DNA from: a virus
Reading direction: 5' to 3' (one strand)
Length of the DNA: 64,000 nt
Virus record (IMG/VR): IMGVR_UViG_3300020048_003770
Coordinates: 1-64,000 of that record
In this document: positions 1-64,000 of the stretch, in pieces
Layout of the letters: every line of letters starts with the position of its first letter
Numbering within the stretch: the stretch's first letter is position 1
Position numbers and translations under genes: made by a program
Notes under the pieces: model-generated
Seen by the model: the letters and a program-made list of their open reading frames with translations, nothing else
Databases searched by the model: none
Told to the model about the DNA's origin: nothing

Positions 1-116
1 TCCCTGATGCCCTGCAAGCTTAGATTTCATGTTTTTCATGATTTCAAGCAACTATCAGGGCGGTCTCATAAGCCGCTGCGTAAGCCTAGGGAGTTCGAAT
101 CTCCCTCCCGCCACCA
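1..116 (+). tRNA. 3' part of an atypical tRNA, probably CAT anticodon (Met/Ile2), with a large hairpin insertion; 5' end outside window
   Basis: T arm GGGAG-TTCGAAT-CTCCC, acceptor strand TCCCGCC-A-CCA, arm GCGGT-CTCATA-GCCGC, extra hairpin CCCTGAT...ATCAGGG. Confidence 0.5.
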
Positions 117-126
117 TTTTTCTATA

Positions 127-203
127 GGGAGTGTAGTGTAGCGACCTAACACGTCTGCCTGTCGAGCAGAAAATCGCCAGTTTGAATCTGGTCACTCCCG
201 CCA
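127..203 (+). tRNA. tRNA-Asp(GTC)
   Basis: Acceptor GGGAGTG/CACTCCC, anticodon arm TCTGC-CTGTCGA-GCAGA, encoded CCA. Confidence 0.9.
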
Positions 204-209
204 TTTAAT

Positions 210-289
210 ACAGGAGTATAACCTCTCTCTACGAAAGAGTTGAAAGTTTAATTGGATACATGCGGGTTCAAATCCTGTCTCCTGTACCA
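210..289 (+). tRNA. Non-canonical tRNA-like gene, probable anticodon ACG (Arg), anticodon hairpin nested in D arm
   Basis: Acceptor ACAGGAG/CTCCTGT-A-CCA, T arm GCGGG-TTCAAAT-CCTGT, hairpin CTCT-CTACGAA-AGAG precedes D-loop-like TAATTGG. Confidence 0.6.
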
Positions 290-302
290 TATTTAAAAAG
301 AA

Positions 303-381
303 AGGGTGTTGGCACAGCGGCGACTGCACCGATCTCCAAAATCGGTATTCATCGGGGGTTCGAGTCCCTCACACCCTGCCA
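303..381 (+). tRNA. tRNA-Trp(CCA)
   Basis: Acceptor AGGGTGT/ACACCCT, anticodon arm CCGAT-CTCCAAA-ATCGG, CCA end. Confidence 0.9.
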
Positions 382-389
382 TAATTTAC

Positions 390-461
390 AGTCGCGTGGT
401 CTAAAGGAGGGGCGCAAATTTCCTAAATTTGTTAATGCAGGTTCGAATCCTGTCGCGGCTA
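390..461 (+). tRNA. tRNA-Arg(CCT)
   Basis: Acceptor AGTCGCG/CGCGGCT, anticodon arm CAAAT-TTCCTAA-ATTTG, T loop TTCGAAT; no encoded CCA. Confidence 0.75.
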
Positions 462-483
462 AAGTCTTTCTAAAAATATTTTC

Positions 484-511
484 TTGATTTATCTATTCGG
501 GAAAGTATAAT
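484..511 (+). promoter_or_regulatory. Sigma70-like promoter (recurrent TCTTGA-N17-19-TATAAT family)
   Basis: TTGATT...TATAAT; same motif at about 2203, 7700, 18667, 20032, 46530, 49328, 53985, 54216, 55064, 61608, 63676. Confidence 0.7.
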
Positions 512-556
512 ATACCCATAGATTGAAAAATAACGTAACAAAGAAAGAGAAAAACC

Positions 557-868
557 ATGATGACAACAATTGCAAGATTTACTCCTAGACCAGCCGACGA
601 CACTAATACAACATGCGATTTGATTTTAGGAAAAGTGCTTAATCAAAGTAAAATGATAAAGCCGAACCATGTCTATGAAATAATTGATTGTTTGGGTCAA
701 CTTATGATTAAAGATTTAGGCGAATCGTCTATGGGGATGGTTCCTAGAGATAGCATGCTTTCAAATGTTGGATGGGCACAAGAATGTGGCGATATTGTAA
801 ATGATGGATCTCATTTATATACTAAAAGGGACGCAGAAAAGTTTATTGAACAACGAAAGACAAATTAG
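557..868 (+). CDS. hypothetical protein
   Basis: 103-aa ORF downstream of promoter. Confidence 0.6.
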   Translation: MMTTIARFTPRPADDTNTTCDLILGKVLNQSKMIKPNHVYEIIDCLGQLMIKDLGESSMGMVPRDSMLSNVGWAQECGDIVNDGSHLYTKRDAEKFIEQRKTN

Positions 869-965
869 TAAAATGGACATTACATTAGAAAAGACGATAA
901 TTCAGACAGACGAACCAAAAAGAATGGACTTTGGCAAAATACCAATATGTTCAATTTTGACAACG

Positions 966-2331
966 GTCAACTACCCAATGACTAAAGATCATTGGGCTTG
1001 TAAATGAGTTTCCTCTTTACATTTGGCGTGTTGACGGGACGCCTGCTCTATAGACTCTAATTGAGCAATAGAGATAGTGTAATCACGCTTTATATTTATT
1101 GATGCATTTATATCTGCATGTTCAATATAACCGCAATTCTTACATTTGTATTGTGATTTATTCCTACTCGCCTTGTTTGTATCTCCACAACTACTGCACT
1201 TTTGAGAAGTATAATGAGGATCTATATATACTACTTGCTTACCAAGTGCGTTAGCTTTGTAAGTTAAAAACTGTTCAAATTGGTAAAAACTCCAATTTGA
1301 TAATAACTTATTTAACTTTTTTCCTTTTTTCTTGCTTCTTATATTTGTTAATTTCTCAAGAACAAATACTTTATGTTGTGGATTATTTGCTATCTGTTTT
1401 GTTATACAGTGATTGACATCCTTCATGAACCTCTTCTCTTTCCCACTAATCTTCTTTAATTTTCTTTTAGCGGATTGAGTGCTTTTTTGTTGGAGTGTCT
1501 TTTTGACGTAAAGGTGTTTTCTTCTCTGATTTCTTATTGATTGGGCAGAGAAAAATTGATTATCTGAAGTAACGGCAATATGATATAATCCTCTGTCAAT
1601 CCCAACAATATCTTTAGAAGATGTTGGGATTTGCGTAGTTACTTCTATTGGATTCTGAAATACTAAATTAATCCAAAATTGATTTTTCTTTTTCTGATAA
1701 GTAAGAGTTGCCATCTTGAAGTTCCAACTCTCAAATATTTTTTTATGTATTTCTGGAACATACAATATCTCTTTATGGCGTTTTGATATTCCAATAATTG
1801 TTACCTGAGTTCCTCTAACAGTGATAGCTCTTTTGTCCAGTCTAAGTCCTGACGTTTCTTTTTTAATTGGTTGTTTACATTTGAACTTTCTTGATTTCAC
1901 TGATTCCAAAGCATTATCTCTGATTGATTGGATTAAAGCCGTTTTTATGTTTGGGAATAGTTCTTGAACCTTGAAATAGTTATCTTTGTGGCATTTACCT
2001 TTATTAAAAGACTTGACTTCGTAAGCCCATTTCGTATAATAGTTGAAAAGTTGAGAAGACTCTTTAAGAAGTTGTAGATATTCTTCTTTATCTAGTTCGT
2101 TCAACTTAATTGAAATTGTTTTCATTTCAGGTTTCATATTAATATAGTTCTAGAATTTTTCTAAATATCCTGCAAGAAAATTAGAAAAAGTCAAAATAGT
2201 TCTTGATTAATGTCAGTTTTTATATATAATATAGGAAATTAAGGATAAATGGATCACTTGCATCACGCCGTTAGCGAAGCATAGCTGAAGCTAACTTCGT
2301 GACACTAAAGATGTCGGGATTTTACGTTCCC
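966..2331 (-). mobile_element. IS200/IS605-family TnpB-only element
   Basis: Right-end hairpin CCCAATG-ACTAAAGAT-CATTGGG next to GTCAAC at 966; similar hairpin GAC-ACTAAAGAT-GTC near 2302 as probable left end; no tnpA; left boundary approximate. Confidence 0.65.
989..2137 (-). CDS. tnpB: TnpB RNA-guided endonuclease
   Basis: RuvC motifs GIDRG, FVLEKL, HADINASINI; Zn ribbon CSSCG...CKNCG. Confidence 0.93.
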   Translation of the reverse strand: MKPEMKTISIKLNELDKEEYLQLLKESSQLFNYYTKWAYEVKSFNKGKCHKDNYFKVQELFPNIKTALIQSIRDNALESVKSRKFKCKQPIKKETSGLRLDKRAITVRGTQVTIIGISKRHKEILYVPEIHKKIFESWNFKMATLTYQKKKNQFWINLVFQNPIEVTTQIPTSSKDIVGIDRGLYHIAVTSDNQFFSAQSIRNQRRKHLYVKKTLQQKSTQSAKRKLKKISGKEKRFMKDVNHCITKQIANNPQHKVFVLEKLTNIRSKKKGKKLNKLLSNWSFYQFEQFLTYKANALGKQVVYIDPHYTSQKCSSCGDTNKASRNKSQYKCKNCGYIEHADINASINIKRDYTISIAQLESIEQASRQHAKCKEETHLQAQ

Positions 2332-2362
2332 ATAATAAATAAATTTAAAAGGATTGTGAATT

Positions 2363-2869
2363 ATGTTAAACGAAATTAGATACGAAACATTTCAAAAAGA
2401 TATAGATTATTGTATCCCTTCTATCTTTTTAGCTGGTTGCACAGTTCGTGGAAATCAACCCCATTTGACTTCTTGGAGAAAGGAAGCAATTCAATTATTT
2501 AAAGATTATGGATTTGAAGGTAATTTAATTATACCTGAATTTTCTGATCCAACAGAATCCGATGAAGTCAGATATGATATTCCGGCATGGGAGTTCGAAG
2601 GTCTTAGAAAATCAACTGTTATTATGTTTTGGATTCCAAGAACACGCGAATTAATTGGTCTTACTACAAACTTTGAAATTGGTTATTGGATGGCAAGAGA
2701 TAGAGAGAGAATCGTCTATGGAAGACCTAGAGACGCTTTTAGAATGCAATATATCGATATCATGTGGGTTGAAGACTACAAAAATAGGTATGATAAGAAT
2801 CACGGTGCTCATATCTATACAACGTTAGAGAAAACAGTTAAGAAATCAATTGATAAAGTATATGCATAA
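2363..2869 (+). CDS. Nucleoside 2-deoxyribosyltransferase-like protein
   Basis: SIFLAG, WR, WEFEGL, IMFWIPR, TTNFEIG motifs. Confidence 0.75.
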   Translation: MLNEIRYETFQKDIDYCIPSIFLAGCTVRGNQPHLTSWRKEAIQLFKDYGFEGNLIIPEFSDPTESDEVRYDIPAWEFEGLRKSTVIMFWIPRTRELIGLTTNFEIGYWMARDRERIVYGRPRDAFRMQYIDIMWVEDYKNRYDKNHGAHIYTTLEKTVKKSIDKVYA

Positions 2870-4070
2870 TAAAATAAAAGTCAAAAGAGAAGATTATGTT
2901 TCTACTATAGATGGGAAAACGAATTATTTTTCCACAATAACCCTTCCTGATACAATTGTTGAAGGAGGTAGGTCTATAGTATTTAAAAAACCTCTTTCCC
3001 TCAAATGTCATTATATTGGATCTGAAGACTATGGTTATAAAGTGGCAGTATTTACATTCGACTTCGGACTAGAACACATTACTCCATTAGAAAAAGAACA
3101 CAATTTCATATTAATGCGGTCAGATGATAAAACGGATGAAGAAAAAATAGCTTTTGATGTTATTTTTGATTTGTTTCATGCTTTCTTCCACTGTTCTGTA
3201 GATCCAAACTATACTGATTACCATTGGGCGCTTTATGGCAATCTAAAAGATAGAGTTATAATAAAAGACGAAGAAGACCGAGACAATATTCCAAAACAAA
3301 TAGATTTAAATAAGATATATTGCGAAAATTGTCTTACTACAATGGATAGAATGAATGATGGATTTGTTGATTTGACAGTAACATCGCCACCATACGATAA
3401 TTTACGAGATTATAATGGGTATTCATTTGAGTTTGAAAAGGTTGCTAATGAGCTTTATAGAGTAACCAAAGAAGGTGGAGTTGTCGTATGGGTTGTGGCT
3501 GATGCAACAATTGATGGAAGCGAATCAGGGACAAGTTTTAAACAAGCTTTGTATTTCCAATCAATAGGATTCAATCTTCATGATACAATGATATATTTGA
3601 AAGATAATCCGCCTCCTGTTGGTGGTAGTAACAGATACTATCAGCATTTTGAATATATGTTTGTTTTTTCAAAAGGTAAACCAAAAACATTCAATCCTAT
3701 AATGACGCAACGAAGAAATAAATGGAATGATAAAAGGACAGAAAGGGTCAAGGGATTCAACCGGAATAAGCAGGGAGAATTTACACAGAAAAAAGTTTCC
3801 TTGACAGGCGATGTAAAAATTGGTAATGTATGGAAGTATGTTGTAGGAGGAGGTAATTCTGTTCCTTATGGAGTTAAGAATCCTGCGGCATTTCCAGAAA
3901 AACTAGCAGAAGACAACATTCTTTCATGGAGCAACAAAGGAGATATAGTTTATGATCCATTTTTAGGAAGTGGAACAACTGCTAAAATGGCGAAAGTACA
4001 TGAGAGAAATTATATCGGAAGTGAAATATCAGAAGAATATGTTAATAGTGCAATTGAAAGGGTAAAATGA
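2862..4070 (+). CDS. DNA N4-C/N6-A methyltransferase (beta class) with extra N-terminal domain
   Basis: VTSPPY catalytic motif, PAAFP, DPFLGSGTT SAM motif. Confidence 0.88.
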   Translation: MHNKIKVKREDYVSTIDGKTNYFSTITLPDTIVEGGRSIVFKKPLSLKCHYIGSEDYGYKVAVFTFDFGLEHITPLEKEHNFILMRSDDKTDEEKIAFDVIFDLFHAFFHCSVDPNYTDYHWALYGNLKDRVIIKDEEDRDNIPKQIDLNKIYCENCLTTMDRMNDGFVDLTVTSPPYDNLRDYNGYSFEFEKVANELYRVTKEGGVVVWVVADATIDGSESGTSFKQALYFQSIGFNLHDTMIYLKDNPPPVGGSNRYYQHFEYMFVFSKGKPKTFNPIMTQRRNKWNDKRTERVKGFNRNKQGEFTQKKVSLTGDVKIGNVWKYVVGGGNSVPYGVKNPAAFPEKLAEDNILSWSNKGDIVYDPFLGSGTTAKMAKVHERNYIGSEISEEYVNSAIERVK

Positions 4071-4861
4071 CAACTAAAGATCAAGAAAAACGAATAAAAG
4101 CAATAAACGCATTACAGTTCCTGCAAAATCATCCTGCAATCAGTACTGAAGCTACAGGAAATACTCTTTTTGACGGGGCTTGGATGTATATGGCGAAATG
4201 TTGCAAAAGAGGAATTTGCGAAAGTGCTAAAAACATGCTGACCGTATATCGTGGAGATAAAAACTGGGAAAATGTAAAATACAAATTCGATAAATTAGAA
4301 AAAAAATACGCTAAAGAAAATGATATTCCAAAAGAATTTCATAGCGTATATGTTAAATATTCCGAACTATATAAAGAACCATGGAAGTTTGACCATGTTG
4401 AATATTGGTACGAAACTACATTTTATATATACGAAGGGAATCCATATGATAGGATGGAGTGTCTTGATTATAAAAAATGGGATGGCTTTTCAGGACCAGA
4501 AGGCGGAGCCAATACTTTTGAAGATATGATTATTGAACAAGCGTCAAAAGTAAAGAAGATTTATGGCAATTTCAATAAAGAAAAAGATTTCAGGTTAGAT
4601 GCGGAAATAAAAAACAATAAAGAAAATGAAATGTTTCATAAATTTGACACTGAAAAAGGTAGACTTTGTTTAGATAGAAATCCTGAATATCTAGACGTTA
4701 CTATTGGCATGATAAATCTTAGATGGTGGCAATGGTTTGTACACACAGATTATTGCAAAGAACATTGGGGCGATTCAATAGAGAGAATTAATAAAATAAT
4801 TAAACGAATGGACGATAAGATGCCTAAAAAAAGAAAAGAATTAATTGAAAAATATTCTTAA
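4067..4861 (+). CDS. hypothetical protein
   Basis: 264-aa ORF overlapping previous stop. Confidence 0.65.
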   Translation: MTTKDQEKRIKAINALQFLQNHPAISTEATGNTLFDGAWMYMAKCCKRGICESAKNMLTVYRGDKNWENVKYKFDKLEKKYAKENDIPKEFHSVYVKYSELYKEPWKFDHVEYWYETTFYIYEGNPYDRMECLDYKKWDGFSGPEGGANTFEDMIIEQASKVKKIYGNFNKEKDFRLDAEIKNNKENEMFHKFDTEKGRLCLDRNPEYLDVTIGMINLRWWQWFVHTDYCKEHWGDSIERINKIIKRMDDKMPKKRKELIEKYS

Positions 4862-4870
4862 AGGAGTACA

Positions 4871-5227
4871 ATGGAAGAACAATGTAGTGATATTTTTATG
4901 GAAGTGTTTGACTCTCATTGTGGCGGGATATTGCGAGAATGTCATTGCGGTAGAATTACATTTGATAGCACATCTGACTTTGGATGGGAGGCGAATGAAT
5001 TAGAAGATTTGATGCGGAAAAGTACAATCTATCCAGATCAATATATCGCGACTGATTCAACAGTAGGTACGATGATTATAGGCGGCGTTGAAATAGTATA
5101 CGGTTGTAAATGCGAAACAGCGAAAAAGTATGAGAATTTTATCAGAAATGAAGCCGCAAAATTGGCAGAATACTTAAAGAAATACGCACAGTCATTAAGG
5201 GAGAAGGCAGACACGTTTGACATGTAA
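4871..5227 (+). CDS. hypothetical Cys-rich protein
   Basis: AAGGAG RBS, CHCG and CKC motifs. Confidence 0.65.
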   Translation: MEEQCSDIFMEVFDSHCGGILRECHCGRITFDSTSDFGWEANELEDLMRKSTIYPDQYIATDSTVGTMIIGGVEIVYGCKCETAKKYENFIRNEAAKLAEYLKKYAQSLREKADTFDM

Positions 5228-5258
5228 CAAGAAAGTTGGAAAACAATGAAGGAGCAAA

Positions 5259-5846
5259 ATGGAAAGAGCATATTATATCGTTCGGAATAGCAAATTAAGA
5301 GATGACGCAATTAAAATTGATGAACAAAAAAGAAAACGTAAAACCGATAACATGAATAGACTTAAAGAATTATCTATTAAATTCGGATGTGACGAAAAAC
5401 AATATTATTCAAATAGCAATGGCAATATATCTGCATTAATGTTCGCTGATAATTTTAAAGTTAATAAGAATCTTTGGAAACAAGTTGATAACACAAACGG
5501 TTTCATGCCAAAAAGAAATTCCGCCGAAGGAAGAATGTGGTATAAGGAAATCGTCGGGAATGATGTTTCTAAATTGGATACAAATAGTGTAATTCCAAAA
5601 GAAAAATGCTTTGAATGGGTAATTAAAGATATGCACATGTATAGTCCTCATTGTTCTGTCCTGCCATTTAGCGTTTTTGGTAAAGAAGATATAGTCATAT
5701 TGAGCGTTCCATATGACGAATATAAATCTGACGCACCCCAAGGAATTCCAGAGGATATTAATATGAGACTTTCTTCAATTAAAGCACATGAGATGCAAAA
5801 ATTATATGACGAATACAACGAACTGGCAACATCTAAAAAGGATTAA
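5259..5846 (+). CDS. hypothetical protein
   Basis: AAGGAG RBS, 195-aa ORF. Confidence 0.65.
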   Translation: MERAYYIVRNSKLRDDAIKIDEQKRKRKTDNMNRLKELSIKFGCDEKQYYSNSNGNISALMFADNFKVNKNLWKQVDNTNGFMPKRNSAEGRMWYKEIVGNDVSKLDTNSVIPKEKCFEWVIKDMHMYSPHCSVLPFSVFGKEDIVILSVPYDEYKSDAPQGIPEDINMRLSSIKAHEMQKLYDEYNELATSKKD

Positions 5847-5848
5847 CT

Positions 5849-6277
5849 ATGCATCAAGCAAATGAATTAAAGCAATTAGCATTAAAACGACGCGAAGTCA
5901 AAACTTATAGCGATTCTGACATTGGAGAAAGATTAGAATTAGCTATTGCATCGCTAACACATGAATATCGCAATGGACAAGTCAGACGAGCAGTTGATGG
6001 CACAATAATATTACAAGGAGATAGTTATTTTGGCGCTATGGAAATATTAGAGGGGTTTTTGAGTTCTATAACACAATATCCAAACAATATAAATGGCGTA
6101 ACTGCGGGAATGCAATGGTACTGTTTCTTTTGTGGACATCTGGAGCCACACGAAGTGAAAAATGACGAAACATGTAGTTTATGCGGTTCAAGATTGCCAA
6201 AACGTAAAATTGAAGATGGATCACTTGTCGAAAAGCGATGGAACGAGTATAGGGAATTTCAAAAAAACAAAGGATAA
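5849..6277 (+). CDS. hypothetical protein with Zn ribbon
   Basis: CFFC...CSLC. Confidence 0.6.
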   Translation: MHQANELKQLALKRREVKTYSDSDIGERLELAIASLTHEYRNGQVRRAVDGTIILQGDSYFGAMEILEGFLSSITQYPNNINGVTAGMQWYCFFCGHLEPHEVKNDETCSLCGSRLPKRKIEDGSLVEKRWNEYREFQKNKG

Positions 6278-6284
6278 AATTATT

Positions 6285-6914
6285 ATGGAAATTCCAAAAG
6301 AAATAATTGATCCAAAAATATACGATATTGTTTCAACATTCAATAATCTCGGATTAACATCTCAAGCAAGTTGTGCGGGTGTAGGTAAAATAGAAAACAC
6401 AATTAAAAATCATCGAGTTTTTGACTTTCCATATATCGCTTTTAAAATTAAAAACGACGAAGACTTAATGTTAATTAGAAAAATAGGAGCTTTATTTTTA
6501 TTTAATCCATTGTGTGTTGAACTTCCGAAAACAGAAAAAATACAAACCTTTTACATCGATCCAAAAGGAGTTGGATGCAAAGAGCTACAAGTCGAATGGG
6601 GGAATAAATTCTCATTAGTAACATTAATACTTTTTAAACACGAAACTAAAAATGGAATTTCACAATTTATCACGGAAGATAATTATAGCCCATCTCTTTT
6701 TCGGTCTTATTTTGATGTTCCATCTTTTTTTGTAAATTTATTCAAAAAAGATTATAATGGATTCGCTATTCATTTCGGACTGGAGGTTAATCCCTATATG
6801 CATTTTTTATATAGTTTGCCAGAAACAGACAAGAATGAGCTAAATAGACTTATTAGAAAATTAAAATCGAAATGGCTACAGTACGTTAGTGGCAGAATTC
6901 AAGAAATAAATTAA
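6285..6914 (+). CDS. hypothetical protein (N-terminus loosely Tyw3-like)
   Basis: IDPKI..FNNLGL..QASCAG motif; start moved to MEIPKE. Confidence 0.5.
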   Translation: MEIPKEIIDPKIYDIVSTFNNLGLTSQASCAGVGKIENTIKNHRVFDFPYIAFKIKNDEDLMLIRKIGALFLFNPLCVELPKTEKIQTFYIDPKGVGCKELQVEWGNKFSLVTLILFKHETKNGISQFITEDNYSPSLFRSYFDVPSFFVNLFKKDYNGFAIHFGLEVNPYMHFLYSLPETDKNELNRLIRKLKSKWLQYVSGRIQEIN

Positions 6915-6916
6915 AA

Positions 6917-7237
6917 ATGTCGTTATTGTATTGTTTGTTGTGTGGAGAAATCGATATGCCTAAATTTAAAGATAAGACAACAAGGGGATATCATCAACGG
7001 ATAGACGATTACCATGAGCGAGAGAGTCAGATATTCCCCCGAAAAACAAATCATGTATGTTTAAAATGTCGGAAAGCATTTAAGTTGAATGCACATCATG
7101 AAAATCATAAATGCCCTCAATGCACAACATTATTGCATGGTCTTGCTACATGTGCGAGAGTACCTAAAATGAATGCATCTAATGGCAAATGGCAAACATT
7201 CATTAAGAGATTTTTGCCTTGGTTATCTTGGTCGTAA
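6917..7237 (+). CDS. Zn-finger hypothetical protein
   Basis: CLKCRK...CPQC. Confidence 0.55.
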   Translation: MSLLYCLLCGEIDMPKFKDKTTRGYHQRIDDYHERESQIFPRKTNHVCLKCRKAFKLNAHHENHKCPQCTTLLHGLATCARVPKMNASNGKWQTFIKRFLPWLSWS

Positions 7238-7305
7238 CAAACAATTTCAAAAGACAAAGGAAGTAACGTTGCAAAATCCGAATAATATGAATAAGGAGAT
7301 AAAAT

Positions 7306-7686
7306 ATGTATATACAAATGGATAATGGAAACGCAATAAATTTAAAAGCAATTAATAATTCTTGGGAGATGGAAACGAAAGATGAATATTCCGATATCGC
7401 ATCTCAACCGGCACCATCTTTATCTCATAATACAATCTTGACAAAATTAAAAGAAATGTGGGATAAAGGCGATGTTAAAAATCCTGAATTCATGCGATTG
7501 GTTAGAGTATTCGAAACAAGATTTAAACAGGAAATAACAATCGGCATGCTTGATATGATTGGAGATTTGAATGAGGGATTGAACGAAAAAGAAAAAACAG
7601 TTGTGAATTGCCCTTATTGTTTTAAAAACTCTGACAATTGCGAATGTTCTGACGCAGATGTTTCATATGACATTGGGGATAAATAA
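7306..7686 (+). CDS. hypothetical protein
   Basis: AAGGAG RBS, C-terminal CPYC. Confidence 0.6.
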   Translation: MYIQMDNGNAINLKAINNSWEMETKDEYSDIASQPAPSLSHNTILTKLKEMWDKGDVKNPEFMRLVRVFETRFKQEITIGMLDMIGDLNEGLNEKEKTVVNCPYCFKNSDNCECSDADVSYDIGDK

Positions 7687-7796
7687 TTTAATTTACTGCT
7701 TGATTTTAATAAAAATTGTTGTATAATAGAATTACGAAAATTAAATAGAGGAGTTTGGAGAGAATTTTAGAAAATGTCTTTTTAAGGAGTAATCAA

Positions 7797-7889
7797 ATGT
7801 TTTTCATCAATCAACAGAATAATCAACAGAACCAAAATTCTGAGAGCAATCTTGGAATGGTGGTACAGATTATTCTGCTTGCAGTTTAA
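7797..7889 (+). CDS. Asn/Gln-rich attenuator leader peptide MFFINQQNNQQNQNSESNLGMVVQIILLAV
   Basis: AAGGAG RBS; codons 5-14 all Asn/Gln; followed by terminator and tRNA-Asn, -Gln, -Asn. Confidence 0.88.
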   Translation: MFFINQQNNQQNQNSESNLGMVVQIILLAV

Positions 7890-7908
7890 TTCTCATACCT
7901 TCCATCCC

Positions 7909-7945
7909 AAGAGGCTCTCAAATCAACCTGAGAGCCTCTTTTTTT
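7909..7945 (+). terminator. Attenuator terminator 1
   Basis: AAGAGGCTCTCA/TGAGAGCCTCTT plus U tract; 5' arm can instead pair with leader 7841-7860. Confidence 0.9.
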
Positions 7946-7968
7946 GTTCTTTTATATAGTTTTTAAAT

Positions 7969-8042
7969 TCCCATATAGTGTAATGGTAGCACGAAATACT
8001 GTTAATATTTTAGTAATGGTCCGAATCCATTTTTGGGAACTA
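7969..8042 (+). tRNA. tRNA-Asn(GTT)
   Basis: Anticodon arm AAATA-CTGTTAA-TATTT; acceptor TCCCATA/TTTGGGA. Confidence 0.8.
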
Positions 8043-8050
8043 ATTTAAAT

Positions 8051-8124
8051 TGTCTCTTGATGTAAAGGTAGCATTCAGAACTTTGACTTCTGTCGTGAAC
8101 GTTCAAATCGTTCAGAGACAACCA
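8051..8124 (+). tRNA. tRNA-Gln(TTG)
   Basis: Acceptor TGTCTCT/AGAGACA, arm CAGAA-CTTTGAC-TTCTG, CCA. Confidence 0.9.
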
Positions 8125-8142
8125 CTTATGAAAATTTTTAAT

Positions 8143-8217
8143 TCCTTAGTAGCTCAATAGTAGAGCGTCGGTCTGTTACGCCGAGGGTTGTAGGGGCGGA
8201 GCCTACCTAAGGAGCCA
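8143..8217 (+). tRNA. tRNA-Asn(GTT)
   Basis: Acceptor TCCTTAG/CTAAGGA, arm TCGGT-CTGTTAC-GCCGA, CCA; unusual T loop. Confidence 0.85.
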
Positions 8218-8755
8218 TTTTTATTATGATTGACGATTTAGAAAAATGTCCATGTCGTAGATGGGATAAGAGTGGTCAAGCTCCTTATTTGATAGACATG
8301 CCTAAAATAATAGATGACAAAAATAAACCGAACCATAATTTAAAGGTTAATTGTAAATGTTTTTGAATTAGATATCATGTTTACAAACGGATCAACTGCG
8401 GAAAATAAATCGGCTTATGAATTAGATAAGTTAAAGGATAGGTTTGGCGGTTTCGAAGGACAAAATCAAGGTCCGAGTCATACAATGGAAAATCAATGGA
8501 TTCCTAAATTACCTGGACTATTTGCATATCCAGCTCAAGCGAGGAATAAAAATGATAAAACAGATTCAGAGCAAGTTGAATGAAGCCTTACTCAATTTTA
8601 AAATAAAAAGATTGAATAAGGAGTTGAAATCTATTGCAATTGAATTTGTGCAGAATAATAAAGCCATTAAAAAAGCCATCTCTCTTAAAACTCGACAAAA
8701 GGAATTGAAAATCAAATTTGTTGAATTAAAAAGAGAAATCGCTAAATTGGACAAG

Positions 8756-9598
8756 TCATTTATAGATAATTTTATAGAATCCGATATGTCCATTTAGTGG
8801 CAAATTAAAAGAAAAGCGTGTGGTATTTACGACGACATTTGAATAAAGTATTTTAAATTCATCATTTAATGAGTGAGACCTATAAACGTCCATTAGTAAA
8901 TGGTTTGCTGGTGTTGCAGATGTTTCTACGGTTATAGTTAATAGATTATCTAAGCCATTGACCGACATTTTAATTATATTGTTATTGATTTCGGATAAGT
9001 TAAACACGTTAGATAAGTCGAAACTTTGTATATTTAATAAGATTAGTTCTGCCATTTCGGATTGAGACAAGAATAAACGTTGAATGGATGGGTCAGATTC
9101 TGAAATGGTCGTTATATCTTTTTTATAAAAGCTAATGGCAGTATTTATTCCCTTTCTATTTGGCAAGAATGTAGGTGAGCAAGGGATGGCAGGTTGGGTT
9201 AACGGGGTTAGAGGATTTATAAGTGTATTAGTTTCAGTACGGTGAGTATGTTCTATGGTGTTTCCTATGTACCAAGCGTCATAAGAGTTTACGGGGTTTA
9301 ATTTATGACCGAACCATATATAGTTATTCCCATTGATTTGTTTATAGCATTTATGGTTGTTGATGGTATATGGTTGTATTGCATAATAGCCTAATTTATT
9401 GGAGATATCAGAGTCATTTATTGATTTGATAGTTCCGTTATAGAGTTTCCATCGGTCTTGCCATATTTTGATAGATTCATTGAATGTTCCGGAGACAACA
9501 AGATATTCTGATACATTATTAGTAACATCCGTTTGAGCGAAAGTCATTATTTTGAGTAATGGCAGTAATAAGAAGGCTAATATCAACAATTGTTTCAT
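8756..9598 (-). CDS. Secreted hypothetical protein
   Basis: Signal peptide MKQLLILAFLLLPLL; C-terminal GFYKI. Confidence 0.65.
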   Translation of the reverse strand: MKQLLILAFLLLPLLKIMTFAQTDVTNNVSEYLVVSGTFNESIKIWQDRWKLYNGTIKSINDSDISNKLGYYAIQPYTINNHKCYKQINGNNYIWFGHKLNPVNSYDAWYIGNTIEHTHRTETNTLINPLTPLTQPAIPCSPTFLPNRKGINTAISFYKKDITTISESDPSIQRLFLSQSEMAELILLNIQSFDLSNVFNLSEINNNIIKMSVNGLDNLLTITVETSATPANHLLMDVYRSHSLNDEFKILYSNVVVNTTRFSFNLPLNGHIGFYKIIYK

Positions 9599-9821
9599 TT
9601 TTAATATCGCTCCTTTTTAATGTTGAATTGACATTTCGACTTGTTTTACTAGTCATTCCAACTTAACGTCAAAAACTCCTTTAAAAAGAAATATTTTATT
9701 ATAGAAACTGGAAAAGATGAGATTGAAAGTCAAGGAGTTGTCTGAAAACGATAGTGTTGAATAGTAATTATCAATATATTATTATTTAATGCCCGTTCAG
9801 CATTTAATTATCAAAATATTA

Positions 9822-10598
9822 TCACTTAAAATATTCTGGAAGATATTTCGGGTTCATTGTTGTTATGAAATTATTTACCCAAGTCTTAGTGAAATCATTT
9901 AAATCTTCGCATTTATCTACGACTAATTTCCCATTTATCAAATCTATTTTTTCTTCGATGTCGGTTAGATATATTTGATATTTCTCCAATGTAATTTCAT
10001 TTATCTCTGTTTCTGGAGTAACATTGAAAAATGACATTGAATCAACTACTTTTTCCACCAGATTGAAATATCGCTCAGACGGCAATGCGTTTTTATGGTT
10101 CAAAATTGCATTCAGATATCCTTGTATCTTTTTAGCTTTATTTTTAGCTTTAGGAATGTGTTTATAGGATTTCTTTTCTGGCAAGTATTTTTTGTAAAGT
10201 TCTTCTTTCAATATTTTAGCGTAATCATTTTCATATTTTTCATGACAATTTGCGCATAAGACAACAATATATTGGGATTTACGTGATTTCAGTTCATATG
10301 GAAAATGCTTTCTATATTCGTAGGGGATAATATGATGTTTGGTTAAGAGTTCAAGATTTGTTTCGCCACAAACGATACATTTATTTTCTCTTAAGTCTTT
10401 CAGGTATTCGGTTTTCTCGCCGTCTCCTTTAGGTTGGAAATTGAGTTTGATAATCAATGGATCTTCTTTCAATATAGTTGCTAGGTTTCTATTTAGATAC
10501 CATTTTGCTCTTTTTTCGAGGCATCTGAACATAAGGTCGCCGTTTGGATTTAGAACCTGACAATTTCCATAAATAAGTTGTTTTCTTTTTGCATGCAT
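9822..10598 (-). CDS. HNH endonuclease-like protein resembling the EXD2 HNH-like domain
   Basis: YGNC..L.P.G..MFRC..K.AKWYL, CIVCG, HHIIPYEYRKHFP, LCANCH. Confidence 0.75.
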   Translation of the reverse strand: MHAKRKQLIYGNCQVLNPNGDLMFRCLEKRAKWYLNRNLATILKEDPLIIKLNFQPKGDGEKTEYLKDLRENKCIVCGETNLELLTKHHIIPYEYRKHFPYELKSRKSQYIVVLCANCHEKYENDYAKILKEELYKKYLPEKKSYKHIPKAKNKAKKIQGYLNAILNHKNALPSERYFNLVEKVVDSMSFFNVTPETEINEITLEKYQIYLTDIEEKIDLINGKLVVDKCEDLNDFTKTWVNNFITTMNPKYLPEYFK

Positions 10599-10664
10599 AT
10601 TATATTATACAGGATTATTTTATTCAATCAAGGAATTATATGGTTTAAGATATGAAGGAGACAA

Positions 10665-11060
10665 ATGAGAATAATTAAAATATGTAGTGAAGATATATTG
10701 ACTAATTTTGAAAGACAAGATATGGCGAGCAATCCAGATAAAAAACCATCTAGAGAAGATTATAAGAAAGATTGGCTTCAAAGACATGAATCTCAATACT
10801 TAAAAAACGGCAAATGGACTTTTTATCACGCTACGCCAAGGAAAACGGCAAAATCCATTAGTTTTTTGAAGGCAGGCAGTTTATTGACGGATACTATTGA
10901 ACGAGCGATTCATTTTGCCAGTAGAGATAGGGATTTGAAGGAGAAAGATATTGTCGTTTTTGAATTGACGTTGAATCCAAATCAGTTTAACGCTGGCATG
11001 TTTCCTAGTATAGATGAGGATATTCCTTTAAATTCTGGCATAATAAGAGTTGTGCATTGA
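10665..11060 (+). CDS. hypothetical protein, possible ADP-ribosyltransferase-like fold
   Basis: FYHAT motif; MRIIKI N-terminus like other putative virion-targeted proteins. Confidence 0.45.
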   Translation: MRIIKICSEDILTNFERQDMASNPDKKPSREDYKKDWLQRHESQYLKNGKWTFYHATPRKTAKSISFLKAGSLLTDTIERAIHFASRDRDLKEKDIVVFELTLNPNQFNAGMFPSIDEDIPLNSGIIRVVH

Positions 11061-11169
11061 AAAAATCGGTGAAAATGCACAGATTAAAAACTGTGGTCCA
11101 CATAATTTAAAATGATGTATAATGAAACTGTTGAAGAAAAATAATTGTAATAATAGCGTCGAATTTATA

Positions 11170-11530
11170 AAGCAGGAGACGAACCCTGACGGACAAGGGG
11201 GGGAACTCAAAGCCCGTAAAAAGGCATCAGTCAAATTTGTAATGAATACGTTTCTGCGGGAGCCTGCGGCGTCAGAGACTGATGAATAGAGGTATGCACG
11301 AACGACTCAAGTCTCAAAGGCAGACCAACCAAATAATCTCCCGATGCTCAATTGTACAATTCATATGGTAATGTTACGGCGGTCAAGAGCTAGGAGACCA
11401 AAAGTGTCCCGATGCGATTGGAGAGAATTGGGTGGCGTAACAGAGAAATGATAGGAAAAATTCAGTGTTTTTTCTAATAGGGAGAGGTGTCCTCCAATCT
11501 AAGAACTCAAGGCAGTTTAAAATGCCTTTA
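11170..11530 (+). ncRNA. Candidate structured ncRNA upstream of HNH gene
   Basis: About 360 nt without a credible ORF, GC-richer than flanks, ends in hairpin AAGGCA-GTTTAAAA-TGCCTT. Confidence 0.35.
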
Positions 11531-11543
11531 AAAGGATTAAACT

Positions 11544-12032
11544 ATGAAAATTGAATGTAAAACTGGAGAAATTGTTAATTCTTTAGATAAATATTATCAA
11601 ACCATACACTGGAAAAATATAATTAGAACCTATATGGAATCTGATTTATCAAAAAGATGTTTTCATTGTAAAAAAGAATGTATACCGGTGAAATTTCATC
11701 ATAGGACAAAGAAAAGATTAGGTAATGAGAAGTTAACCGATATAGTCCCATTATGCTCTAATTGTACAGAATTTAAATTATCCAATAGTAAAAAGAAAAC
11801 AGAACGGCATGAATTATGTAAATTTGGTTTTAACAAAAACATGTCGGAAGCGCAAAAAAACAAGATATTGTCAATAGAACCTAAATTAAGGGGTAATGTC
11901 CTGTCTAAATATTATTCAAGGATAGCTGGCAAATACAATCCGAGTCAGACATGGATAAACAATCAAGTGAAATTGACATGTAAATGGATAAAAAAGCAAG
12001 AGAAAGAGTTAATGTTCGCGAATTTTGTATAA
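11544..12032 (+). CDS. HNH endonuclease
   Basis: CFHC...HHRT.KRLGNE...LCSNC. Confidence 0.75.
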   Translation: MKIECKTGEIVNSLDKYYQTIHWKNIIRTYMESDLSKRCFHCKKECIPVKFHHRTKKRLGNEKLTDIVPLCSNCTEFKLSNSKKKTERHELCKFGFNKNMSEAQKNKILSIEPKLRGNVLSKYYSRIAGKYNPSQTWINNQVKLTCKWIKKQEKELMFANFV

Positions 12033-12055
12033 TATGGAAAATATTTGGAGGTTTT

Positions 12056-12955
12056 ATGAGACGGCGATTATTTATTCTTTTGTTTTTATTTCCTTGTTTA
12101 ATTAGTGGAAAAGAGTTGCAGATTTCCATAAACAATGATGTATTTAGTGAGACTGATAATTATTATACTCATGGAACGGTTATTTCTTATCTATCCGACC
12201 ATGAACCTAGAGAGCATTGGTTATTAAACAAAGATACAGTTGCAGAAAGGATTTCGATTGGGCAATATATATATACTCCTAGTGACATTGAAATCCAAGA
12301 TCTAATTGTTGATGACAGACCTTATGCGGGATTGTTATATTTGAATGGGATATCTTATTTTAAATCTGAAAATAGGACGAGATCTTTTTCAACATTAATT
12401 GGTATTGTTGGTGATATGTCATTGGCCGGATATGCTCAGAAAACAGTGCACAAAGCCATTGGATCTAAAAAACCTATGGGATGGGATAATCAACTAGATA
12501 ATGAGGTTGTATTGAATGTTGCATATACTCAAAATAATCGTATATATTCGAACAATTATATGGACTTATCAATTTATCATGGTGGCTCATTAGGAAATCT
12601 TAATACCCAATTACTTATCGGAAGCATGATCCGTGCAGGTTTTGATAAATTTAGTTATTGTGATCTTGTTAATTTTGAGCCTATCCCAAAACGTAGCGTT
12701 ATGTGGTATAATTTTAATATTTTCCTAGCGATGGACCAAAGGGTTGTAGCTCATAATATCTTGTTAGACGGAAATACGTTTTCAGAAAGTCATAGTGTGG
12801 ATAAGGAATATTTAGTGAGCGAATTAATGTATGGTATTAGTTATCGTTATGGTAATTGGAAAACAATTTATTCTAGTCATATTCGGAGTAAAGAGTTTGA
12901 AGGTCAGAAAGATAATTTTTCATTTGGGACATTGAGTATCGTTTATTGTTGGTAA
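12056..12955 (+). CDS. lpxR: Lipid A 3-O-deacylase LpxR-family outer membrane protein
   Basis: Signal peptide; NDVF..DNYYTHG, IGQYIYTP, DRPYAG, GWDNQL, terminal aromatic residue. Confidence 0.85.
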   Translation: MRRRLFILLFLFPCLISGKELQISINNDVFSETDNYYTHGTVISYLSDHEPREHWLLNKDTVAERISIGQYIYTPSDIEIQDLIVDDRPYAGLLYLNGISYFKSENRTRSFSTLIGIVGDMSLAGYAQKTVHKAIGSKKPMGWDNQLDNEVVLNVAYTQNNRIYSNNYMDLSIYHGGSLGNLNTQLLIGSMIRAGFDKFSYCDLVNFEPIPKRSVMWYNFNIFLAMDQRVVAHNILLDGNTFSESHSVDKEYLVSELMYGISYRYGNWKTIYSSHIRSKEFEGQKDNFSFGTLSIVYCW

Positions 12956-12959
12956 ATAA

Positions 12960-13313
12960 ATGTATAATAAGATTATGGACAAAAAACCTAGAAATATAAC
13001 GGAGTTTTCTATTATGAAACAAGAAGAAACAACGATAAATCTATCAGAACCAACAAACGTCCCAGATATTCCGATGATGACTGCTGGTGACGAAGAAATT
13101 CCAGAGACAGTATCATTAACGCGAAATGATTTTAAAGCGTTAATGCGGACAAAATACTTTGACTTGAAAGATAAATACAAAAAAGCATATATATTGAAGA
13201 ATAAAAAGACTGGTGCTGTTGCAGAGATACAGGCTTTATCTTCCGTCCATGCTTGTAGTTTCATAGGATGGAGACCAAAGAATGTTACAATCATAGATAC
13301 AATAAACGCTTAA
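12960..13313 (+). CDS. hypothetical protein
   Basis: 117-aa ORF in operon. Confidence 0.6.
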   Translation: MYNKIMDKKPRNITEFSIMKQEETTINLSEPTNVPDIPMMTAGDEEIPETVSLTRNDFKALMRTKYFDLKDKYKKAYILKNKKTGAVAEIQALSSVHACSFIGWRPKNVTIIDTINA

Positions 13314-13335
13314 AAAGGAGAATCTTAATAACACA

Positions 13336-13860
13336 ATGCAACCATTCATAATAAATAAACGTACCAATTTCAGTGTCGTTAAACTTATTGACCAAGATTT
13401 GAAATTTCATGATAAAGTCTATATAGCAGATGCAATTAAAAAAGCTACAGAAGAACGTTTAGATTTAGTTTGTTTCCAGTTACCTTCTGATAATCAATTG
13501 GCGTTATGTAAGATTCTTGATTATGGAAAGTGGAAGTATAGAGAAGAAAAGAACAAGAAGAAAGTAGCGGCTAAAGTTATATCGGAAGTTAAAGAGATTA
13601 GATTTACGCCGGTTATAGGTGATAATGACGTTGATCATAAATTAAAACAGGTATTTGATTTTCTCGAAGAAGGGCATGAAGTTTTAATGGTTATGCAATT
13701 TAAGGGGATATATCGTCGTCATTTTGAGATTGGTGAAGAAAGAATGCAGTTCATATTGGATAAATGTAAACATGTTGGTGAAGTGGTAAACTATAAAAAG
13801 ATGAATAATCAAATTATGGTTAGGATGAAGAAACAAAAAGTAAAAAAGGAGGAGAAATGA
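13336..13860 (+). CDS. infC: Translation initiation factor IF-3
   Basis: LDLV...CKILDYGKWKY, VKEIRF.P.IG.ND...K, FLEEG. Confidence 0.92.
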   Translation: MQPFIINKRTNFSVVKLIDQDLKFHDKVYIADAIKKATEERLDLVCFQLPSDNQLALCKILDYGKWKYREEKNKKKVAAKVISEVKEIRFTPVIGDNDVDHKLKQVFDFLEEGHEVLMVMQFKGIYRRHFEIGEERMQFILDKCKHVGEVVNYKKMNNQIMVRMKKQKVKKEEK

Positions 13861-14372
13861 AAAGAGTAATGAGTTCGGTTGTGGCGGCTGTTGTTTTGTC
13901 GGCATTAGTAGGTTGTACTGTAAATACGGATAGTGCAAAGATTATTGCTCAGAGTACTGGAATGGGGGCAGCAGTTACATGGATTGCATACGATAATCCT
14001 GATACTGCCGTAAAGGGATTAGTAAAAGATACATTATCTATGGTTCAGACTAATCTCTCATTGGTAACAGAAGGCAAAACGTACACAGAAGTTATTTATC
14101 CTATTGTAATTGAATTTACGAAGGGGATAGAGGCTAGATATATTCCGTTGGTTTTAACAGGAAGTATTGCGATATTGAATGGCATAGATATCTTGTTTGC
14201 GACGAATCCAGAGTGGAAAACGAAAACGGAATTGGCGTTTGATATTTCTAATTCGTTTATTAATGGCGCAAAGATTGGACTGTCATTAGGAAATAATGAT
14301 CCTGCTATTCTACAGGCTAAGGAAATGTCTAATAAGCGAGAGGCAATTAGAAAACAATATTCTGTTGAATAA
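13857..14372 (+). CDS. Lipoprotein
   Basis: Lipobox LVGC after hydrophobic signal. Confidence 0.7.
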   Translation: MKRVMSSVVAAVVLSALVGCTVNTDSAKIIAQSTGMGAAVTWIAYDNPDTAVKGLVKDTLSMVQTNLSLVTEGKTYTEVIYPIVIEFTKGIEARYIPLVLTGSIAILNGIDILFATNPEWKTKTELAFDISNSFINGAKIGLSLGNNDPAILQAKEMSNKREAIRKQYSVE

Positions 14373-14386
14373 TTGGTATGTTTTTG

Positions 14387-14423
14387 AAAGACGGATAAGT
14401 TGAAATATTTATTCGTCTTTTTT
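14387..14423 (+). terminator. Intrinsic terminator
   Basis: AAAGACGGATAA/TTATTCGTCTTT plus U tract. Confidence 0.75.
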
Positions 14424-14441
14424 ATTGAAAAGGAGTGAATT

Positions 14442-14915
14442 ATGAGTATAAAAGTTAAGATTAAGAAGATTACAGACGATCCTGATTTTATTTATCCATC
14501 TTATGCCCATGATGGTGATTCTGGCATGGATGTATATTCTTTGGAAGATATTTGGTTGCCAGAAGGTTCAACTCATTTGTTTAAATTGGGATTTGAAGTT
14601 GAATTTCCTAAGGGTTACGAGATTCAAGTTAGATCAAAAAGTGGGTTGGCGTTGAAGGAAGGTTTGGTTGTATTAAATTCTCCAGGTACAGTCGATCAAA
14701 GTTACCGTGGATGTTTGGGTGCCATTTTGCATAATATTAAAAAGAAAAATGAACCTTCTACGGATGAATCTTTAGTGAGTACCAAATTTATCAAGAAAGG
14801 TCAGAAGATTGCTCAGATAGTTTTATGTCCTGTTATTGAATGTGAATGGGAAAAGGTTGAAGAATTGAATGAAACAAATCGTGGCGAAGGTGGCTACGGT
14901 TCAACTGGTGTGTAA
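14442..14915 (+). CDS. dut: dUTPase
   Basis: GDSGMD, RSKSG, GTVDQSYRG, KIAQ, RGEGGYGSTG. Confidence 0.95.
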   Translation: MSIKVKIKKITDDPDFIYPSYAHDGDSGMDVYSLEDIWLPEGSTHLFKLGFEVEFPKGYEIQVRSKSGLALKEGLVVLNSPGTVDQSYRGCLGAILHNIKKKNEPSTDESLVSTKFIKKGQKIAQIVLCPVIECEWEKVEELNETNRGEGGYGSTGV

Positions 14916-14924
14916 AGGAGTATT

Positions 14925-15731
14925 ATGGCAAATTTCGTAGAACCAAAAGTATATAGGATTGCAGAAACACAACTTAATGACGATGATGTTTTAGCTTGGC
15001 TACAGGATATTGGTGGAGATGAATGTTTAGCTCATGTGGAAGGTGAAGATAAGGAAAAGTTAATTGAGTTATGTGGAAGAAGATGCTACAAGAGTTACAA
15101 AGAGGGTCTAAATCCTAATGTCAATAGAATTAGGAAGAATAGCGAAGAATATCATGAGAATGTAAAGAAGTCTAGACATGGTTCTATTATGGAACACGCC
15201 AATGTAACTTTTGCGATTGAAAATGTAAGTCGTGTAGTTACTCATGAGATTGTTCGTCATAGAGTTGGAACAGCATTTTCGCAAGAAAGTCTTCGATACG
15301 TTAGACTTACTGATATAAACATGTATTTCCCTAAGGTTTTTTCAGAATTTGGGGAAGAAAAGGAAAGAATGGTGCGTGAGTTAGCTTTAAATGCTATGAA
15401 AAATGCAGAGCAAACTCAAAAAGATTTAATGGCAATATTTGAAAATGAAATGCAGTCTGATTTTGCTTTAAAGAAAAAACTAACTTCATCATTTAGAAGA
15501 TTTGCTCCTATTGGCTTGGCTACTGGAATTATAATTACTGTTAATTTCAGGTCTGCACGTCATATATTGGAGATGAGAAGTTCTGAACACGCTGAAGAAG
15601 AAATTATTACTGTAGCAGATCAGATGATGGATTTTATGATTAAGGATTATCCTATGTTGTTTGGCGATTACAAGTCTCGTGATTTAGGCAGTGGATTGAT
15701 AGAATACATAACTGATTATCCTAAAGTTTAA
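14925..15731 (+). CDS. thyX: FAD-dependent thymidylate synthase
   Basis: HGSIMEH, RHRVGTAFSQESLRY. Confidence 0.95.
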   Translation: MANFVEPKVYRIAETQLNDDDVLAWLQDIGGDECLAHVEGEDKEKLIELCGRRCYKSYKEGLNPNVNRIRKNSEEYHENVKKSRHGSIMEHANVTFAIENVSRVVTHEIVRHRVGTAFSQESLRYVRLTDINMYFPKVFSEFGEEKERMVRELALNAMKNAEQTQKDLMAIFENEMQSDFALKKKLTSSFRRFAPIGLATGIIITVNFRSARHILEMRSSEHAEEEIITVADQMMDFMIKDYPMLFGDYKSRDLGSGLIEYITDYPKV

Positions 15732-16104
15732 GAAAAAGGATATTGATTCTTTTTTTTGAATATATCTTTAGTGATTTAAAAAGATACAAATAATTCATGA
15801 AAGGTAAATGATAAAATGACTTTTTCACAATATAGTTTAGAACAGATAGAGTCTTTAACAAAAGATGATGCAATTTATAATCAGTTAGAACATCTTTTAG
15901 AACAAGATACTGACGAATTAGAAAACTTGAGAAAAGTCGCTAAAATCATGATTAAAGAGTTTGAATTGTCATATAAGGAATGGCAAAAAGTTATGTTTAT
16001 ACTTAAGTTAGCCAAAAGTTGTCATGAGTAAAATAGCCCATTTTGATTATTTAGGTGAAGATATGTTTTTTGAAAGATTAAAACAATCATTTTAAAAAAA
16101 AGCT

Positions 16105-18657
16105 TTGTCTCAAAGTATTTTAGATCAACTATCATTATGGAATCAGAGTTTCAGTACTAATCCTTCAGAAGAGTCTCTTGTTAAACTTAGGAGGATTTTA
16201 GGAGAAATAAATCAAGATTTTGATAAAATTTCATATGTGATTAGAAAAGGATTCCGTTCCTTTTCAGAGGATCTTATTCCAATGGCGAGAGAAGTTTTGC
16301 CATTGATTAACAATATCGATGTTATGAAAAATTTATTAGATCAAACAAAATCGTTTCTTGAATCTAATAAAGCTTCATTAATGCAAATAGATGCTAATCG
16401 AACAATTGATGAAAACGCAGGATATTTTGCTCAACAAGAAATAAAGAACCGTCTTTTATCAGATAATCTATGGAGAGTGGCAGATTATTTAATTACCTCT
16501 TTACAAAATACCAATATATCAAATAAACATATTCAGTTTATTAATAAAATTGCCTCTAATGAGATGGGTAGCGTAGTAGAAAAAATAGAAGAGGCAGATG
16601 AGGAAAGACAGGGCAAAATTCAAAAGCAAACGATGTATTCAATTTCTAATGCTAGTGAGTTGACTTTAAAAGTATTACGCGAAACGCTACAAAATGCATC
16701 TGATGCGGTTTTAGATAGTAGTCTTTTGAATTCGGGAAATTATACGCCTACAATAGAGGTTTTTACTAATACATTTGCTTTAGACGAACCTGATGAAAAA
16801 GCAATGGATCTTGTCGTTAGAGACAATGGAATAGGAATGGATGTCGATACTCTCAGGAATAAATTTTTTGTATGGTTCGCAACTGGAAAAGAAGAAAAGA
16901 AGGGTGATACTGGTGGATTTGGTATTGGTAAAAGATTGATTTTAGAAACACCAGAACAAGGTTGGTCAATAGCTACGAGAAATAATTTTTCCAATAAATC
17001 TTCTAGAAACTCTTATTTGTCGAGGAATAAACATGAAGTTGTTGATGATTTGGATTTATATTTCCCAAAGGTTGAAGCAAAAAACGGAACGACTTTAGCT
17101 TTATATTATTTGCCAGCAACTCAAAGTTATACAATAGAAACACTTTGTAAATCATATGCTACAAACTCTAGATTGAAAATAATACTTAATGGCATTCCAA
17201 TAGTTCCTGCTTTTCCAATTGATAAATTACAATTAATTGAATCTGGAGGAGATGCTATTTCTACTTTAGTTAGTAAGAACGAATATCAAGAAGGAATTGT
17301 AAAAGATTTAGTAAATAAGCAAGGACAAGATTTTTTAAATAATTTAGGAGGATTACATTTTGATCATGAAGGTAGCTCGACAGATGTAAAGTTTTATGTC
17401 GCTCCCGCTTCAGATGGTTTTTCTTCGGGTAAATCTTATTTTATGATGAATGGTAATTATCAGTTTAGTCGTAATGCGAATTTTCCAAAGGTGAATATAA
17501 TTTGTGATATTAGGAGTACAGCTAGACCAGATGATTCAGGATATCCTATGGATCAAAGTCGAGATAACGTAAGAGAACCATATAATTCTCAAATAGATAG
17601 TGTATTGGGAAAAGTCAAAGTTCTTTTAGAACAAATAACTAAAAGTCAAATTTTTCAAGATGGTCTAGAGATATATACTGTTAATGGAACTAGTTCTCCA
17701 TTAAGTACATCAACATCAAAAAAACAAGATGGTAAAGATAAATTATTACATTTCATGGGTCATTCAGATCTATTTAATAAAGAGAAATCTAGCAAACAAG
17801 AAATAATTCAAAGCGTTCAAGAAGCGATAAGAGTTTCAGACAGCCCTGAAAAAGTCAAGATATTACAGGGATTAGTTAATACCGTAAGAGAAATGGATGA
17901 CGATAAAATAATAAAACATGATGATTTGGGTACAATTTTAGACGGATTATCTACGCCATGTAATATTAATATTCAAAAGAATTTTGTTTCTAAAGAAATT
18001 GCCTATCAACGAGTAGATTTGACAAAAAATCTTATAATATTATGGAAAGAGATTATTGAGCTTATTATAGGACAATCTAATTTTATGGTTGGAAGGTGGG
18101 ATGAGAAAGAATATATTCCTGGATTGATATATTCAGATGAAGCGCTTGCCTTGTATTCTCCACCTTCGCATGGGAGTACGTTTCATTGTCTATCAATAAA
18201 TCCGATAAGTGTAGCCGCTATGTTAAATCCTTCAAGATTTGAAAAGGTTATCAGACAACAAAAACCAGAAACTTTCAAGGATCAAGTTCAATTTGAAGAA
18301 GAAAGTAATATAAAAACCGACAATACTCCAACAATTAAACTTACCAATATGTTATATCATGAAGCGGTGCATGAAGTAACTCACTTTCTATTCCCAGATG
18401 CTTCTTACGATATGGTGAATTTTCATAAATATATAACAAAAATTGAATATTTATGTGCTCCCATTTATGATGATATAAGGTTGGCTGTAAAAAGATATTT
18501 ACAAGGAATTAAGAAAGATAGTAATGAATTAATAACGCAAATGAAAAAAGACATGAATAATAAAAATGTTGAATCGTCTGTGAAAAATAAATTGACAATT
18601 AAAATGTCTAAAAAGAAATGGGAATCTATTGGTAAAATAGCAGGATGGATTTATTGA
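16105..18657 (+). CDS. GHKL (HATPase_c) ATPase with C-terminal HEXXH motif
   Basis: RETLQNASDA, DNGIGM, GGFGIG; HEAVHEVTH; C-terminal KMSKKKWESIGKIAGW. Confidence 0.8.
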   Translation: MSQSILDQLSLWNQSFSTNPSEESLVKLRRILGEINQDFDKISYVIRKGFRSFSEDLIPMAREVLPLINNIDVMKNLLDQTKSFLESNKASLMQIDANRTIDENAGYFAQQEIKNRLLSDNLWRVADYLITSLQNTNISNKHIQFINKIASNEMGSVVEKIEEADEERQGKIQKQTMYSISNASELTLKVLRETLQNASDAVLDSSLLNSGNYTPTIEVFTNTFALDEPDEKAMDLVVRDNGIGMDVDTLRNKFFVWFATGKEEKKGDTGGFGIGKRLILETPEQGWSIATRNNFSNKSSRNSYLSRNKHEVVDDLDLYFPKVEAKNGTTLALYYLPATQSYTIETLCKSYATNSRLKIILNGIPIVPAFPIDKLQLIESGGDAISTLVSKNEYQEGIVKDLVNKQGQDFLNNLGGLHFDHEGSSTDVKFYVAPASDGFSSGKSYFMMNGNYQFSRNANFPKVNIICDIRSTARPDDSGYPMDQSRDNVREPYNSQIDSVLGKVKVLLEQITKSQIFQDGLEIYTVNGTSSPLSTSTSKKQDGKDKLLHFMGHSDLFNKEKSSKQEIIQSVQEAIRVSDSPEKVKILQGLVNTVREMDDDKIIKHDDLGTILDGLSTPCNINIQKNFVSKEIAYQRVDLTKNLIILWKEIIELIIGQSNFMVGRWDEKEYIPGLIYSDEALALYSPPSHGSTFHCLSINPISVAAMLNPSRFEKVIRQQKPETFKDQVQFEEESNIKTDNTPTIKLTNMLYHEAVHEVTHFLFPDASYDMVNFHKYITKIEYLCAPIYDDIRLAVKRYLQGIKKDSNELITQMKKDMNNKNVESSVKNKLTIKMSKKKWESIGKIAGWIY

Positions 18658-18754
18658 AAATAGTTCTTGCTTTTTGAAATAAAATGGTATAATATACATA
18701 CAACGATTAAATAAAAAGAGGAATTTGAAAGAAAATAAAGAAACATAACAGGTA

Positions 18755-18844
18755 ATGAAAATGAACATAAATACAATCCATATCCCAGAACATATTGAGA
18801 TTCCCGAACCTATTGGTAAGGGTTATGGATGTGTTATGTCGTAA
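18755..18844 (+). CDS. Ile/His/Pro/Glu-rich attenuator leader peptide MKMNINTIHIPEHIEIPEPIGKGYGCVMS
   Basis: Codons 8-20 only I,H,P,E; followed by terminator and tRNA-His, -Ile, -Glu, -Pro. Confidence 0.88.
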   Translation: MKMNINTIHIPEHIEIPEPIGKGYGCVMS

Positions 18845-18866
18845 TTAGTAACATATCAATTAACAG

Positions 18867-18901
18867 AAACCCTTGCCGATAAAAGTCAGCAAGGGTTTTT
18901 T
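18867..18901 (+). terminator. Attenuator terminator 2
   Basis: AAACCCTTGC/GCAAGGGTTT plus U tract; 5' arm pairs alternatively with leader TTGGTAAGGGTT 18813-18824. Confidence 0.9.
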
Positions 18902-19080
18902 ATTGGAAAAATTAGGTTTAAAAATATGAAAAAGAAGATAAAAGATGGTAGCACTGAATGTTTTGGATTGTTAAGATTGTTAGTCTCAAGCGGTAAAGAA
19001 AGATTTGCGAAAACGACTATGAAAGAGATGCGTGAATATGGTAAAAAAATGGCGAAATGTATAGAGAGGATTTAAGTAAT

Positions 19081-19172
19081 GGTAATAGTGATGGAATTGG
19101 CTAAACATGCTAGACTGTGAATCTAGTGAGTTATAAAAACTCTTGCGGGTTCGAGCCCCGTCTATTACCCCA
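19081..19172 (+). tRNA. tRNA-His(GTG) with long variable arm
   Basis: G-1, acceptor GTAATAG/CTATTAC, C73, arm CTAGA-CTGTGAA-TCTAG, variable stem GAGT...ACTC. Confidence 0.88.
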
Positions 19173-19186
19173 ATTTTAGGAGAATT

Positions 19187-19546
19187 ATGAAAGACATGGA
19201 AAGAAAAGAAATCAGAGTTGAATTGGGAGACGTAGACTCATCTTATTTTGACGGAACTATAGACGATGTTATTGCGAGATTGAAGGCGTTAAAAGAAAAG
19301 TATTCAGATTATTCTATCTTAGACATTAGTTCTGAAGTCGGTTATGGATATTATGATAGCACTTTTGTTAAGTTTTCGTTAAGTGGAATAAGAATGGAAA
19401 CCGATGCAGAGTTTGAAAAAAGAACAGATGATTTGAAAAAGGCTAAGGAGGCGGCGAAGAAAAGGAAAATAACGATGTCTCAAAGGCAAGAGGAAAAAGA
19501 TAGGAAAGAATTCGAGAGACTGAAAGCTAAATACAAAGAGGAATAA
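19187..19546 (+). CDS. hypothetical protein
   Basis: AGGAG RBS; lies inside tRNA cluster. Confidence 0.65.
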   Translation: MKDMERKEIRVELGDVDSSYFDGTIDDVIARLKALKEKYSDYSILDISSEVGYGYYDSTFVKFSLSGIRMETDAEFEKRTDDLKKAKEAAKKRKITMSQRQEEKDRKEFERLKAKYKEE

Positions 19547-19548
19547 TT

Positions 19549-19740
19549 ATGAAAAAGTTTTGGAAAGAGTTTTGGATGGAAGATGTTAGAGAAATCACTG
19601 TTAATGCAACGATATTGATTGAAAATGCATTAAAAGAATTCAATATTGTGTTGACAGAGAAAGAAGAAGACGATATACATAATAAGATATGGGAAGTTTT
19701 AGAAAAAAGAAGTAATGGAGATTATCAAAATCATATGTGA
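19549..19740 (+). CDS. hypothetical protein
   Basis: 63-aa ORF with RBS. Confidence 0.5.
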   Translation: MKKFWKEFWMEDVREITVNATILIENALKEFNIVLTEKEEDDIHNKIWEVLEKRSNGDYQNHM

Positions 19741-19753
19741 ATGATATAAAAAC

Positions 19754-19828
19754 GGGCACTTCTTCTAAAGGTTAAGAAAATCGTCTGATACGCGATCAAT
19801 AATGGTTCGATTCCATTAGTGCCTACCA
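19754..19828 (+). tRNA. tRNA-Ile(GAT)
   Basis: Acceptor GGGCACT/AGTGCCT, arm ATCGT-CTGATAC-GCGAT, CCA. Confidence 0.88.
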
Positions 19829-19837
19829 ATTAAAAAT

Positions 19838-19915
19838 GTCGATGTAGACAAAATGGTTAAAGTCACCAGGCTTTCATCCTGGAATTTGCGGGTTCGAGTC
19901 CCGTCATCGATGCCA
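19838..19915 (+). tRNA. tRNA-Glu(TTC)
   Basis: Acceptor GTCGATG/CATCGAT, arm CCAGG-CTTTCAT-CCTGG, CCA. Confidence 0.92.
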
Positions 19916-19940
19916 GTTTTGAAAAAGTTTTAAAATTTAT

Positions 19941-20015
19941 TAGGGATGAGGTGTAATGGTTTGCACATCTCGTTTGGGTCGAGAGGGAGGAGTTCGAGTC
20001 TCACATCCTTAACCA
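19941..20015 (+). tRNA. tRNA-Pro(TGG)
   Basis: Arm TCTCG-TTTGGGT-CGAGA, acceptor AGGGATG/CATCCTT, CCA. Confidence 0.82.
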
Positions 20016-20064
20016 TTTTTTAAAATAATTCTTGACTTTCGTATTTATCTAGTATAATATCATT

Positions 20065-20391
20065 ATGAAAAAAGTAGGGGAACATTTAATATTTTCAGTT
20101 GATTTCTATAGTTCAATCAAACGTGTCAATTGTTATATGTTTGGACATTCTATGACTGGCTTATATATCAATGAATGTTCTAACGTATTAGATGCATTTA
20201 AATTAGAATTAGATAAGATTGTTGATGCTAAAAAAAGATTGAGATTTGACAGGCTTAGGTTTGGATTTAGAGAGGGTGATAAGATGTCGTATTATGATGT
20301 CTCAAAAGAAGAATATTTGAGATGTAAATGTGATATTGTTAAACCGATATTTAATATGTTATATGATGGATTTTATAGTTGTAAAGATTGA
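20065..20391 (+). CDS. hypothetical protein
   Basis: ORF directly after promoter. Confidence 0.55.
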   Translation: MKKVGEHLIFSVDFYSSIKRVNCYMFGHSMTGLYINECSNVLDAFKLELDKIVDAKKRLRFDRLRFGFREGDKMSYYDVSKEEYLRCKCDIVKPIFNMLYDGFYSCKD

Positions 20392-20406
20392 TAAATGGAG
20401 TGAAAA

Positions 20407-21120
20407 ATGAGTAAGAACAAAATAATTTATGAGCCGAAAGGAAGAGCGTTGGAATATAGTCCATTAGCATGTGATTTATATAAATTTTGTACGCATGGGT
20501 GTAAATATTGTTATCTAACCGTTAAAGATGGGAAAATCGCCAATTCAGATCCTATTCCTAATGTATTGGAAAAATTAGAAGAAGAAGCTAAGAGTTTAGA
20601 GGGCGACGGGAGAGAAATCTTGTTGTCATTTTCTTCTGATCCTTATTTTTCTGAAGAAGCGGCAGTTTATACGAGAAAAGCTTTGGAAATATTTGAGAGA
20701 CATAGATTGAACGCACAAGTATTGACAAAAGGTGGAATGAAAGCTTCTAGAGACTTCGATATATTGAGGAGGAACAATTGGAGGTTTGGTAGTACTGTAT
20801 GTTTCTCTAATGATGATTTAAGGAAGGAGTGGGAGCCAAATGCTGCATCAATTGACAGTAGAATTGAAGCGTTACATGAAGCCTATTGCAAAGGTATTTT
20901 CACATGGGTTTCTATTGAGCCTGTAATTGATCCATCTGAAGCCATAAAAGTTATTGAAAGATTGAAAGGTTCTGTTAATTTATGGAAAATTGGAAAATTA
21001 AATCACTTTCCTGAGATTGAGGCTAAGATTGATTGGAAGGCGTATTTAAGGACGGTAATGGATTTATTGAAAGGTGAAAGCGTTGTCTATAAAAAAGACT
21101 TAATTGCTTGCATTGATTAA
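20407..21120 (+). CDS. Radical SAM protein (SPL-like group)
   Basis: CTHGCKYC, SSDPY, VLTKG, WVSIEP. Confidence 0.88.
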   Translation: MSKNKIIYEPKGRALEYSPLACDLYKFCTHGCKYCYLTVKDGKIANSDPIPNVLEKLEEEAKSLEGDGREILLSFSSDPYFSEEAAVYTRKALEIFERHRLNAQVLTKGGMKASRDFDILRRNNWRFGSTVCFSNDDLRKEWEPNAASIDSRIEALHEAYCKGIFTWVSIEPVIDPSEAIKVIERLKGSVNLWKIGKLNHFPEIEAKIDWKAYLRTVMDLLKGESVVYKKDLIACID

Positions 21121-21418
21121 AAATATGAAAAATTACACATATGATAGCGTTACCGTGTCGAATGGAACTGAAGCGACTGTAGTGATGATGAAATTAATTA
21201 AGGATGGATGGAAAAATCTTCAATATGTTGCTCATTCAAGTTGGGGAGATTGTTCTTGTCCTGAAATAACTGGCACTCGTCCTATGACAAAAGATGAGTT
21301 AAAAGAAAAAGATGATATGCTAAAGAAAGAATATCGGCAAGACTTAAAAGAATTAAAATTGCTTTCTAAAAAGCTAGGATATGATTTAATTAAGAAAGAT
21401 TAATGGGAAAGTAAAATT

Positions 21419-21913
21419 ATGAATATAGTTAATGTATTTGCGGCGTATGGGGATTTCGGGAACTTTGGTGATGGAACACTTATCGGAGTTTTTGATGACA
21501 TAAATCAAGCGGAAAAAGCTGCAAAAGGAAGAGGTTCATTGGATTGTGGAGGAGATGGGCATATAAAAGAAAGAAAGGCGATTCAAGACGGTAAGGATTT
21601 TTATTTGCTCGAATTGAATTTTGCAATTTCTATCAATAAGGAATTAAGTCCTAATCCTAGAGATAGAGATGAATCGTATTCAGTAGTGGTTACTAGAGTA
21701 AATAATTCGCTTGAATTTATGAAAATACTTCGCAGAAGGACTGGAATGAGCCTTCGTGAAACAAAAGAATTTATGGATAATTTTTATGCTTATGGGAAAG
21801 CTAAGATTCAGCCATGTACATCTTATTTTGACGGAACATTTTCTAAGGATGAAGCAATATCTTGGAAGCAAGAAGTAGAATTAAATGATGTTGCTCGATT
21901 GGAGTTGGAGTAA
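21419..21913 (+). CDS. hypothetical protein with L7/L12 CTD-like helix motif
   Basis: KILRRRTGMSLRETKEFMD. Confidence 0.5.
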   Translation: MNIVNVFAAYGDFGNFGDGTLIGVFDDINQAEKAAKGRGSLDCGGDGHIKERKAIQDGKDFYLLELNFAISINKELSPNPRDRDESYSVVVTRVNNSLEFMKILRRRTGMSLRETKEFMDNFYAYGKAKIQPCTSYFDGTFSKDEAISWKQEVELNDVARLELE

Positions 21914-22211
21914 TCAATTGCATAATTCTAAAGAAGACAAGAAATATTTTGTTTATATGGTTCGGTGCAAGAATAATTCTCTTTATACTGGTTTTTCAAC
22001 TGATGTAGAGGCGAGAGTAAAAACGCATAATTCTAGGAAAGGGGCAAGAGCGGTAAAAATGATGGGATTGCCTGTTGAATTAGTTTATAAAGAGGAGTGT
22101 AATAATTTGAGTTCGGCATTGATTAGAGAAAACGAAATAAAGAAAATGACGAAAAAGAAGAAAGAACAATTAATAAATGGAAGCTCAAACGCCACAACAG
22201 ATGCTAGATGA
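21885..22211 (+). CDS. GIY-YIG nuclease (UPF0213-like)
   Basis: FVYMVRCKNNSLYTG.STD..R...HN, ALIRE.EIK. Confidence 0.88.
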   Translation: MMLLDWSWSNQLHNSKEDKKYFVYMVRCKNNSLYTGFSTDVEARVKTHNSRKGARAVKMMGLPVELVYKEECNNLSSALIRENEIKKMTKKKKEQLINGSSNATTDAR

Positions 22212-22749
22212 TAGAAAAGAGAATCAGGTATGCCATATAACATCATTGTTGGGTATGCGGATTTTATCAAAAGAAATTCTTAAAAGAGAGTTGAATGTAA
22301 TTTCTATTCGAGAGCCAAAGAAACAAAGAAATGCAGATATTCAATCTCAATGCGACAAGATTGACTTATTGCATGGCGAAAGGTGTTTTTCTGTTGATTT
22401 TCAAGATATTGATTTCATTTCCAAATCGTCAAAGATGGTCAATCCAAATAAAAAACAGATTGCATCAATATTGGATTGGGCTAAAAATAAATATCAAGAA
22501 AACGGAAAGTTATTCGTTGTTCATTGTTTCGCAGGAATAAGTCGTTCTTCTGCGGTTGCCATGTTGATTAATTATATGATTAATGGAGATTTATTTGCTC
22601 CTTATGACGTTAAATATCATAGTCCTAACAAATTGATTTTAGAATTTGGTGCTGAGATATTAGGGTTTGATTCTATTTCTGTTATAAATAAGATAAAGGC
22701 TATTTCAGATGAATATTTTGCAGGAGATTGGAAATATGAAATCTTTTAA
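22177..22749 (+). CDS. Protein-tyrosine/dual-specificity phosphatase-like protein
   Basis: HCFAGISRS CX5R loop. Confidence 0.85.
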   Translation: MEAQTPQQMLDDRKENQVCHITSLLGMRILSKEILKRELNVISIREPKKQRNADIQSQCDKIDLLHGERCFSVDFQDIDFISKSSKMVNPNKKQIASILDWAKNKYQENGKLFVVHCFAGISRSSAVAMLINYMINGDLFAPYDVKYHSPNKLILEFGAEILGFDSISVINKIKAISDEYFAGDWKYEIF

Positions 22750-23377
22750 AAGTAAAATAGTTTGTTTGATTTTATTGTTATTTACAACCACGAATGTATT
22801 GTCTAGTATACGTCCATGGTTTGCGGTATCTACTCTTTGGGGGCAAGGTTCGGCAGGATTATCTTATTATGATGACCCAATTATTTATTCTTTGAAATAT
22901 GATTTTGTATATGGGCGTGATGGTTTTACATATCATGAACTTGTGCCTAATGTAGTTGTTGATAAATATACATTCGGGATAAAATATAGATGGCAATTAG
23001 ATCAACATGAGTACGCTCCATATATAGGGTATTTTTTGCAATTTAAAGACCTAACCGTTCCAATTTCGTTGTATAATGAGTTGGAATATCGTATTAATTC
23101 TGTTGTTAAAGATTATGATTATTACAGGTCTAGACATATCTTGACTTTTTATGCTCCGGTTGAAGAGGATGATATTTTCAGACCATATTTTGCCATTGAT
23201 TCATTTATTAATTTGAGTTCTAAAGACTTTGAAAAGACTAGGTTGAATATAGGCTATTTTATTTACTTGAAAAGTTGTACGGTTAGAGTATACTTTATAC
23301 CAGTTTCATATGGGAATAAGGAAGAAGAATGGGACGATAGTAATGAATTTGGGGCGTCTGTCATATATAAATGGTGA
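22736..23377 (+). CDS. Putative outer-membrane beta-barrel protein
   Basis: Signal peptide, alternating aromatic strands, terminal YKW. Confidence 0.55.
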   Translation: MKSFKSKIVCLILLLFTTTNVLSSIRPWFAVSTLWGQGSAGLSYYDDPIIYSLKYDFVYGRDGFTYHELVPNVVVDKYTFGIKYRWQLDQHEYAPYIGYFLQFKDLTVPISLYNELEYRINSVVKDYDYYRSRHILTFYAPVEEDDIFRPYFAIDSFINLSSKDFEKTRLNIGYFIYLKSCTVRVYFIPVSYGNKEEEWDDSNEFGASVIYKW

Positions 23378-23391
23378 AGAAAGGTTGAAAA

Positions 23392-24036
23392 ATGAAGATA
23401 AAAAAAGAAGCTGAAAACATTTATAGCGTAGTTTATGATACGCAATACGAGCTAACTATGTCTTTTGTTCGGTTGCAGGAGTTTTATGAGAGCCCTAAAT
23501 TTAAAGGAGAGTATTTTACATTAGAAGAGTATATGGATTATTGGGCTGTAAATTTCGGGAATGGATCTTTTGATTATCCTGTTAGATGGAGCGGGTTCAA
23601 TATTCCAGGTGCAGTTTTATCTAATTGGATTGAGATTTTTGAAGAGAGTGTATTAAGGGAGAAAGAAATCGTCTTAATTAATAGATTGAGAAAGGTTTTC
23701 AAAAGAGACAAAAAATCATTTTCTAATGAAGTTTATATTATTGGGGCGCATAAAGGTAAAGATTGTAGATCTGTTATAAATCACGAAATGGCGCATGCTT
23801 TCTATAATTTGAATCCTAAATATAGACGCGACATGAATAAATTGATTGAAGGTTATTTTAGCAATGATATTATTAATGCAAAAGAGAGATTGATTCAGAT
23901 GGGTTATTGTGATGATGTGATTCTAGATGAGATTCAAGCGTATTGGTCAACGGGGGGCATAGGGAATATTTATCATCCGCTTGATCAAAGATTTGAATTT
24001 AGAGATTGTTACCGAAAATATGTCTATGGAATGTGA
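23392..24036 (+). CDS. hypothetical protein with HEXXH motif
   Basis: RLQEFYESP, HEMAH, DEIQAY. Confidence 0.6.
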   Translation: MKIKKEAENIYSVVYDTQYELTMSFVRLQEFYESPKFKGEYFTLEEYMDYWAVNFGNGSFDYPVRWSGFNIPGAVLSNWIEIFEESVLREKEIVLINRLRKVFKRDKKSFSNEVYIIGAHKGKDCRSVINHEMAHAFYNLNPKYRRDMNKLIEGYFSNDIINAKERLIQMGYCDDVILDEIQAYWSTGGIGNIYHPLDQRFEFRDCYRKYVYGM

Positions 24037-24308
24037 TATGCAAGAAAAAATAAATAAAGTGATAGATTTGTGTTTTGAGGAAATGTTCTCTAGGGTTGGG
24101 GAGAAATATCCTAACAAAGAGTTGACTGACAAACCTAATTGGTACACTCTTCGTTCTTGGACGGATGAGCAACAGAATGATTTCAAGAAATGGATGGTGT
24201 CCTTCTTGATCAAGGAAATGAGATGGATTAAGAAAACGGCGGAAAAGGAAGTTGGCTTTTTTATATTAAATTATGGATGGTCAACTAAGTTATTTTGAAA
24301 GGAAAATT

Positions 24309-24680
24309 ATGAAGATATTGGTTTTGGAAGACGATCAAGAAAGAATTAAGATTTTTCGTAGGAATTTAGAGATAGGATGCGAAACGTTTTTAGTTGCAAT
24401 TACTGCCGAAGCATGTATCCAAGCGTTAGAAAATATGAAATTTCAGTGGATTTTTCTCGACCACGATTTGGGGGGTAAAGTTTTTGTTAAGTCGGATGGA
24501 GAAGAAAAGACTGGCTGGCATGTTGCAAAATGGTTAAGCGAGCATGAAGATAGAAAGCCAGAGAATATAATTATCCATTCTTTAAATGAGGCAGGAAGAA
24601 AGCGGATGATGTCACTTTTGCCTGAAGCTAAAGAAGTTCCTTTTGCATGGAATTTGGTTAAGATTGAAAATAAATCATGA
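24309..24680 (+). CDS. Cyclic-phosphate processing receiver-domain protein
   Basis: VLEDD, FLDHDLG, TG..VAKWL, IHSLN. Confidence 0.8.
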   Translation: MKILVLEDDQERIKIFRRNLEIGCETFLVAITAEACIQALENMKFQWIFLDHDLGGKVFVKSDGEEKTGWHVAKWLSEHEDRKPENIIIHSLNEAGRKRMMSLLPEAKEVPFAWNLVKIENKS

Positions 24681-24967
24681 AAATAGAAAAAACAGTTAAG
24701 AAATTACTTGAAACGCCATATTGGTTAGAAACTCTTAATCCAGATTTTGCATACAGGAGAGAGCATGATGACCACGATGGAGAACCAAAAGGTGGACTTA
24801 TGGTTATGTTTGATGAGTGGGGAGATGGGTATGTCGCAACGGATCAACATCCATGGCTTAGATTCAGAACGTATGGCGGAGGAGGGAAAAGCCTTAGAAC
24901 TAGGAATGCTTTAATGATTTTAGCAGAAGCGATAAGACTTGATAACGAAGAAGGTAAACGTGTATGA
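24677..24967 (+). CDS. hypothetical protein
   Basis: HDDHDG, LRFRT.GGGG.S. Confidence 0.6.
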   Translation: MKIEKTVKKLLETPYWLETLNPDFAYRREHDDHDGEPKGGLMVMFDEWGDGYVATDQHPWLRFRTYGGGGKSLRTRNALMILAEAIRLDNEEGKRV

Positions 24968-25117
24968 CGCAATTAAACAAAGATTCTTATGCGCAATTGA
25001 TAAAAGAAGATATACATTGGTTATTGGAGAAAACGGAAGATTGTTTGGAGCGCCAGCATATAGAATCTATTTTAATGAATTCAATTGATCTGATATATAA
25101 TAAAAACGAAAGGAAAA

Positions 25118-25645
25118 TTGAAAATGAGAGTAATTAAGCAAATCACAAACAATAAGTTTCTTAATATTAAAGAGGTAAGCGATCCTAATATGGGTTGCAA
25201 AGGATATCAATTTGCAGAGAGAAGAGGAGTTGATTCTATCGCATTTATTTGTTATGATAAATCCACGAATAAATTTCTATTGAACAATGAAGCAACGCCA
25301 CCACTAGGGCTATTTTTGATTAGAGCATTCGGTGGTTCGCTTGACAAAGATGTTGTTCATGAAGAAATCGTAAAGGGGGAAGTTGAAGAAGAAGCTGGAT
25401 ATGAAGTCGAACTTAAGCAGATAAAAAGTTTAGGAAAGTGTTTCGTGTCCACTCAAATGAATCAATATTGCTATTTATATCTTGTTTTAGTATCTGACAA
25501 AAACAAAACTGAAAGAAAGCCAGAAAATGCATGTGAGGCTTTGGCGGAGACAGTGTGGTTATCTGAAGAGGATATCGTTGATGGAGATGATTGGAAGGCA
25601 ATTGCGATTTTGAACAAAGCGAAGAAACAATTAATAATTCAATAA
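25118..25645 (+). CDS. Nudix hydrolase
   Basis: GGSLD...GEVEEEAGY Nudix box. Confidence 0.8.
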   Translation: MKMRVIKQITNNKFLNIKEVSDPNMGCKGYQFAERRGVDSIAFICYDKSTNKFLLNNEATPPLGLFLIRAFGGSLDKDVVHEEIVKGEVEEEAGYEVELKQIKSLGKCFVSTQMNQYCYLYLVLVSDKNKTERKPENACEALAETVWLSEEDIVDGDDWKAIAILNKAKKQLIIQ

Positions 25646-25656
25646 GGAGAGAAATC

Positions 25657-26055
25657 ATGTTTGGTAAAAAGACGAGAGTTAAAGACGTTATTAATGCGTG
25701 GGATAAATTTATTTTAATCTATAGGAAATTTCGAGATTCGAGCGGGATGAGTGCTCCTGATTATTCTGCATTTGAAATTTGTACATCTTTGTCAGATAAG
25801 CATGGCAGGATATGTCGTCAGATTAAACATGCTGAAAGGAATGACGCTAAATCTGATTGGCCACAAGGAATGACCGAAGCGATGGCGGGATATATCGTTT
25901 ATTTGGAAATGTTGTTGGATAAATATAAAATAAGTGCTTCTGATGGATGGAGAAATGAATTGGAATCTGCTTTACGCCAATATCGGGTCAAAACAGACAT
26001 TGATTGTGGAGGAGTGGACGAATTTGAATGCGAAGTTGTTGTGGATGGAAAATAA
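25657..26055 (+). CDS. hypothetical protein (possible MazG-like helical fold)
   Basis: AAGGAG RBS before MFGKK. Confidence 0.5.
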   Translation: MFGKKTRVKDVINAWDKFILIYRKFRDSSGMSAPDYSAFEICTSLSDKHGRICRQIKHAERNDAKSDWPQGMTEAMAGYIVYLEMLLDKYKISASDGWRNELESALRQYRVKTDIDCGGVDEFECEVVVDGK

Positions 26056-26107
26056 TTATTGAAAAACAAAAAAAGGATTTTGGTATAATAGATTTGAATT
26101 TATAATT

Positions 26108-26191
26108 ATGAACACAAAACAGAACATATTTAGCTTTTTTAGCTTTAGACACCCTTCATGGACTTTGAAGGTTGGTTATGTTATGTTTTAA
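26108..26191 (+). CDS. Phe(/Ser)-rich attenuator leader peptide MNTKQNIFSFFSFRHPSWTLKVGYVMF
   Basis: FSFFSF run; followed by terminator and tRNA-Phe. Confidence 0.85.
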   Translation: MNTKQNIFSFFSFRHPSWTLKVGYVMF

Positions 26192-26213
26192 TATAATTAA
26201 AGCCAATTTAAAA

Positions 26214-26247
26214 AGAGCCCATGAATTAAGTTTCGTGGGCTTTTTTT
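26214..26247 (+). terminator. Attenuator terminator 3
   Basis: AGCCCATGAA/TTCGTGGGCT plus U tract; 5' arm pairs alternatively with TTCATGGACTTT 26155-26166. Confidence 0.88.
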
Positions 26248-26255
26248 GTTTTATT

Positions 26256-26331
26256 GGAGGTTGCGTAGGTATGGTTATTACGTCGAACTGAAAATTCGAA
26301 GAATCCGGTCCGATTCCGGAAGCCTCCACCA
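26256..26331 (+). tRNA. tRNA-Phe(GAA)
   Basis: Acceptor GGAGGTT/AGCCTCC, arm TCGAA-CTGAAAA-TTCGA, CCA. Confidence 0.88.
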
Positions 26332-26375
26332 ATTTTGAAAAAGGGATAATAGTTCTCATGATAGAAATAAGTATT

Positions 26376-28274
26376 ATGAGAATTTTCCGTCAAGCAATAA
26401 CTAAACAAATTAAAGAACAGGTTTCAACTAGAGAAGAATTACCGTTCAATAATATTTTTGATGATGATAACCTGAGAATTGTCATTCCTATTCAAAGTGA
26501 AAAAATTCAATATATACTGAATTCTCTTAAGCATGGACAAACAAAAACAGGGACGAAATACCAAATTGATTTAGATAATAAAATTGCCTATCGTTTAATC
26601 AAAAATGAGAGTGGAGACTTTGTTTTAGACCCAAGACCTATGCGATTAGGCAAGGTGATTCATAAAGAACTTGGCGACAAATGGGCAGACGCATGGAGTA
26701 TTGAAATTGCTAGTAAAGACAGTGAGGGTAAATCCATCATTTTGTCAAGATCTCCAGTCGATGTTGTCAGAATGAGTGATCATACTTGGGAGTCTTGTCA
26801 TAGCCCTGGTGAAAATTATTTTGACAGTGCAATACAGGAGGCTATAGGCGGTGGAGCGGTAGCTTATGTTGTAAATAATCAAGATATTGATGATTTTATA
26901 AAACGAAATGGCAACGACGAAATGGCGCTTCAATCAGAAGAAATTTTCAGAGACGACGATAGGGGCATTGAAGGCATTGTCCCATTGTCAAGAATAAGAG
27001 TAAACAGATACGTGAGTGATGATGGAGATGAACTAGCCTTGCCGGTTACGAGGACTTATGGCGAAAAATCTTCTGGATTTCTTGATACTGTAACTGATTG
27101 GCTTAAGGAAAAACAGTCCAAAACGATTGATTATGATAGATTGAATATGAAACAATATGAGAGAACTGGAGGAATGTACGCAGATGATCCAGATCGTAAG
27201 ATAATGACTAATTTCTTTGGTAATGCTAAAGGTGTTACAAATGATTTACCTCACAAAGGAGGAGAATCGAGACTTCAAATATGGGATACCGAATTATATC
27301 AGATGAAAGAAGTTATAAATGAACAGTTAAAGCATTCTAGTGTTACTTATTTTATCGATGAGGTAGATAACCATGTTTTTATTTCCGGTGAAGGATATAT
27401 TGATTTTGCATTTCGTGGATATGTCGATGAAACTCAAGATGGTTTAGAGGATTTATTTAATAATTTTAAAAGCACGTTACAAGTTAATTATTGTGGCTAT
27501 GTTGATGAAATTGGCATTACAAATGAAAATGGAATAGCTAGGTTATCTTTGAGAATTACAATGGATCAAAACGATTCTATTAATGATCCTGATGATTGGC
27601 AAAGTAGAGCGGAAAGATTTGTATATTATGAAGAAACATTTTATCATCAAGATATTGAACATTTAAAAAACATTTTAATTGAAAAGTCGATATTGGAAAG
27701 CGTTGATGAGGTAGAAGATAAAGAAGAGTATTTGGCGAATCATATAAATGATGGCAATGGTATTCATAGCGGCGGGAATGATATTGATTTGTTTTTCAAT
27801 ACCGGAATTAAACTTCCAAAAATGACGGCAGGGGTAAATCAACCTTTAAAGGATCTTGTAAGCAATGTGTTTCTTGAATCGTTGCAAAGGAATGTAAATG
27901 CCAAATATTCAAATGTAAGTGGACAAATGAATTTTGATTTTTACGCCAATCAAGAGCTACAGTATAAAGACCCAAAATTTCATATGGATATGTCAATCGT
28001 AAAGCCGAATTATTACATTTCTTTTGCGAATTATGATTATCTTGCCAATTTTCGCATACAAATTCCATATTCTGAAATTTATCGTTTAGGTAAGACATAT
28101 TTTGATTTATTGTTGAAATCTTATGATGCTATATATAATGATATATATCGTGCGACTAAACAGTATATGGATAATTATAATTTGACTGTGAACAAGGGAA
28201 CAACAGCGGGGAAACTGAATTGGTATGATTTATGTAAATTGTCCCATTCAATTAACAAAAGGGAGATGGAATGA
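26376..28274 (+). CDS. Large hypothetical protein, possibly virion-associated
   Basis: MRIFRQA N-terminus, RMSD...WESCH motif, C-terminal NWY motif. Confidence 0.6.
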   Translation: MRIFRQAITKQIKEQVSTREELPFNNIFDDDNLRIVIPIQSEKIQYILNSLKHGQTKTGTKYQIDLDNKIAYRLIKNESGDFVLDPRPMRLGKVIHKELGDKWADAWSIEIASKDSEGKSIILSRSPVDVVRMSDHTWESCHSPGENYFDSAIQEAIGGGAVAYVVNNQDIDDFIKRNGNDEMALQSEEIFRDDDRGIEGIVPLSRIRVNRYVSDDGDELALPVTRTYGEKSSGFLDTVTDWLKEKQSKTIDYDRLNMKQYERTGGMYADDPDRKIMTNFFGNAKGVTNDLPHKGGESRLQIWDTELYQMKEVINEQLKHSSVTYFIDEVDNHVFISGEGYIDFAFRGYVDETQDGLEDLFNNFKSTLQVNYCGYVDEIGITNENGIARLSLRITMDQNDSINDPDDWQSRAERFVYYEETFYHQDIEHLKNILIEKSILESVDEVEDKEEYLANHINDGNGIHSGGNDIDLFFNTGIKLPKMTAGVNQPLKDLVSNVFLESLQRNVNAKYSNVSGQMNFDFYANQELQYKDPKFHMDMSIVKPNYYISFANYDYLANFRIQIPYSEIYRLGKTYFDLLLKSYDAIYNDIYRATKQYMDNYNLTVNKGTTAGKLNWYDLCKLSHSINKREME

Positions 28275-29584
28275 TAAAGAGCTATGTTTTGGATACGAAT
28301 GTGTTATTGTCAGACCCAGAAGCGATGTTTAATTTTGAAGATAACAATGTAATAATACCAATCGGAGTTATTGAAGAATTAGATCGGTTTAAAAAAGACC
28401 AAAGCGAGTTGGGTAAAAATGCTCGTCAAATATCTAGATTATTGGATGATTTAAGGCTTAAAGGTGATTTGAGAGAAGGTGTTAAGGTCGGTGACGGTAA
28501 GGTAATGGTACGCTATAATGGCAATTTAGAGTCTTACCTTAAAGAGAATAATGTTGATTTACATGTAATTCATATTGCTCAAAAGACGATGGACAGTGAC
28601 CCTGAAACGCCTTGCATTGTTGTTTCGAGAGATGTAAACGTAAGAATAAGAGCAAATGCGTTGGGGATAAAAGCGGAAAATTATGAAAGCGACCAAATCC
28701 CTCACGAAGAGATAGATAAAGGGTATAGTGAAATATTATTCGATGATAAATCGTTTGATGAGTTTGCGCAAGAGGGTAAAGTTAGAATAAACGATGTAAT
28801 GGATGAAGAAACCAAGAGACAAATCTTCCCTAATGAATATTTTATGATTTACAATAATAGTGGGTCTACATTGTTGGGTAGAGTCGATCCATATGTAACT
28901 GTTTTAAGGAAGTTAATATCTTGTCCTAACGGGATTGGTGTTATGCCAAAGAATAAAGAACAGTCATTTTTAATTGATGCGCTTTTAGATAATGATATAA
29001 AATTGGTATCCATTGTTGGAATTGCAGGCTCTGGGAAAACTATATTAAGTTCGGCAATTGGCTATTATTTGGTAGTTAATAAAAAAGATTACAAGCGATT
29101 ATTGATAAGTCGTCCTGTTTTTCCAATGGGTAAAGACTTAGGTTATTTACCAGGATCGGTCGATGAAAAGCTTGCGCCATGGATGTGTCCGATATATGAT
29201 GCGTTTGATGTAATTAAAGAACACGCTAATTCTAATGTCAAATCGGGCGTTACTGGGAAAAGCATTGTTGATGGGAATAGCGTAGTGGTGGAGCCATTGA
29301 CATACATTAGAGGAAGAAGCATTCGTGACCAGTTTCTTATTGTCGATGAATCTCAAAACTTAAATGTCCATGAGATTAAAACAATTATAACTAGAGCCGG
29401 AGATAACACGAAAGTTGTATTGACTGGCGATATATATCAAATAGACAATCCCTATATTGATAGTTTGTCGAATGGTTTATCTAGTGTTGTAAAGAATATG
29501 AGAGATTCAAAATTATCCGCTCATATAGTATTATCAAAGGGCGTTCGGTCTGAATTGGCGGAAGAAGCATCTCGTAAACTATAA
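28271..29584 (+). CDS. phoH: PhoH2 (PIN domain plus PhoH ATPase)
   Basis: VLDTNVLL, GIAGSGKT, LGYLPG, YIRGRS, DESQN, GD..QID. Confidence 0.93.
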   Translation: MIKSYVLDTNVLLSDPEAMFNFEDNNVIIPIGVIEELDRFKKDQSELGKNARQISRLLDDLRLKGDLREGVKVGDGKVMVRYNGNLESYLKENNVDLHVIHIAQKTMDSDPETPCIVVSRDVNVRIRANALGIKAENYESDQIPHEEIDKGYSEILFDDKSFDEFAQEGKVRINDVMDEETKRQIFPNEYFMIYNNSGSTLLGRVDPYVTVLRKLISCPNGIGVMPKNKEQSFLIDALLDNDIKLVSIVGIAGSGKTILSSAIGYYLVVNKKDYKRLLISRPVFPMGKDLGYLPGSVDEKLAPWMCPIYDAFDVIKEHANSNVKSGVTGKSIVDGNSVVVEPLTYIRGRSIRDQFLIVDESQNLNVHEIKTIITRAGDNTKVVLTGDIYQIDNPYIDSLSNGLSSVVKNMRDSKLSAHIVLSKGVRSELAEEASRKL

Positions 29585-29711
29585 AAATAGAAAAAGGAGT
29601 TTCACTGTATAATAAAGAAACAGTTAAGTAGTTCAGAAAGAATATCAATGCTCAAAGATAGAAAAAATGTTAAATTAACAAAAGTTATAAAAAAGAAAAG
29701 GAGAACAAAAA

Positions 29712-30899
29712 ATGGCTAAAGTTGTATTGTTTAAGTTGGGAGAGCAGGTCGTTAATGCTGCGGCTGCGGTTAATGTTACGGAAGCTAGACTTTCCAGTAA
29801 AGCTATAGTTTCTAGTCTTGCTATTGCCGCTAAAAGTGTTGAAAGCGTAGGCGGAATGTGCGTAGATAACTCTGGTAATATTTATGTTTCAGATGATCAA
29901 CAGCATGTAATTGTAAAAGTTACAGAAAGCGGACAGATTAATGTTTTAGCTGGTTTAGCTGGAACTTCTGGTAATAACTCTGCATTACAGAATGTTACTG
30001 CCGCTAATGCTCGTTTTAATCAGCCTAAGGGTTTGGCTTGCGATAATAGTGGCAATATTTATGTTGCAGATTATGGCAATAACCAGATTCGTATTATCAA
30101 AAATGGCAAGGTTAGCGTATATGCTGGTAATGGCGCTACTCTTTCTGGATTGGTAGATGCAGCGGCGAATCCATTGCAAGCAAGATTTAGTCATCCTTCT
30201 GATGTTGCTGTTGACGCGAGTGGAGTTGTTTATGTAGCTGACACGGACAATCATGCTATTCGTAAAATATGGGGCGCTACAGTATTGACTATTGCTGGCG
30301 ACGGCTCTTCTGCTGATAATGAAAACGTAAGAGCAAGCCAATACATTCCTTTCTGCGATTCACCTACTGGCATTGCGGTTGATAGGAAGGGAACGGTATT
30401 TGTATGCGATACTGGAAATAATAAGATTAAGAAGATTACTCCTAACGGACGAATTTATTTGCATTCAGGAAGTGGGTCTGCTGGTAATTCTCTTGGGACT
30501 GGTGCTACAAGGGCTTATACTTGTGAATATCAAGGTCTTAAATACATCGCTGTTGACAGTTATGGCTATCAATATGTAACGGATGTTGCTGCTACTGGTT
30601 CAAGATTGGTGAAGATCAATCCTAATGGTATTCCTTCGAATATCGTTGATTTTTCTGCTGCTACTACAAGCGATCCAGGTGTTATTGGTGTTGCGGTAAG
30701 TCCTGCTGGTAAAGTATTTGTTTCAATTACTACAGCGGCAGACATGAACAGTTCAAGCTCAAGCGAATCTAGTGAATCCGAAGGAAACGTTTCAAGTAGC
30801 TCTAGCTCAAGTGATTCTAGCTCAAGCGACTCAAGTGATTCTAGCTCAAGTAGTTCAGAAGGATTTAGTACTTCTAGCTCAAGCACAGATGTAAGCTAA
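29712..30899 (+). CDS. NHL-repeat beta-propeller protein with Ser-rich tail
   Basis: Repeated P.G.A.D.SGNIYVAD..N..IR. Confidence 0.88.
   Translation: MAKVVLFKLGEQVVNAAAAVNVTEARLSSKAIVSSLAIAAKSVESVGGMCVDNSGNIYVSDDQQHVIVKVTESGQINVLAGLAGTSGNNSALQNVTAANARFNQPKGLACDNSGNIYVADYGNNQIRIIKNGKVSVYAGNGATLSGLVDAAANPLQARFSHPSDVAVDASGVVYVADTDNHAIRKIWGATVLTIAGDGSSADNENVRASQYIPFCDSPTGIAVDRKGTVFVCDTGNNKIKKITPNGRIYLHSGSGSAGNSLGTGATRAYTCEYQGLKYIAVDSYGYQYVTDVAATGSRLVKINPNGIPSNIVDFSAATTSDPGVIGVAVSPAGKVFVSITTAADMNSSSSSESSESEGNVSSSSSSSDSSSSDSSDSSSSSSEGFSTSSSSTDVS
30750..30890 (+). repeat. Low-complexity Ser-coding repeats (TCTAGCTCAAG)
   Basis: Several imperfect copies. Confidence 0.7.
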
Positions 30900-30919
30900 T
30901 AATATAAAATAGTTAACTA

Positions 30920-30957
30920 AAAAGGAGCCATATTGTTCATATGGCTCCTTTTTTTTG
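30920..30957 (+). terminator. Intrinsic terminator
   Basis: AAAGGAGCCATAT/ATATGGCTCCTTT plus U tract. Confidence 0.88.
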
Positions 30958-30969
30958 TATAATATCTCT

Positions 30970-31986
30970 ATGGAAATAATACATAGAGAGTTTTTGCCTT
31001 CTGATACAAGGTCTGTGCATGCCTCAACTATTGAAATATGGAATGGGCATCCTGTTTTAGCATGGTTCGGAGGTTCTCGCGAAGGTGAAGGCGACGTTTC
31101 TATTTATATTTATAACTTAAATAATAAGAAAGATATCATTAAGTTGGGTGATACGGATGTAGTTCCTAGATGGAATCCGATATTGGTTAATTTGGGTGAG
31201 AAAATCATATTGTTTGAAAAAGTTGGGGTGTTTTGTGATAGATGGGCTACATTCATCCATGATATAACTAATTGGGATAGTAATACAACTCAAAAAGAAA
31301 TTAGACACAATCAAATAGTTCTTCCTGCTGGTTTGAATGGTCCCGTTAAGAGTAGACCTTTAATTAAAGATGGAATAATGTATTGTGGAAGTTCGTTTGA
31401 AACCATATACGATTGGACATCATACATCGAAGAGTATGAAATTGACAACGGACAATTAATCTTCAAAAATCGTTCTAAGCCTTTGATAGAAAAAGAAAAA
31501 ATCATTTATAGTAATCATCGTAGCGGAAAAACGGAGCGGAGTTTGGGGATTATACAGCCAACGTTGTGGAGTCAGGACGATAAACTTTATGCTTTTTTCA
31601 GGTCTTCTAATGGTTTAAATACAATATATTTTTCTGAATATTTAAGATCTGAATGGTCAAATCCAATTGCAACAAATTTCCCAAATCCAAATAGTGCAGT
31701 TGATGTCGCTACATGTAATGGCGATTTATATTTGGCGTGGAATCCAAATCCCCATGATAGATTTCCATTGATGGTTAGTAAAATAAGAAGGAAAGGTAAA
31801 AGTTCAGCATTTGAAGTGGAAGATGAAATTTGTATATCTAATGATTTGGATTATGATAATTTTTATAAAAAAGGTTGTAATTCGCCGGAATTGTCGTATC
31901 CTTATTTGACAGAGAACGATGGTAAGTTACATTTGACATATACGTGGGGGCGTAAGCTTATTGAGCATTGTGTAATAAAGGTTTGA
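30970..31986 (+). CDS. BNR-repeat sialidase-like protein
   Basis: HASTI, AWFGGSREG, WNP.L, GPVK, IQPTL, PNPNS, SYP. Confidence 0.85.
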   Translation: MEIIHREFLPSDTRSVHASTIEIWNGHPVLAWFGGSREGEGDVSIYIYNLNNKKDIIKLGDTDVVPRWNPILVNLGEKIILFEKVGVFCDRWATFIHDITNWDSNTTQKEIRHNQIVLPAGLNGPVKSRPLIKDGIMYCGSSFETIYDWTSYIEEYEIDNGQLIFKNRSKPLIEKEKIIYSNHRSGKTERSLGIIQPTLWSQDDKLYAFFRSSNGLNTIYFSEYLRSEWSNPIATNFPNPNSAVDVATCNGDLYLAWNPNPHDRFPLMVSKIRRKGKSSAFEVEDEICISNDLDYDNFYKKGCNSPELSYPYLTENDGKLHLTYTWGRKLIEHCVIKV

Positions 31987-31988
31987 AA

Positions 31989-32390
31989 ATGTATAAAAAT
32001 ATTATTGTTACAACTCCAAAAAGTGAAACAGAAAATTCTAGATTGGAAGCCGAGAAATGTATTGAGAATGGCGGCGGTTATTATTTCAGGACGATAGCAA
32101 AACAGCCAAAAGATATTGAGCCATTTAAAAGTTTTATCTATTATGTTGAGGATGGATATGTTAGGGGAAGGGCGATTATAATGGGCGTTACTGGCGGAAT
32201 TGAGGATTGCAGCGTAACAAATCGTGAATGGGGGGATAATAAATCAAAAAACATATGGATGCAGGCGAACACATGGGAGTGGATCAATCCTATTCCAATG
32301 AAAGGTTTTCAAGGATGGAGATATTTTGACGATAAAGATGTTAAAGTTGTTGGCGGATGGAAAGATGAAAAGCCGTTGACAAACAATTGA
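31989..32390 (+). CDS. hypothetical protein (PUA/ASCH-like)
   Basis: PIPMKGFQGWRY. Confidence 0.5.
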   Translation: MYKNIIVTTPKSETENSRLEAEKCIENGGGYYFRTIAKQPKDIEPFKSFIYYVEDGYVRGRAIIMGVTGGIEDCSVTNREWGDNKSKNIWMQANTWEWINPIPMKGFQGWRYFDDKDVKVVGGWKDEKPLTNN

Positions 32391-32504
32391 TTTTAAATTG
32401 AAAGAAGGAATTATCATGGAATTGACGGAGAAGAAATATAAATAGAAAAGAAGGATAAAAATAGAACTTCCTAGAAATATATTGATAATGGAGGAAGTTC
32501 TATT

Positions 32505-33218
32505 ATGATGAATGGACATGCTAAAAAAGATAATAATTATGCTTTACATTGGGCTAAAAAAATAAAATGTGTGCGACTTCTTGGAGGTCGATGTGAAAAA
32601 TGTGGTGATTCCAATATTATACATTTAGAATTTCATCACGAAGACGGAAGTAAAAAAGAAGATAGCGTTAGCCGTTTGATAGACACTAAAAAATGGGATT
32701 CTGTTGAATTAGAACTAAAAAAATGTAAATTGCTATGCTCTAATTGTCATATGGATTATCATTGTGGAAGTGGTAGAAAAACAACAATTAAGACTCGTTT
32801 TCTCGATAACATCAATAAAACAAAATGTAATGTTTGTGGATATAGTAAAAATGTCGGCGTTTTATCTTTTCACCATGTTAACCCTATAGATAAGAAATAT
32901 GGTATCGCAAAAATAATGGAAAGAAAAAAGAATGAAACTTCACTTAAGGAGTTGTCGGACGAAATCGATAAATGCGAACTCCTTTGTAGGAATTGCCATC
33001 GAGATAAGCATTTCGACATAAATAGATTTAAGCGTCTGGAGGCATATATATATCACAAGGTAGAAACTCATAAACAACACAAGGTTGTGGATGAAAACAA
33101 AGTAATAGAAATGGTTAGACTGGGCAAAAGACATTGCGAAATAGCAAAAGAAATTGACTGTTGCCAAACAACCGTCCGAGGCATTATTAACAGAATGAAA
33201 AGGAAACATAGATTATGA
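32505..33218 (+). CDS. Tandem-HNH homing endonuclease with C-terminal HTH
   Basis: Two CxxC...FHH...KC.LLC.NCH units. Confidence 0.85.
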   Translation: MMNGHAKKDNNYALHWAKKIKCVRLLGGRCEKCGDSNIIHLEFHHEDGSKKEDSVSRLIDTKKWDSVELELKKCKLLCSNCHMDYHCGSGRKTTIKTRFLDNINKTKCNVCGYSKNVGVLSFHHVNPIDKKYGIAKIMERKKNETSLKELSDEIDKCELLCRNCHRDKHFDINRFKRLEAYIYHKVETHKQHKVVDENKVIEMVRLGKRHCEIAKEIDCCQTTVRGIINRMKRKHRL

Positions 33219-35530
33219 ACGAAATCCCCGTTATAATAGAATCGGTTAGGATGTTTGCTAATGGATGGTCATTAATGTCTTGTAACTTGAACCCATATTC
33301 AGAGTTATATTCAGACGCATTGGAAGAAATGGTTCAGCCATATATTGACAAGAAATATCATACCTTTACAGTTACCGGCACTATACCTGAAGATATGGGC
33401 AATATGCAAGGCGGTCAATTCGTCTTTATTGGCGATTTTTGCACACATCCTAAATACGGCAATCAATTTAAAGCGGACTTTTTCTATCAAGATGTTCCAG
33501 CTACCGAAGATGGATTAATTTGTTTTCTTATGTCTTTGCCCAACATTAAGGAATCTCGTTCTAAGGCAATTGTAAGTAAATTTGGGGTTCAAGGTACATT
33601 TGACATTCTAAATAACGACATTTATAGGTTGACAGAAATAAATGGCATTACTGTGCATAGAATTCCTGCGATAGAAAAAGCATGGCAAGAGAAAAAGTGT
33701 CTTAGAGAATTATATGAGTTTTTAGTTGAACATGGCATTTCTCACAAATTTGCAGAAGCTATTTATAAGAAATGGGGTCCATTGGCGAAACAAGTAATAA
33801 TCGAGAATCCTTATCGTTTCGTTGAATTGAGGGGAGTCGGGTTTGTAACGGCTGATAAATTGGCTCATCAGATAATGGATGTTGTATCTAATGAGTTTAG
33901 AACTATTGCTTGTTTAAAGTATATACTGGAAGATTTTGTAAACCAAAACAGCAATCTTTGCATTCCATATGAGCAATTAAAATCTAAGCTGAAAGAGATA
34001 ATTAGTGAATGTGATATTGCATTGGGTAATCAGCCGAATAATATGTGCGTTGATTTGATTCCGCATTGTATAAAAACAAATCTTGATGTTTTCATGGCCG
34101 TTAAAGATCTTGAAACAAAAATAACTTATGTTTATCTTAAGGATATTTGGGATAAGGAAGTGTTTATTTCTAGGGAATTGTATAAAAGAAGTAAATCAGA
34201 CCATAATAAGGGAGAATGTAGCGAAAATGACATAGAAAAAGCTGAAAAAGGATTGTCTCTTTTTTATGATAGAGAAATAAAATTAGACGAAACTCAAATA
34301 CAAGGGATAAGGACGGCGTTTGACCATAAGGTTTCTGTTATTACAGGTGGGGGTGGAACTGGGAAAAGTACTATTTGTCGTTGTATCTTTGAATTGGCGC
34401 AAGAAAAGGAGCTGTCAATAAGAATGATGTCTCCAACTGGTAAGGCTGCACAAGTATTGGAAGCTAAGACTGGTTGTGGGGCTTCTACAATTCATCGTGG
34501 TTTAAAAATGGTTCCTGGCGAAGACCTTCCTAGAGAAGATATTGTAGAAGATATATTGTTGATTGATGAAGCCAGTATGTGTGGTGTTGATACTATGTAC
34601 GCCATGCTAAAAGCAATGGAATCGAATATATGGGGAAATATTGTATTTGTTGGTGATAAAAATCAGCTTCCGTCTGTTGCTCCAGGTAACTTTTTGTCTG
34701 ATATTATAGAATCAGGATGTGCTAATGTGGTTACTTTGGATAAAATTCATCGACAAAGTGAAGACAGTTATATAAGTTTATTGGCGAATGATATAGCTAA
34801 GGGGAAGGTCGTTGGAATCCCTGTTAATGCTACAGATATAAAATGGCATAATATTGATGTTGATAATTTTGACGCTGATATTTTAAGATTTGTTGATAAT
34901 TATCTTAAAAAAGGTAATTCTATTGAAGATTTGCAGATAATGAGTCCGATGAAGAAAGGTTTGTGTGGAGTTTACAAGATTAACGAGATAGTTCAGAAAA
35001 GAATGGCTATTGTAAATGGAACAAATGACCATGGAATGAAATATAAATTTACTGAATTTTTTGTTGGTGACAGGGTTATACAGGTTGAAAATGATTATGA
35101 TAAGATGGTTTTCAATGGCGATATGGGAGTAATTACGGATTTGGGCGAAAAGGTGGTTGATTCGAAGAAAAGTGACAAAAAGGAGAAGTTCATAACGGTT
35201 TCTTTTTATGGCGACGAGATTTCTTTCTATGGAGATGAGATTGAACAAATTCATTTAGCTTGGGCGATAACCGTACATAAGTTCCAAGGCTCACAATGCC
35301 CTAATATATTGTTGGTTTTAGCGAGTGAGGCTAGTATGATGATGTCTAAAGAATTAGTTTATACGGCGTTCACAAGGGCTGAGAAGCAATTGGACATTTT
35401 TGGTAATAATTCTGTATTTAGAAATGCTCCGACTAAGAGCGCGATTAGAAAGCGATATACCAATTTTACTAGGATTGTTGACAGTTTTAAGCAGAATAAG
35501 AAAATTTTGTCATTGTTGGGTCAAAAATGA
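33215..35530 (+). CDS. recD2: RecD2 SF1B helicase
   Basis: HhH N-terminus, GGGGTGKS, DEASM, GD.NQL, HRQ, ITVHKFQGS, YTAFTRA. Confidence 0.93.
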   Translation: MNEIPVIIESVRMFANGWSLMSCNLNPYSELYSDALEEMVQPYIDKKYHTFTVTGTIPEDMGNMQGGQFVFIGDFCTHPKYGNQFKADFFYQDVPATEDGLICFLMSLPNIKESRSKAIVSKFGVQGTFDILNNDIYRLTEINGITVHRIPAIEKAWQEKKCLRELYEFLVEHGISHKFAEAIYKKWGPLAKQVIIENPYRFVELRGVGFVTADKLAHQIMDVVSNEFRTIACLKYILEDFVNQNSNLCIPYEQLKSKLKEIISECDIALGNQPNNMCVDLIPHCIKTNLDVFMAVKDLETKITYVYLKDIWDKEVFISRELYKRSKSDHNKGECSENDIEKAEKGLSLFYDREIKLDETQIQGIRTAFDHKVSVITGGGGTGKSTICRCIFELAQEKELSIRMMSPTGKAAQVLEAKTGCGASTIHRGLKMVPGEDLPREDIVEDILLIDEASMCGVDTMYAMLKAMESNIWGNIVFVGDKNQLPSVAPGNFLSDIIESGCANVVTLDKIHRQSEDSYISLLANDIAKGKVVGIPVNATDIKWHNIDVDNFDADILRFVDNYLKKGNSIEDLQIMSPMKKGLCGVYKINEIVQKRMAIVNGTNDHGMKYKFTEFFVGDRVIQVENDYDKMVFNGDMGVITDLGEKVVDSKKSDKKEKFITVSFYGDEISFYGDEIEQIHLAWAITVHKFQGSQCPNILLVLASEASMMMSKELVYTAFTRAEKQLDIFGNNSVFRNAPTKSAIRKRYTNFTRIVDSFKQNKKILSLLGQK

Positions 35531-35829
35531 TATCTTGGAAAGAATTGGCAATAGAATACAGGAAGGAAATTGAATCATTATTGGATTATATTGAGGATGC
35601 TTGTATTGAATTTGAAAAGAAAGTTCCCAATTCTTATGCTCAAGGCTTGAAAATATTAGAAGAATGTCTTGATTTATCGACAGAAAACGTTAGAATATTG
35701 TCATGTTCGGAACCGATGGATTTATTTGAGGAAAAGATAGATATTCAAAAGTTTAAAATAGAGAGTAAAATAGAAGATGATGATTGGTTGTTTAATTAGG
35801 GGAAATGATTAAAAGAAAGTGAGGTTGTT

Positions 35830-36408
35830 ATCAAATACTGTTCAATTGATTTGGAGACATGTGGACTTGACCCTGAAACTTGTGATATTTTGGAATTTGG
35901 AGCAGTTTTAGATGATTTAAAGAACCAAAGACCGATAAAGATGCTTCCAACATTTCATTGTTATTTTTCTCAGCCAACATATAAGGGCGAACCATATGCG
36001 TTGTCTATGCATGGTAAGATATTTGAGAGGATAGCAAATAAAGAGAAAGGTTATGATTATTATGCCCCTACTAAATTCGGTATGGCGTTCAAACGGTTTC
36101 TTATGCAGAACGGATATGAGTGTGAGCGTGATTTAATAACGATAAATGTTGCAGGTAAGAATTTTGGAGCTTTTGATTTGCAATTTCTCAATCAGCAAAC
36201 AGATTTGAAAAAGCACGTAAAAATCAGTCATAAATTTTTAGATCCTGCTATTCTTTTTGTTGATAGAGATGACAATCGTTTGCCGGGTTTGTCTGATTGC
36301 AAAAAAAGAGCAGGAATGTCAGAACATGTAGCTCATACTGCTGTTGCTGATGCGATGGATGTTGTTCAATTGATACGTGAGGGATTGGTTGGTAAGTTTC
36401 CGTCTTAG
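35830..36408 (+). CDS. DEDDh 3'-5' exonuclease (probable ATC start)
   Basis: SIDLETCGLD, GKN..AFD, HTAVADA; catalytic Asp lies upstream of the TTG start in the ORF track. Confidence 0.8.
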   Translation: MKYCSIDLETCGLDPETCDILEFGAVLDDLKNQRPIKMLPTFHCYFSQPTYKGEPYALSMHGKIFERIANKEKGYDYYAPTKFGMAFKRFLMQNGYECERDLITINVAGKNFGAFDLQFLNQQTDLKKHVKISHKFLDPAILFVDRDDNRLPGLSDCKKRAGMSEHVAHTAVADAMDVVQLIREGLVGKFPS

Positions 36409-36655
36409 GAGATGTTATGATGGTATTTGCAATTTTATATTTTTTAACTTGTTTGTTTTGGATGCTTTATACCTTGAGATGGCAATTGGAAATATATCCG
36501 CATTCTAGTTTAGCCAGATTAATCATTTGTGGGATTCTTAATTTTCTGTTTTGTCCTATGGCGATTGTAATGGCTCATTGCAATTTTGATCGAATCTAAT
36601 ACTTTATGGCATTCTGCAAAGGATTAATCTATTTAAATTGGCAAATATATAGATT

Positions 36656-36898
36656 ATGCCATTATATAATTCATCAGATTCATTTACCAAACAGTCTCCA
36701 CCTCCTGTAGATACTAGAGATGAGATTCCAAAAGAATTAAATATCTTTTATCGGAATGAAACTGCATTTTTGCCAGAAGGGAAGAAGGTTGAAGATTTGA
36801 CACCTGAAGAATTGCAAAAGGTGAAATCTCAATATCGATTTGATTATTTCGTTCCGGGGCTTTATCAAACGCTAACTGGAATAGGCAAAATGATTTGA
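36656..36898 (+). CDS. hypothetical protein
   Basis: 80-aa ORF after AAAGGA motif. Confidence 0.55.
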   Translation: MPLYNSSDSFTKQSPPPVDTRDEIPKELNIFYRNETAFLPEGKKVEDLTPEELQKVKSQYRFDYFVPGLYQTLTGIGKMI

Positions 36899-36987
36899 AA
36901 AACTTTTGTATAATAATCACATGATTTTTGATGACTGAAAAAACCTAATAACTCGAAAAATGTAGTTTTAGGAAAAAGGAGAATGAT

Positions 36988-38571
36988 ATGGACGAAACTA
37001 GAGGCGTAATATTGTTTAATAGAGGCGATAAGATGATTGTACGCGCTATTGTCACTCTTTATACTCTCAGGCAATATTGGGATGGTCCAGTGACGATGTA
37101 TTTGGAAGATCCTTATCCGCATGAATTTGACGAAGTATGCAAACATTTTAATGTAGATATTGTTTATAACGTTGAGAAGCATGAAATAAAAACATTGGCT
37201 CGAAAAACCGAAATGTTTTCAAATCCGCCTTATGATAGGACTTTATGGTTAGATATAGATACTGTTATCGTTGGTAAAATAGATGAAATGTTTGACTATT
37301 TAGATGAAAGCGATGTATCTATCCCTCATTTTTGTGGATGGGTTTCTAATGGTGGAACTATCTCAAAACGGATTAAAAGGTTCCATGGTATTGCAGATGA
37401 TAAGTATATGTCAAAAGCGTTAGAATGTCATCCTGCAATAAATACTGGTGTTTTATCTTTTAAAAAATCTGAAGCGTGGACGAAGTTTGTTGAATATTGG
37501 GTTGATTTGACGAATGAAGGCTTCAAAAATGGTGTTTTCATAAGTGATGAAGTGGCTTTTCAAATACTTTATCCGTCTATTTCAGATTGGGGGTTGAAAT
37601 GTCATATATCTCCGTCAAAATTCAACATTAGTGTAAAACATGACAATCATACAGAAGATAAAAGGTGCGTACATTTTCACGGCCAAAAACATTGTATGGA
37701 TTTTGGTCTTTGCTATATGTGGAAAGAAGTTTTTGAACATATGCGTAAAGAGAATATCGCTAACATAAATGCATTTTTAAAGTATGCTGATAAAAGATTG
37801 GTTTCTTATTTGCAAGGCGGTCAAGATGTAACTATTGTGACGGCTTGTGATGAAAAATATGTAGAAATATTAAGAGAGACATTCCCTAATTGGCGTAAAT
37901 ATAAGAATATTGATGATTATCCAGTGATTGTATTTGTACACGGAATAGAATTATTGGATTCAAGACTTGATTTTCTTCGTTTAAAAAATGTAAAGATTGT
38001 GCCATGGAAAATGGAAAATGCTGAAAGTCATAGGGCGGAGATGCTTAGTGCGTTTGTATTTGGGGCGGCAGAGCATGTTAAAACAGATTATTGGTTGAAA
38101 TTAGATGCAGATAGCTATGCAACTGATTCAAGACCATTTATAGATAACGAGATGAAGCAATATGCATTTTGTGGTCATAAATGGAGTTATAGCCGTCCTG
38201 AGCATATAAATAAGTTAGATGAATGGGCTAAAGGTCATTGGAAGAGGAAGCTTAGGAATGCTGAGCCTATGATAAAAGAGGGAAAAATTGAAGGGAATCG
38301 ATTTTATCATAATACAAGAAGGACGATTTCTTTTATCCAGTTGCACAAGACAAGATTTACTCAGTTTTGTATTAAATTATTGCGAGAGAGAAAATTACCT
38401 GCGCCTACCCAAGATACTTTTATGTTTTATGTTGCTAATAGATTTGATCCTCAAACTGTTGGAACTAGGAACTTCAAGAGAGATTATGGATTTACACAAG
38501 GGAATGGAAGAAGAGGATTTGAATCAATTAAAGAGGCGATTAAGTTAATAAACGAGACGAATGTTAATTAG
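36988..38571 (+). CDS. Two-domain GT-A glycosyltransferase
   Basis: WLDIDT, INTGV, DEVA, HFHG; second domain KLDAD. Confidence 0.78.
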   Translation: MDETRGVILFNRGDKMIVRAIVTLYTLRQYWDGPVTMYLEDPYPHEFDEVCKHFNVDIVYNVEKHEIKTLARKTEMFSNPPYDRTLWLDIDTVIVGKIDEMFDYLDESDVSIPHFCGWVSNGGTISKRIKRFHGIADDKYMSKALECHPAINTGVLSFKKSEAWTKFVEYWVDLTNEGFKNGVFISDEVAFQILYPSISDWGLKCHISPSKFNISVKHDNHTEDKRCVHFHGQKHCMDFGLCYMWKEVFEHMRKENIANINAFLKYADKRLVSYLQGGQDVTIVTACDEKYVEILRETFPNWRKYKNIDDYPVIVFVHGIELLDSRLDFLRLKNVKIVPWKMENAESHRAEMLSAFVFGAAEHVKTDYWLKLDADSYATDSRPFIDNEMKQYAFCGHKWSYSRPEHINKLDEWAKGHWKRKLRNAEPMIKEGKIEGNRFYHNTRRTISFIQLHKTRFTQFCIKLLRERKLPAPTQDTFMFYVANRFDPQTVGTRNFKRDYGFTQGNGRRGFESIKEAIKLINETNVN

Positions 38572-38578
38572 TCTATAA

Positions 38579-39220
38579 GTGGGAATTTTAAATATGGGAA
38601 TTTTAAATAGTTTGGGATTGAAGTACGGTACGGATAAATCCAGTTCTCGTCATGGTTATCTAGATATATATGAAAAGCATTTTTGTGAAATTAAAGATAG
38701 ACCGATTAAAATGTTGGAAATTGGAATATTCAATGGGGCTTCTTTAAAAATGTGGGAAGAGTATTTTTCTAACGCTCAAATATATGCCATTGATATAGAT
38801 CCGAAAAGAATGCAAAATTATGGCAGGGTAAGTTCTTTTATAGCGAATCAAGAGGACAGGCAAAGTTTATTGAATGTTATAAACAAAATTGGCGATTGTG
38901 ATATAATTATAGATGATGGTGGGCACACAATGCTTCAGCAGCAACTTACGTTAGGGTGTTTATTTCCATTTGTTAAAAGTGGAGGGATTTATTGCATAGA
39001 AGATTTGCATACTTCGTATTGGAAAAAGCGTCATGGTAACTTTAATCAAACTCAAACAAAAAATACGACATTAACAATAATAGAAAGTATTTCTAAAAAA
39101 GAAGATTTTGTTAGTGATTTTATGTCGGATGATGAAATTCAATATGTAAAAAACAATTGTGAATATTGTGTTGTTGGAAAAGGATTTAAATCAGAAATTG
39201 CTTTTATAAAAAAGAAATAA
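38579..39220 (+). CDS. SAM-dependent sugar O-methyltransferase
   Basis: GTDK..HGY, LEIG, IIDDGGH, GGIYCIEDL. Confidence 0.85.
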   Translation: MGILNMGILNSLGLKYGTDKSSSRHGYLDIYEKHFCEIKDRPIKMLEIGIFNGASLKMWEEYFSNAQIYAIDIDPKRMQNYGRVSSFIANQEDRQSLLNVINKIGDCDIIIDDGGHTMLQQQLTLGCLFPFVKSGGIYCIEDLHTSYWKKRHGNFNQTQTKNTTLTIIESISKKEDFVSDFMSDDEIQYVKNNCEYCVVGKGFKSEIAFIKKK

Positions 39221-39252
39221 ATTGAATTATTGTTTCATACAGGGGCGTTAAA

Positions 39253-39819
39253 ATGCAGATTGGAACACGTAATGATTTTGGAGAATTGTTAAAAATAAAA
39301 CAATTAAATGGATTTGGGGCTGAGATAGGAGTCGCGAATGGTTCGTATTCAGAGTTATTAATTAACAATACTCCAATTGGTAAGTTGTATTTGATTGATC
39401 CTTGGAAAGACTACCAAGACCCTACCGCAGATCGTGGCGATTGTTACGGTACACAATTGGAACAGGATAGGCGTTATGAATTTGTAGTTAATAAATTCAA
39501 GGTTTATGGCAATAGAGTTTCCGTTTTGAGAAAAGAGTCGTTAGAAGCCGCAAACGATTTTGAAGATGGACATTTTGATTTTATATATATTGATGCCAAC
39601 CACTCTTATGATTTTGTTAAAGCAGATATAAACGCTTGGTATTCTAAGTTAAATGTTAATGGGATTTTAGCTGGGCATGATTATTTGGTCGGAATACATG
39701 GAAGAGATGGCGTTAAAAAAGCAGTAGATGAATTTTGCTTTAAAAATAAACATAAGTTATACATAACTGGGGGGACTAAGAGATGTCCTCCGTCTTGGTA
39801 TTTTATAAAGGAGAGTTAA
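39253..39819 (+). CDS. Methyltransf_24-type methyltransferase
   Basis: EIGV, IDPW, YIDANH.Y, GHDY. Confidence 0.85.
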   Translation: MQIGTRNDFGELLKIKQLNGFGAEIGVANGSYSELLINNTPIGKLYLIDPWKDYQDPTADRGDCYGTQLEQDRRYEFVVNKFKVYGNRVSVLRKESLEAANDFEDGHFDFIYIDANHSYDFVKADINAWYSKLNVNGILAGHDYLVGIHGRDGVKKAVDEFCFKNKHKLYITGGTKRCPPSWYFIKES

Positions 39820-40568
39820 TGAAAAGAGGGTTTGTAAGAGGGTTGTGGGGGTCTTTTGATGTAACTAATCGTTTGACGGCAAGGAGATTTAATGTTGCAA
39901 ATGATATTTTAAATATAAAGAACAATAAATTTAATGAAAGGTTTGTAACTTATGTTATGGGGGTTGATAATTTTAAGATATTGAATGATCTTGGCATTGA
40001 AGATGTAGTTCTGATTGACAAAGAACCATTTAGATTTGATTTGACGGCTCATCAATATAGAAATAAGATAGAAGTTATTGCTCACGCTTTTTTAAATGAT
40101 GGATATGATGAATTGGTATATCTTGATTGGGATTGTGTTCCTCAAAAAAAACTACCCAATGATTTTTGGACAGAACTTGGCAAACGAGAGATGTTTCAGG
40201 CAAATTTACAAGCTTATAAGAAGAACAAGATAACATGGCGACAAACTGACAATCAAATAATCCCGAATGGCGGGTTCCTTTATCTACGCAATAAATCGAT
40301 ATGCGAATTGGCAATTGAAAAGTGGGAACCTATTGGGAAACCGGTGAATGATGAAGTTGTATGGGCGTCTATTACAGACGATATGGTTGGCGGATGGAAG
40401 GGCAGAGAAACATATAAGAATATTTTTGAATCTATGTACTCTAACTTGCATAAAAGTTCGCCTTTCCAAAAAGACTGGTTAAATTCAAAAGATGTTTGTT
40501 TTGTCCATTATCAAGGTGGTGGAACTAAAATCCCTGCTGATTTTGTAAATGCTAAAAATAACGGTTAA
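39819..40568 (+). CDS. Putative GT-A glycosyltransferase
   Basis: YLDWD, PNGG, NDE, HY. Confidence 0.6.
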   Translation: MKRGFVRGLWGSFDVTNRLTARRFNVANDILNIKNNKFNERFVTYVMGVDNFKILNDLGIEDVVLIDKEPFRFDLTAHQYRNKIEVIAHAFLNDGYDELVYLDWDCVPQKKLPNDFWTELGKREMFQANLQAYKKNKITWRQTDNQIIPNGGFLYLRNKSICELAIEKWEPIGKPVNDEVVWASITDDMVGGWKGRETYKNIFESMYSNLHKSSPFQKDWLNSKDVCFVHYQGGGTKIPADFVNAKNNG

Positions 40569-40578
40569 TGGAGTTGAA

Positions 40579-41118
40579 ATGATAAATAATAGAAATGAGT
40601 TTGGTATCTTTGTTAAAGATAATTTATTAAATAATAACATTGTTGAGGTGGGCGTTAATAATGGGAATTTTTCTAAAGTTTTGATTGATAGTTCAAATGC
40701 ACAAAATATTTATCTTGTTGATCCATGGAAAGAGGATTCCCCTGATTCAATTGATATCGATAAATATGGAACCAAAGATGATCAGGACGGGAGATATAAT
40801 ATGGTTTTAGAACGGTTTAAAAACAATTTAAATGTGAAATTGGTAAGAAAGGAATCCTTAGAAGCTGCCAAGGCGTTTGAAGACGGATATTTTGCCTTCA
40901 TATATATTGATGCATTACACGAATATAAACATGTTAAAGATGATTTAAATGCATGGTATCCTAAATTAAAGGAAGGTGGTTTATTTGCCGGTCACGACTA
41001 TAAAAGGTCAAGATCAAAACGAGGACTATGTGTTGCAGTTGATGAATTTGCTGAATTAAACAATAAGATTATTATGACTACATGCGAAAGATGTCCGTCA
41101 TGGTATTTTTTTAAATAG
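40579..41118 (+). CDS. Methyltransf_24-type methyltransferase (paralog of 39253)
   Basis: EVGV, VDPW, YIDALH.Y, GHDY. Confidence 0.85.
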   Translation: MINNRNEFGIFVKDNLLNNNIVEVGVNNGNFSKVLIDSSNAQNIYLVDPWKEDSPDSIDIDKYGTKDDQDGRYNMVLERFKNNLNVKLVRKESLEAAKAFEDGYFAFIYIDALHEYKHVKDDLNAWYPKLKEGGLFAGHDYKRSRSKRGLCVAVDEFAELNNKIIMTTCERCPSWYFFK

Positions 41119-41140
41119 ACTATCGTTCATTTGTATTGTT

Positions 41141-42013
41141 ATGATTAAGATAAAATATCACGGAAGATTAGGAAACCATTTGTTGCAATTCTGTTTTGCA
41201 AAAATATTGAGTTTGGAATTAAATCAATATCTTCCTTCTTATAAGATTGATTTCTTCCCATATACTGATAATGAATTCAATCTAGAATATAAACGACAAT
41301 GGGAGACGCCGTATCTGATTTTGAGAGGGCGAAACCTTTTTTCGATAGATAAAATAAAAAAACAAATGGAATCTATAGGGGCTGACAGTATATTATTGAG
41401 GGACTCTTGTGCTAATTATGGAAATTTTGTCAATTATAAAGACCAAATAAAAAACAGTTGGCTTAATATTAATCAGCCATATGATAAAAATAACCTCAGC
41501 AATAAACCGAAATTATTTATTAAAAAAAATGGCGTTATGGAGCCATGTGCGGTTAATGAAATTTGTGATGAAGATATAATAGTTAACGTTCGGCTTGGAG
41601 ACATTGAAAGTAAATATACAGACCGATTGCTTACTATAGATTATTTTAAAATTATTTTGGACAATATTAGGTATAATAAATTGTTCATTGCAGCGGAAGA
41701 TATGAATAGTAAATTGCTGTTGCCTTTTGAAAAATATAATCCGATTTATTTTATTCAAGACCATTATATGGATACTTTTAATTTTGCTCGTTTGTTTAAT
41801 CGTATTATCATTTCTCAAAGTAGTTATTGCTGGTGGATTGCATATTTATCTGATGCAAAAGAAATATATTATCCCGTTGTTCAAAATGGACCTTGGGTTG
41901 TTCCTTCTGTTGTCAATGAGGATTTAAGGGTTGATGAGGATAGATACATATATGTTAGTCAAAAAAACGAAAAAATATTAGGGCGATATTGTGAAATAAA
42001 AAAATGGGAATAA
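41141..42013 (+). CDS. GT11 alpha-1,2-fucosyltransferase-like protein
   Basis: GRLGN.L.Q, VRLGD, SSYCWW.AYL. Confidence 0.78.
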   Translation: MIKIKYHGRLGNHLLQFCFAKILSLELNQYLPSYKIDFFPYTDNEFNLEYKRQWETPYLILRGRNLFSIDKIKKQMESIGADSILLRDSCANYGNFVNYKDQIKNSWLNINQPYDKNNLSNKPKLFIKKNGVMEPCAVNEICDEDIIVNVRLGDIESKYTDRLLTIDYFKIILDNIRYNKLFIAAEDMNSKLLLPFEKYNPIYFIQDHYMDTFNFARLFNRIIISQSSYCWWIAYLSDAKEIYYPVVQNGPWVVPSVVNEDLRVDEDRYIYVSQKNEKILGRYCEIKKWE

Positions 42014-42045
42014 ATTTTGTATTGTAAAATTGAAGGAGTTTTAAC

Positions 42046-42714
42046 ATGGGCAATTTAAGAACTGTAGAAAAAAAAGATTCTAATTTTCGTAGAGTCAGAC
42101 GTTGTAAAGAAGGAAAGACTCCGAAACAAAATATATACGAGGCTATGGCGTTGCATTCAAAGAGTCGTTATCTTTTTGGATATCGTATAGAGCAAAATAT
42201 GCCTTCTATATGGGTTCTAGATCATTTGCTATCCTCTTATCGCCCAACTCTAATCGTAGAATTAGGAACTGGTATGGGAACATTATGTACTTATTTTTCT
42301 GTTTATGGAATGTTTTCTGATTTTAACGTTGAAGTCATATCTTTAGACTTAATTAAACCAGTCCTGCATGAAAAAATATGCGATATAAATAACAATAGGA
42401 CTTCTATATTAGATTGGGATATTTATGAGAAGGATACGATTGATTATCTTACTAAAAAAATAAATGAAGCAGAAAGACCATTTCTGCTTTCTGACGGTAA
42501 AGACCCAAAGAGTGATGAAGTTAATGTTTATTCTAAGAATTTAAGATCTGGCGTTCCGATTTTTGCCCATGATGCTATTTTAGATGGGAAACCAAAATTC
42601 AGGTGGGGATATACTGAAGATAAAATCGATTGGAATTACGTAAAGAGATACGAACCTTATTATTCTTGGTCTAAAGAAGGCGATACAAGAATGATGTGCA
42701 TGATGACGGTGTAA
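42046..42714 (+). CDS. CmcI-like methyltransferase
   Basis: IVELGTGMG, DG, HD. Confidence 0.6.
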   Translation: MGNLRTVEKKDSNFRRVRRCKEGKTPKQNIYEAMALHSKSRYLFGYRIEQNMPSIWVLDHLLSSYRPTLIVELGTGMGTLCTYFSVYGMFSDFNVEVISLDLIKPVLHEKICDINNNRTSILDWDIYEKDTIDYLTKKINEAERPFLLSDGKDPKSDEVNVYSKNLRSGVPIFAHDAILDGKPKFRWGYTEDKIDWNYVKRYEPYYSWSKEGDTRMMCMMTV

Positions 42715-42715
42715 T

Positions 42716-43429
42716 ATGGAATTAGAAATTTGTATACATTGTGTCGCTTACCAAAGACGGTTATGTTGGATGTTGAGTTCTATACTCCAACAAAAAGGAG
42801 ATTTGCCCAATATAGTTATCAATTTATCATACGCGAAAGACGAAGGTAATCCGAAAACCATAGATGTAATTGATTATTTCACTAATAAAGGATTGAATAT
42901 AATTCCTCTGGAGATGGAAGAAGAACCGGCGAAAAATAGAGCTATTGCGAGAAACATACAAACCAAAAACGCACACGCCGATTGGATTCTATTTGCCGAT
43001 TGCGATCATGTTTATGACCCGTATTTTTTCGAAGATATATATAGACAACTTTTAACCGACAAATTCAAGAACGAAACAAAAGTTATTGGAGCGGATAGAC
43101 ACTCTTTGGATATACCTTTTTGCGTTGATTATTTTGACAATGATACAAGAGTTTATCCATGTGAAATACCAGATGTTGCTAATTTAGTGTCTACTTGGCC
43201 GGTTATGTATGTCAATGGAAAGAAGATTGCTGCTGGTAATTTCCAATTGGCGAATGTAAAATCTATAAAAGAAAAAGGTGGCATTTATTCTGGGAGGCAA
43301 AGAGATGGCGGACGAAGATTTAAATCAGATAGACAATTTAGAAATCATATGGGCGGGAAAGTTCCAATGGATGTTAGACCGCAGTACCATTTAAACCACA
43401 ATAGAGACCTTATAGATATAAAACGATGA
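42716..43429 (+). CDS. GT2-family glycosyltransferase
   Basis: RAIARN, FADCD, GNFQL, HLNH. Confidence 0.75.
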   Translation: MELEICIHCVAYQRRLCWMLSSILQQKGDLPNIVINLSYAKDEGNPKTIDVIDYFTNKGLNIIPLEMEEEPAKNRAIARNIQTKNAHADWILFADCDHVYDPYFFEDIYRQLLTDKFKNETKVIGADRHSLDIPFCVDYFDNDTRVYPCEIPDVANLVSTWPVMYVNGKKIAAGNFQLANVKSIKEKGGIYSGRQRDGGRRFKSDRQFRNHMGGKVPMDVRPQYHLNHNRDLIDIKR

Positions 43430-43497
43430 TTTTTTATTGTATAATATTCCTGTGATTAATCATATCGTTTGATTATATTTGAAAACAGGAGAAAAAA

Positions 43498-44568
43498 GTG
43501 AGAAGAAGAAGTTTGAATAAAGACGTAAATGATATAAAGAGATTTGATTCGGCAAGGGACAAGAATATGGGGATTTCAATATCTAATGAATTTTATCAAC
43601 AAGTCCCGATGTTCTTTACAAGAGAAAAATCCCCACTCAATCTAGTCGGACATTATAGAGGTGGTTCTATATTTATAATCGGCAATGGTCCTAGTCTAGC
43701 CAGTGGAAAATACGATCTCTCATTGCTAAAGAGACCCGGTGTAATGACCTATGGAATGAATAATGGGGCTAAAACCATCAGACCTAATTTCTGGTCGTGT
43801 GTCGATGATCCTAAAAGGTTCCTTAAATCAATATGGACAGACCCATGCATCACTAAATTCGTGCCTCACGCTCATGCAGAAAAAAGACTGTTCGATAATG
43901 AAAAATGGCAAGATATGGACTTGGTGGTTGGACAATGCCCTAACGTTATATATTTCCACCGTAATGAAAAATTTATGGCAAACAGATTCTTATTTGAAGA
44001 TACTATCAATTGGGGAAATAGCAAAGAGAATGGTGGTGGAAGATCCGTTATGCTACCTATTTTAAGAATTTGTTTTCTACTTGGATTCAGAAAAATTTAT
44101 TTGCTAGGTGTTGATTTTAAGATGAGTGCCGACTATACATACCATTTTGATGAACAAAGAGCTAATGGTGCGGTTAAAGGCAATATGAATACATATGACC
44201 GTTTAAACAATGAATATCTTCCTTCTTTAAAGCCTTATCTGGAAGCCGAAGGAGTTTCTGTTTTCAATTGTAATCCGGAAAGCCAACTTGATAAGTTTGA
44301 ATATGTGTCTTATGAACAAGCAATAAACGACGCTACTGCTTTATTGGGAGATGTTAAAAACGAAAGAACATGGGGATTGTATTCTAAGCCTGAAGAAAGA
44401 GTCAAGTGGAAGGACGAGCCTAGTGTTGAAGCTAAAACTCATTTGAACGCTATAAAGATAAATACGTCAGAAATTTCAACGTATGTTAATCCAGTTAGTT
44501 CTAATGAATGTTGCACCAATAACAATGCGTCCTTCAAACCAATAACTATTGAAGATGATGGAAATTAA
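43498..44568 (+). CDS. Maf/DUF115-like (sialyltransferase-fold) protein
   Basis: IIGNGPSL, LGFRKIYLLGVD. Confidence 0.75.
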   Translation: MRRRSLNKDVNDIKRFDSARDKNMGISISNEFYQQVPMFFTREKSPLNLVGHYRGGSIFIIGNGPSLASGKYDLSLLKRPGVMTYGMNNGAKTIRPNFWSCVDDPKRFLKSIWTDPCITKFVPHAHAEKRLFDNEKWQDMDLVVGQCPNVIYFHRNEKFMANRFLFEDTINWGNSKENGGGRSVMLPILRICFLLGFRKIYLLGVDFKMSADYTYHFDEQRANGAVKGNMNTYDRLNNEYLPSLKPYLEAEGVSVFNCNPESQLDKFEYVSYEQAINDATALLGDVKNERTWGLYSKPEERVKWKDEPSVEAKTHLNAIKINTSEISTYVNPVSSNECCTNNNASFKPITIEDDGN

Positions 44569-45485
44569 TGAAATATAAACTAAAAATAAATGGTCGTCAA
44601 ATTAATAAAAACGGCGGAATATTGGGTATGAGTTATCTTTTGACTTGCTTGAATGAAAGCCCGTTGTTTGAAATTGAATATCATCGAGAGTTTATTGATT
44701 CCAACAGAGGGAATGCAGGCTCCGTAATATACTTTGAAGATAAGAAAATATATTTGGATTTATGGGAATATGCGACTCCATCTCATACCGATATAGTATA
44801 TAACTCCAATTTCGATCTAATAATTAAAGCTCAACACAAAAAAATGTCACTTCAGGCGTATAGTCGATATTGTGACCGTAAAAAATTAATGTCAATAGAC
44901 CCAAGTTTAAGAGGACAGTGGCTTGAAAAATTTGTTCCTTGGACTTTTTTCCCAAGCAAAATGATGGATAGACTTAATGTTGAACGAATAATGACAGAAC
45001 CAAATAAATATCCTATTGAAAGAGATTGTTTTTTTTGCGGAAGGCATTGGAAAGGAAGACTTAAAATAATTGATTCGTTAAAAAAACAGGGGATAGAGTG
45101 TGAAGCAAGCGATCAATCAGGGGAGGTAGGCTTTAAAATTAGCGATGAGGAATTTCTCCATAAAATGCAAACAAGTCGATATGGACTCGTATTGGCAGGA
45201 AGAGCAACCCCGATAACCGATCCTAAGAACAGAAGAGAGATTGATTATCTTATGTTAGGGAAGCCATTACTAATAAATTACAAACCATTTTATTACAACG
45301 AATTTGAAGCGGGGAAGCATTATATATACATAGATGAAAATACTGATATAAAATCATTGGATAAAATGTATAATATAGATGAGATAGCAAAGAATGGGTA
45401 TGAATGGTATTTGCAAAACGCAACGCCAGAAGCAATCCCAAAAACGTTTGTTCAAATAATGCAAGAAAAACTAATAAAGGAGTAA
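44568..45485 (+). CDS. GT-B (CgeB-like) glycosyltransferase
   Basis: FFCG, RREID, GKHYI, IAKNGYEWY. Confidence 0.65.
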   Translation: MKYKLKINGRQINKNGGILGMSYLLTCLNESPLFEIEYHREFIDSNRGNAGSVIYFEDKKIYLDLWEYATPSHTDIVYNSNFDLIIKAQHKKMSLQAYSRYCDRKKLMSIDPSLRGQWLEKFVPWTFFPSKMMDRLNVERIMTEPNKYPIERDCFFCGRHWKGRLKIIDSLKKQGIECEASDQSGEVGFKISDEEFLHKMQTSRYGLVLAGRATPITDPKNRREIDYLMLGKPLLINYKPFYYNEFEAGKHYIYIDENTDIKSLDKMYNIDEIAKNGYEWYLQNATPEAIPKTFVQIMQEKLIKE

Positions 45486-46040
45486 GCTATGAATGAATTA
45501 AAAGAGTGCCAATGTAATTGTAATGAAAACCCATGTTCATGCGATTCTCGCGATCCAGAATACCTTGAACTCCAAAACAAGTATTTAAGAAATTCAGAAG
45601 ATGAAAGAAAAATTCGCAATAAAACAAATCGAATTGAACAGGCAAGATCGAATTTATATGCTTTGTTGGGATTTGTCGGCATTAATGTTGCGTCGGAAAT
45701 GGTTATTGAGTCTATTGAAAAAAACATTAAAATTATGGACGAGGTTGAAAAACTATGAGACCATCCGACATATACAGCCAGCAAATATTGTTTGAAGAGT
45801 GTAATGAGCGCCAAAATGGAGATAGATAACGCCCCGGCTGACCGGGCGGCGGTAGCCGATACGGTCAAGCCGGTTGTTCGCCGGGACTGGTATCCATCTG
45901 GAACGATGGAACAAGCCTTGTCGCTTGAAGATCCCCCCGAGTTCCACGAAGGCGATACGGCGAACTGGATATGTCCCGCAACACCAGAAGCAATCCCAAA
46001 AAAGTTTGTTCAAATAATGCAAGAAAAACTAACATAGGAG
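45420..46040 (+). repeat. About 60-bp direct repeat (45420-45482 and 45978-46040) flanking an inserted segment
   Basis: GCAACGCCAGAAGCAATCCCAAAAACGTTTGTTCAAATAATGCAAGAAAAACTAA repeated with 2 mismatches. Confidence 0.9.
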
Positions 46041-46046
46041 ATAAAA

Positions 46047-46519
46047 ATGATTATTAAATTCATTCCAGAAACAGCATCGGAAAAGAAAGATTTTGAAAAT
46101 AGAGGTATTGACGATGTCACTCATTATGGCGTTAAAGAGTACATGATATTCGGAAATAAAATGGACGATGACGGTGGAATTGAGGACTTCCATGAATGGC
46201 ATGGGGGCATGGGGCTTATAAATTTTTGTTGGGAAGTCTTAAGTGTTTTTATGAAGTAATTAATGATAATCGTCGCGGACAACAAAACTCATCTCCCCTT
46301 CGAGTAGTTGATAACAAAACGGCAAAAAGTAAAGTTGCTCCTAATATGACGCCTATGATTAAACGTGGTGAGATAGCTCCTAATATTACTCCTCTTAATA
46401 TTGTTGATTTTGCTGGAGCTAAAGCAGAGAATGATGATGGCGATGAAGGTGTCCTCTCGCACCAGCCGCTAACACTTGCCGACTTTGCCGAACGAGATAT
46501 TAACGACGAAACTTGTTGA
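46047..46519 (+). pseudogene. Hypothetical gene split by 8-nt tandem duplication
   Basis: GGCATGGG x2 at 46198-46213; removing one copy fuses the two ORFs. Confidence 0.7.
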
Positions 46520-46609
46520 AAAATAGTTCTTGATTTTTAAAATATTTCTGTTACAATTGGAAAATAAATAAAGGAATATTTAACAGAAATATAGAAACTA
46601 GATTGGAAC

Positions 46610-46702
46610 ATGAATATGAACAAGCAAATAATAGGTATAGGAATAGCGGGAGCCTGCGGCGGAGCTGCAAGGCTACGGACTTTCTATGTCTGTTTATGCT
46701 AA
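46610..46702 (+). CDS. Ile(ATA)/Gly/Ala-rich attenuator leader peptide MNMNKQIIGIGIAGACGGAARLRTFYVCLC
   Basis: Codons 7-20 are I,G,A except one C; all four Ile are ATA; downstream tRNA-Ala, -Gly and a TAT-anticodon RNA. Confidence 0.87.
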   Translation: MNMNKQIIGIGIAGACGGAARLRTFYVCLC

Positions 46703-46724
46703 ATGATATAACAGATTAAAAAAT

Positions 46725-46760
46725 AGAGAGTCCGATAAACTAATGGTTTGTCGGACTTTT
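46725..46760 (+). terminator. Attenuator terminator 4
   Basis: AGAGTCCGATAAAC/GTTTGTCGGACTTT; 5' arm pairs alternatively with CGGACTTTCTAT 46676-46687. Confidence 0.85.
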
Positions 46761-46970
46761 GCTTTATAAGGAGAAAATGGGTAGGAAAAAGAGTCAAAAA
46801 AGGAAAAACACGAATGTCGTAAAGAACGAAATGGTTTTTCTTAGGTGCTTTGAATTGCTGGGAGCATAAACGGTTCTGTCTTCTCTAAAACAAAGGCGGA
46901 ACCGAATGAAACAGGAAGGAAACAATTTTATGAATATCAAACGCAAGGACTGTATAAATGTGAAAGATGG

Positions 46971-47213
46971 ATGTCTGGTAAACTCGATCCGTACTTTTTT
47001 GTTCTTAAACATGGTAAACATCAATTTGATTTAATAACTAGCGAATATGAGCAGAGATACGAAAACGGTTTGGATTGGGATGGATTATATCAGCTATGGA
47101 TGGATTGGAAAGGAGATAGATGGTTGTTGAGGCACGTTTTGAAATGGATGAAAAATTTGCCAGATTGGATAGATAAGGAAAGTGAAGAAATAGATTTGAA
47201 TATGGGGGCGTAG
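46971..47213 (+). CDS. hypothetical protein
   Basis: 80-aa ORF ending inside tRNA-Ala 5' end. Confidence 0.5.
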   Translation: MSGKLDPYFFVLKHGKHQFDLITSEYEQRYENGLDWDGLYQLWMDWKGDRWLLRHVLKWMKNLPDWIDKESEEIDLNMGA

Positions 47214-47277
47214 CTTAGTTGGCTAAAGCGTCTGATTTGCATTCAGAAGATCGTCGGTTCGACCCCGGTCGCCTCCA
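47204..47277 (+). tRNA. tRNA-Ala(TGC)
   Basis: GGGGGCG/CGCCTCC with G3:U70, arm TCTGA-TTTGCAT-TCAGA. Confidence 0.92.
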
Positions 47278-47371
47278 AGTTGACAAGCAGATTACTTCCA
47301 CGTAGTGTCAACTGGTAACTAAGAAATTAGGCTAAAATCTGCAAGTAACAAAAGAGAATAGAAAGGATAAT

Positions 47372-47620
47372 ATGAAGAAAGTTAATACATGTTTAACGGT
47401 ATATGATATGTTGGGACAGGCGTTGAACCATGAATGCAGCGGATCTAAAAGGTTTTCGCCTGATAATACCAAAGAGGATGTCGGAATAAAATGTCTGGAA
47501 TGTGACGACTCATTCAAGATATCCATTCGTAGACTGCGTAATACTATGAGAGATCCAAGATTGACTGAATTAGTTAAACAATATAAATACATGGATTTGT
47601 TGAAGAAGTTTGTTATTTAA
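47372..47620 (+). CDS. hypothetical protein
   Basis: RBS, CLEC. Confidence 0.5.
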   Translation: MKKVNTCLTVYDMLGQALNHECSGSKRFSPDNTKEDVGIKCLECDDSFKISIRRLRNTMRDPRLTELVKQYKYMDLLKKFVI

Positions 47621-47626
47621 AAATAT

Positions 47627-47701
47627 GCATCTTAGGTGTTTATGGACACACGCTAGGCTTCCAACCTTGAGTAATGGGATCGTTACCCATAAGATGCTCC
47701 A
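47627..47701 (+). tRNA. tRNA-Gly(TCC)
   Basis: GCATCTT/AAGATGC-T-CCA, loop CTTCCAA. Confidence 0.85.
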
Positions 47702-47937
47702 ATTTTAAATTAAGGATATTATGTTTAAATCATATAAGATCTTAAAAGAATGCAAATTAGAAGAGTCTAATTTGATTCAAATGTTGCGTGAAAATAAAGA
47801 AGGATTGACTATAGATAGGATTATGTTAATGGGTTTTGACAAATGGAACTCGCTTAACAAATTATTGGCTATGCAGAAGGTTAAAGGGATTAAACAAAAA
47901 AATGATCCTTTTGTTAAAGAGACTGTTATCGTTTCAT

Positions 47938-48022
47938 GCGGGAGTAACTCACCAATCTTATGAATTGGGCAGTATAATTAGAGTAATGGTGCATGTTGGT
48001 TCAAGTCCAATCTCCCGTACCA
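47938..48022 (+). tRNA. Non-canonical tRNA-Ile(TAT), anticodon hairpin nested in D arm
   Basis: GCGGGAG/CTCCCGT-A-CCA, T arm GTTGG-TTCAAGT-CCAAT, hairpin CCAAT-CTTATGA-ATTGG inside ACTC/GAGT. Confidence 0.7.
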
Positions 48023-48094
48023 ATTTTATTCAGAAATTCTATTTGTATTTTGTATAATAGAAATGTTGAAATAAAACATAAATTGGAGGTAATA

Positions 48095-48970
48095 ATGAAT
48101 GCAGATAGAACCGTTGAAGCGTTAAAGACTATATTGGATGGTAAAACGCCTGAAGAAATAGACGCTGTTGTCCGTGATTTGAAAGAAACATTAGATCAAG
48201 CTGCGGCAGATATAAAGGGAGAAATGGATATCGATTCTACTGCTGTAGTTAGTGATTTGAAAGATGAAATTAATCAATTAAGCACTATTGAATCTGCTAA
48301 AAACTTCTCTGTTCCTGATTGCGTTATTCCTTCAGAGTCGGATGTCAAAATTAAATCGTGCAATAGAGAGACCGATATGGCTTCCGTAGAAAAACGGTTT
48401 AAGTCTGTTGTAACTTTGGATTCCTCTTTTGTATGCGCTCCAGAGGGTTTGTTTGGAGATAAGTTGGAGTTTACTTGCGCTCCTATCGGAACGAGTTCTT
48501 GCAACAAAGGTGGAGACGCTTTTGAAAATTTAGAAGTTACTGAGTTAAATGAAGAGTTGTTGAGTAAAATTGAACGGGAAAGTTCGAGTGATGAAATACA
48601 ATTATTTACAGAACCGATTCAGCCTTTTGCAACTAGATTATTCAATAAAAAATTATCCAAAGTAGAATCTGAAATATATTCTAAATATAACGTTAAAAAG
48701 AATTTGAAAAAGATAAAAACAAAAGAAAAAATAAACGATATATTAAGGAAATTCCATTTATCTAGACTTTTTTCTTTTTCTACAGATTCTATTGACAAGC
48801 ATGAAAAACCGATTTACGATGCAATACAGGAAGTTATGTTGAAAGTAAACCACTTAGACGATGATTCAATTAATGAAAGATATGAGTTAGTCGCTTCTAA
48901 AATAGACAGTTGTAGACAAGCTGCTATAAGTAATAGAGAAGAACCCATTCTATATGCTCATCCATTATAA
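48095..48970 (+). CDS. hypothetical protein
   Basis: GGAGG RBS before MNADRT. Confidence 0.65.
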   Translation: MNADRTVEALKTILDGKTPEEIDAVVRDLKETLDQAAADIKGEMDIDSTAVVSDLKDEINQLSTIESAKNFSVPDCVIPSESDVKIKSCNRETDMASVEKRFKSVVTLDSSFVCAPEGLFGDKLEFTCAPIGTSSCNKGGDAFENLEVTELNEELLSKIERESSSDEIQLFTEPIQPFATRLFNKKLSKVESEIYSKYNVKKNLKKIKTKEKINDILRKFHLSRLFSFSTDSIDKHEKPIYDAIQEVMLKVNHLDDDSINERYELVASKIDSCRQAAISNREEPILYAHPL

Positions 48971-48973
48971 ATC

Positions 48974-49324
48974 ATGAGAGAACCTTGTTTAGATTGTACG
49001 ATTAAGCATTTGGGACAGGCATACGCTTTACATGGAGAACTTAAGCAAGGATATCCGAAACATCTTTTGGGCGTTATTGGACATTTGGCGGAAGCTTCAG
49101 AAGAATGCATGTCTATGTCAAAAGAATTAGCTGATAAAATACGCCAATATAGATTATTACTATTAGAAAATGCAGTAGATATTGTGTTTAATGAAAAAGA
49201 TATTGATATTCCATATTTTGATTTATTCATGGAAGTCATGCAAATGAAAAAAGAGATCGGTTGCGGCAATTGTTCGAAAGCTTCGGATGATTTCAAAGAG
49301 AGATTGAAAAATAAATTAAAATAG
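48974..49324 (+). CDS. hypothetical protein
   Basis: CLDC..KHL..A, GHL.EA..E. Confidence 0.6.
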   Translation: MREPCLDCTIKHLGQAYALHGELKQGYPKHLLGVIGHLAEASEECMSMSKELADKIRQYRLLLLENAVDIVFNEKDIDIPYFDLFMEVMQMKKEIGCGNCSKASDDFKERLKNKLK

Positions 49325-49397
49325 TTCTTGATTTTTAAATTCTATATTGTATAGTCTAAATATCGTTTAAGAAAAAACAAAGAAATGGAGGTACATT

Positions 49398-49676
49398 ATG
49401 GCAGATGAAATGAATCAGTTGGATATTAATGAAGTTCGTAGAAATGAAGTTATTGTTACATTGGATGGACGTGATATTGCAACGCCTATGGGTTCTCTTG
49501 GGGTATCTATGGAATCAACTCCTAGAGAAATTCTAGATGCTGTTGGCGGTATTATCGAGGAAGCGGAAGGAACTCGCGACGGCTATCAGGATGCTTATGG
49601 CGATTTTACTTACACCGTTCGCAAGGCAATGAATTCAAATACTATTTATGTATATCCTAAGCCTGTTGCTGGATGA
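49398..49676 (+). CDS. Putative ubiquitin-like (beta-grasp) modifier
   Basis: 92 aa ending IYVYPKPVAG with terminal Gly; first gene after promoter; near JAB and E1 genes. Confidence 0.7.
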   Translation: MADEMNQLDINEVRRNEVIVTLDGRDIATPMGSLGVSMESTPREILDAVGGIIEEAEGTRDGYQDAYGDFTYTVRKAMNSNTIYVYPKPVAG

Positions 49677-49719
49677 TTAAATAATTGTATTAAACTAAAA
49701 TAAAGAAAGAAGGCAAACT

Positions 49720-51321
49720 ATGGAAGCACAAACTATGAATGTTGACGCACTGAATGAATATTCTGATGAAAAGAGATTGAGTATCTACAAAATGCTTTCT
49801 GCGGCATGTACCCATTTATATTCAAAGGGTAAGTTGCAGGAAGATAAGTTTATTAAGGTATCGGAAGTGTTTGCTGATTTGGCAGTTAATGATCCTGTTT
49901 TCATGGCTCATTTGACTGCTTATTTGAGCAAGAAAGAATCTAAGGATTTGAAGGTTCTTTCTGTATTCTTCAATTCTTTGAATGATGCGAATGGAACTCC
50001 TTTCTTCAAGGGAGCAAAACAGTGCAAGCCTAACTATAGAGATGTTAGTTATTCCGTATTGCAGCAGTTTGATCCGCATTTGGCGTTGAGAGTATTGACG
50101 CTTGCGCATAAGAAGTTTGGAGTTAAGGGGGTATTGAATGAGGCTAGGCATTTCCCAACTGGATTAAAGACTGCTTTCCGTAAGTATATTGGATATCGTG
50201 AGTCTAATATTGAGTCTTTGCGTGGAATGAAGAAGAGTGGTTTGACAAAGAAGATGCAGCAGATTTATCGTTTGACTCATACAAAGCCTAGTGATAGTGC
50301 CGTTGCTATTCTTCGTTGGAGTCAGAAGGACGGTAGAGATGTACAGATGGAGAATTTGCCAGACTTTGCTAATATGACTTCTAGTGAAATCGCAAGCAAG
50401 TTGGGTGAGATTAAGCTTTCTCCAACGGTTGCTTTGTCAGTTATCCCACAGGAAAAGATTACAGCTAAAGTTGCGGAAGCTCTGTTGAAGGGATGTACCG
50501 GTAATCAGTCTATCATTCTTTATAATTGGTTTGCAAGTAATGGGTTCTTGGACGTTAAGAGCATTAAGTCTCTTTTCAAGGATAAGGTTTCAACTTCCAC
50601 TACCGCTGTGGATAGAATTGATACATTGACTAAGAATGCAGACGAAGAAGACAAGCAGGAAATGGCTGAAATTCGTTCGACTGTTAGAAAGAGAGCGGCA
50701 AAAACATCTGAACTTGGCAAGATTTATGTTCATATTGATGCAAGTGGTTCTATGCAAAACGCAATTCAGTTTGCTATGGATAATGCATCGACTATTGCAG
50801 AATGTGTAACTGAACCATCAAAGAACTTCGGTTGGGGTCTTTTTGCAAATCATGGACGGAAATTGCCAATCCCTACTAATTTTAAGAAGGAAGATTTCTA
50901 CAAGATCCTATATGGTGCTAAGGCGGGTGGTTCAACTGATTGTATTGCTCTATATGAAGATGCTAGGAAGATGGGGGCGGAAGTTGATATTTATATTACT
51001 GATCAAGGTCATAATGTTGGTACGATTTCCAAGAGGATTCTAGATTTTCATGCTAGTCATCCACAGTTTAGTAAGCCAAAAGCTGCTGTTATTATCGATT
51101 TCAGTGGCAATAGGAATGCTCAAATTGTAAATCAGTTGGAAGATGGATTGAAAAAGGCTGGAATTCCAGTTTCAATCATGTATCCTGAAGCTCTTAAGGA
51201 GTCAGCATTAATCTCTCAGAGTGTTGCAACTGCTATTAAGGGCGAATTGACGGTTATTGAAGAAATCTTGGAAACTCCATTGCCATCGCTTCCAAAGTGG
51301 TGGGACAAAGTTAACAAGTAG
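49720..51321 (+). CDS. Ro60/TROVE-like helical domain plus vWA protein
   Basis: DPVFMAHL.AY N-terminal motif, MIDAS DASGS...GGSTD...ITD; adjacent tRNA-like RNAs. Confidence 0.75.
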   Translation: MEAQTMNVDALNEYSDEKRLSIYKMLSAACTHLYSKGKLQEDKFIKVSEVFADLAVNDPVFMAHLTAYLSKKESKDLKVLSVFFNSLNDANGTPFFKGAKQCKPNYRDVSYSVLQQFDPHLALRVLTLAHKKFGVKGVLNEARHFPTGLKTAFRKYIGYRESNIESLRGMKKSGLTKKMQQIYRLTHTKPSDSAVAILRWSQKDGRDVQMENLPDFANMTSSEIASKLGEIKLSPTVALSVIPQEKITAKVAEALLKGCTGNQSIILYNWFASNGFLDVKSIKSLFKDKVSTSTTAVDRIDTLTKNADEEDKQEMAEIRSTVRKRAAKTSELGKIYVHIDASGSMQNAIQFAMDNASTIAECVTEPSKNFGWGLFANHGRKLPIPTNFKKEDFYKILYGAKAGGSTDCIALYEDARKMGAEVDIYITDQGHNVGTISKRILDFHASHPQFSKPKAAVIIDFSGNRNAQIVNQLEDGLKKAGIPVSIMYPEALKESALISQSVATAIKGELTVIEEILETPLPSLPKWWDKVNK

Positions 51322-51333
51322 AAAGTAATAATC

Positions 51334-51900
51334 GTGAATATAATTGATGCTCAAATATGTTATGCGGATACCTCTCTTGGATTTTTGAGAGAGGTATCTT
51401 GCTTTATAACTCCAGAACACGGACTTCTATCTTTGACAACAAATGATAGTGGTGGTTCAGTTGATTTCGGATGGGATAAGATATGGGATACATTACGTTC
51501 TAGTAAAATTAAATCTAGTTGTGTAATAATGATCCATTCACATCCAAATGGAATGCCTACGATGTCTTCAATTGATTTTAATATGGTACAGGGGTGGAGA
51601 TTAGCTTTGGGAGTGCCTATTTATTTCAATATTGTTACGCAAGGTCATGGATGGTTTAGAGGTTGGAATGGCGGATGGAGCTTGGGGAGAGTTTCATCTT
51701 GTAAAGTTGATCGTGATGAAAACAAAAAGATAGTTGTAAATAGTGAAATTTTCCATGAGGTTGAATATTTAAATCGCAGTTATAGAATTTTGTATGAAAT
51801 AATTTATGGACTGTCTAAGTATCCTTTTTTACGTGAAAGTGGTATATTAGAAATTGAAAATTATATCAAGGATTCTTCAATGATGGAGTTTGAATTATGA
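51334..51900 (+). CDS. JAB/MPN+ (JAMM) isopeptidase
   Basis: E...HSHP.G...MSSID. Confidence 0.82.
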   Translation: MNIIDAQICYADTSLGFLREVSCFITPEHGLLSLTTNDSGGSVDFGWDKIWDTLRSSKIKSSCVIMIHSHPNGMPTMSSIDFNMVQGWRLALGVPIYFNIVTQGHGWFRGWNGGWSLGRVSSCKVDRDENKKIVVNSEIFHEVEYLNRSYRILYEIIYGLSKYPFLRESGILEIENYIKDSSMMEFEL

Positions 51901-52208
51901 TAAAATTCCTTTCTAAGCTGATAGAACGTATAAGACGCCCTGTTTATGTGGTTTCAAGCAATGATGACGAAATGGATCGACTTTTATATCAAATCAAAAA
52001 ACAAAGTAGTGAGATAGAAGAGCAAAAGTTAGAGATACAAACTCTAAAAAATCAGTTGTTTTCAAATAGAGTGGAGGTGAATCCTGATTGTAATTCGTTT
52101 GATAATATTATACAAATCAAACTGAGTACGCATGGAGTTGCTGGAAGAGATAGAGAAAAACTTTTAGAACATGTGGTGCATGAATTGGTAAAGAAAGCTG
52201 GTTGGTGA
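51897..52208 (+). CDS. hypothetical coiled-coil protein
   Basis: Overlapping start/stop in operon. Confidence 0.55.
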   Translation: MIKFLSKLIERIRRPVYVVSSNDDEMDRLLYQIKKQSSEIEEQKLEIQTLKNQLFSNRVEVNPDCNSFDNIIQIKLSTHGVAGRDREKLLEHVVHELVKKAGW

Positions 52209-52209
52209 A

Positions 52210-52974
52210 ATGAATGTTTATGGAGTTATTTTAAATGGAATGTGGTATTCTAATCGTTCTGAATTTAGAATGAATGGAATCGCTAACGGCATTTATAGCA
52301 TGAATATGGATGCGGATGATTTTCGTTCAACCATATCTCCCGCCAACATAGATGATGCTCGTAAATTTTTTAGCAAGGCGTCAAAAGTGAAATTAATCAG
52401 AGGTATATCGTTTCATGATGGTATTATCCCTGAAAATCCAATCTCTTACAAGTCTATTCCATTAAAGGTGAATGATTCTACCTATGATGAATTTGAAGAG
52501 ATTGAAGTTGCTCATTTGAAAGATAAGGTTTGTTATTACCTGCAAACAGTGTATACAAATAAATCTTATGCTTTATTGGACGTTAAGACTGCATATGAAG
52601 AGAAAAAGCCTTTAGATGGAGTTAAGGACGTTACTCCAGAGATGAGAATGGTTTATACATTCCATTGCTTTGAAAGAAAACAGGAAGAGATTAGAAAGGC
52701 GGTTTTGGAGCCTGAGCAAATCATTCGGAGATCTATGTCTGAGGGCGGTGCTGAAGTTGAGTATGTCAAGAAGAACAATAGAGGATTTGAAGTTCAGTGG
52801 AGTTCTGGAGGACATACTATCAATACTCAGTTGGATTCTAATTATAGAGTTGTTGAAGCTGGTTTTTGTGTTAGTAATTGGGATGGAACTCAATCTGCTA
52901 GGTCTTTGGTAAATGTATTGGATGATTATGTTGACGGTGGTGATTACATTCATAAAACAAGAACAGTGAGATGA
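52210..52974 (+). CDS. Candidate divergent E2-like conjugating enzyme
   Basis: C-terminal VVEAGFCVS..D....SLV.VL with Cys; operon context only. Confidence 0.45.
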   Translation: MNVYGVILNGMWYSNRSEFRMNGIANGIYSMNMDADDFRSTISPANIDDARKFFSKASKVKLIRGISFHDGIIPENPISYKSIPLKVNDSTYDEFEEIEVAHLKDKVCYYLQTVYTNKSYALLDVKTAYEEKKPLDGVKDVTPEMRMVYTFHCFERKQEEIRKAVLEPEQIIRRSMSEGGAEVEYVKKNNRGFEVQWSSGGHTINTQLDSNYRVVEAGFCVSNWDGTQSARSLVNVLDDYVDGGDYIHKTRTVR

Positions 52975-52977
52975 TAA

Positions 52978-53382
52978 ATGGAAAAGCCCAATAAGATACA
53001 CGATAGCTTCTTTTGCGGAGGGATGTCAAACGAAGAAATTAATGAATTAGTTGGTTTTTTAGATTACAAATATTCTGTTGGGACTATGGTTCTGGTACAT
53101 GGTTCATTTAGTTCCTTTTCGGCTAAAGTGGTTGAACAAACTTATGGTTTTTGGGGAAGTTTTGGGAATATGTTACGTCAAGAATATATTGTTGAGACAG
53201 AGCAAGGAACTTTGGTTAGATATCCTGAGAATTGGTTAGAAACAGAAGAAGAAAGATCTGATAAAAGGTCAAAAATACGTAGGTTAATGGAAAAAGCGAA
53301 AACTCAAAATGATAATGACGTTAAAGAGGCACTTGTTTTTTGGGCGAATGCAATAGATGAAAGAATGTATCCTCAATTTTAG
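52978..53382 (+). CDS. hypothetical protein
   Basis: 134-aa ORF. Confidence 0.55.
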   Translation: MEKPNKIHDSFFCGGMSNEEINELVGFLDYKYSVGTMVLVHGSFSSFSAKVVEQTYGFWGSFGNMLRQEYIVETEQGTLVRYPENWLETEEERSDKRSKIRRLMEKAKTQNDNDVKEALVFWANAIDERMYPQF

Positions 53383-53418
53383 AAAGGATTGTTTTAAAGA
53401 AAATTTGAAAACAGATTA

Positions 53419-53988
53419 ATGAAAATCTATAAAATAGCTCAAGAAAAATCTTATGAAGCCGAGTTTTTATCTACATTTAAACCGCAAAGTTTAGTTGGAT
53501 TGGCTTCTGAGGCATTAAAGTGTGAAAACTTTGAAAACTTTGAATCTGATTATCTTGGGGATATTAAACATGGAACTTATTGGCATGTAACAGATAATCC
53601 TAATTTTGCCATAGATTTATCTAAAGGTTCCAGAGATATGTCGTCTATGGCTGGCGGTGGAGAAAATGCGGGATCTTTAATGGTGACTTCTGATTTAACC
53701 CATTGGGCAAACTATTATGGAGATAGTCGTGGATATGCCGCTGAAATTGATTTAAGCGGGTTGAAACGTGACGAGTATAAGCAAATAAGCAGAGGTTTTG
53801 GAAATGAATTTTATATTAATGATGCATCAAAAGTTAAAGTGAAACAGGTTCTTCCCATTAAAAACGCTTTAAAAATAGATTCATATAGAAATTCAAGAAT
53901 TCCCAACAGCCAAGAGGAATTGAAACGATTTTATAATCAAGTCAACGATAGATATAAACAGTTTGTTGAATCTAAAAATAAATATTGA
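53419..53988 (+). CDS. hypothetical protein, possible ART-like virion protein
   Basis: MKIYKIAQ leader, YWHVT, EFY; AAGGA-N18-GAA motif upstream. Confidence 0.5.
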   Translation: MKIYKIAQEKSYEAEFLSTFKPQSLVGLASEALKCENFENFESDYLGDIKHGTYWHVTDNPNFAIDLSKGSRDMSSMAGGGENAGSLMVTSDLTHWANYYGDSRGYAAEIDLSGLKRDEYKQISRGFGNEFYINDASKVKVKQVLPIKNALKIDSYRNSRIPNSQEELKRFYNQVNDRYKQFVESKNKY

Positions 53989-54058
53989 TTTTTAACTTCA
54001 GATGTTGTATAATATAAACAGTTCAGGACAAGATTTGATCTTTGATCTTTGAGATTAT

Positions 54059-54192
54059 GGGGAAGTAGCCAAATGGAAAGGCACTATTATTCGGAAATAG
54101 CAAACAGCGATTATTACTTAAATTGTTTAATAGCAATTTCTTATCTAAACGCTTACAAACTTTTGGGGGTTCGATTCCCTCCTTCCCCACCA
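54059..54192 (+). ncRNA. tRNA-like/Y-like RNA 1 (about 70-nt module in variable arm)
   Basis: GGGGAAG/CTTCCCC-A-CCA, D arm, T arm, module AGCG...ACTT-stem-CTTAT...CGCT-TACAAAC. Confidence 0.8.
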
Positions 54193-54282
54193 CTTTAAAA
54201 TAATTAAAATAAATATTGATTTTTGAAATAATATTTGTATAATAATGATACGAAACGATTTACTTGATCTTTAATAATTTAT

Positions 54283-54418
54283 GGAGAGGACGCCTAACGG
54301 TAGGGCACTATTCAGTTAAAATAGCAAAAATACAGCGATTATGCCTTCAATTGTTTAACCGCAATTGCTTTATGAACGCTTACAAACATATTAGGTTCGA
54401 CTCCTAAACTCTCCACCA
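54283..54418 (+). ncRNA. tRNA-like/Y-like RNA 2 (paralog of RNA 1)
   Basis: GGAGAG/CTCTCC-A-CCA, same module, different anticodon loop. Confidence 0.8.
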
Positions 54419-54446
54419 CTTTTAATTTAGCGTATGAAATATGACG

Positions 54447-54495
54447 CAAGCCGAACCGAATATGCTCCTTGAGATAGTTAATGGGTTAGGCTTAG
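54447..54495 (+). ncRNA. Candidate small Y-RNA-like stem
   Basis: AAGCCGAACC/GGTTAGGCTT, GCCGAA resembles the bacterial Y RNA Ro-binding motif. Confidence 0.35.
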
Positions 54496-54589
54496 ATAGC
54501 GAAGTTGTAAGGATTATATGCATGTAATTCTTTGAACATGGTCTTAAGTCCAAATGCCTATCTTGAGATTTCTGTTCTTTTATAATTTA

Positions 54590-54707
54590 AAGCGATCCCT
54601 TATGAAATACTTACACGCAAGTTCATTTGGTTGAACAAATCACTATTAATGATTCGGATCTGGTTCAAATCCAGAGCAAAAAATAGTATTGCTAACTTGG
54701 ATCGCTT
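54590..54707 (+). ncRNA. Y-like RNA 3 (terminal stem enclosing a tRNA body with truncated acceptor)
   Basis: AAGCGATCC/GGATCGCTT; internal D, anticodon and T arms. Confidence 0.78.
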
Positions 54708-54730
54708 CTTTTTCTTGTTCTTTTATATTT

Positions 54731-54862
54731 TGACTTGTGGTTTACGAACAATGCCCGACATTTTTTTGTAAACGTAAGCCTTCAACTGCTGCTAAAAACA
54801 AATAACATTACTGTCTCAGGTTCGCAGTAGTCGGCGTAGAGTAGACATTCTCTACCAAGTCA
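54731..54862 (+). ncRNA. Candidate structured ncRNA
   Basis: TGACTTG/CAAGTCA closing stem, CCGAC/GTCGG, ACTGC/GCAGT. Confidence 0.45.
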
Positions 54863-54872
54863 TTTCATTTTC

Positions 54873-55011
54873 CCAACAATCCCTTATTCAATGCTTACAA
54901 ACCGCGAATATAGCTCATTTGGTTAGAGCATTGTCCTTAAAAAACAAACGTAGAGGGTTCAAATCCTTCTATTTGCACCAAAAATAAAGCATTTACAACT
55001 TGGATTGTTGG
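54873..55011 (+). ncRNA. Y-like RNA 4 (terminal stem enclosing full tRNA body 54904-54980, loop TAA)
   Basis: CCAACAATCC/GGATTGTTGG; GCGAATA/TATTTGC-A-CCA inside. Confidence 0.8.
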
Positions 55012-55020
55012 AATTTTTTT

Positions 55021-55053
55021 AAAAAGCGTATTATTAATTTAATACGCTTTTTT
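55021..55053 (+). terminator. Intrinsic terminator closing the ncRNA array
   Basis: AAAAAGCGTATTA/TAATACGCTTTTT. Confidence 0.88.
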
Positions 55054-55120
55054 GTTTTTTATCTTGATTATTGTACTTAATGGAGTATAATATTAAAAAT
55101 AGAAATTAGAAAGGATTAAT

Positions 55121-55420
55121 ATGTATAACGATTATAAAGACCTATGGTTGTCTTTTAACGGAATTTTAGATAATAGTTCTAAGGATTTTCAATATTCTTT
55201 GGATAGTAACAAAAATCCAAAGCCTAGAATGGTAATGGGCTGGAATCATTGTCATAGATGCAGCCGTTCATTTAGTAGATTTTGGTTTTACTCCAAAGAA
55301 CAGTTTGATAAAGAGGTTTCTGAAAATATAAAATGTCCTTGGTGTGACGGAGAAACAAAAGTATTTCATGAGACGGATGAAGAGATAATGCCCCAGTCTG
55401 AATTTGGAGTCGATATATGA
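55121..55420 (+). CDS. Zn-ribbon protein
   Basis: CHRC...CPWC. Confidence 0.6.
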   Translation: MYNDYKDLWLSFNGILDNSSKDFQYSLDSNKNPKPRMVMGWNHCHRCSRSFSRFWFYSKEQFDKEVSENIKCPWCDGETKVFHETDEEIMPQSEFGVDI

Positions 55421-55442
55421 GAACAAAATAGAAAGGATTAAC

Positions 55443-56051
55443 ATGGAAACAAAAATCGAAAACTTTTTAATTTGTGGAATAGGGGCGGCAGGGGCAAATA
55501 TCTTCATGAACTTGCTATATGCCTACCCTAATGCCACATTCACTGTAGTTGATTTTGATAAAGTGGAAGATAGAAATGTCAGTCCAGGAACTCAACCTTA
55601 CACTAAAGCTGATATAAATCGCCCTAAAACGCAAGCCTTGCAGAGAATAGCTCAAATGTTAAAACAAAAAAGAATTGATGCAGCGAATATAAAAATTGCA
55701 TCGAAGTTGGATATAACAGATAGAGTTAAAGACCCAAAAACAACATTGATAATTGATGCTTTCGATAATGCGGAATCTAGGAATCTATTTTTAGAATTAC
55801 CGAAGAAGTATAATGTATTGCATGTTGGATTTAGTGCCTTATTAAGTGGGGAAGCGGCTTGGAATGAGATTTATGAACCAATGACTAAATCAAAGTCGGA
55901 TGGTGAGATTGACGTTTGCGAAATGTCTATAGCTCGCCCTTTCATTATGTCATTAACTGGTATGGCATCTATCGTTATTGCTAATTTCATTGAGAGTGGC
56001 AAGAAAATCAATATGTATTTTGATAAGCATTTGAATGTTAAGAAGTTCTAA
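55443..56051 (+). CDS. ThiF/E1-like adenylating enzyme
   Basis: GIGAAG, DFDKVEDRN, K, DAFDN..SR, DVCE candidate catalytic Cys. Confidence 0.88.
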   Translation: METKIENFLICGIGAAGANIFMNLLYAYPNATFTVVDFDKVEDRNVSPGTQPYTKADINRPKTQALQRIAQMLKQKRIDAANIKIASKLDITDRVKDPKTTLIIDAFDNAESRNLFLELPKKYNVLHVGFSALLSGEAAWNEIYEPMTKSKSDGEIDVCEMSIARPFIMSLTGMASIVIANFIESGKKINMYFDKHLNVKKF

Positions 56052-56064
56052 AGAAAGGATTAAT

Positions 56065-56478
56065 ATGCATTATGGATATTTGGAAGAAGGCGATAAGTGT
56101 CCAGAAAAAGAGTGTAAAGGTATATTGGAATATCCTCATCCTAAGAATTGTTCGTGTCATATAAGTCCGCCGTGTCACGCATGTACTTCTGTCGTTTTGA
56201 CCTGTAATGAGTGTGGATGGGAAGATGAGTCAGAACCAGTTGACTATGTGGCATGTTGTCCGGGACTTTATCTGGTAGTTAACAAACCACAACCATTAGA
56301 TAATACAAAGGTTAGCTATAGATGTGAATTGCATTCTAATTCTTCTATGATAAAGAAGGGCGTTTATCCTGAACATATGAGTTGGGAAGATGTTCGAAAA
56401 GAGGTAGATGGAACATTTGGTGGAAGGTTTGAGTATTTTAATGATGGGAAGTTTAAATTTATAGCATACACTGATTGA
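56065..56478 (+). CDS. Cys-rich hypothetical protein
   Basis: CSCHISPPC..C, GTFGGRF. Confidence 0.6.
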   Translation: MHYGYLEEGDKCPEKECKGILEYPHPKNCSCHISPPCHACTSVVLTCNECGWEDESEPVDYVACCPGLYLVVNKPQPLDNTKVSYRCELHSNSSMIKKGVYPEHMSWEDVRKEVDGTFGGRFEYFNDGKFKFIAYTD

Positions 56479-56488
56479 AAGGAGAATT

Positions 56489-56913
56489 ATGAAAATTAAT
56501 GTTGAAATTGAAAAACTTTATCAGGATTCCGAAATTCCAGAATATAAATCGGATGGAAGAGTAGAATATGATTTGAAGGCGTATGTAAAGACATCGAATA
56601 ATATGCCTTGGAGTTTTTTGTGACAGAGGGGATGAGAAGTGTTCCAATTCCAACAGGATTGAAAATTTCTATACCTGACAATTATTGTGCAGTTATAACA
56701 ACGGGACGTAAATTATTGGAAAATACAACGATTAGAGTTTCTGGTGGGGCTATTATTTTAAATGGAAGTTACAATGACGAGTTAGCCATTTATATTGATA
56801 ATATTGGCGAATGCGAAAGAGATGACGTATCGATTAAACACGGTGACGTTATTGCACAATTAACATTTCTCCCATATCATATCGCTAAATTTATAGTTAA
56901 AGGAGAATTATGA
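56489..56913 (+). pseudogene. Degenerate dUTPase-like gene with -1 frameshift
   Basis: N-part ...IPEY..DG..YDLKA stops after TTTTTTG; -1 frame continues IPTGL.I.IP...GD.IAQL. Confidence 0.65.
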
Positions 56914-57161
56914 TAATTAATACGCAACTATGACTTGATGAATGCGCTTCAAAATTTTTGGGTAAAACGGTATTCTTTTTAGATTCATTTGGTTTGCCGT
57001 GTAAAGGCGTCGTATCTAATTATGATGCTCGCCAGTTATTCGTTGGGAAGAATCGCAGCTTGATTTATGGGCAATCTGAATTCTTTTTTTCAATAGAAGA
57101 ATTGTGTAAGTGGGTTAAAGATAATGTTAGAGAAGTATAAAGCTGATTGAAAGGTAAAATA

Positions 57162-57947
57162 ATGAGCGATTTAAACATAAGCTCTCTAGAAACATATAAT
57201 CGAAGAATGTCCACCAGCCTAATCGACAAGATATTCTTCCTAGATAAGGTCAATGTCAAAAACTTTTTAGATTTTGGATGTGCGAATGGAGAATTACTAT
57301 CTTTTATGGTTACTATTGTTGATGGTGACGTTCATCTGATCGGATATGATAAATATCCTGAAATGATAAAACTAGCCAAAAATAGATTGGGCGGATTAAA
57401 AAGCGTTACTTTAAGTGATTCATTTGAAGAATTAGAAAAAATCGACTTTAGCGAAACTTGTTTGGTTCTAAGTTCTGTTTTGCATGAGATTTACCATTAT
57501 GGAACTCCAAAAGATATAGAAGATTTTTGGGAAATGGTATGGAAGTCGAATTTCAAGAATATTGTCATTAGAGATACAATTCCCTCATCGACTATTGAAA
57601 GGTTATCTCATGTAAATGATATCCGTTCAGTTATGACTCATGATTTGTTGCATAGATGTCTGTTAAGAGACTTTGAGGATAATTTCGGCAGTATATCTAG
57701 TAATAAGAACTTAATCCATCTATTGCTTAAATATCAATATATCGAGCCAAATTGGAAGCGAGAAGTCAAGGAGAACTATTTTCCTATATATTATGAGAAT
57801 TTACTTAGGTTAATCCCTTCCAAATATGAAACTATATATAGCAATCATTATGTGTTGCCTTATTTTTATCGTCATATTAAGAATGAGTTTGGAATAACGA
57901 TAAAAGACAATACGCATTTACAATTGATACTTGAAAGGACAACATGA
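57162..57947 (+). CDS. Class I SAM-dependent methyltransferase
   Basis: LDFGCANG, LSSVLHEIY, IVIRD. Confidence 0.85.
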   Translation: MSDLNISSLETYNRRMSTSLIDKIFFLDKVNVKNFLDFGCANGELLSFMVTIVDGDVHLIGYDKYPEMIKLAKNRLGGLKSVTLSDSFEELEKIDFSETCLVLSSVLHEIYHYGTPKDIEDFWEMVWKSNFKNIVIRDTIPSSTIERLSHVNDIRSVMTHDLLHRCLLRDFEDNFGSISSNKNLIHLLLKYQYIEPNWKREVKENYFPIYYENLLRLIPSKYETIYSNHYVLPYFYRHIKNEFGITIKDNTHLQLILERTT

Positions 57948-58244
57948 TTGAAGAATTAGCAGAAATTAAATCGGAATTAGCGAAAATTAATAACGATCCA
58001 GATGTGATGTTTTTAGAATGTCATTGTTTTGAGATTGAAAACATTAAAACTATAGGGCGGAAAGCCGAACAGTGCAAGAAATGTCCTGCTTATATTAGTT
58101 TTGCTTCACAATATCCAAAGCACTTCCCCAATTATTATTAAAGCGGAATTGACAAAGCCACTATTTAAAATTGCAAAAGGAATCTGTTTCACTTTTTACG
58201 AATTAGTAATCTGTTCAATTTTTAACTAGCATAAAGGAGAATAG

Positions 58245-58640
58245 ATGAAAATAGTAAAGACAGCATCAGGCAAACAAACAATAAAGATTTCCAAAAAAGA
58301 ATGGACATCTCTTGGTAAAAAAGCTGGTTGGATAAAAACGGCGACATCCAGTAGAGAAAAAGTGATGCATGATTTGAGATCTATCCTTGGCGATAAGGCT
58401 TTTATTAGACCAACTGAAGAATTTGATGGGACTCCAGACGGGATATGGTTCTCAAATGAAGAAGATGGTATTGACGGACTTCCAACATTTGATACCAATG
58501 GAGAAACGGAGATGCTCGCTAATTTCGGTATAGAAGCATATCCATATCAAGCTCACCCTAAACTCGAAGCTCTAATGAATAGTCATAATTGGTATATTGA
58601 ACCATATGACGGTGGAACATTAATGGCTTGGACAAGATAA
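58245..58640 (+). CDS. KTA/AGW-leader protein 1
   Basis: MKIVKTASGKQTIKISKKEWTSLGKKAGWIKTA. Confidence 0.75.
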   Translation: MKIVKTASGKQTIKISKKEWTSLGKKAGWIKTATSSREKVMHDLRSILGDKAFIRPTEEFDGTPDGIWFSNEEDGIDGLPTFDTNGETEMLANFGIEAYPYQAHPKLEALMNSHNWYIEPYDGGTLMAWTR

Positions 58641-58655
58641 ATTCAAGGAGAATAT

Positions 58656-59174
58656 ATGAGAGTTACAAAAACAGCAAATAAATCAAAAATCACTTTGTCT
58701 CAAAAAGAATGGCAAAACATAGGTCAGAAAGCAGGATGGATGAAAACTGCTCAATTTGGTAGTGGAATGGAAACTGTCGAAATAGGTAGCACTCCAAACG
58801 ACGAACCATGCGCTCAAGTTGGATCAGATAACTATAGGCAACTAGCTCAAATGGAAATAAAAGCATTTGCAAAACAATGTCAAAGAATGTTCCCGAATAA
58901 GCCACAAGGTGCTAGATTCGTAGTAACTAATAACCCACACGATTTTGGTACTTATTATGAGTTAGGAGTAAAATTTAGAACGGATGATGAAGAAGCTGAA
59001 AATTATGCTTATGAAGTTCAAAATAGCATGCCTTCTAATTGGGATGATCAAGCGAGAGCAGAATTAGAACAACAAGGGTATTTTCAATTGTTAGATGGCA
59101 ATAAAGAAAATGATTCTGAGATGCCAGGTTTTGAAGGCACTAATGATTCTCTCAATAATTTAGGAATACGATAA
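58656..59174 (+). CDS. KTA/AGW-leader protein 2
   Basis: Same leader; P..E.CAQVG, HDFGTYYE domain. Confidence 0.75.
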   Translation: MRVTKTANKSKITLSQKEWQNIGQKAGWMKTAQFGSGMETVEIGSTPNDEPCAQVGSDNYRQLAQMEIKAFAKQCQRMFPNKPQGARFVVTNNPHDFGTYYELGVKFRTDDEEAENYAYEVQNSMPSNWDDQARAELEQQGYFQLLDGNKENDSEMPGFEGTNDSLNNLGIR

Positions 59175-59176
59175 TT

Positions 59177-59719
59177 GTGAAAATAGTAAAAACAGCTAGT
59201 GGTAAGCAAAATATAAGATTGAGTAGAAGCGAATGGCAATCCATTGGAGAACGTGCTGGATGGATAAAAACAGCCAAACAGTATGAAGTCAGTTATTCTG
59301 TTGGTTTCTCCCCTGAAATAAAAAAGAAAACTGTTTTTGTCAATCCCTCCAAGCTTCCAGAAGGTGTTACAGAAAAAGATTTTATTGCTAAACAATTGAG
59401 CAAAAAAGAGGGGAAGAATGTAATTATAGTGAAATCAATACCGATAGGTTCTGTTAGTAAAAAGCATGGACCGAATGTAAAAGATTTGCAAAGGGCTCGT
59501 GGCGAAGAAATGAGGAAAGAACGCCAACGTATAAAAAACAGGGAAGACCATGAAAATTGGTTGAAACAGAAATTGAAAGAAAATGATTTGCCAGAAGATA
59601 TAGATGAGGAAAGAGCACTCCCATTGATTGAAGAATTCGAACAAGTTAAAGGATTGGGTGAAGAAGAAAAAGAACTTTCATTAATTGAACAATTGGAACG
59701 GAAAAAGAAAAACATATGA
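59177..59719 (+). CDS. KTA/AGW-leader protein 3
   Basis: Same leader. Confidence 0.75.
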   Translation: MKIVKTASGKQNIRLSRSEWQSIGERAGWIKTAKQYEVSYSVGFSPEIKKKTVFVNPSKLPEGVTEKDFIAKQLSKKEGKNVIIVKSIPIGSVSKKHGPNVKDLQRARGEEMRKERQRIKNREDHENWLKQKLKENDLPEDIDEERALPLIEEFEQVKGLGEEEKELSLIEQLERKKKNI

Positions 59720-60129
59720 AAATAACTAAAACAGCAAGCGGTAAACAAACGATTAAGATTTCCAAGAAAGAATGGGCAAGTATTGGTAAAAAAGCGGGTT
59801 GGTTGGATGGAGACGTTATGAAAGTTGTAAAAGAAGACATTCAGTATCAAGCCGCTCCATATGGTTATATCGCTACTATACCAAAAGGAACCGCCGTTGT
59901 ACCTGCATCTAATCTAGAGATGGGTGGATATTGGGCTGAAGAGTGGGATGGAATGGACGAAAAGGCAAGATCATGGTTGGATAATTATGGCTTTCATCTT
60001 TTAGAAAGCGATGTCGAAGATGTTGACGATACTTATCACTCAGAACCTAATCACCAAGATGTTTTAGATAGAAGAGCGGATGCAGAAGATGAGGCGGAAT
60101 ATAATAAATGGATGTCAGAACGAGGATAA
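59716..60129 (+). CDS. KTA/AGW-leader protein 4
   Basis: Same leader. Confidence 0.75.
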   Translation: MKITKTASGKQTIKISKKEWASIGKKAGWLDGDVMKVVKEDIQYQAAPYGYIATIPKGTAVVPASNLEMGGYWAEEWDGMDEKARSWLDNYGFHLLESDVEDVDDTYHSEPNHQDVLDRRADAEDEAEYNKWMSERG

Positions 60130-60209
60130 TTATTTAAAATAGTTCTTGATTTTAAAACAGAACAAGCCCTTGACATACTCCCCATGAATAAATTCAGGGG
60201 ATTCTAGGC

Positions 60210-61382
60210 TCAAGCGAGGGCAGCTTGACTCACGTCAAGTCTGACACCCTCTCGCCAGCAGGATGATGTCCCATCCTTTAAATCATTTAAACCTCTCTTA
60301 ACTATATTTATAGCTGCGTTCATATCTCTATTATGAGAAGTCAAACACTCAGGACAAACCCACTCTCTATCTTTTTGAGTTAATTCATTGTTCTTATATC
60401 CACAGGAACTGCATGTTTTCGTACTGGCAAACCATTTATCAATATGGTGAATAATTTTTCCATATTCCAAAGCTTTATTTTCCAATATTCCCATGAAATT
60501 AGAAAATCCAAGATCATTTATCTTCTTCCCATGTTCTTTTTTCATTGAACTGATATCCAAAGTTTCAAAAAACATAACATCATAAGTTTCACATAATTGT
60601 TTTGCAAGTTTGAAATGATAATCTAATCTTTTATTTGCAACTTTCTTATGTAATTTAGCCAATTGATGTTTTGCTTGTTGGTAATTATTTGAACCTTCAG
60701 TCTTTCTTGATAATGTCTTGTTCGCTTTGGATATCTTGTTTCTATTTTGTTTGAAAAATAGTGGAGCTTTTATTTTGGTTCCATCATCTTTAACTAGAAA
60801 ATCCGTACATCCGAAATCAAAGCCTGCGGTTTCACCCGTCATGGAAATTAATTCAGAATCATTTTCTAATTCGCAAACAATATAAACATACCAATCCTCT
60901 GATTTATCTTTTTTAAGTGTAATGCATTTTATTTCTCCTTTTGTTTCTCTTGATTTCCAGTATTTGTAAATTCTGTTATTTATTTTGATTTGGTTGAACG
61001 GCAATATTTTGTATCCATCTTGTTTGAAGGTAATGCTTGCATAGGATCTAACTTTTTTGAATGATGGAGGGCTTACTTTTCTAGTTTTGTTTTTCTTTTT
61101 GCAATTATCAAAGAATGCCTTGTATCCTTTTTGGATTCTATCTGTAATTTCTTGAATAGCTTGAGCGTTTACTTTTTTCCAGAATGAATATTTTTCTAAT
61201 TTTTTCAGTTTTGTGATATGTTTTTGGAGTTGAAATTTATTGAGGGATTTTCCGAATAGTTTGTAATATCTATAGTGGAGAGCGATGCAGTGGTTATAGA
61301 TATTGCCTGCTATTTTGGTTTGTTCATTCAGGAATTTGTTTTTCTTTGAATGATATAATTTATATTTGAATGTCTTTATCAT
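60210..61382 (-). CDS. tnpB: TnpB RNA-guided endonuclease
   Basis: KTFKYKL HTH, GFDFG, FFETL, HNRDMNAAINI, Zn ribbon. Confidence 0.94.
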   Translation of the reverse strand: MIKTFKYKLYHSKKNKFLNEQTKIAGNIYNHCIALHYRYYKLFGKSLNKFQLQKHITKLKKLEKYSFWKKVNAQAIQEITDRIQKGYKAFFDNCKKKNKTRKVSPPSFKKVRSYASITFKQDGYKILPFNQIKINNRIYKYWKSRETKGEIKCITLKKDKSEDWYVYIVCELENDSELISMTGETAGFDFGCTDFLVKDDGTKIKAPLFFKQNRNKISKANKTLSRKTEGSNNYQQAKHQLAKLHKKVANKRLDYHFKLAKQLCETYDVMFFETLDISSMKKEHGKKINDLGFSNFMGILENKALEYGKIIHHIDKWFASTKTCSSCGYKNNELTQKDREWVCPECLTSHNRDMNAAINIVKRGLNDLKDGTSSCWREGVRLDVSQAALA

Positions 61383-61539
61383 TATCTTTTAGAACCTTGA
61401 GGTATTTTTTCAGGAACATTTTAAATGCGCCTGAAATATTTATGGCGTAATTATTTTTAAGTTCTTCCATGGCGTCGAAGTCTTCTTGATTTAATCTGAA
61501 GGCATATGGGTATTGTTTTTTAACATAATTATTTTTCAT
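61360..61539 (-). CDS. Small ribbon-helix-helix-like protein (59 aa)
   Basis: MKNNYVKKQYPYAFRLNQEDFDAMEELKNNYAINISGAFKMFL..., overlaps tnpB start. Confidence 0.55.
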   Translation of the reverse strand: MKNNYVKKQYPYAFRLNQEDFDAMEELKNNYAINISGAFKMFLKKYLKVLKDNDKDIQI

Positions 61540-61682
61540 GTTTATTTATTCAATACTTTTCAAATAATTCCTTTATTTGTAAATGAGAAAATAATTTAAA
61601 ATAGTTCTTGATTATTAAAAGGAGTTATGTATAATGATTAGGAACATTAAATAGATTCGAGATTTGGAGAAGGAATAAAATT

Positions 61683-61760
61683 ATGTATATTAAAACGAAA
61701 ACAGTAGAAAAAGCAACGGTATTCAAAAAAACCGTTATGGGCTTATTCTGTTTTGTTTAA
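61683..61760 (+). CDS. Lys/Thr/Val-rich attenuator leader peptide MYIKTKTVEKATVFKKTVMGLFCFV
   Basis: 12 of codons 4-18 are K,T,V; followed by terminator and tRNA-Lys, -Val, -Thr, -Thr. Confidence 0.88.
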   Translation: MYIKTKTVEKATVFKKTVMGLFCFV

Positions 61761-61777
61761 GTACAAAATAGATTTTT

Positions 61778-61810
61778 AAAAGCCCGTAAGTGTTACTTGC
61801 GGGCTTTTTT
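61778..61810 (+). terminator. Attenuator terminator 5
   Basis: AAAAGCCCGTAAGT/ACTTGCGGGCTTTT; 5' arm pairs alternatively with TTATGGGCTT 61735-61744. Confidence 0.9.
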
Positions 61811-61847
61811 GTTTTATTTAATGGTAATTTGGGGGATAGAATAAAAT

Positions 61848-61922
61848 GGAAGTGTAGTTCAACGGTAGAACAACGGTCTTTTAAACCGTGAAATGATGGT
61901 TCGATTCCATCCACTTCTACCA
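61848..61922 (+). tRNA. tRNA-Lys(TTT)
   Basis: Arm ACGGT-CTTTTAA-ACCGT, CCA. Confidence 0.92.
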
Positions 61923-61964
61923 TTTTTAAAGGAAACGATAAGAAGGAATATGATATAATATAAT

Positions 61965-62038
61965 GGGCGATTAGTTCAATGGTAGAACTCTGTCTTTACA
62001 CGGCAGTTACGGGAGTTCGATTCTCTCATCGCCTACCA
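61965..62038 (+). tRNA. tRNA-Val(TAC)
   Basis: Arm CTGTC-TTTACAC-GGCAG, CCA. Confidence 0.92.
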
Positions 62039-62297
62039 TTTTAAAAAAGAAAGGGAGTTGTAATGAAAATATTAAATGTAGATACTAAGATCCACGAAGC
62101 GATAGGAATGACTATATTGACGAAAGAAGATGTCGCTAGCAGAAGATTGGGAGAACCTATGGAGATATGGCCGAAAGACTGTTCATTTAATCCATCGGGA
62201 ATCTCTTTGGAAGAAGCTAGAGGAGCAATGAGGAAAATGTAAAGAACATAGAGGGGAGAAGGTTGTAGTTGAAGAAATTAAAACATTATTTAAAAAC

Positions 62298-62373
62298 GCC
62301 GGTTTAGCTCAGTTGGTAGAGCAATAGTTTTGTAAACTATAGGTCGTCGGATCGTACCCGTCAACCGGCTCCA
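62298..62373 (+). tRNA. tRNA-Thr(TGT)
   Basis: GCCGGTT/AACCGGC, loop TTTGTAA, CCA. Confidence 0.92.
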
Positions 62374-62382
62374 TTTTTTAAT

Positions 62383-62458
62383 GCCACCATAGCTCAGTTG
62401 GTAGAGCAATAGTTTCGTAAACTTTAGGTCGCAGGTTCGATGCTTGCTGGTGGCTCCA
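62383..62458 (+). tRNA. tRNA-Thr(CGT)
   Basis: GCCACCA/TGGTGGC, loop TTCGTAA, CCA. Confidence 0.9.
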
Positions 62459-62581
62459 TAAAAGAAAATAACCGTATAAGATAAAAGATTTTAAAACGAT
62501 GGTATGGCGGAAAATGGTTATGCGCCTTACTTATTTTTATATTTATAAAGGATTTTTATTTTGTTTATAGAATAAATATTT

Positions 62582-63193
62582 ATGAATGAAATAAAAATAG
62601 AAAATATTCAAAAATATTATAATGACGGACATTCTTGGAGAGAAGTAATTGAAGAATTCCATACGGGCTGGAAAACGATACAGAAACTAGTTAGAAGTGG
62701 GAAGTTGATTTCTAGAAGTTTATCTGAGAGTACTAAGCTGGCATATAAAATTGGGAAAATAGTAAAAGTGCATACAGAAGAAAGTAAGAAGCATCTATCG
62801 GCAATTGCAAAGAAAAGGGGATTGGGTGGCGATAGACCGAGTAAGCATATTGAATATAACGGCTTTAAATTATGTTCGACATATGAATTGAGAGTTGCAA
62901 AAATTTTAGATAAAAGTGAAATAAAATGGATAAAACCAAAAACTACGTTTGGGTGGACTGATTTAAATAACGAAAAACACACATACCATCCGGACTTTTT
63001 TTTGCCGGATTTTAATGTCTATTTAGATCCGAAAAACAGTTATTGCATAGAAAGAGATAAAGAAAAAATTAAAAGGGTTAGAATGGAGAATATGGTTAGC
63101 GTTTTTATTATTCCGATAGAAGTTATAAAAAAATGGGAAAATAAAATAATAATAAGCATACAAGATATAAATCAAGATACGGAAGGTTTGTAG
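62582..63193 (+). CDS. PD-(D/E)xK homing-type endonuclease
   Basis: STYE, YHPDFFL..FNVYLDPK; N-terminal HTH and HTEESK repeat. Confidence 0.8.
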   Translation: MNEIKIENIQKYYNDGHSWREVIEEFHTGWKTIQKLVRSGKLISRSLSESTKLAYKIGKIVKVHTEESKKHLSAIAKKRGLGGDRPSKHIEYNGFKLCSTYELRVAKILDKSEIKWIKPKTTFGWTDLNNEKHTYHPDFFLPDFNVYLDPKNSYCIERDKEKIKRVRMENMVSVFIIPIEVIKKWENKIIISIQDINQDTEGL

Positions 63194-63220
63194 TTCTAAG
63201 GTGAAGGACATATGTCAAAA

Positions 63221-63264
63221 TTTGTAATAAGAACTATGGGGTTTCGATACCTCTGCCGGCTCCA
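63221..63264 (+). pseudogene. 3' half of a tRNA-Thr(TGT)-like gene; possible 5' half at 62498-62532
   Basis: TTTGTAA, T arm, TGCCGGC-T-CCA. Confidence 0.45.
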
Positions 63265-63270
63265 TTTTTT

Positions 63271-63390
63271 GCCAAAGATGCTTAGGAGTTCGATTCTCCT
63301 TCGTTCCATTTGACGGGACGGATGGTTCACAAAGTGCTACGGTGACACGGTTCGCTACTGTATCGGGTTCGATTCCCGACTTTGGCTCCA
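63271..63390 (+). ncRNA. Expanded tRNA-like RNA with two T-arm-like hairpins
   Basis: GCCAAAG/CTTTGGC-T-CCA; AGGAG-TTCGATT-CTCCT and TCGGG-TTCGATT-CCCGA. Confidence 0.6.
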
Positions 63391-63591
63391 TTTTTAGAGG
63401 AATGATATGAATATAAAAAACGAGATAGAACTTGATGCCGCCCTTGAACACATAAATGATAATTGGCATTTATTAGATATTCCAGATGATGCCGATTCTG
63501 AATTGGTTACTAAACGCGATAATCTTCTTAAATTAATTTATGATGCTGAAGAGTACGAGAAGAAATATGTTTTTGATTAATATAAGTGCAT

Positions 63592-63666
63592 GGATTGCAA
63601 GCTTTTATGGTGAAGCAATAGATTCTTAATCTTTGGAACGGGGTTCAAGTCCCTGGAGATCTACCA
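63592..63666 (+). tRNA. tRNA-Lys(CTT)
   Basis: Loop TTCTTAA, T loop TTCAAGT, CCA; imperfect stems. Confidence 0.72.
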
Positions 63667-64000
63667 ATTTTTATCTTGATTTTCTATTCCTCTTATTGTA
63701 TAATATAACATCGATTAGAATAATTATGGAAAGGGAAATTATGGAATTAAAATGTTTTGAAGATATTGATGAAATGATGACGATACCAGCAGGGCATTTT
63801 GTAAACCATGTTGATTTAGATTGTGATACTCCATATTGTCAAGTGTGTCGAGAAAGTGACATGAAAGATTTTGACGATAAGATATTCGTTCCGAAAGCAC
63901 TGGCGTATTATTTGCGGACTCATTTTTGTGGAAGTGAAAGAATGCATAAATCTCTTAAGGAAGACGGAAGAAGATCTTGTCAGAATGAAATAAAAGAAGC

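Follow-up and report, generated by a model that had tools for sequence, protein, structure and literature searches.

A putative ribosome-mediated attenuator ahead of a bacteriophage tRNA-Phe gene: sequence elements, predicted folds and conservation

In this study, we describe a compact unit on the plus strand of a phage genome (the Phe cassette, positions 26059 to 26331) in which a promoter, a leader ORF, an intrinsic terminator and a tRNA-Phe(GAA) gene follow one another. According to its sequence and to the predicted folding of its RNA, the cassette is probably a ribosome-mediated (leader-peptide) transcription attenuator regulating the phage's own tRNA-Phe, with the dependence of read-through on Phe being inferred. 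What was observed directly are its sequence elements, with the energies predicted for them and the degree to which they are conserved, and a match between leader codons and downstream tRNAs over five cassettes. A first-pass annotation of the same DNA had singled out the cassette as the simplest unit for experiments; it spans 273 nt and has a single matched amino acid and a single tRNA.

The window (the whole stretch of DNA that was analysed, 64,000 nucleotides) corresponds to the first 64 kb of a single contig of 161,288 bp from a virus record, with a G+C content of 34%, and no close relative of it at the DNA level was found among deposited phages. The 161-kb genome carries at least 20 tRNA genes, all of them on the plus strand and every one within the window. 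Other stretches with tRNA-like acceptor and T-arm ends (window positions 1-126, 204-302 and 63180-63400) were rejected by ARAGORN and Rfam and may be split, intron-bearing or decayed tRNAs; positions 210-286 scored 24.9 bits, and fragment matches to tmRNA models were located at 63284-63378. Additionally, a full-length tmRNA gene was found outside the window (L131:13314-13673, equivalent to genome positions 77314-77673; Rfam RF00023, 66.4 bits, E 2.7e-24), and it represents another ribosome-rescue function in a genome that appears to monitor ribosome stalling. The features of the Phe cassette and of its counterparts are provided in Table 1.

Table 1. Position and main traits of the elements of the Phe cassette, of a promoter-like site downstream and of the four sibling leaders, in window coordinates.
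Feature	Position	Strand	Traits
Cassette promoter	26059-26089	+	-35-like hexamer 26059-26064; spacer 19 nt; TGn extended -10 26081-26083; perfect -10 hexamer 26084-26089
Segment 1	26103-26149	+	5' leader RNA including start and sensor codons; predicted to pair with segment 2 (26156-26199) without ribosome
Leader ORF	26108-26191	+	27 codons; ATG at 26108; stop codon 26189-26191
Sensor run	26129-26146	+	Codons 8-13, TTT AGC TTT TTT AGC TTT (F-S-F-F-S-F)
Small hairpin P	26153-26171	+	6 bp, 7-nt loop; -8.2 kcal/mol, z -1.8 (weak)
Antiterminator hairpin	26155-26225	+	27 bp in four helices (26155-61/26219-25, 26163-66/26214-17, 26169-77/26201-09, 26180-86/26191-97); -22 kcal/mol, z -4.2
Intrinsic terminator	26209-26247	+	Core stem 26217-26225 with 26231-26240; loop 6 nt; seven U 26241-26247; A tract upstream
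tRNA-Phe(GAA)	26256-26331	+	ARAGORN; discriminator A73, encoded CCA; Rfam 30.2 bits (threshold 29)
Weak promoter-like site for next gene	26335-26362	+	9/12 match; stretch kept in L001 and L130, which lack leader and tRNA
Sibling leader	7797-7889		Rich in Asn, Gln; downstream tRNAs Asn, Gln, Asn
Sibling leader	18761-18844		Rich in His, Ile, Pro, Glu; downstream tRNAs His, Ile, Glu, Pro
Sibling leader	46610-46702		Rich in Ile, Gly, Ala; downstream tRNAs Ala, Gly
Sibling leader	61683-61760		Rich in Lys, Thr, Val; downstream tRNAs Lys, Val, Thr, Thr

If the cassette promoter is used, transcription is predicted to start near 26096, leaving the leader with a 5' untranslated region of only about 12 nt. 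The spacer of this promoter is long, which counts against the model, and the automated promoter scan, accepting only spacers of 16-18 nt, hence missed it. No Shine-Dalgarno-like 4-mer was found upstream of 26108; a motif of this type precedes 64% of the long ORFs of this genome. The run of four TTT and two AGC codons that the first-pass annotation had described in the leader was found in its place, and it consists of two identical 9-nt units in tandem. Codons 2-7, ahead of the run, specify Asn, Thr, Lys, Gln, Asn and Ile, and these amino acids are also served by phage tRNAs. The annotation had likewise placed tRNA-Phe about 10 nt after the U tract; the adjacency held, and the gap measured 8 nt. 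As so short an interval accommodates no promoter, tRNA-Phe can be transcribed only by read-through of the terminator. A -10-like hexamer at 26192-26197 was examined as a possible promoter of the tRNA gene and rejected, given that the nearest -35-like hexamer lies at a 14-nt spacer and that the transcript would still meet the terminator.

The tRNA gene fulfilled the cloverleaf criteria, with GAA in a 7-nt anticodon loop, A73 and a CCA end, and ARAGORN recognized it in all three sequence variants available. Its cloverleaf was kept in 97% of the cells of the alignment, with two compensatory pairs in the D stem of the relative L002, a pattern of substitution that indicates structural selection on the gene. 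Position 8 and the T loop are unusual and, given these atypical traits, charging of the tRNA by PheRS is an inference. Regarding other coding potential within the cassette, the minus-strand ORFs that cross it (54-67 aa) are interrupted in the relatives L002 and L003 and were therefore rejected as genes. A second, overlapping plus-strand mini-ORF, which starts at 26159, is uninterrupted in relatives; given that it lacks a ribosome-binding site and that all of its sequence is under RNA constraint, it was considered incidental.

There is no terminator after tRNA-Phe, the next one on the plus strand being located not before 30924; therefore, read-through transcripts also enter the next genes, and tRNA-Phe may not be the sole target, since these genes are fed as well. 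The gene that follows tRNA-Phe has its conserved start at 26376, not at the first ATG (26358). Its opening 44 nt (26376-26419) are invariant in three lineages that are otherwise about 78% identical, which suggests that the region around its translation start is under additional constraint. Two genes downstream of tRNA-Phe, positions 28271-29584 encode a PIN-PhoH fusion protein (Pfam PIN_4 plus PhoH), whose nearest deposited homologues, jumbo Bacillus phages among them, share at most 38% identity with it and are too distant for host assignment.

The RNA of the cassette is predicted to adopt alternative structures. Including its A/U extension, the terminator had a predicted energy of -22.7 kcal/mol (z -8.8), and 16 strong plus-strand terminators were detected in the 161 kb, one of which is this one, ending just before tRNA-Phe. 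The first-pass annotation had proposed an antiterminator pairing that competes with the terminator; the proposal was right and understated, because that pairing is only the outer helix of a 27-bp hairpin and is accompanied by a 1:2 pairing and by a competing small hairpin. The antiterminator hairpin occupies the 5' arm of the terminator and holds the stop codon of the leader at its apex, and just one in 200 dinucleotide shuffles folded as well. On its outer side, the 12-nt strand 26155-26166 pairs with 26214-26225 through 7 bp, one A.C mismatch and 4 bp that include one G.U. The pairing of segments 1 and 2 in the leader RNA alone was predicted at -20 kcal/mol (z -2.8), and a change at 26178 in relatives retains its pair as G.U. 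Hairpin P competes with the antiterminator for 26155-26158 and 26166-26171; its stem is invariant in relatives and its loop variable. From these folds, it is a candidate for a pause or anti-antiterminator element.

The effect of a translating ribosome was simulated as a 30-nt mask on nascent RNA ending at 26228 or 26233. The antiterminator was complete (-22) when Phe codons 1-3 occupied the A site, weaker (-15.3) with Phe codon 4 in it, and lost when the A site stood at 26153 or further; a mask on the stop codon led to hairpin P instead of the antiterminator. These masked folds follow the classical logic of four-segment attenuation, the selection of the antiterminator by ribosome position resting on folding only. 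It must be noted that the minimum-energy fold of the finished transcript always includes the terminator; therefore, the model depends on co-transcriptional order and kinetics. Without a ribosome, the prefix fold of the window slightly preferred the antiterminator (-24.8) to the 1:2 pairing, while that of L003 preferred 1:2, and the predicted state in the absence of translation is ambiguous in the window.

The proposed mechanism is as follows. After transcription from the promoter at 26059-26089, a ribosome would translate the 27-codon leader. With plentiful Phe-tRNA(Phe), it would cross the 5' strand of the antiterminator as far as the stop codon at the apex, where it would block the antiterminator; hairpin 26153-26171 could then close behind it, the terminator would fold and transcription would end at 26241-26247, ahead of the tRNA. 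With slow Phe decoding, the ribosome would instead stall on 26129-26146 and cover segment 1, leaving 26155-26199 free to pair with 26201-26225 once this is made. The 5' arm of the terminator would thus be captured and RNA polymerase would proceed into tRNA-Phe, which would be released from the read-through transcript by RNase P and 3' trimming. The new tRNA-Phe would relieve the stall, closing a negative-feedback loop on Phe decoding capacity. The cassette meets several criteria of an attenuator, namely an ORF between promoter and terminator, a cluster of cognate codons, a terminator before the regulated gene and, by folding, a mutually exclusive antiterminator. Two others are not met: no ribosome-binding site was recognized at the leader, and the first downstream gene is tRNA-Phe, not a biosynthesis or aminoacyl-tRNA synthetase gene. 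Leader translation, ribosome-polymerase coupling in the host and Phe-dependent read-through are all inferred. The weak points of the model are the lack of a Shine-Dalgarno sequence, the short 5' untranslated region, the few variants available and a host, and thus a transcription-translation coupling, that is unknown.

Relatives were sought with the neighbouring 638-aa protein, and the contigs encoding its homologues were compared; a metagenome scan with the terminator hairpin added one further contig (L129). The whole unit is kept in two lineages, one represented by L002 and the other by L003, L004, L005 and L129, whose neighbouring protein is 80-81% identical, and the comparison of the cassette covers only three distinct sequence variants. 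In both lineages the start, frame and stop of the leader are kept, and in L002 and L003 the promoter stands at the same place with spacers of 17 nt. The sensor run is identical in every relative with the cassette, with a third AGC directly after it in L003. Leader nucleotides 1-41 showed 100% identity in the three variants, versus 77-85% in the flanking genes and 62-77% in the promoter, and 26104-26148 is the longest invariant run in a three-way alignment of 1,679 columns. The invariant run that opens the next gene is nearly as long (44 nt), so the invariance of the leader is not unique. One leader codon located between conserved RNA strands varies among T, E and I, a change pointing to selection that would act on the RNA and not on the peptide.

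The antiterminator is kept in L002 (-27.3) and in L003 (-21.4), compared with -22 in the window. In L002 one of its helices is replaced by a 4-bp extension of the next, and the fold is stronger. Its cells were paired in 96% of cases over the three variants, versus 32-54% in slid registers. No pair was altered on both sides in these three variants, and thus there is no true covariation. Two further relatives, L001 and L130, which represent a third lineage, have lost the promoter and leader as well as the body of the tRNA, of which a 10-nt 3' remnant is left; they retain the terminator directly after the upstream gene, so that it is present in all relatives. The 5' arm of their terminator has two bases that could not pair with the antiterminator strand, were it present, and one of the two strengthens the stem of the terminator. 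The 368-kb relative L001 carries an IS605-type OrfB/TnpB gene in the upstream gene (L001:8460-9644), beside the site of the leader and tRNA-Phe deletion (L001:9700-10000), and L130 shows the same deletions with no IS605-type insertion in view. Searches of IMG/VR found no relatives of the neighbouring 638-aa protein and no match to a tRNA-Phe pattern, and a degenerate pattern of the sensor run retrieved 118 unrelated stretches, none of them followed by a tRNA. A 24-nt terminator hairpin one base off that of the window, with a different tail, ends a gene in three unrelated GC-rich metagenome contigs (L126:7785-7808, L127:3705-3728 and L128:1607-1630), which is probably a coincidence.

The two AGC codons of the sensor run deserve separate comment. 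The first-pass annotation had noted that they lack a tRNA-Ser(GCT) partner and had attributed them to a lost tRNA or to spacer codons. Indeed, neither ARAGORN nor Rfam detected tRNA-Ser(GCU) in the 161-kb genome, and the check that the annotation had proposed, a search of the orthologous locus in relatives, yielded neither gene nor remnant. A low-stringency ARAGORN prediction of this tRNA at genome positions 66512-66603 was discarded as false, as it was unconfirmed by Rfam and no other RNA signal was present in the stretch. Serine is rarely encoded by AGC in this phage (0.7% of codons), and both AGC codons of the run are invariant in the relatives with the cassette. In the predicted fold of the leader itself, the G and the C of these codons form pairs within a U-rich run, and interrupted Phe runs are normal in pheL leaders (PMC3082878). 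Given the absence of tRNA-Ser(GCU) from the genome and from the orthologous loci, a role of the AGC codons as spacers or as anchors of pairing is more likely than their being the remains of a lost tRNA. Of the two origins first proposed, the lost tRNA thus found no support and the spacer fitted better. We moderately favour a spacer role combined with the supply of G-C pairs; an additional sensing of Ser decoding by these codons is possible and rather unlikely, and a relic of a lost tRNA-Ser is doubtful.

Four further units with the same layout of promoter, 25-30-codon ORF, terminator and tRNAs were identified in the window, and all five place the stop codon at the apex of a hairpin in which the 5' arm of the terminator takes part. 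A tRNA-Pro(TGG) gene at 19940-20015 had been missed by default ARAGORN and by the fast filters of Rfam and was recovered with sensitive settings (37.3 bits), and it makes the His/Ile/Pro/Glu match of the cassette at 18761-18844 complete. The enrichment of cognate amino acids in the five leaders reached binomial P values of 5e-6, 2e-3, 6e-3 (Phe), 2e-3 and 2e-4; in the Phe leader, 5 of the 26 codons specify Phe (P = 0.006 against 4.6% Phe in long ORFs). Among the 120 permutations of leaders and tRNAs, the true pairing was the single best, with 50 matched codons; none of the other 119 exceeded 41, and full mismatches averaged 12. The Phe run alone carries little weight in this AT-rich genome, where windows with at least four Phe in six codons number 120 over the six frames and 20 on the plus strand; the chance of one lying within 150 nt upstream of the tRNA is about 0.02. 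Therefore, the case rests on the conjunction of features and not on the run, and a chance origin is not credible in view of the terminator position, the in-frame start and stop, the conservation and the four siblings. The five cassettes aligned with a mean identity of 54%, which is too weak and too AT-rich to prove paralogy.

Several other explanations must be considered. The terminator could be a constitutive leaky operon boundary giving tRNA-Phe at a fixed low level, with an untranslated ORF whose Phe codons are a by-product of AT-richness. The missing Shine-Dalgarno motif, the abundance of Phe-rich windows and the constant presence of the terminator in the full-length minimum-energy fold would agree with this, and in L001 and L130 the terminator, without leader or tRNA, can serve the upstream gene as a plain terminator. 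However, such a boundary would not require a 27-bp hairpin (z -4.2) competing for the 5' arm, nor an invariant stretch of 41 nt opening the leader, nor five in-frame leaders that match their own tRNAs and bear their stop codon at a hairpin apex, and we regard this explanation as improbable. The differing composition of the five leaders, each enriched in the set that matches its own tRNAs, would also be pointless if the leader were translated and gated the terminator while reporting general translation capacity, that is, any shortage or stall of ribosomes, and not Phe decoding. It is true that the antiterminator strand is left free in the modelled folds when the ribosome stalls anywhere within codons 1-13 or when ribosomes are lacking, and that codons 2-7 correspond to further phage tRNAs; nevertheless, we judge a general sensor to be just as improbable as the leaky boundary.

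The unit could also be a switch made of RNA only, with an incidental ORF and with direct binding of the leader RNA to a tRNA, a small RNA or a protein, in the manner of a T-box or of protein-mediated antitermination. In favour of such a switch, the antiterminator and the terminator are alternatives regardless of the factor that chooses between them, and translation has not been demonstrated. Against it, no T-box or other riboswitch family matched the cassette at E up to 1, the matching codons of 5/5 cassettes share the frame of an ATG and a stop codon, and a stop codon at the hairpin apex, also in 5/5, is sensible only for a ribosome; this possibility seems very remote to us. The codon-to-tRNA match over the five cassettes, together with the position of the stop codons, disfavours all three explanations with respect to ribosome-mediated attenuation.

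More tentatively, and with less than even confidence, the phage could run a demand-driven replacement of tRNAs in which separate mini-genes test the decoding speed of codons and switch on only those phage tRNAs in short supply, a need that could follow host anticodon nucleases or the decay of host tRNAs in the course of infection. In such a system, the Phe unit would form the smallest closed loop (one codon type, one tRNA, negative feedback), and the cassettes, as paralogues, would have had their sensor codons rewritten to follow their tRNA cargo. If attenuation does gate tRNA genes, this would be a new regulatory logic, in which a virus measures codon-specific decoding speed in the infected cell and answers with exactly the matching tRNA. 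It would bear on why large phages carry tRNAs and on when these are expressed, and it would allow tRNA depletion during infection or defence to be read out directly. Among the cassettes, the Phe unit lends itself best to cell-free testing, and recoding its four Phe codons should change its specificity.

Attenuation by leader peptides is textbook knowledge for genes of amino-acid biosynthesis and for synthetase genes, and our full-text literature searches found no description of it for tRNA genes. Rfam searches at E up to 1 gave no match to the amino-acid operon leader families (Phe, Thr, Trp, His and Leu) at 26059-26250 and no T-box match anywhere in the window; the sole amino-acid leader family match in the window was a sub-threshold one to Thr_leader on the Lys/Thr/Val cassette (61687-61813; 28.2 bits, gathering score 55, E 0.37). 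T-boxes resemble the phage unit in that an intrinsic terminator is gated by tRNA status and genes of translation supply are controlled. They differ from it in that the T-box binds uncharged tRNA directly and needs no translation, whereas the phage sensor is an in-frame ORF. The tRNA clusters of phages such as T4 and T5 also supplement host decoding with phage-borne tRNAs; to our knowledge, their gating by codon-matched leader peptides has not been described. Each sibling leader would sense between two and four amino acids, as do the multivalent leaders thrL and those of ilv; the Phe unit differs from both in having one matched amino acid and one tRNA, with AGC codons lacking a partner tRNA.

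The pheM-pheST attenuator of E. coli has a Phe-codon leader, and pheST encodes the synthetase. In both it and the phage cassette, a Phe-codon leader would adjust one component of the supply for Phe decoding to the amount of charged tRNA-Phe; the phage product is the tRNA itself, so that its loop would sense and restore tRNA supply and not charging capacity. In the pheL-pheA model, pairings 1:2, 2:3 (antiterminator) and 3:4 (terminator) are alternatives, and a stalled ribosome frees segment 2 (PMC3082878). The phage cassette shares with pheL-pheA of gamma-proteobacteria a short leader, a series of Phe codons with other residues interspersed and the same three pairing alternatives. In contrast to pheL-pheA, which regulates a biosynthetic enzyme, it would regulate a tRNA gene, its run has four Phe codons versus seven in pheL, the antiterminator carries the stop codon at its apex whereas that of pheL precedes segment 2, and the locus lies in a phage and has no sequence or structure match to an Rfam leader family. 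Being neither a member of an Rfam leader family nor a T-box, the Phe cassette is best read as working like the attenuators of the pheL and pheM type, with a phage tRNA gene as its target.

Follow-up and report, generated by a model that had tools for sequence, protein, structure and literature searches.

A putative leader-peptide attenuator with ATA sensor codons precedes a phage tRNA operon that encodes a re-wired tRNA-Ile(UAU)-like RNA

The window analyzed here is a stretch of 64,000 nucleotides of phage DNA (positions 1 to 64,000 of IMG/VR record IMGVR_UViG_3300020048_003770), and the locus under study, cassette 4, lies on its + strand, as do all features described for it below. The phage is present in soda-lake and mat samples. 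A consensus scan places a sigma-70-type promoter at 46523..46557, where ATAGTTCTTGATTTTT, the promoter motif of this phage, and the -35 hexamer TTGATT (46530-46535) overlap and a 16-nt spacer containing TG leads to the -10 hexamer TACAAT (46552-46557). The motif occurs six times in the window against 0.09 copies expected, and cassettes 2 and 5 are also preceded by copies. Close to this promoter is the ORF 46610-46702 (translation, MNMNKQIIGIGIAGACGGAARLRTFYVCLC), which has 30 codons from its first ATG and 28 from its second. The second ATG (46616) is the conserved start, kept in all relatives, whereas the first (46610) occurs only in some haplotypes and is missing from L004 and L016. The leader ORF is therefore given here as MNKQIIGIGIAGACGGAARLRTFYVCLC (46616..46702; 28 codons), with a start codon and a weak Shine-Dalgarno sequence (GGA, 8-10 nt upstream).

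Codons 5-18 of the 28-codon ORF constitute the sensor run (ATA ATA GGT ATA GGA ATA GCG GGA GCC TGC GGC GGA GCT GCA; 46628..46669), in which 13 of 14 consecutive codons specify Ile, Gly, or Ala. These regulatory codons are tied to the controlled genes, as an Ala tRNA, a Gly tRNA, and an RNA with a UAU anticodon (here, TAT RNA) lie downstream. For the set {A,G,I}, the run ranks first among the 844 small ORFs of the genome, and each of four leaders (N/Q; I/H/P/E; I/G/A; K/T/V) ranks top of the 844 for its own downstream tRNA set. A sequence-only reading of this DNA had proposed that cassettes 2 and 4 match their tRNAs at the level of isoacceptors, which our statistics bear out for Ile and not for Gly or Ala. 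The codon listing of the ORF confirms that all four Ile codons are ATA; with ATA making up 37% of Ile codons genome-wide, this has a chance probability of 0.018. The cassette-2 run, which precedes tRNA-Ile(GAU), uses ATC/ATT and contains no ATA among its five Ile codons (Fisher P = 0.008 for 4/4 versus 0/5; P = 0.024 once the ATA that stands ahead of the run in the cassette-2 leader is included). The Gly codons are GGT, GGA, GGA, GGC, and GGA; the earlier count of three GGA in five is correct, but it is within chance (P of about 0.27 at 37% GGA). The Ala codons (GCG, GCC, GCT, and GCA, one of each) show no significant codon-level match.

The leader RNA has alternative folds of the classical type. 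Strand 1 (46630-46643), the first part of the sensor run, pairs with 46681-46694 in the free fold, which consists of the 1:2 hairpin and the terminator. In the antiterminator hairpin (2:3; 46677..46733), 46677-46687 is paired with 46723-46733 around the inner helices 46688-46694/46710-46716 and 46695-46697/46706-46708, and the leader stop codon (46700-46702) falls in the loop. The intrinsic terminator (3:4; 46729..46766) has a 13-bp stem (46729-46741/46745-46757) with an AAU loop, followed by UUUUGCUUU, and shares its 5' arm with the antiterminator. Both structures overlap the leader ORF in their geometry. When a ribosome is modeled as masking the RNA up to 46654 (the early sensor codons), the minimum free energy (MFE) structure changes to the antiterminator; with the mask at the stop codon, the terminator returns. 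The antiterminator duplex has a z score of -4.4, and none of 300 dinucleotide shuffles is as good. Natural variants respect both structures, the four changes found in other relatives being either in loops or replacements of G.U by A-U: 46728 G>A turns an antiterminator G.U into A-U, 46750 G>A turns a terminator U.G into U-A, and an extra A sits in the loop. On these fold models, the cassette-4 leader has the 1:2 / 2:3 / 3:4 layout and is predicted to be a genuine attenuator.

Conservation of the leader is at the nucleotide level. L010 matches the window without a single substitution over 46616-46757, while the flanks are about 80-81% identical. The leader coding sequence is identical in L008-L010, and the sensor codons of L004/L005 are unchanged. 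The L016 variant has diverged but, apart from one Asp, is still limited to Ile(ATA), Gly, and Ala; four residues are changed, a fifth ATA takes the place of one Gly codon, and the stray Cys codon has become Gly. The Ile codons are exclusively ATA in every leader haplotype observed (4, 4, 4, and 5 ATA; no ATT or ATC). These data also bear on the idea that the ORF encodes a genuine small hydrophobic peptide, a glycine-zipper membrane peptide, whose codon match to the tRNAs is coincidental. The segment IIGIGIAGACGGAA does resemble a membrane segment, and the peptide is kept in several relatives. Such a peptide would not call for conservation that includes synonymous sites, an Asp in the middle of the run together with four residue changes in L016, or the Leu-to-Ser change seen among natural variants in the tail of the leader peptide; four other cassettes have hydrophilic runs matching their own tRNAs, and the terminator and antiterminator run into the ORF. 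We consider this explanation highly improbable.

Downstream of the attenuator, a 420-bp insert (46781..47200) with small ORFs, e.g., 46971-47213, is specific to the window and has a BLAST match in none of the relatives, where tRNA-Ala begins about 20 nt past the terminator. The operon then comprises tRNA-Ala(UGC) (47204..47277; 47203-47278 as called by ARAGORN; 64.7 bits on Rfam; G3.U70, A73, CCA not encoded), an 82-aa CxxC-type ORF (47372..47620) that is kept between tRNA-Ala and tRNA-Gly in most relatives, tRNA-Gly(UCC) (47627..47701; ARAGORN; 36.6 bits on Rfam; CCA encoded), an 80-aa ORF (orf80; 47721..47963), and the TAT RNA, into which orf80 extends by 26 nt. The presence of the two tRNAs and of a noncanonical TAT RNA agrees with what had been noticed from the letters. 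No PHROGs family was matched by the small ORFs of the operon, including the 82-aa ORF. A weak promoter-like site inside orf80 (47836-47865; consensus scan) could free the TAT RNA from control by the attenuator. GenBank phages match the region by BLAST at the tRNA level only; a helicase reached no more than 31% identity; protein-seeded IMG/VR scans found no relatives, and exact scans gave two chance matches for the anticodon arm and none for the leader.

The TAT RNA (85 nt; 47938..48022) is a predicted re-wired tRNA-Ile(UAU)-like RNA, identified by its Rfam tRNA score, a family alignment, and covariation. Its 7-bp acceptor (47938-47944 / 48012-48018) is followed by U8 A9 (47945-47946), the 5' strand of a helix that we call helix X (47947-47950 / 47981-47984; ACUC/GAGU), the anticodon stem (47952-47956 / 47964-47968) with UAU (47959-47961) in the loop CUUAUGA, a linker (47969-47980), the 3' strand of helix X, a D-loop-like AAUGGUG (47985-47991), CAU (47992-47994), the T arm (47995-48011), A73 (48019), and an encoded CCA (48020-48022). 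No D stem-loop stands between the acceptor and the anticodon arm, whose stems are separated by 7 nt; the 7-bp acceptor, the discriminator, a T arm with GGUUCRA, and a 7-nt anticodon loop with U33 and a purine at 37 are all present. In a local 2-kb scan, the RNA scores 31.1 bits against the Rfam tRNA model (RF00005; gathering score, 29), and it is absent from the whole-window Rfam lists at the gathering threshold and at E values up to 5. ARAGORN does not call it in standard, low-threshold, or intron mode, and its mitochondrial mode calls another span. The energetics of helix X are neutral (-16.6 versus -16.8 kcal/mol by nearest-neighbor calculation), and the MFE favors a variable-arm hairpin. 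G1.U72 was considered as an Ile mark and dismissed, since the Lys and Val tRNAs of the phage have it as well.

Because thermodynamics alone is neutral, we accept helix X on the strength of covariation. The family alignment (A2) contains the window sequence and 24 further distinct IMG/VR contig sequences, with which the TAT RNA aligns end to end in the order acceptor, UA, X5', anticodon arm, linker, X3', UAAUGGU..CAU, T arm, acceptor, and A73. Helix X encloses the anticodon arm, so that D-stem-type pairing strands flank this arm on both sides; the D-loop-like UAAUGGU strand comes next and leads straight into the T arm. Over all four helices, 96% of cells are paired, and the covariation score is 0.78 versus 0.20 for shuffled alignments (0/500 as high). 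In helix X, 98.7% of cells are paired, and both sides change in 13 and 12 sequences at columns 12/46 and 13/45, respectively (pair counts: CG 10, GC 7, UA 6, and UG 2; for the next pair, GC 12 and CG 11). U8, A9, the loop CUUAU, GUAAUGGU, and A73 are invariant, and C32, U33, and UAU are present in the window copy; position 37 is A in 24 of the 25 members and G only in the window-type allele. An anticodon-agnostic scan for the scaffold yielded 24 loci, 22 of which had already been found by the CTTAT-anchored scan; one further scaffold locus outside the TAT-anchored scan (L105) has the anticodon GAU, which also belongs to Ile. Judged by this alignment, the TAT RNA belongs to a conserved, covarying phage RNA family with an Ile anticodon and non-cloverleaf connectivity and is not D-armless junk. 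A second RNA in the window (210-289; loop CUACGAA) resembles a paralogue, with two compensatory helix X pairs, but scores only 24.9 bits on Rfam and is not recovered by the family pattern; it is kept as a candidate. ATA-rich leaders are not enriched upstream of other family members (10/557 versus 48/3525).

A conserved RNA of this kind need not be a decoder. Alongside a real attenuator, the family might be functional as a decoy or mimic, for instance by baiting an anticodon nuclease or a tRNA-modifying enzyme of the host or by partnering with a phage protein. The strict conservation of the noncanonical connectivity would fit this, as would the other tRNA mimics with grafted modules in this phage (54059-54418), a phage tRNA body whose anticodon changes between relatives, and the dispensability of the TAT RNA in several relatives. 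A decoy would not need what a decoder needs, namely, an encoded CCA, A73, a perfect acceptor and T arm, and the invariant C32 U33 UAU A37 loop; nor would it be expected among ordinary tRNAs behind a leader in its own cognate codon, to give way to a canonical tRNA-Ile(UAU) in the operon of relatives, or to carry the other Ile anticodon in L105. Overall, we regard a decoy as unlikely, though it is the strongest of the rival explanations. As a decoy, the re-wired core would keep the TAT RNA off the ribosome. It is far less likely that the RNA reads AUA while carrying a different amino acid, e.g., Leu, so that AUA is partly recoded. We infer that the long extra region and A73 of the window subfamily could attract LeuRS, and there is a precedent in a nematode V-arm tRNA-Ile(UAU) that is charged with Leu in vitro (PMC4300185). 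The short-linker majority of the family lacks an extra arm, the GAU-bearing scaffold member is again of the Ile type, and a canonical tRNA-Ile(UAU) replaces the TAT RNA in relatives, all of which count against such recoding.

The turnover of the operon among relatives provides evidence in both directions. In L008-L010, the same leader is followed by an Ala-like tRNA, two Gly tRNAs, and a canonical tRNA-Ile(TAT). L017, which comes from another study, has a TAT RNA allele identical to that of the window. Against the main reading stands the accessory nature of the TAT RNA module in relatives: metagenome contigs skip 47706-48046, and in L004/L005 and L016 the operon has the ATA leader but lacks a TAT RNA. 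In an L003-type lineage (at least six samples), a 189-nt insert sits within the anticodon loop, directly after the anticodon, and a stop codon and a frameshift disrupt orf80. By BLAST, this insert matches only the six identical copies and window positions 1-53; a group I intron was considered for it and is not supported, as Rfam Intron_gpI is unmatched at E values up to 1 and the last base is U or A, not G. The sequence-only reading had held that the leader implies a working tRNA. The predicted attenuator, the ATA-only haplotypes, the tRNA-Ile(TAT) of L008-L010, and the covarying family support the direction of this claim; it is too strong as worded, because the ATA leader also occurs without the TAT RNA, in L004/L005 and L016, and the interrupted lineage and G37 also count against it.

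Alternatively, the family may consist of working tRNA-Ile and the window copy may be inactive or decaying, with the ATA codons of the leader sensing the host tRNA-Ile2 or an AUA decoder encoded elsewhere. Only the window-type allele has G37, its bases 37-39 are not those of L006 (which has A37) and adjoin the site of the 189-nt element, the L003 lineage has an interrupted RNA next to its broken orf80, ATA leaders persist without the TAT RNA in L004 and L016, and the genome record is about 87% complete. Decay is difficult to reconcile with the intactness of every helix, the change at position 39 that keeps pairing (A-U versus G.U), the identical allele in L017, and the lack of any other AUA decoder within the 161 kb examined. 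We therefore assign this explanation a small probability, below that of a decoy, and retain the AUA-decoding tRNA as the preferred reading.

A need for such a decoder is suggested by the coding sequences: ORFs of 100 aa or more contain 1338 ATA codons, or 37% of their Ile codons, and the 161 kb examined (of a record about 87% complete) encode neither a canonical AUA decoder nor an IleRS or TilS. That a UAU anticodon can read AUA without TilS-dependent lysidine, as the sequence-only reading had noted, is established, but only where the organism's IleRS and ribosome are adapted to it. In E. coli, which may not match the host, IleRS charges a UAU-anticodon tRNA poorly, such a tRNA misreads AUG on the ribosome, and t6A37 matters for IleRS, with A37 being the t6A site (PMC3575796). 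On the other hand, the HisRS, EF-Tu, and ribosome of E. coli accept a tRNA without a D arm (PMC11551756). The TAT RNA is most likely a lysidine-independent AUA decoder and would have to be processed from the transcript and charged with Ile. Because it belongs to a conserved non-cloverleaf phage tRNA-Ile family and stands behind an ATA leader, the phage probably supplies an AUA reader of its own when the translation of ATA is slow.

We thus propose that cassette 4 is a ribosome-mediated leader-peptide attenuator of the trp/his/ilv type over a phage tRNA operon with an AUA-decoding re-wired tRNA-Ile, a reading to which we assign a probability of roughly 0.6. Transcription would start at the sigma-70-type phage promoter, with the 28-codon ORF as the first feature of the transcript. 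When the sensor run is read quickly, the ribosome would reach the stop codon and cover strand 2, so that the 13-bp terminator forms and transcription ends at about 46760. If the ribosome instead stalled within the initial two thirds of the run, which include all four ATA codons, strand 2 would stay uncovered and pair with the terminator's 5' arm, so that RNA polymerase would continue. This read-through would yield tRNA-Ala(UGC), tRNA-Gly(UCC), and the UAU-anticodon RNA. Since the last is likely an AUA decoder, the circuit would regulate the capacity to decode AUA (and Gly/Ala codons) by negative feedback.

The proposed circuit has precedents in part. The enterobacterial leader-peptide attenuators (ilvGMEDA, thrL, hisL, pheL, and trpL) and pheST have the same promoter-proximal short ORF with its run of regulatory codons, mutually exclusive 1:2 / 2:3 / 3:4 hairpins, and terminator, and two sister cassettes of this phage give weak subthreshold Rfam matches to Thr_leader (28 bits) and Phe_leader (26 bits). 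Those systems control biosynthetic or synthetase genes, whereas here (i) phage tRNA genes are controlled, (ii) the signal would be codon decoding capacity (ATA, not Ile generally) rather than amino acid supply, and (iii) the product would feed back directly on the sensor. The T-box riboswitches of Firmicutes likewise antiterminate genes of the translation apparatus according to tRNA status; they do so by direct binding of uncharged tRNA, and translation is not needed. Rfam found no T-box in the window. Among tRNAs, tRNA-Ile2(UAU) of Mycoplasma mobile and a UAU suppressor tRNA of B. subtilis without tilS read AUA with no lysidine and share UAU, U33, and A37 with most family members (PMC3575796, PMC3919564), but they are canonical cloverleaves and need IleRS or the ribosome to be adapted; the phage RNA has a re-wired core, with G37 in the window copy, and the host enzymes may not be comparable. 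D-armless mitochondrial tRNAs and the engineered mini HisT also lack the D hairpin and have an intact acceptor and T arm (PMC7609411, PMC11551756). The phage family differs from these in keeping the D-stem strands, U8, A9, the A14/A15-like and GG-containing D-loop strand, and a U48-like base, in another order, and, unlike the mitochondrial tRNAs, it occurs in phages of bacteria. According to PMC11551756, every known bacterial tRNA is a cloverleaf. In the literature searched, which covered few subscription journals, we found no published description of leader-gated tRNA genes or of a re-wired phage tRNA-Ile. As predicted from sequence, this operon combines a re-wired tRNA with a leader that is specific at the level of the ATA codon, and its relatives swap in a canonical tRNA-Ile(UAU).

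Taken more broadly, phages would carry working tRNAs with a non-cloverleaf core for Ile, mainly with the anticodon UAU for reading AUA independently of lysidine, one of which is transcribed on demand through a leader peptide that tests ATA; we advance this generalization tentatively, at somewhat less than even odds. If it is true, leader-peptide attenuation also meters tRNA genes, at the level of a single codon, and provides a codon-resolved feedback loop on tRNA supply. The family would then be a natural exception to the cloverleaf rule on bacterial ribosomes, found across many phages and tied to the AUA codon. Likewise, the leader would serve as an in-genome functional label for noncanonical tRNAs that gene finders miss, which may be of use in phage tRNA annotation, in the prediction of phage-host codon compatibility, and in the design of orthogonal tRNAs.

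The leader ORF of cassette 4 (46616/46610-46702), its codons, and the two ordinary tRNA genes that follow it, tRNA-Ala(UGC) and tRNA-Gly(UCC), are as the sequence-only reading had described them, according to sequence reading and tRNA calls. That reading had also proposed that the leader matches its tRNAs at the level of isoacceptors, which stands for Ile and falls away for Gly and Ala. All four leader Ile codons are ATA (P = 0.018 against the genome-wide ATA share of 37%), and the run that precedes tRNA-Ile(GAU) in cassette 2, a sister unit of leader and tRNA genes, has two ATC and three ATT codons (Fisher P = 0.008 for ATA in cassette 4 versus ATC/ATT in this run, or 0.024 if the ATA at codon 3 of the cassette 2 leader is included). 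GGA makes up three of five leader Gly codons and 37% of those genome-wide (P of about 0.27) and its count is therefore without weight; the Ala codons likewise carry no weight as codon-level evidence. Codon-level matching is limited to Ile.

At the amino acid level, the leader run ..INQQNNQQNQN.. precedes tRNAs for Asn, Gln, and Asn; ..IHIPEHIEIPEPI.. (cassette 2) precedes His, Ile(GAU), Glu, and Pro(UGG); ..FSFFSF.. precedes Phe; and ..KTKTVEKATVFKKTV.. precedes Lys(UUU), Val, Thr, and Thr. The tRNA-Pro(UGG) gene (window positions 19942-20015), which completes the cassette 2 His/Ile/Glu/Pro set, scores 37.3 bits on the Rfam model and is not called by ARAGORN. Among the genome's 844 small ORFs, four leaders each rank first for their own downstream amino acid set, and the match between leaders and tRNAs is not due to chance.

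The folding predictions make it very probable that the cassette 4 leader acts as an attenuator. Its putative promoter (46530-46557; TTGATT and TACAAT, with 16 nt including TG between them) is embedded in the motif ATAGTTCTTGNTTWTT, a promoter-associated sequence of which the window has six copies (2196, 18660, 46523, 49321, 60139, and 61601; 0.09 copies expected), including those at the head of cassettes 2 and 5. In the predicted free fold of 46610-46757, early codons of the sensor run (46630-46643) pair with 46681-46694, and a 13-bp terminator (46729-46741/46745-46757, followed by UUUUGCUUU) is formed. When a ribosome is masked at these early codons, the minimum-energy fold changes to a long hairpin (46677-46687 with 46723-46733) that captures the first five bases of the terminator 5' arm (46729-46733), and what is left is only an 8-bp hairpin separated from the U tract by 5 nt. 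The stop codon is located in the long hairpin's loop, and masking a ribosome there leaves the terminator as the sole structure. The antiterminator complementarity has a z score of -4.4 against dinucleotide shuffles (-6.0, -5.2, and -2.1 in the sister cassettes). In masked folding, a stall at the final sensor codons covers strand 2, the 3' part of the leader that pairs with the terminator 5' arm, and yields no antitermination; therefore, the best-placed sensors are the ATA codons in the front part of the run.

The virus record (161,288 bp, 34% G+C, linear, about 87% complete according to IMG/VR) has all of its tRNA genes within its first 64 kb, the window. No close relative was found among GenBank phages; related or near-identical DNA occurs in contigs from aquatic, soda-lake, lake-water, and other metagenome runs. 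Relatives, found via homologues of a 291-aa protein encoded downstream, have 80 to 88% nucleotide identity in the flanks. In three of them (L008 to L010) the leader ORF is identical, with zero substitutions across 46616-46757, and the operon has two copies of tRNA-Gly(UCC) alongside an Ala(UGC)-like gene and an HNH gene; its tRNA-Ile(TAT) is canonical, with the loop CUUAUAA and with A73 and CCA. L004 and L005 start at the second ATG, keep the same sensor codons, and have a CTA-to-TTG change that is both synonymous and pair preserving; in L016 the leader reads MNKQIIDIGIAIAGGGAA..., a Gly codon having become a fifth ATA by two base changes and a stray Cys having become Gly. The operons of these three carry Ala and Gly tRNAs only. 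The TAT RNA, the UAU-anticodon RNA of cassette 4 (47938-48022), is unchanged in L017; the version in L006 and L007 differs in its T loop, has CUUAUAC as its loop, and contains a U.G pair in the anticodon stem. Metagenome contigs show the same mosaic against the window (skipping 46781-47370, 47344-48046, or 47706-48046), with 5 or 6 differences in the leader region versus 41 to 44 in the adjoining 82-aa ORF; the former either affect loop positions or, in the antiterminator and terminator, replace G.U by A-U. Thus, the leader is stably ATA-only. As its third tRNA the operon has a TAT-anticodon gene, odd or canonical, or none at all, and the TAT RNA module is dispensable in some relatives.

ARAGORN makes no call for 47938-48022, to which a local scan with the Rfam tRNA model gives 31.1 bits; the Rfam alignment has few bases in place of the D arm and 23 extra bases ahead of the T arm. 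ACUC (47947-47950) can pair with GAGU (47981-47984) to form a helix, here helix X, that encloses the anticodon arm, with U8 and A9 on its 5' side; on its 3' side, AAUGGUG-CAU resembles the 5' D-stem strand and D loop of the phage's ordinary tRNAs. Judging from strand polarity, the 5' strand of helix X would replace D-stem positions 22-25, and the 3' strand positions 10-13. Energy models by themselves do not favor helix X, and the minimum-energy fold of the window's long-linker subfamily has a variable-arm hairpin instead. A pattern scan of IMG/VR (CTTATR, 12 to 36 nt, WAATGG, 4 to 12 nt, GGTTCRANYCC) returned 79 loci, and the full layout is common to 24 distinct sequences of 75 to 83 nt. In alignment A2, which adds the window and L006 versions to these family sequences, the four helices are 96% paired, with 17 of 20 pairs varying on both sides, including CG/GC/UA/UG and GC/CG/AU at successive positions of helix X. 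The covariation score is 0.78, versus 0.20 in shuffles (none of 500 reached 0.78) and 0.07 to 0.17 with partners slid; U8, A9, C32-U36, GUAAUGGU, and A73 are invariant. Of 24 loci found with an anticodon-free scaffold pattern, 22 were already in the CTTAT-anchored scan; GAU is the anticodon of one of the other two. Thus, layout, covariation, and anticodons place the TAT RNA in a conserved, structured, isoleucine-anticodon family, of which it is very likely a functional member and which retains tRNA core elements joined in a different order. Our literature search turned up neither a description of tRNA genes gated by leader peptides nor one of re-wired tRNA-Ile in phages. A 2020 review on non-canonical tRNAs leaves phages unmentioned; according to a 2024 paper, bacterial tRNAs known to date are all cloverleaves, and a D-armless tRNA is accepted by the E. 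coli machinery (PMC11551756).

In L003 and five contigs from other samples, the L006-type RNA is interrupted directly after CUUAU by an identical 189-nt insert (L003:971-1159; also L018 and L020 to L023), at position 36/37 or, since one A is shared, 37/38. Window positions 1-53, which adjoin, after CTGAT, a CAU-anticodon tRNA-like remnant (54-115), match the first 53 nt of the insert in reverse complement. The insert is likely a small mobile element with the target T(T/G)AT; an intron is a less likely alternative. Immediately 3' of the site, at tRNA positions 37-39, the window has GAA (47962-47964) and L006/L003 have ACG (L006:709-711), a difference that may be a footprint left by the element or may reflect evasion of a guide-directed nuclease belonging to it. 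An HNH-endonuclease-like gene lies between the Ala-like gene and tRNA-Gly (L008:2293-3219, L009:2559-3485, and L010:5177-6103), and the L003 lineage has an IS200-type transposase fragment in place of the leader and tRNA-Ala (L003:1-290). The tRNA operon is, judging from gene content, a mobile-element hotspot.

Other tRNA-like RNAs occur in this phage group. Window positions 210-289 encode an RNA with a perfect acceptor, T arm, A73, and CCA, without a D hairpin (Rfam, 24.9 bits); its loop is CUACGAA, as in tRNA-Arg(ACG), and a possible helix X (AAC/GUU) may be followed by AAUUGGAUA-CAU. Window 63271-63390 and genome 144386-144489 hold two more RNAs that lack annotation and have a T arm, CCA, and an acceptor-like stem, the loop of the latter containing CAU with A33, and a tmRNA is encoded outside the window (genome 77314-77673, equal to L011:13314-13673; Rfam, 66.4 bits). 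A single tRNA body, constant in its acceptor, D, and T sequences, has anticodon loops that differ between genomes, Leu(UAA) in the window (54904-54980) and Leu(CAA), Glu(UUC), and Gly(UCC) in relatives (L004:16649-16725, L006:9839-9913, L008:10779-10855, and L010:15385-15461), as if anticodons were switched on a fixed scaffold. Two tRNA-like RNAs of 134 to 139 nt (window 54059-54192 and 54283-54418; L004:15802-15937 and 16028-16166; L006:8988-9121 and 9213-9349) share, within the variable region, a conserved module (..ACAGCGATTA..CAATTG..GCTTACAAAC) about 60 nt long; kept in all relatives and adjoining ThiF-like genes, they are probably tRNA mimics and not tRNAs.

The sequence-only reading proposed that the TAT RNA is a working tRNA for AUA, and we consider this likely, with a probability of roughly 0.6. 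The window's allele is alone among 25 in alignment A2 in having G37. For E. coli IleRS, t6A37 and the wobble base matter, and a UAU tRNA on E. coli ribosomes misreads AUG (PMC3575796). Neither IleRS nor TilS is encoded in the phage record, which is about 87% complete. Upstream of TAT RNA family members in other phages there is no excess of ATA-rich leaders; therefore, the leader-tRNA link belongs to this phage group and not to the TAT RNA family.

Follow-up and report, generated by a model that had tools for sequence, protein, structure and literature searches.

The locus examined here raises the question of whether a tRNA gene whose parts follow one another in an order other than that of the cloverleaf can encode a working elongator tRNA, and, if so, which codon it would serve. 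The gene lies on the plus strand at positions 47938–48022 of the window, by which we mean the whole stretch of DNA analyzed, 64 kb in length and corresponding to the first part of a 161-kb virus record with a G+C content of 34% and an estimated completeness of 87%. ARAGORN finds 18 tRNAs in this record, all of them within the 64-kb window; the gene at 47938–48022 was not called in the ARAGORN run on the window and was not reported in either of two whole-window Rfam runs. Its parts are the following:

47938–47944 (+): 5′ strand of the acceptor stem, forming seven pairs with 48012–48018, with a G1·U72 wobble; all seven covary in the family described below
47945–47946 (+): U8 and A9 (TA), invariant in 57 of 57 family members
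47947–47950 (+): 5′ strand of the enclosing helix, ACTC, pairing with 47981–47984; by connectivity, D-stem positions 22–25
47951 (+): single spacer base equivalent to position 26, one base in all family members
47952–47968 (+): anticodon arm with a perfect 5-bp stem (CCAAT/ATTGG), which covaries, and the 7-nt loop CTTATGA
47958, 47959–47961, 47962 (+): U33, anticodon TAT and G37, in the loop CTTATGA
47969–47971 (+): start of the linker, GCA, 5′ strand of helix H, pairing with 47990–47992
47972–47980 (+): A/U-rich linker loop containing TATAAT; sequence and length vary in the subtype (5–10 nt after helix H)
47981–47984 (+): 3′ strand of the enclosing helix, GAGT; by connectivity, D-stem positions 10–13
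47985–47990 (+): D-loop equivalent AATGGT (A14, A15, U16, G18, G19, U20); the base after GG tracks amino-acid identity
47990–47994 (+): TGC, 3′ strand of helix H, then AU, positions 47–48; U48 could pair with A15
47995–48011 (+): T arm with a 5-bp stem and the loop TTCAAGT (TTCRANY type)
48012–48022 (+): 3′ strand of the acceptor stem, discriminator A73 (48019) and encoded CCA (48020–48022)

An earlier note on this DNA had described a 5-bp stem with a 7-nt loop CT-TAT-GA, enclosed by ACTC/GAGT and followed by AATGG and the T arm, with no arm at the normal anticodon position. All of this is borne out: the stem at 47952–47968 is perfect, 47947–47950 pair with 47981–47984 in a helix that covaries across the family, AATGG and the T arm are found at 47985–47989 and 47995–48011, and no arm stands where the cloverleaf has its anticodon arm, since the interval between the enclosing helix and the T arm contains no hairpin. 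The D hairpin of the cloverleaf is missing as well, only 5 bases separating UA from the anticodon stem. The linker between the anticodon arm and GAGT is A/U-rich and 12 nt long in total; beyond it the order is GAGT, then AATGGTGCAT, then the T arm, with UAAU(N)GG directly after the enclosing helix at 47984–47989 and CAU before the T stem at 47992–47994. Three features had been overlooked: G37, which is unique to this copy, the extra 3-bp helix formed from the long linker, which creates a pseudoknot, and the retention of the leader, discussed below, in two relatives whose slot contains no Ile tRNA. Promoter and terminator scans near the gene remained at chance level. A TATAAT is present within the linker itself (47974–47979), and roughly one in two long-linker members likewise has TATAAT or TAATAAT in its linker. 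A −35 element matching the TATAAT at 47974–47979 was not found.

Our own scan for a T arm together with a matching acceptor stem uncovered a second gene of the same layout:

210–289 (+): copy 1, with a short linker, anticodon ACG (Arg) and A after GG; 83.8 bits with the family model (R1)

Copy 1 sits between tRNA-Asp and tRNA-Trp and was missed by both ARAGORN and Rfam. A retrieval pattern was then defined from the features located 5′ of the T loop that both copies share. It required TAAT..GG and CAT before the T stem, left the base after GG free and placed no constraint on the enclosing helix; TAAT..GG and CAT are universal among the members, but this follows from their being required by the pattern. 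Matches were obtained in 109 IMG/VR contigs, most of them with the same order of parts, and the 93 matches that could be parsed reduce to 60 distinct sequences, 57 of which were aligned (alignment A1). Among prokaryotes, represented by 185,579 species with one genome each, 10 contigs matched, all 10 belonging to metagenome-assembled genomes (MAGs). An exact 20-mer covering T arm and acceptor sequence had no match in IMG/VR. One IMG/VR virus contig (L030) and one MAG contig assigned to Candidatus Paceibacterota (L134) each carry a family member and are both 362,763 bp long; the latter is probably a huge phage binned as a bacterium.

The three aligned pairs of the enclosing helix are paired in 99.4% of cases over the 57 sequences, with compensatory changes at all three and four pair types at each; the copy at 47938–48022 has four Watson-Crick pairs, one more than most family members. 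The structure as a whole has a covariation score of 0.90, compared with 0.21 for shuffled alignments (none of 500 as high) and 0.10–0.18 for slid controls, and RNAalifold predicts the enclosing helix de novo. In their native order none of the 57 sequences is called by ARAGORN; after one block, consisting of one D-stem strand and the D-loop, has been moved, all 57 are called, each with the expected anticodon. This block test cannot distinguish the two strand polarities. The family model gives 63.3 bits for the 47938–48022 copy, which was part of the training set, and 58–70 bits for long-linker members outside the training set; the canonical tRNAs of the window reach at most 22 bits. Judged from the aligned sequences, the rewired layout is more than chance, and the rearranged topology proposed in the earlier note is supported by the family covariation and by the rule at position 20 that is presented below. 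The rewired tRNA is a conserved design common to many phages and missed by gene finders.

Amino-acid identity was considered next to structure. At the base following GG, which the retrieval pattern had left free, the 10 members whose anticodon is one for Arg (ACG, TCG, TCT, CCT) invariably have A and the 47 Ile/Met members invariably T (Fisher p = 2e-11, uncorrected for relatedness), and A73 is present in 47 of the 47 Ile/Met members. A20 is the main determinant for ArgRS, the elements listed for IleRS of bacteria include U20 and A73, and t6A37 is reported to be a strong determinant for bacterial-type IleRS (PMC9976931). From this correspondence we infer that the GG motif after the enclosing helix is the D-loop, and a linkage of identity bases to the anticodon is sensible only if the RNAs of the family are charged. 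From the bacterial tRNA-Ile identity set (PMC9976931, Table 1), A35, U36, A38, A73 and U20 are all present in the gene at 47938–48022; the A37 identity element is missing, position 47962 being G. G37 is confined to this copy and to an identical one in contig L114, the other 26 of 27 distinct TAT members having A37. As to demand, ATA makes up 37% of the Ile codons of the phage, or 30 per 1000 codons, and the phage has a single other Ile tRNA, with anticodon GAU.

The genomic slot of the gene was compared in contigs encoding relatives of the downstream protein, which were found via a large protein collection. With the pattern method, no relatives by the neighbouring 291-aa protein and RecD-like protein were obtained from IMG/VR, and a search of INPHARED for close DNA relatives gave matches to ordinary tRNA-Ala and tRNA-Gly only. 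In L114 the gene is identical to that of the window, L116 and L117 have an allele with A37 in the same slot, a canonical tRNA-Ile(UAU) occupies it in L115 and L118, and in L111 and L113 the slot is without a gene while the ATA leader discussed below is retained; judged by the neighbouring protein, no relative is closer than L111 (88% identity). In its D-loop, the canonical tRNA of L115 has the same sequence as the block at 47985–47990. Relatives that carry the gene are approximately 97–99% identical over the local region, and their conservation therefore says little about selection. The assignment as Ile(UAU) is thus supported, as an inference, by A73 together with U20, by ATA usage, by the canonical tRNA in the slot of relatives and by the ATA codons of the leader. 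We consider it likely that 47938–48022 encodes a phage elongator tRNA-Ile(UAU) with a re-threaded core that is used for AUA, with the reservation that fold, processing, charging and decoding are all inferred: there are no RNA, processing, charging or decoding data, the public sequencing runs matched to the stretch supplied DNA contigs only, and the host is unknown.

Of the other explanations, the one that survives best accepts the gene as a member of the rewired family and takes it for a decaying or crippled allele, in which G37 prevents the t6A37 modification and thereby impairs charging or the reading of AUA, the gene being in the course of loss. We regard it as unlikely, without being able to set it aside. 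It draws on G37 being unique among the 27 distinct TAT members, on the empty slot in L111 and L113, on an 80-codon ORF that reads into the gene, and on a 189-bp insertion that interrupts the anticodon loop, after TAT, in at least four metagenome contigs, L141–L144 (L141:971–1159), and in a contig of run X6. Being missing in some relatives and interrupted in the alleles of L141–L144, the gene must be dispensable in some phages. Decay is difficult to reconcile with the state of the RNA itself, however, since all helices are intact, the enclosing helix having four Watson-Crick pairs, and U33, A38, A73 and CCA are retained. The G37 form is moreover found in two independent assemblies, those of the window and of L114. 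The differences from the L116 allele lie in loops or preserve pairing, and three adjacent changes leave the 31–39 pair intact. Finally, anticodon-loop substitutions in the tRNAs of phages are a known adaptation to host nucleases (PMC10264068).

The 189-bp insertion deserves description in its own right. Its first 53 bases are the exact reverse complement of positions 1–53 of the window, which is the start of the phage contig. This partial inverted copy (window 1–53, minus strand) adjoins an incomplete tRNA with anticodon CAT at 54–116 (plus strand), of which the 3′ two-thirds are present, comprising the anticodon arm, a 12-nt variable region, the T arm and ACCA; its 5′ part is lacking, owing either to an interruption of the gene or to an assembly break within a repeat. 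A group I intron was considered and rejected, no Rfam intron match being obtained even at E = 10, and the splice-site rules for an intron fit only the frame that turns the anticodon into CAU. Rfam recognised nothing in the insertion, and no similarity was detected between it and the ends of the transposase gene region of the window or INPHARED phages. We lean towards a small mobile element because there is no intron match, because the only splice frame gives CAU and because an inverted partial copy lies beside another tRNA gene.

The tRNA cluster that contains the gene is preceded by a short ORF and a hairpin:

46610–46702 (+): leader ORF of the tRNA cluster, 30 codons, 1.3 kb upstream of 47938
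46726–46768 (+): terminator-like hairpin with a U-rich tail, −21.1 kcal/mol

Codons 7–20 of the leader ORF specify Ile, Gly or Ala at 13 of 14 positions, and all four of the Ile codons are ATA, a composition that matches the downstream tRNA-Ala, tRNA-Gly and 47938–48022 genes; the leader ahead of tRNA-Ile(GAU) has ATC/ATT in its run. The leader ORF is conserved in L111, L113, L115 and L118. The 5′ arm of the hairpin (46725–46734) can alternatively pair with positions 46676–46685 of the leader, in a duplex of −20.0 kcal/mol. The gap between leader and tRNA-Ala measures about 440 bases with small ORFs in the window and 77 bases in L111. The immediate flanks of the gene were also considered as an ATA-rich leader and rejected, as ATA accounts for only 1 of the 7 Ile codons in the upstream ORF and the spacer on the downstream side is just A/T-rich and promoter-like. 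An ATA-rich leader, which the earlier note had invoked as independent support for a decoding function, does therefore exist, but the support it lends is weaker than had been claimed: it is retained in L111 and L113, which have no Ile tRNA in the slot, and for this reason we treat the leader as supportive rather than decisive.

A second possibility, which we find improbable, is that the RNA is shaped like a tRNA and has its main role elsewhere than in decoding, either as a decoy or nuclease-resistant substitute directed against tRNA-targeting defences or as the ligand of a phage RNA-binding protein. Phage tRNAs can indeed counter tRNA-cleaving defences (PMC10264068, PMC11555353), a rewired core would alter the surface that such enzymes see, and the family is nearly restricted to phages, with 109 viral contigs compared with 10 MAG contigs from 185,579 species genomes. 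It can be added that the same phage has further oddly built tRNA-like RNAs. What speaks for decoding is that the identity elements follow the anticodon, which is relevant only if the RNA is charged, that a canonical tRNA-Ile(UAU) occupies the same slot in relatives, and that the ATA codons of the leader agree with the anticodon; furthermore, nuclease resistance and decoding are not mutually exclusive. The further tRNA-like genes are three in number, two in the window (54059–54192 and 63271–63390) and one elsewhere in the genome (144386–144489), with good acceptor and T arms and with internal insertions of 131, 117 and 101 nt, respectively. The gene at 54059–54192 obtains 46.9 bits with the Rfam tRNA model and is missed by ARAGORN.

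The elongator tRNA-Ile(UAU) that we favor belongs to a subtype with long linkers, and it is the extra helix of this subtype that gives rise to a third explanation. Long-linker members comprise 19 distinct sequences with linkers of 8–13 nt, 17 of them with anticodon TAT and 2 with Arg anticodons. Helix H, which joins bases 1–3 of the linker to the three that precede the final two bases of the connector, is fully paired in 18 of the 19, its middle pair alternating between C:G and G:C, and in the 47938–48022 copy it joins 47969–47971 with 47990–47992. No equivalent of helix H is supported in the short-linker members (alignment A1, inspected by eye). In the present copy helix H crosses the enclosing helix and thereby makes a pseudoknot. 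Its presence accounts for the "variable arm" displayed both by Rfam and by the fold of the single sequence: in a local search restricted to 251 bases, the Rfam tRNA model RF00005 gives 31.1 bits against a threshold of 29 by deleting the D arm and placing a 23-nt insert in the variable region, and the minimum-energy fold pairs 47969–47971 with 47990–47992 and leaves ACTC/GAGT open. For the sequence taken alone, the proposed nested fold has −16.6 kcal/mol compared with a computed minimum of −22.4 kcal/mol, and the overall folding z-score is only −1.66. One might conclude from the alignment and the fold, as well as from the conservation of helix H within the subtype, that the gene encodes a plain D-arm-less tRNA with a long variable arm and that the complementarity of ACTC and GAGT is incidental. 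We hold this to be very unlikely, given the four pair types at each position of the ACTC/GAGT helix in 57 sequences, the four different enclosing-helix sequences found within the long-linker subtype alone, and the short-linker members, which have no variable-arm helix. Since both helices can coexist as a pseudoknot, the D-arm-less reading is incomplete rather than alternative.

Two further observations concern the long-linker subtype and its possible origin. L140:832–1003 (plus strand) contains a tandem long-linker pair, Arg(UCU) and Ile(UAU), from which it follows that the subtype is not restricted to Ile. Three contigs, L021 (2880–2968, minus strand), L070 (10648–10736, plus strand) and L077 (1927–2015, minus strand), each contain a canonical cloverleaf tRNA-Ile(UAU) that ARAGORN recognises and that has an extra D-loop block (TAATTGG ... 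CAT) in its variable region of 22 nt; these tRNAs may represent a duplication intermediate toward the rewired design.

That the gene is a chance resemblance, or a tRNA fragment within the 3′ end of the ORF at 47721–47963, can be practically discounted: the silence of ARAGORN and of the whole-window Rfam runs and the overlap of the ORF with the first 26 bases would be in keeping with it, but the family evidence (109 contigs and covariation) already refutes it, and the ORF has just two other clusters among 5.8 billion proteins and stops that differ inside the tRNA between alleles. This ORF (plus strand, 80 codons) ends at the TGA of the anticodon loop. Its stop is different in L116, a premature stop or frameshift is found in L141–L144, and it is probably not a conserved gene.

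Returning to the re-threaded tRNA-Ile(UAU), we propose that it contains all standard parts and that only the D-domain block 10–21, that is, the 5′ D-stem strand and the D-loop, is placed differently, after the anticodon arm. Since one strand of the enclosing helix is joined to the anticodon stem by one base and the other leads into the D-loop, the arrangement is most simply described as a move of block 10–21 to a point after position 45; the D-stem then joins the bases following U8–A9 with bases beyond the anticodon arm and encloses that arm. Both D-stem strands keep their normal neighbours by this arrangement, so that an L-shape with the usual elbow contacts would still be possible. The contacts expected to be retained are those of GG with the T loop, U8–A14 and A15–U48, and the corresponding G10–C25-like pairs, U8, A14, A15/U48 and G18G19 are all in place; the three-dimensional fold itself remains an inference. 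Helix H, comparable to the base of a long variable arm, would close the domain bearing the transposed block and so produce the pseudoknot. The gene would most likely share a transcript with tRNA-Ala and tRNA-Gly, downstream of a leader-peptide attenuator with many ATA, Gly and Ala codons, its RNA would be trimmed to the encoded CCA end, and the RNA, once charged by the IleRS of the host, would read AUA, a heavily used codon of the phage.

The layout can be compared with several known systems. In comparison with canonical tRNA-Ile(UAU) (RF00005, and the genes of L115 and L118), it has the same 7-bp acceptor stem, T arm, 5-bp/7-nt UAU arm, A73 and CCA, an AAUUGGU-type D-loop, the same genomic slot and, presumably, the same reading of AUA, whereas it has no D hairpin, a D-stem that encloses the anticodon arm, a long linker, an extra 3-bp helix and G37 instead of A37. 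With mitochondrial D-arm-less tRNAs, such as mammalian mt-tRNA-Ser(AGY) and those of nematodes (PMC7609411), it shares the absence of a 5′ D hairpin and the failure of standard finders; in those tRNAs, however, the D-stem and the elbow contacts of GG are gone, and the molecules are shorter and more flexible, whereas the rewired tRNA keeps the stem, the GG motif and a normal length, in a setting of bacterial translation. Phage tRNAs are not mentioned in that review. Allo-tRNAs with 8/4 or 9/3 acceptor/T branches (PMC5389517) are likewise natural non-canonical designs from metagenomes, some of them from phages; they alter helix lengths within the cloverleaf, whereas the rewired family retains 7/5 and differs in how the D domain is threaded. 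Class II tRNAs (Leu, Ser, Tyr) resemble the long-linker subtype in having a short helix between the anticodon and T stems. In the rewired arm, in contrast, the "loop" contains a D-stem strand and the D-loop and pairs back after U8–A9 as a pseudoknot, and the identities of the family, Ile and Arg, are those of class I tRNAs. Permuted and split tRNA genes, as in Cyanidioschyzon merolae and Nanoarchaeum, are processed back to an ordinary cloverleaf RNA. The order of parts departs from the cloverleaf in those genes as it does here, but the rewired gene gives no sign of cutting and rejoining, and its mature RNA itself would be non-cloverleaf. A search of the literature found no description of the rewired tRNA design.

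To our knowledge, the cloverleaf has been treated as universal outside reduced mitochondrial systems. The wider proposition arising from this work is that phages have evolved and widely spread a translation-competent non-cloverleaf tRNA, with block 10–21 placed after the anticodon arm and a pseudoknot in the long-linker subtype, and that the class Ia synthetases of the host (IleRS, ArgRS and perhaps MetRS), as well as EF-Tu and the ribosome, accept it; we see about equal grounds for belief and for doubt in this proposition as a whole. The altered core might also protect the rewired tRNA from host enzymes by which ordinary tRNAs are cleaved or inactivated; that re-threading helps phages to evade defences directed at tRNAs is an idea open to testing, and the design could serve as an orthogonal tRNA scaffold. 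For the phage itself, the sole candidate AUA reader that was found escapes ARAGORN and whole-window Rfam searches; if the proposition holds, phage tRNA counts and the codon-usage arguments built on ARAGORN or tRNAscan would be systematically short for Ile and Arg. Conserved and apparently chargeable tRNAs with re-ordered parts would then demonstrate that more than one threading can lead to the L-shape, and would offer structural biologists a naturally occurring means of testing which links within the tRNA core RNase P, the synthetases, EF-Tu and the ribosome require.

Follow-up and report, generated by a model that had tools for sequence, protein, structure and literature searches.

The fifth tRNA cassette of this phage genome is probably governed by a ribosome-mediated (leader-peptide) transcription attenuator, which would stand over an operon of phage tRNA-Lys, -Val and -Thr genes and would work as a sensor of decoding speed; we give this reading a probability of roughly 0.7. 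The phage would then probably make the tRNAs of this cassette only if ribosomes read Lys, Thr and Val codons slowly. Anatomy, statistics, conservation and covariation, all of them read from nucleotide sequence, support the attenuator, and from them we infer that the leader is translated, that ribosomes stall on it, and that read-through into the tRNA genes is regulated.

The window, by which we mean the whole stretch of DNA analysed here, covers the first 64 kb of a viral record that is 161,288 bp long and has 34% G+C. It contains 18 tRNA genes found by ARAGORN plus one tRNA-Pro gene that ARAGORN missed. Between 61608 and 62458, a sigma-70-type promoter, a Shine-Dalgarno site, a 25-codon ORF, a terminator, tRNA-Lys, tRNA-Val, a 59-aa ORF and two tRNA-Thr genes follow one another in this order:

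61608..61635, + strand: promoter, TTGATT, 16-nt spacer, TATAAT; 10 of 12 matches to the consensus
61666..61674, + strand: Shine-Dalgarno region GGAGAAGGA, read from the sequence, its AAGGA core 8 nt upstream of the ATG
61683..61760, + strand: leader ORF of 25 codons, MYIKTKTVEKATVFKKTVMGLFCFV and a stop; codons 4-18 form the Lys/Thr/Val sensor run
61711..61744, + strand: hairpin 1:2, AAGCAACGGT with ACCGTT..GCTT, from the MFE fold, within the sensor run
61735..61789, + strand: antiterminator, with outer stem 61735-44/61780-89 and inner stem 61747-56/61763-72
61778..61816, + strand: intrinsic terminator (hairpin 61778-61808), 14-bp stem, 3-nt loop and T-run, -19.5 kcal/mol
61848..61922, + strand: tRNA-Lys(UUU), ARAGORN; Rfam 73.1 bits
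61965..62038, + strand: tRNA-Val(UAC), ARAGORN; Rfam 63 bits
62063..62242, + strand: 59-aa ORF within the operon, conserved in relatives
62298..62373, + strand: tRNA-Thr(UGU), ARAGORN; Rfam 63.8 bits
62383..62458, + strand: tRNA-Thr(CGU), ARAGORN; Rfam 61.3 bits

The features expected of a leader-peptide attenuator are found here together: a promoter, a ribosome-binding site with a short ORF, a run of regulatory codons, an intrinsic terminator before the controlled genes and, in silico, an antiterminator that uses one strand of the terminator and is covered by a ribosome completing the leader. The promoter is one of a recurrent class, TTGATT-N17-TATAAT, with 15 members on the + strand; both of its hexamers are invariant in four orthologues, and AAGGAAT of the Shine-Dalgarno region is kept across all orthologues of the cassette. 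The leader reads ATG TAT ATT AAA ACG AAA ACA GTA GAA AAA GCA ACG GTA TTC AAA AAA ACC GTT ATG GGC TTA TTC TGT TTT GTT TAA. That such a Lys/Thr/Val leader precedes tRNA-Lys(TTT), -Val(TAC), -Thr(TGT) and -Thr(CGT) had been noticed in a preliminary description, and ARAGORN and Rfam both call these four genes at the positions listed; its codon counts were right for AAA (five), ACG (two), ACA and ACC (one each) and GTA (two), and GTT, for which it gave one codon, occurs twice. Both antiterminator pairings that it had named are real as well: TTATGGGCTT (61735-44) pairs with AAGCCCGTAA (61780-89) and TCTGTTTTGT (61747-56) with ACAAAATAGA (61763-72), together as a single bulged hairpin of -21.5 kcal/mol (z = -5.95), and none of 200 dinucleotide shuffles was as stable. 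The leader stop codon (61758-60) is located in the loop of this hairpin. Since the 3' arm of the antiterminator is the 5' arm of the terminator, the two hairpins are mutually exclusive. The terminator is the sole terminator-like site on the + strand of 61000-64000, and it ends 40 nt before tRNA-Lys. Hairpin 1:2 overlaps the 5' arm of the antiterminator, and it is a possible pause hairpin as judged from the predicted fold. In the gap behind the terminator, TAGAAT (TATAAT in the relative L014) is located 7 nt upstream of tRNA-Lys. By its sequence it could be a weak constitutive promoter that provides some constitutive transcription, which we count against the attenuator.

How would such a cassette work? 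Transcription would start at the TTGATT/TATAAT promoter, and a ribosome would begin to translate the 25-codon leader. When decoding of Lys, Thr and Val codons is rapid, it would arrive at codons 15-25 and the stop codon and cover the 5' arm and the inner stem of the antiterminator; the terminator at 61778-61808 would then fold, and RNA polymerase would stop 40 nt short of tRNA-Lys. A shortage of charged tRNA-Lys, -Thr or -Val would instead stall the ribosome at codons 4-14, 61735-44 would pair with 61780-89, folding of the terminator would be prevented, and transcription would continue into the tRNAs and the small ORF. The circuit would be one of negative feedback, because its products are the very tRNAs that read the sensor codons: more tRNA would mean faster reading of the leader and termination, so that phage tRNA would be supplied on demand and switched off when there is enough.

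The composition of the leader is far from what the genome offers by chance. Against the amino-acid frequencies of the genome's own long ORFs, Lys, Thr and Val are enriched both in the leader as a whole, where 13 of 24 codons behind the ATG belong to them (P = 1.6e-4), and within codons 4-18, where the share is 12 of 15 (P = 7e-7). At positions 4-13, all eight Lys/Thr/Val codons are Watson-Crick cognate to the four anticodons (P ~0.004 by genome codon usage, for a region chosen post hoc). Thus the earlier claim that the sensor codons match the anticodons is exact at codons 4-13 in the window, and the exactness is lost in orthologues, whose leaders add ACC, ACT, GTT, GTC and AAG. Four of these (ACC, GTT, GTC and AAG) can be read by the phage anticodons only through wobble, which speaks against the attenuator. 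Judged from these sequences, the sensing is best assigned to amino-acid families, with the exact codon match only as a hint.

The same design recurs in the record. When the whole record was scanned for short ORFs with a strong terminator close behind, five cassettes emerged ahead of tRNA genes, the Lys/Thr/Val cassette being the fifth, and in each of them the leader codons match its own tRNA set. The four sisters are as follows:

7797..8217, + strand: cassette 1, leader MFFINQQNNQQNQN... (N/Q), terminator 7909-7940, then tRNA-Asn, -Gln, -Asn
18755..20011, + strand: cassette 2, leader ..IHIPEHIEIPEPI.., terminator 18868-18897, then tRNA-His, two ORFs, tRNA-Ile, -Glu, -Pro(UGG)
26108..26331, + strand: cassette 3, leader ..IFSFFSF.., terminator 26212-26245, then tRNA-Phe
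46610..47701, + strand: cassette 4, leader ..IIGIGIAGACGGAA.., terminator 46729-46757, then an ORF, tRNA-Ala, an ORF, tRNA-Gly

The tRNA-Pro gene of cassette 2 (19942-20011, Rfam 37.3 bits) is the one missed by ARAGORN. This single design serves 12 amino acids over the five cassettes. When the five leaders were compared with the five tRNA sets and all 120 assignments were scored, the true assignment came out ahead of all others: it matched 53 codons, the runner-up matched 44, and the mean was 20.8. The same scanner, applied to three tRNA clusters of cultured phages (Synechococcus S-WAM1, Vibrio 1.244.A and Alishewanella Slickus01), detected no codon-matched leader; such matches are therefore not produced everywhere, and the design is not universal. 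The Shine-Dalgarno sites of cassettes 2-4 are weak or absent, a point to be set against the attenuator. We are inclined to think, with somewhat less assurance than for the single cassette, that large phages run a modular regulon of tRNAs on demand, in which each tRNA block is gated by its own codon-matched attenuator and just those tRNAs that have run short are replaced. With such a regulon, the phage would gauge decoding for each codon family separately, and a shortage might arise from host shut-off, from a mismatch in codon usage or from tRNA-cleaving defences.

Metagenomic relatives carry the cassette, too. Contigs were fetched with two neighbouring proteins as anchors, and one of them, a contig of 367,912 bp (368 kb), was examined only around the two anchor genes. 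Four distinct orthologous leaders retain both the Lys/Thr/Val run and the tRNA set:

L014: leader MYIKTKTVKTVKVVKTTATGLLCFV, then tRNA-Lys, Val, Thr
L012/L018 and L013/L019: leader MYYKTKTVKTVKVVKTTATGLFCFV (or ...FI), then tRNA-Val, Thr, Lys
L017: leader MYYKTKTVKTVKVVKTTATGFFCF, then tRNA-Val, Thr, Lys; the neighbouring protein is merely 57% identical

The tRNA genes behind these leaders come in an order different from that of the window. In L014, L012, L013 and L017, the leaders (KTKTVKTVKVVKTT) spend 15-16 of their 23-24 codons on Lys, Thr and Val, with 14 such codons consecutively (P ~6e-7), and no indel disturbs the start, the frame or the stop. Compared with the window, most substitutions interchange Lys, Thr and Val with one another or turn other residues into one of the three, a pattern that, at the level of sequence, fits selection on the tRNAs sampled and not on the sequence of the peptide. 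The 59-aa ORF, which belongs to no Pfam family, is 71-75% identical in L012 and L014 and located at the same position.

The RNA structures are conserved to different degrees. All orthologues keep 13-14 of the 14 terminator pairs, two pairs having changed in a compensatory way in L012/L013, and L014, L012 and L013 keep 19-20 of the 20 antiterminator pairs; the antiterminator changes in these close relatives are one T-A to C-G, a double change shared by the leader and the terminator arm, and one T-G to C-G. In L017, the outer stem of the antiterminator is kept and the inner stem is rebuilt in another register. At the place of hairpin 1:2 the relatives form another hairpin (GGTAGTC/GACTGCT), the window's pairs being not conserved column by column, and this predicted hairpin may serve as a pause signal. 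The first tRNA of L012, L013 and L017 starts 17-20 nt past the terminator, and there is thus no room for a second promoter.

Orthologues of other cassettes could also be found: that of the Phe cassette (cassette 3) in L007/L009, and those of the His/Ile/Glu/Pro cassette (cassette 2). A variant of cassette 2 in L007, with a different terminator and only a short G-run/CCCC as a candidate antiterminator, was rejected as support and is not counted. The distant Asn/Gln orthologue in L016/L020 has the leader MKVLFNQNNQQNNSSFT and a terminator unrelated to that of cassette 1; the 3' end of its leader, TTTTACTTGAGCG, is complementary to its own new terminator arm, CGCTTAAGTAAAA, and forms a matching antiterminator. 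A metagenome scan with an alignment of Apyc1-like proteins gave 80 loci, among which tRNA cassettes were found only in close relatives. Scans of viral contigs with the 59-aa ORF, a tRNA-Lys pattern and the 791-aa and 638-aa neighbour proteins gave no relatives, and the collection of cultured phages contained none, tblastn with the topoisomerase-like and RecD-like proteins giving distant hits of at most 39% identity.

What is the circuit for? In the preliminary description, the cassette was taken for an attenuator with tRNA-matched codons, which stands, and further for a counter-defence switch, a step that does not follow, as four sister cassettes have the same design and are not for Lys. According to this special case of the attenuator explanation, the leader senses cleavage of host tRNA-Lys (or tRNA-Thr and tRNA-Val) by PrrC or by AriB of PARIS, and the phage answers with nuclease-resistant tRNAs of its own. 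Whatever makes decodable tRNA scarce would indeed trigger the circuit, the gene downstream of the cassette encodes an Apyc1-like protein of the anti-Pycsar family, and a Tpt1-type RNA 2'-phosphotransferase is encoded in the genome; in one study, phage tRNAs are described as evading retron and other defences (PMC11555353). We nevertheless consider this purpose doubtful. One design serves five cassettes for 12 amino acids with nothing specific to Lys, and an equal response would be expected to host shut-off or to codon-usage demand. The anticodon loop of the phage tRNA-Lys, CUUUUAA as read from the sequence, is the ordinary one of tRNA-Lys, and the sequence gives no sign of resistance to cleavage. 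A search of the 161-kb record for RtcB and Rnl2-type RNA ligases gave none, and no context of anticodon nucleases was found. Counter-defence is thus a possible use of the circuit and not its demonstrated purpose.

The conserved 59-aa ORF inside the operon invites another thought, namely that the cassette is a sensor of amino-acid starvation or of translation in general whose real targets are co-transcribed proteins (the 59-aa and the downstream 203-aa ORFs), with the tRNAs as passengers. ORFs are found in cassettes 2 and 4, too, and no terminator was found behind cassette 5 before position 64000, so that later ORFs may be co-transcribed. This is improbable, as the amino acids of the leaders track the tRNA set, and not the function of any protein, in five cassettes and their orthologues; moreover, cassettes 1 and 3 gate tRNAs only, and the operon ORFs belong to no biosynthetic family.

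If the tRNAs are the targets, can the position of a ribosome decide between the two hairpins of the proposed attenuator? At equilibrium, the terminator of the full leader wins under every ribosome mask (P ~0.95) with no discrimination. Attenuators make their decision during transcription, and a preference for the terminator at equilibrium is expected. The attenuator model therefore rests on co-transcriptional kinetics, and this we count against it. In a footprint model, the transcript was so shortened that it ended with the 5' arm of the terminator, and a ribosome was placed at each codon to mask from -15 to +13 nt of the A-site codon. In the window, the 5' arm of the terminator is then held in the antiterminator at 0.64-0.72 with the A site on codons 2-14, and the antiterminator falls to 0.44 at codon 15 and to ~0.21-0.25 at codons 16-25. 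A similar step is seen in L014, L012 and L017, and also in cassettes 2 and 3, each time where the sensor run of the cassette itself ends; the drop is weaker in cassette 1, and cassette 4 shows no step. So, in this model, a ribosome stalled on the early Lys/Thr/Val codons would permit antitermination, and one running on would block it. A ribosome at the stop codon sits in the loop of the antiterminator, where the model still gives the outer stem 0.5; such a stem alongside the ribosome would be sterically unrealistic. Two results of this kind weigh against the attenuator. The truncated RNA forms the antiterminator (0.64) already without a ribosome, and a stall at codons 15-18 (K K T V), which belong to the sensor run, would mask the antiterminator. 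In the MFE fold of the truncated RNA, hairpin 1:2 and the antiterminator co-exist, and since the pairs of hairpin 1:2 are also unconserved, untranslated transcripts may read through, unlike the termination seen in trp.

One may ask, then, whether there is any regulation at all. A leaky terminator or a processing signal could set a low and constant level of tRNA, the short ORF being untranslated or incidental. Translation of the leader and switching are conclusions drawn from sequence, at equilibrium, as described above, the terminator is preferred in all states, and the three cultured clusters without such a leader tell us that phage tRNAs need none. We hold constant expression to be very improbable, since it leaves unexplained the enrichment of the sensor codons, the best of 120 assignments, the kept frame, the interchange among Lys, Thr and Val, and the complementarity between leader and terminator that is maintained over unrelated terminator sequences. 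A translation-independent RNA switch that binds tRNA directly is scarcely conceivable, for, even if T-boxes do control translation-related genes by a choice between terminator and antiterminator, 61560-63700 gives no match to the Rfam T-box (RF00230) even at E up to 1, the leader of ~100 nt has no specifier loop or T-box sequence, and a Shine-Dalgarno site and a conserved in-frame ORF are present.

We therefore return to the leader-peptide attenuator, a reading that presupposes a host in which transcription and translation are coupled. What would it mean for phage biology? Regulation of phage tRNA genes is largely unknown. In a 2024 opinion piece on phage tRNAs (PMC11025619), 'promoter' does not occur, 'regulat' occurs once, and a search by terms gave no discussion of control. 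In freely accessible full-text literature, we found no paper on leader-peptide attenuation of tRNA genes in phage or cell. If our reading is true, these would be the first tRNA genes under ribosome-mediated attenuation, with a feedback in which the product acts on the sensor itself, and textbook attenuation would be extended to a new class of targets. Control by demand would make it understandable that a phage carries many tRNAs without constant cost, and it would link phage tRNAs to the depletion of host tRNAs by defence or by shut-off. The cassettes are small, modular and of differing specificity, and could act as codon-specific reporters of decoding speed; moreover, their design is a sequence signature by which tRNA operons of uncultured phages may be annotated.

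Compared with known systems, the mechanism is a known one and its target, tRNA genes, is unexpected. Among the Rfam leader families, none was matched at the gathering score, the best being Thr_leader, full-length and sub-threshold with 28.2 bits against a cut-off of 55, a weak resemblance that we count in favour of the attenuator. Cassette 5 is like the enterobacterial leaders (thrL for Thr/Ile, ilvL of ilvGMEDA for Ile/Leu/Val, and trpL, hisL, pheL and leuL) in its promoter, in its codon run for several amino acids, and in its exclusive antiterminator and terminator hairpins, between which the position of the ribosome would decide. It differs from the trp leader in that hairpin 1:2 is no clear competitor of the antiterminator. 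Moreover, the enterobacterial leaders control biosynthetic enzymes, whereas cassette 5 would control tRNA genes whose product would act directly on the sensor, and the cassette design is found in a phage, in five copies with different codon sets. Phage tRNAs that neutralise defences, such as the tRNA-Lys by which, in one report, T5 counters PARIS (PMC11464382) and the tRNAs that, in another, counter retrons (PMC11555353), share with cassette 5 a phage tRNA-Lys and others replacing host tRNAs lost in infection; these studies concern the tRNA molecules, and the passages of PMC11464382 considered here mention no demand-sensing control. T-box riboswitches, too, let a choice between terminator and antiterminator report the state of a tRNA species, but they bind uncharged tRNA directly and need no translation, and cassette 5 is without T-box features. 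Leader-peptide attenuators are otherwise known from genes for amino-acid biosynthesis and transport and from some genes for aminoacyl-tRNA synthetases, as before pheST of E. coli. In Streptomyces lividans, leuS, alaS, trpS and thrS have them (PMC8079986). The attenuators of synthetase genes are, like the one proposed for cassette 5, ribosome-mediated, and they adapt the machinery of translation to how much charged tRNA is available; what they control is the charging enzyme of a cell, whereas cassette 5 would control the tRNA itself, in a virus, and for several amino acids with a single leader.

Directly upstream of the proposed attenuator that governs the Lys/Val/Thr tRNA cassette, the window carries a TnpB element:

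60210-61382, minus strand: TnpB (IS605 OrfB), 390 aa, directly 5′ of the cassette
60136-61613: TnpB element region with its flanking copies

On both sides (60136-60151 and 61598-61613) the element is flanked by AAAATAGTTCTTGATT, a copy of the -35 region of the cassette promoter. Immediately outside the element end, on the minus strand, lies GGGCTTGTTCTGTTTT (60154-60169), which is identical at 15 of 16 bases to the leader at 61739-61754, and which is also similar to the 3′ arm of the terminator and its T-run. It may be that the TnpB element homes to the attenuator or terminator sequence. The Phe locus of a 368-kb metagenomic relative, L006, is the second case of a TnpB element at an attenuator after the Lys/Val/Thr locus of the window. 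There, the element (L006 8460-9960) occupies the position of the Phe leader, and what is left of the Phe cassette is the terminator and the final ~11 bases of tRNA-Phe only.

How completely are the tRNA genes themselves accounted for? The following features are relevant:

19942-20011: tRNA-Pro(UGG), local Rfam search, 37.3 bits
54059-54189: tRNA-like match of 131 nt, Rfam, 46.9 bits
62582-63193: 203-aa ORF, 5′ of three tRNA-like stretches

The tRNA-Pro(UGG), called neither by ARAGORN nor by the whole-window Rfam run, fills the last slot in the His/Ile/Glu/Pro match between leader and tRNAs of cassette 2. The 131-nt match is likewise absent from the ARAGORN calls; its region, near tRNA-Leu(UAA), holds two consensus promoters (53985 and 54216). 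Downstream of the 203-aa ORF, at 63195-63400, three stretches resemble tRNA 3′ halves (T-arm and acceptor end), two of which terminate in GGCTCCA as the tRNA-Thr genes here do. None matched any tRNA model; each may be a remnant or a tRNA-like RNA. At the other end of the window (1-120), the 3′ part of a tRNA at ~60-117 is followed by tRNA-Asp, -Trp and -Arg; the contig begins within a tRNA cluster, and any leader of this block would fall outside the record.

Three protein genes remain to be described, the first in window coordinates and the others in those of the full viral record, G000:

62063-62242 (window): 59-aa ORF between tRNA-Val and tRNA-Thr
64027-64812 (G000; L001 27-812): MBL-fold protein, next gene past the tRNA region, matching Pfam PF23023 (Anti-Pycsar Apyc1)
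76085-76588 (G000): Tpt1/KptA-type RNA 2′-phosphotransferase, PF01885, E = 1e-49

The 59-aa ORF belongs to no Pfam family, keeps its position in relatives with 71-75% identity, and would be expected to be co-induced with the cassette tRNAs. Neither RtcB nor an RNA ligase of the Rnl2 type turned up anywhere in G000. The arrangement of the PF23023 gene beside the Lys/Val/Thr cassette is also kept in relatives, and some sources annotate its product as ribonuclease BN.
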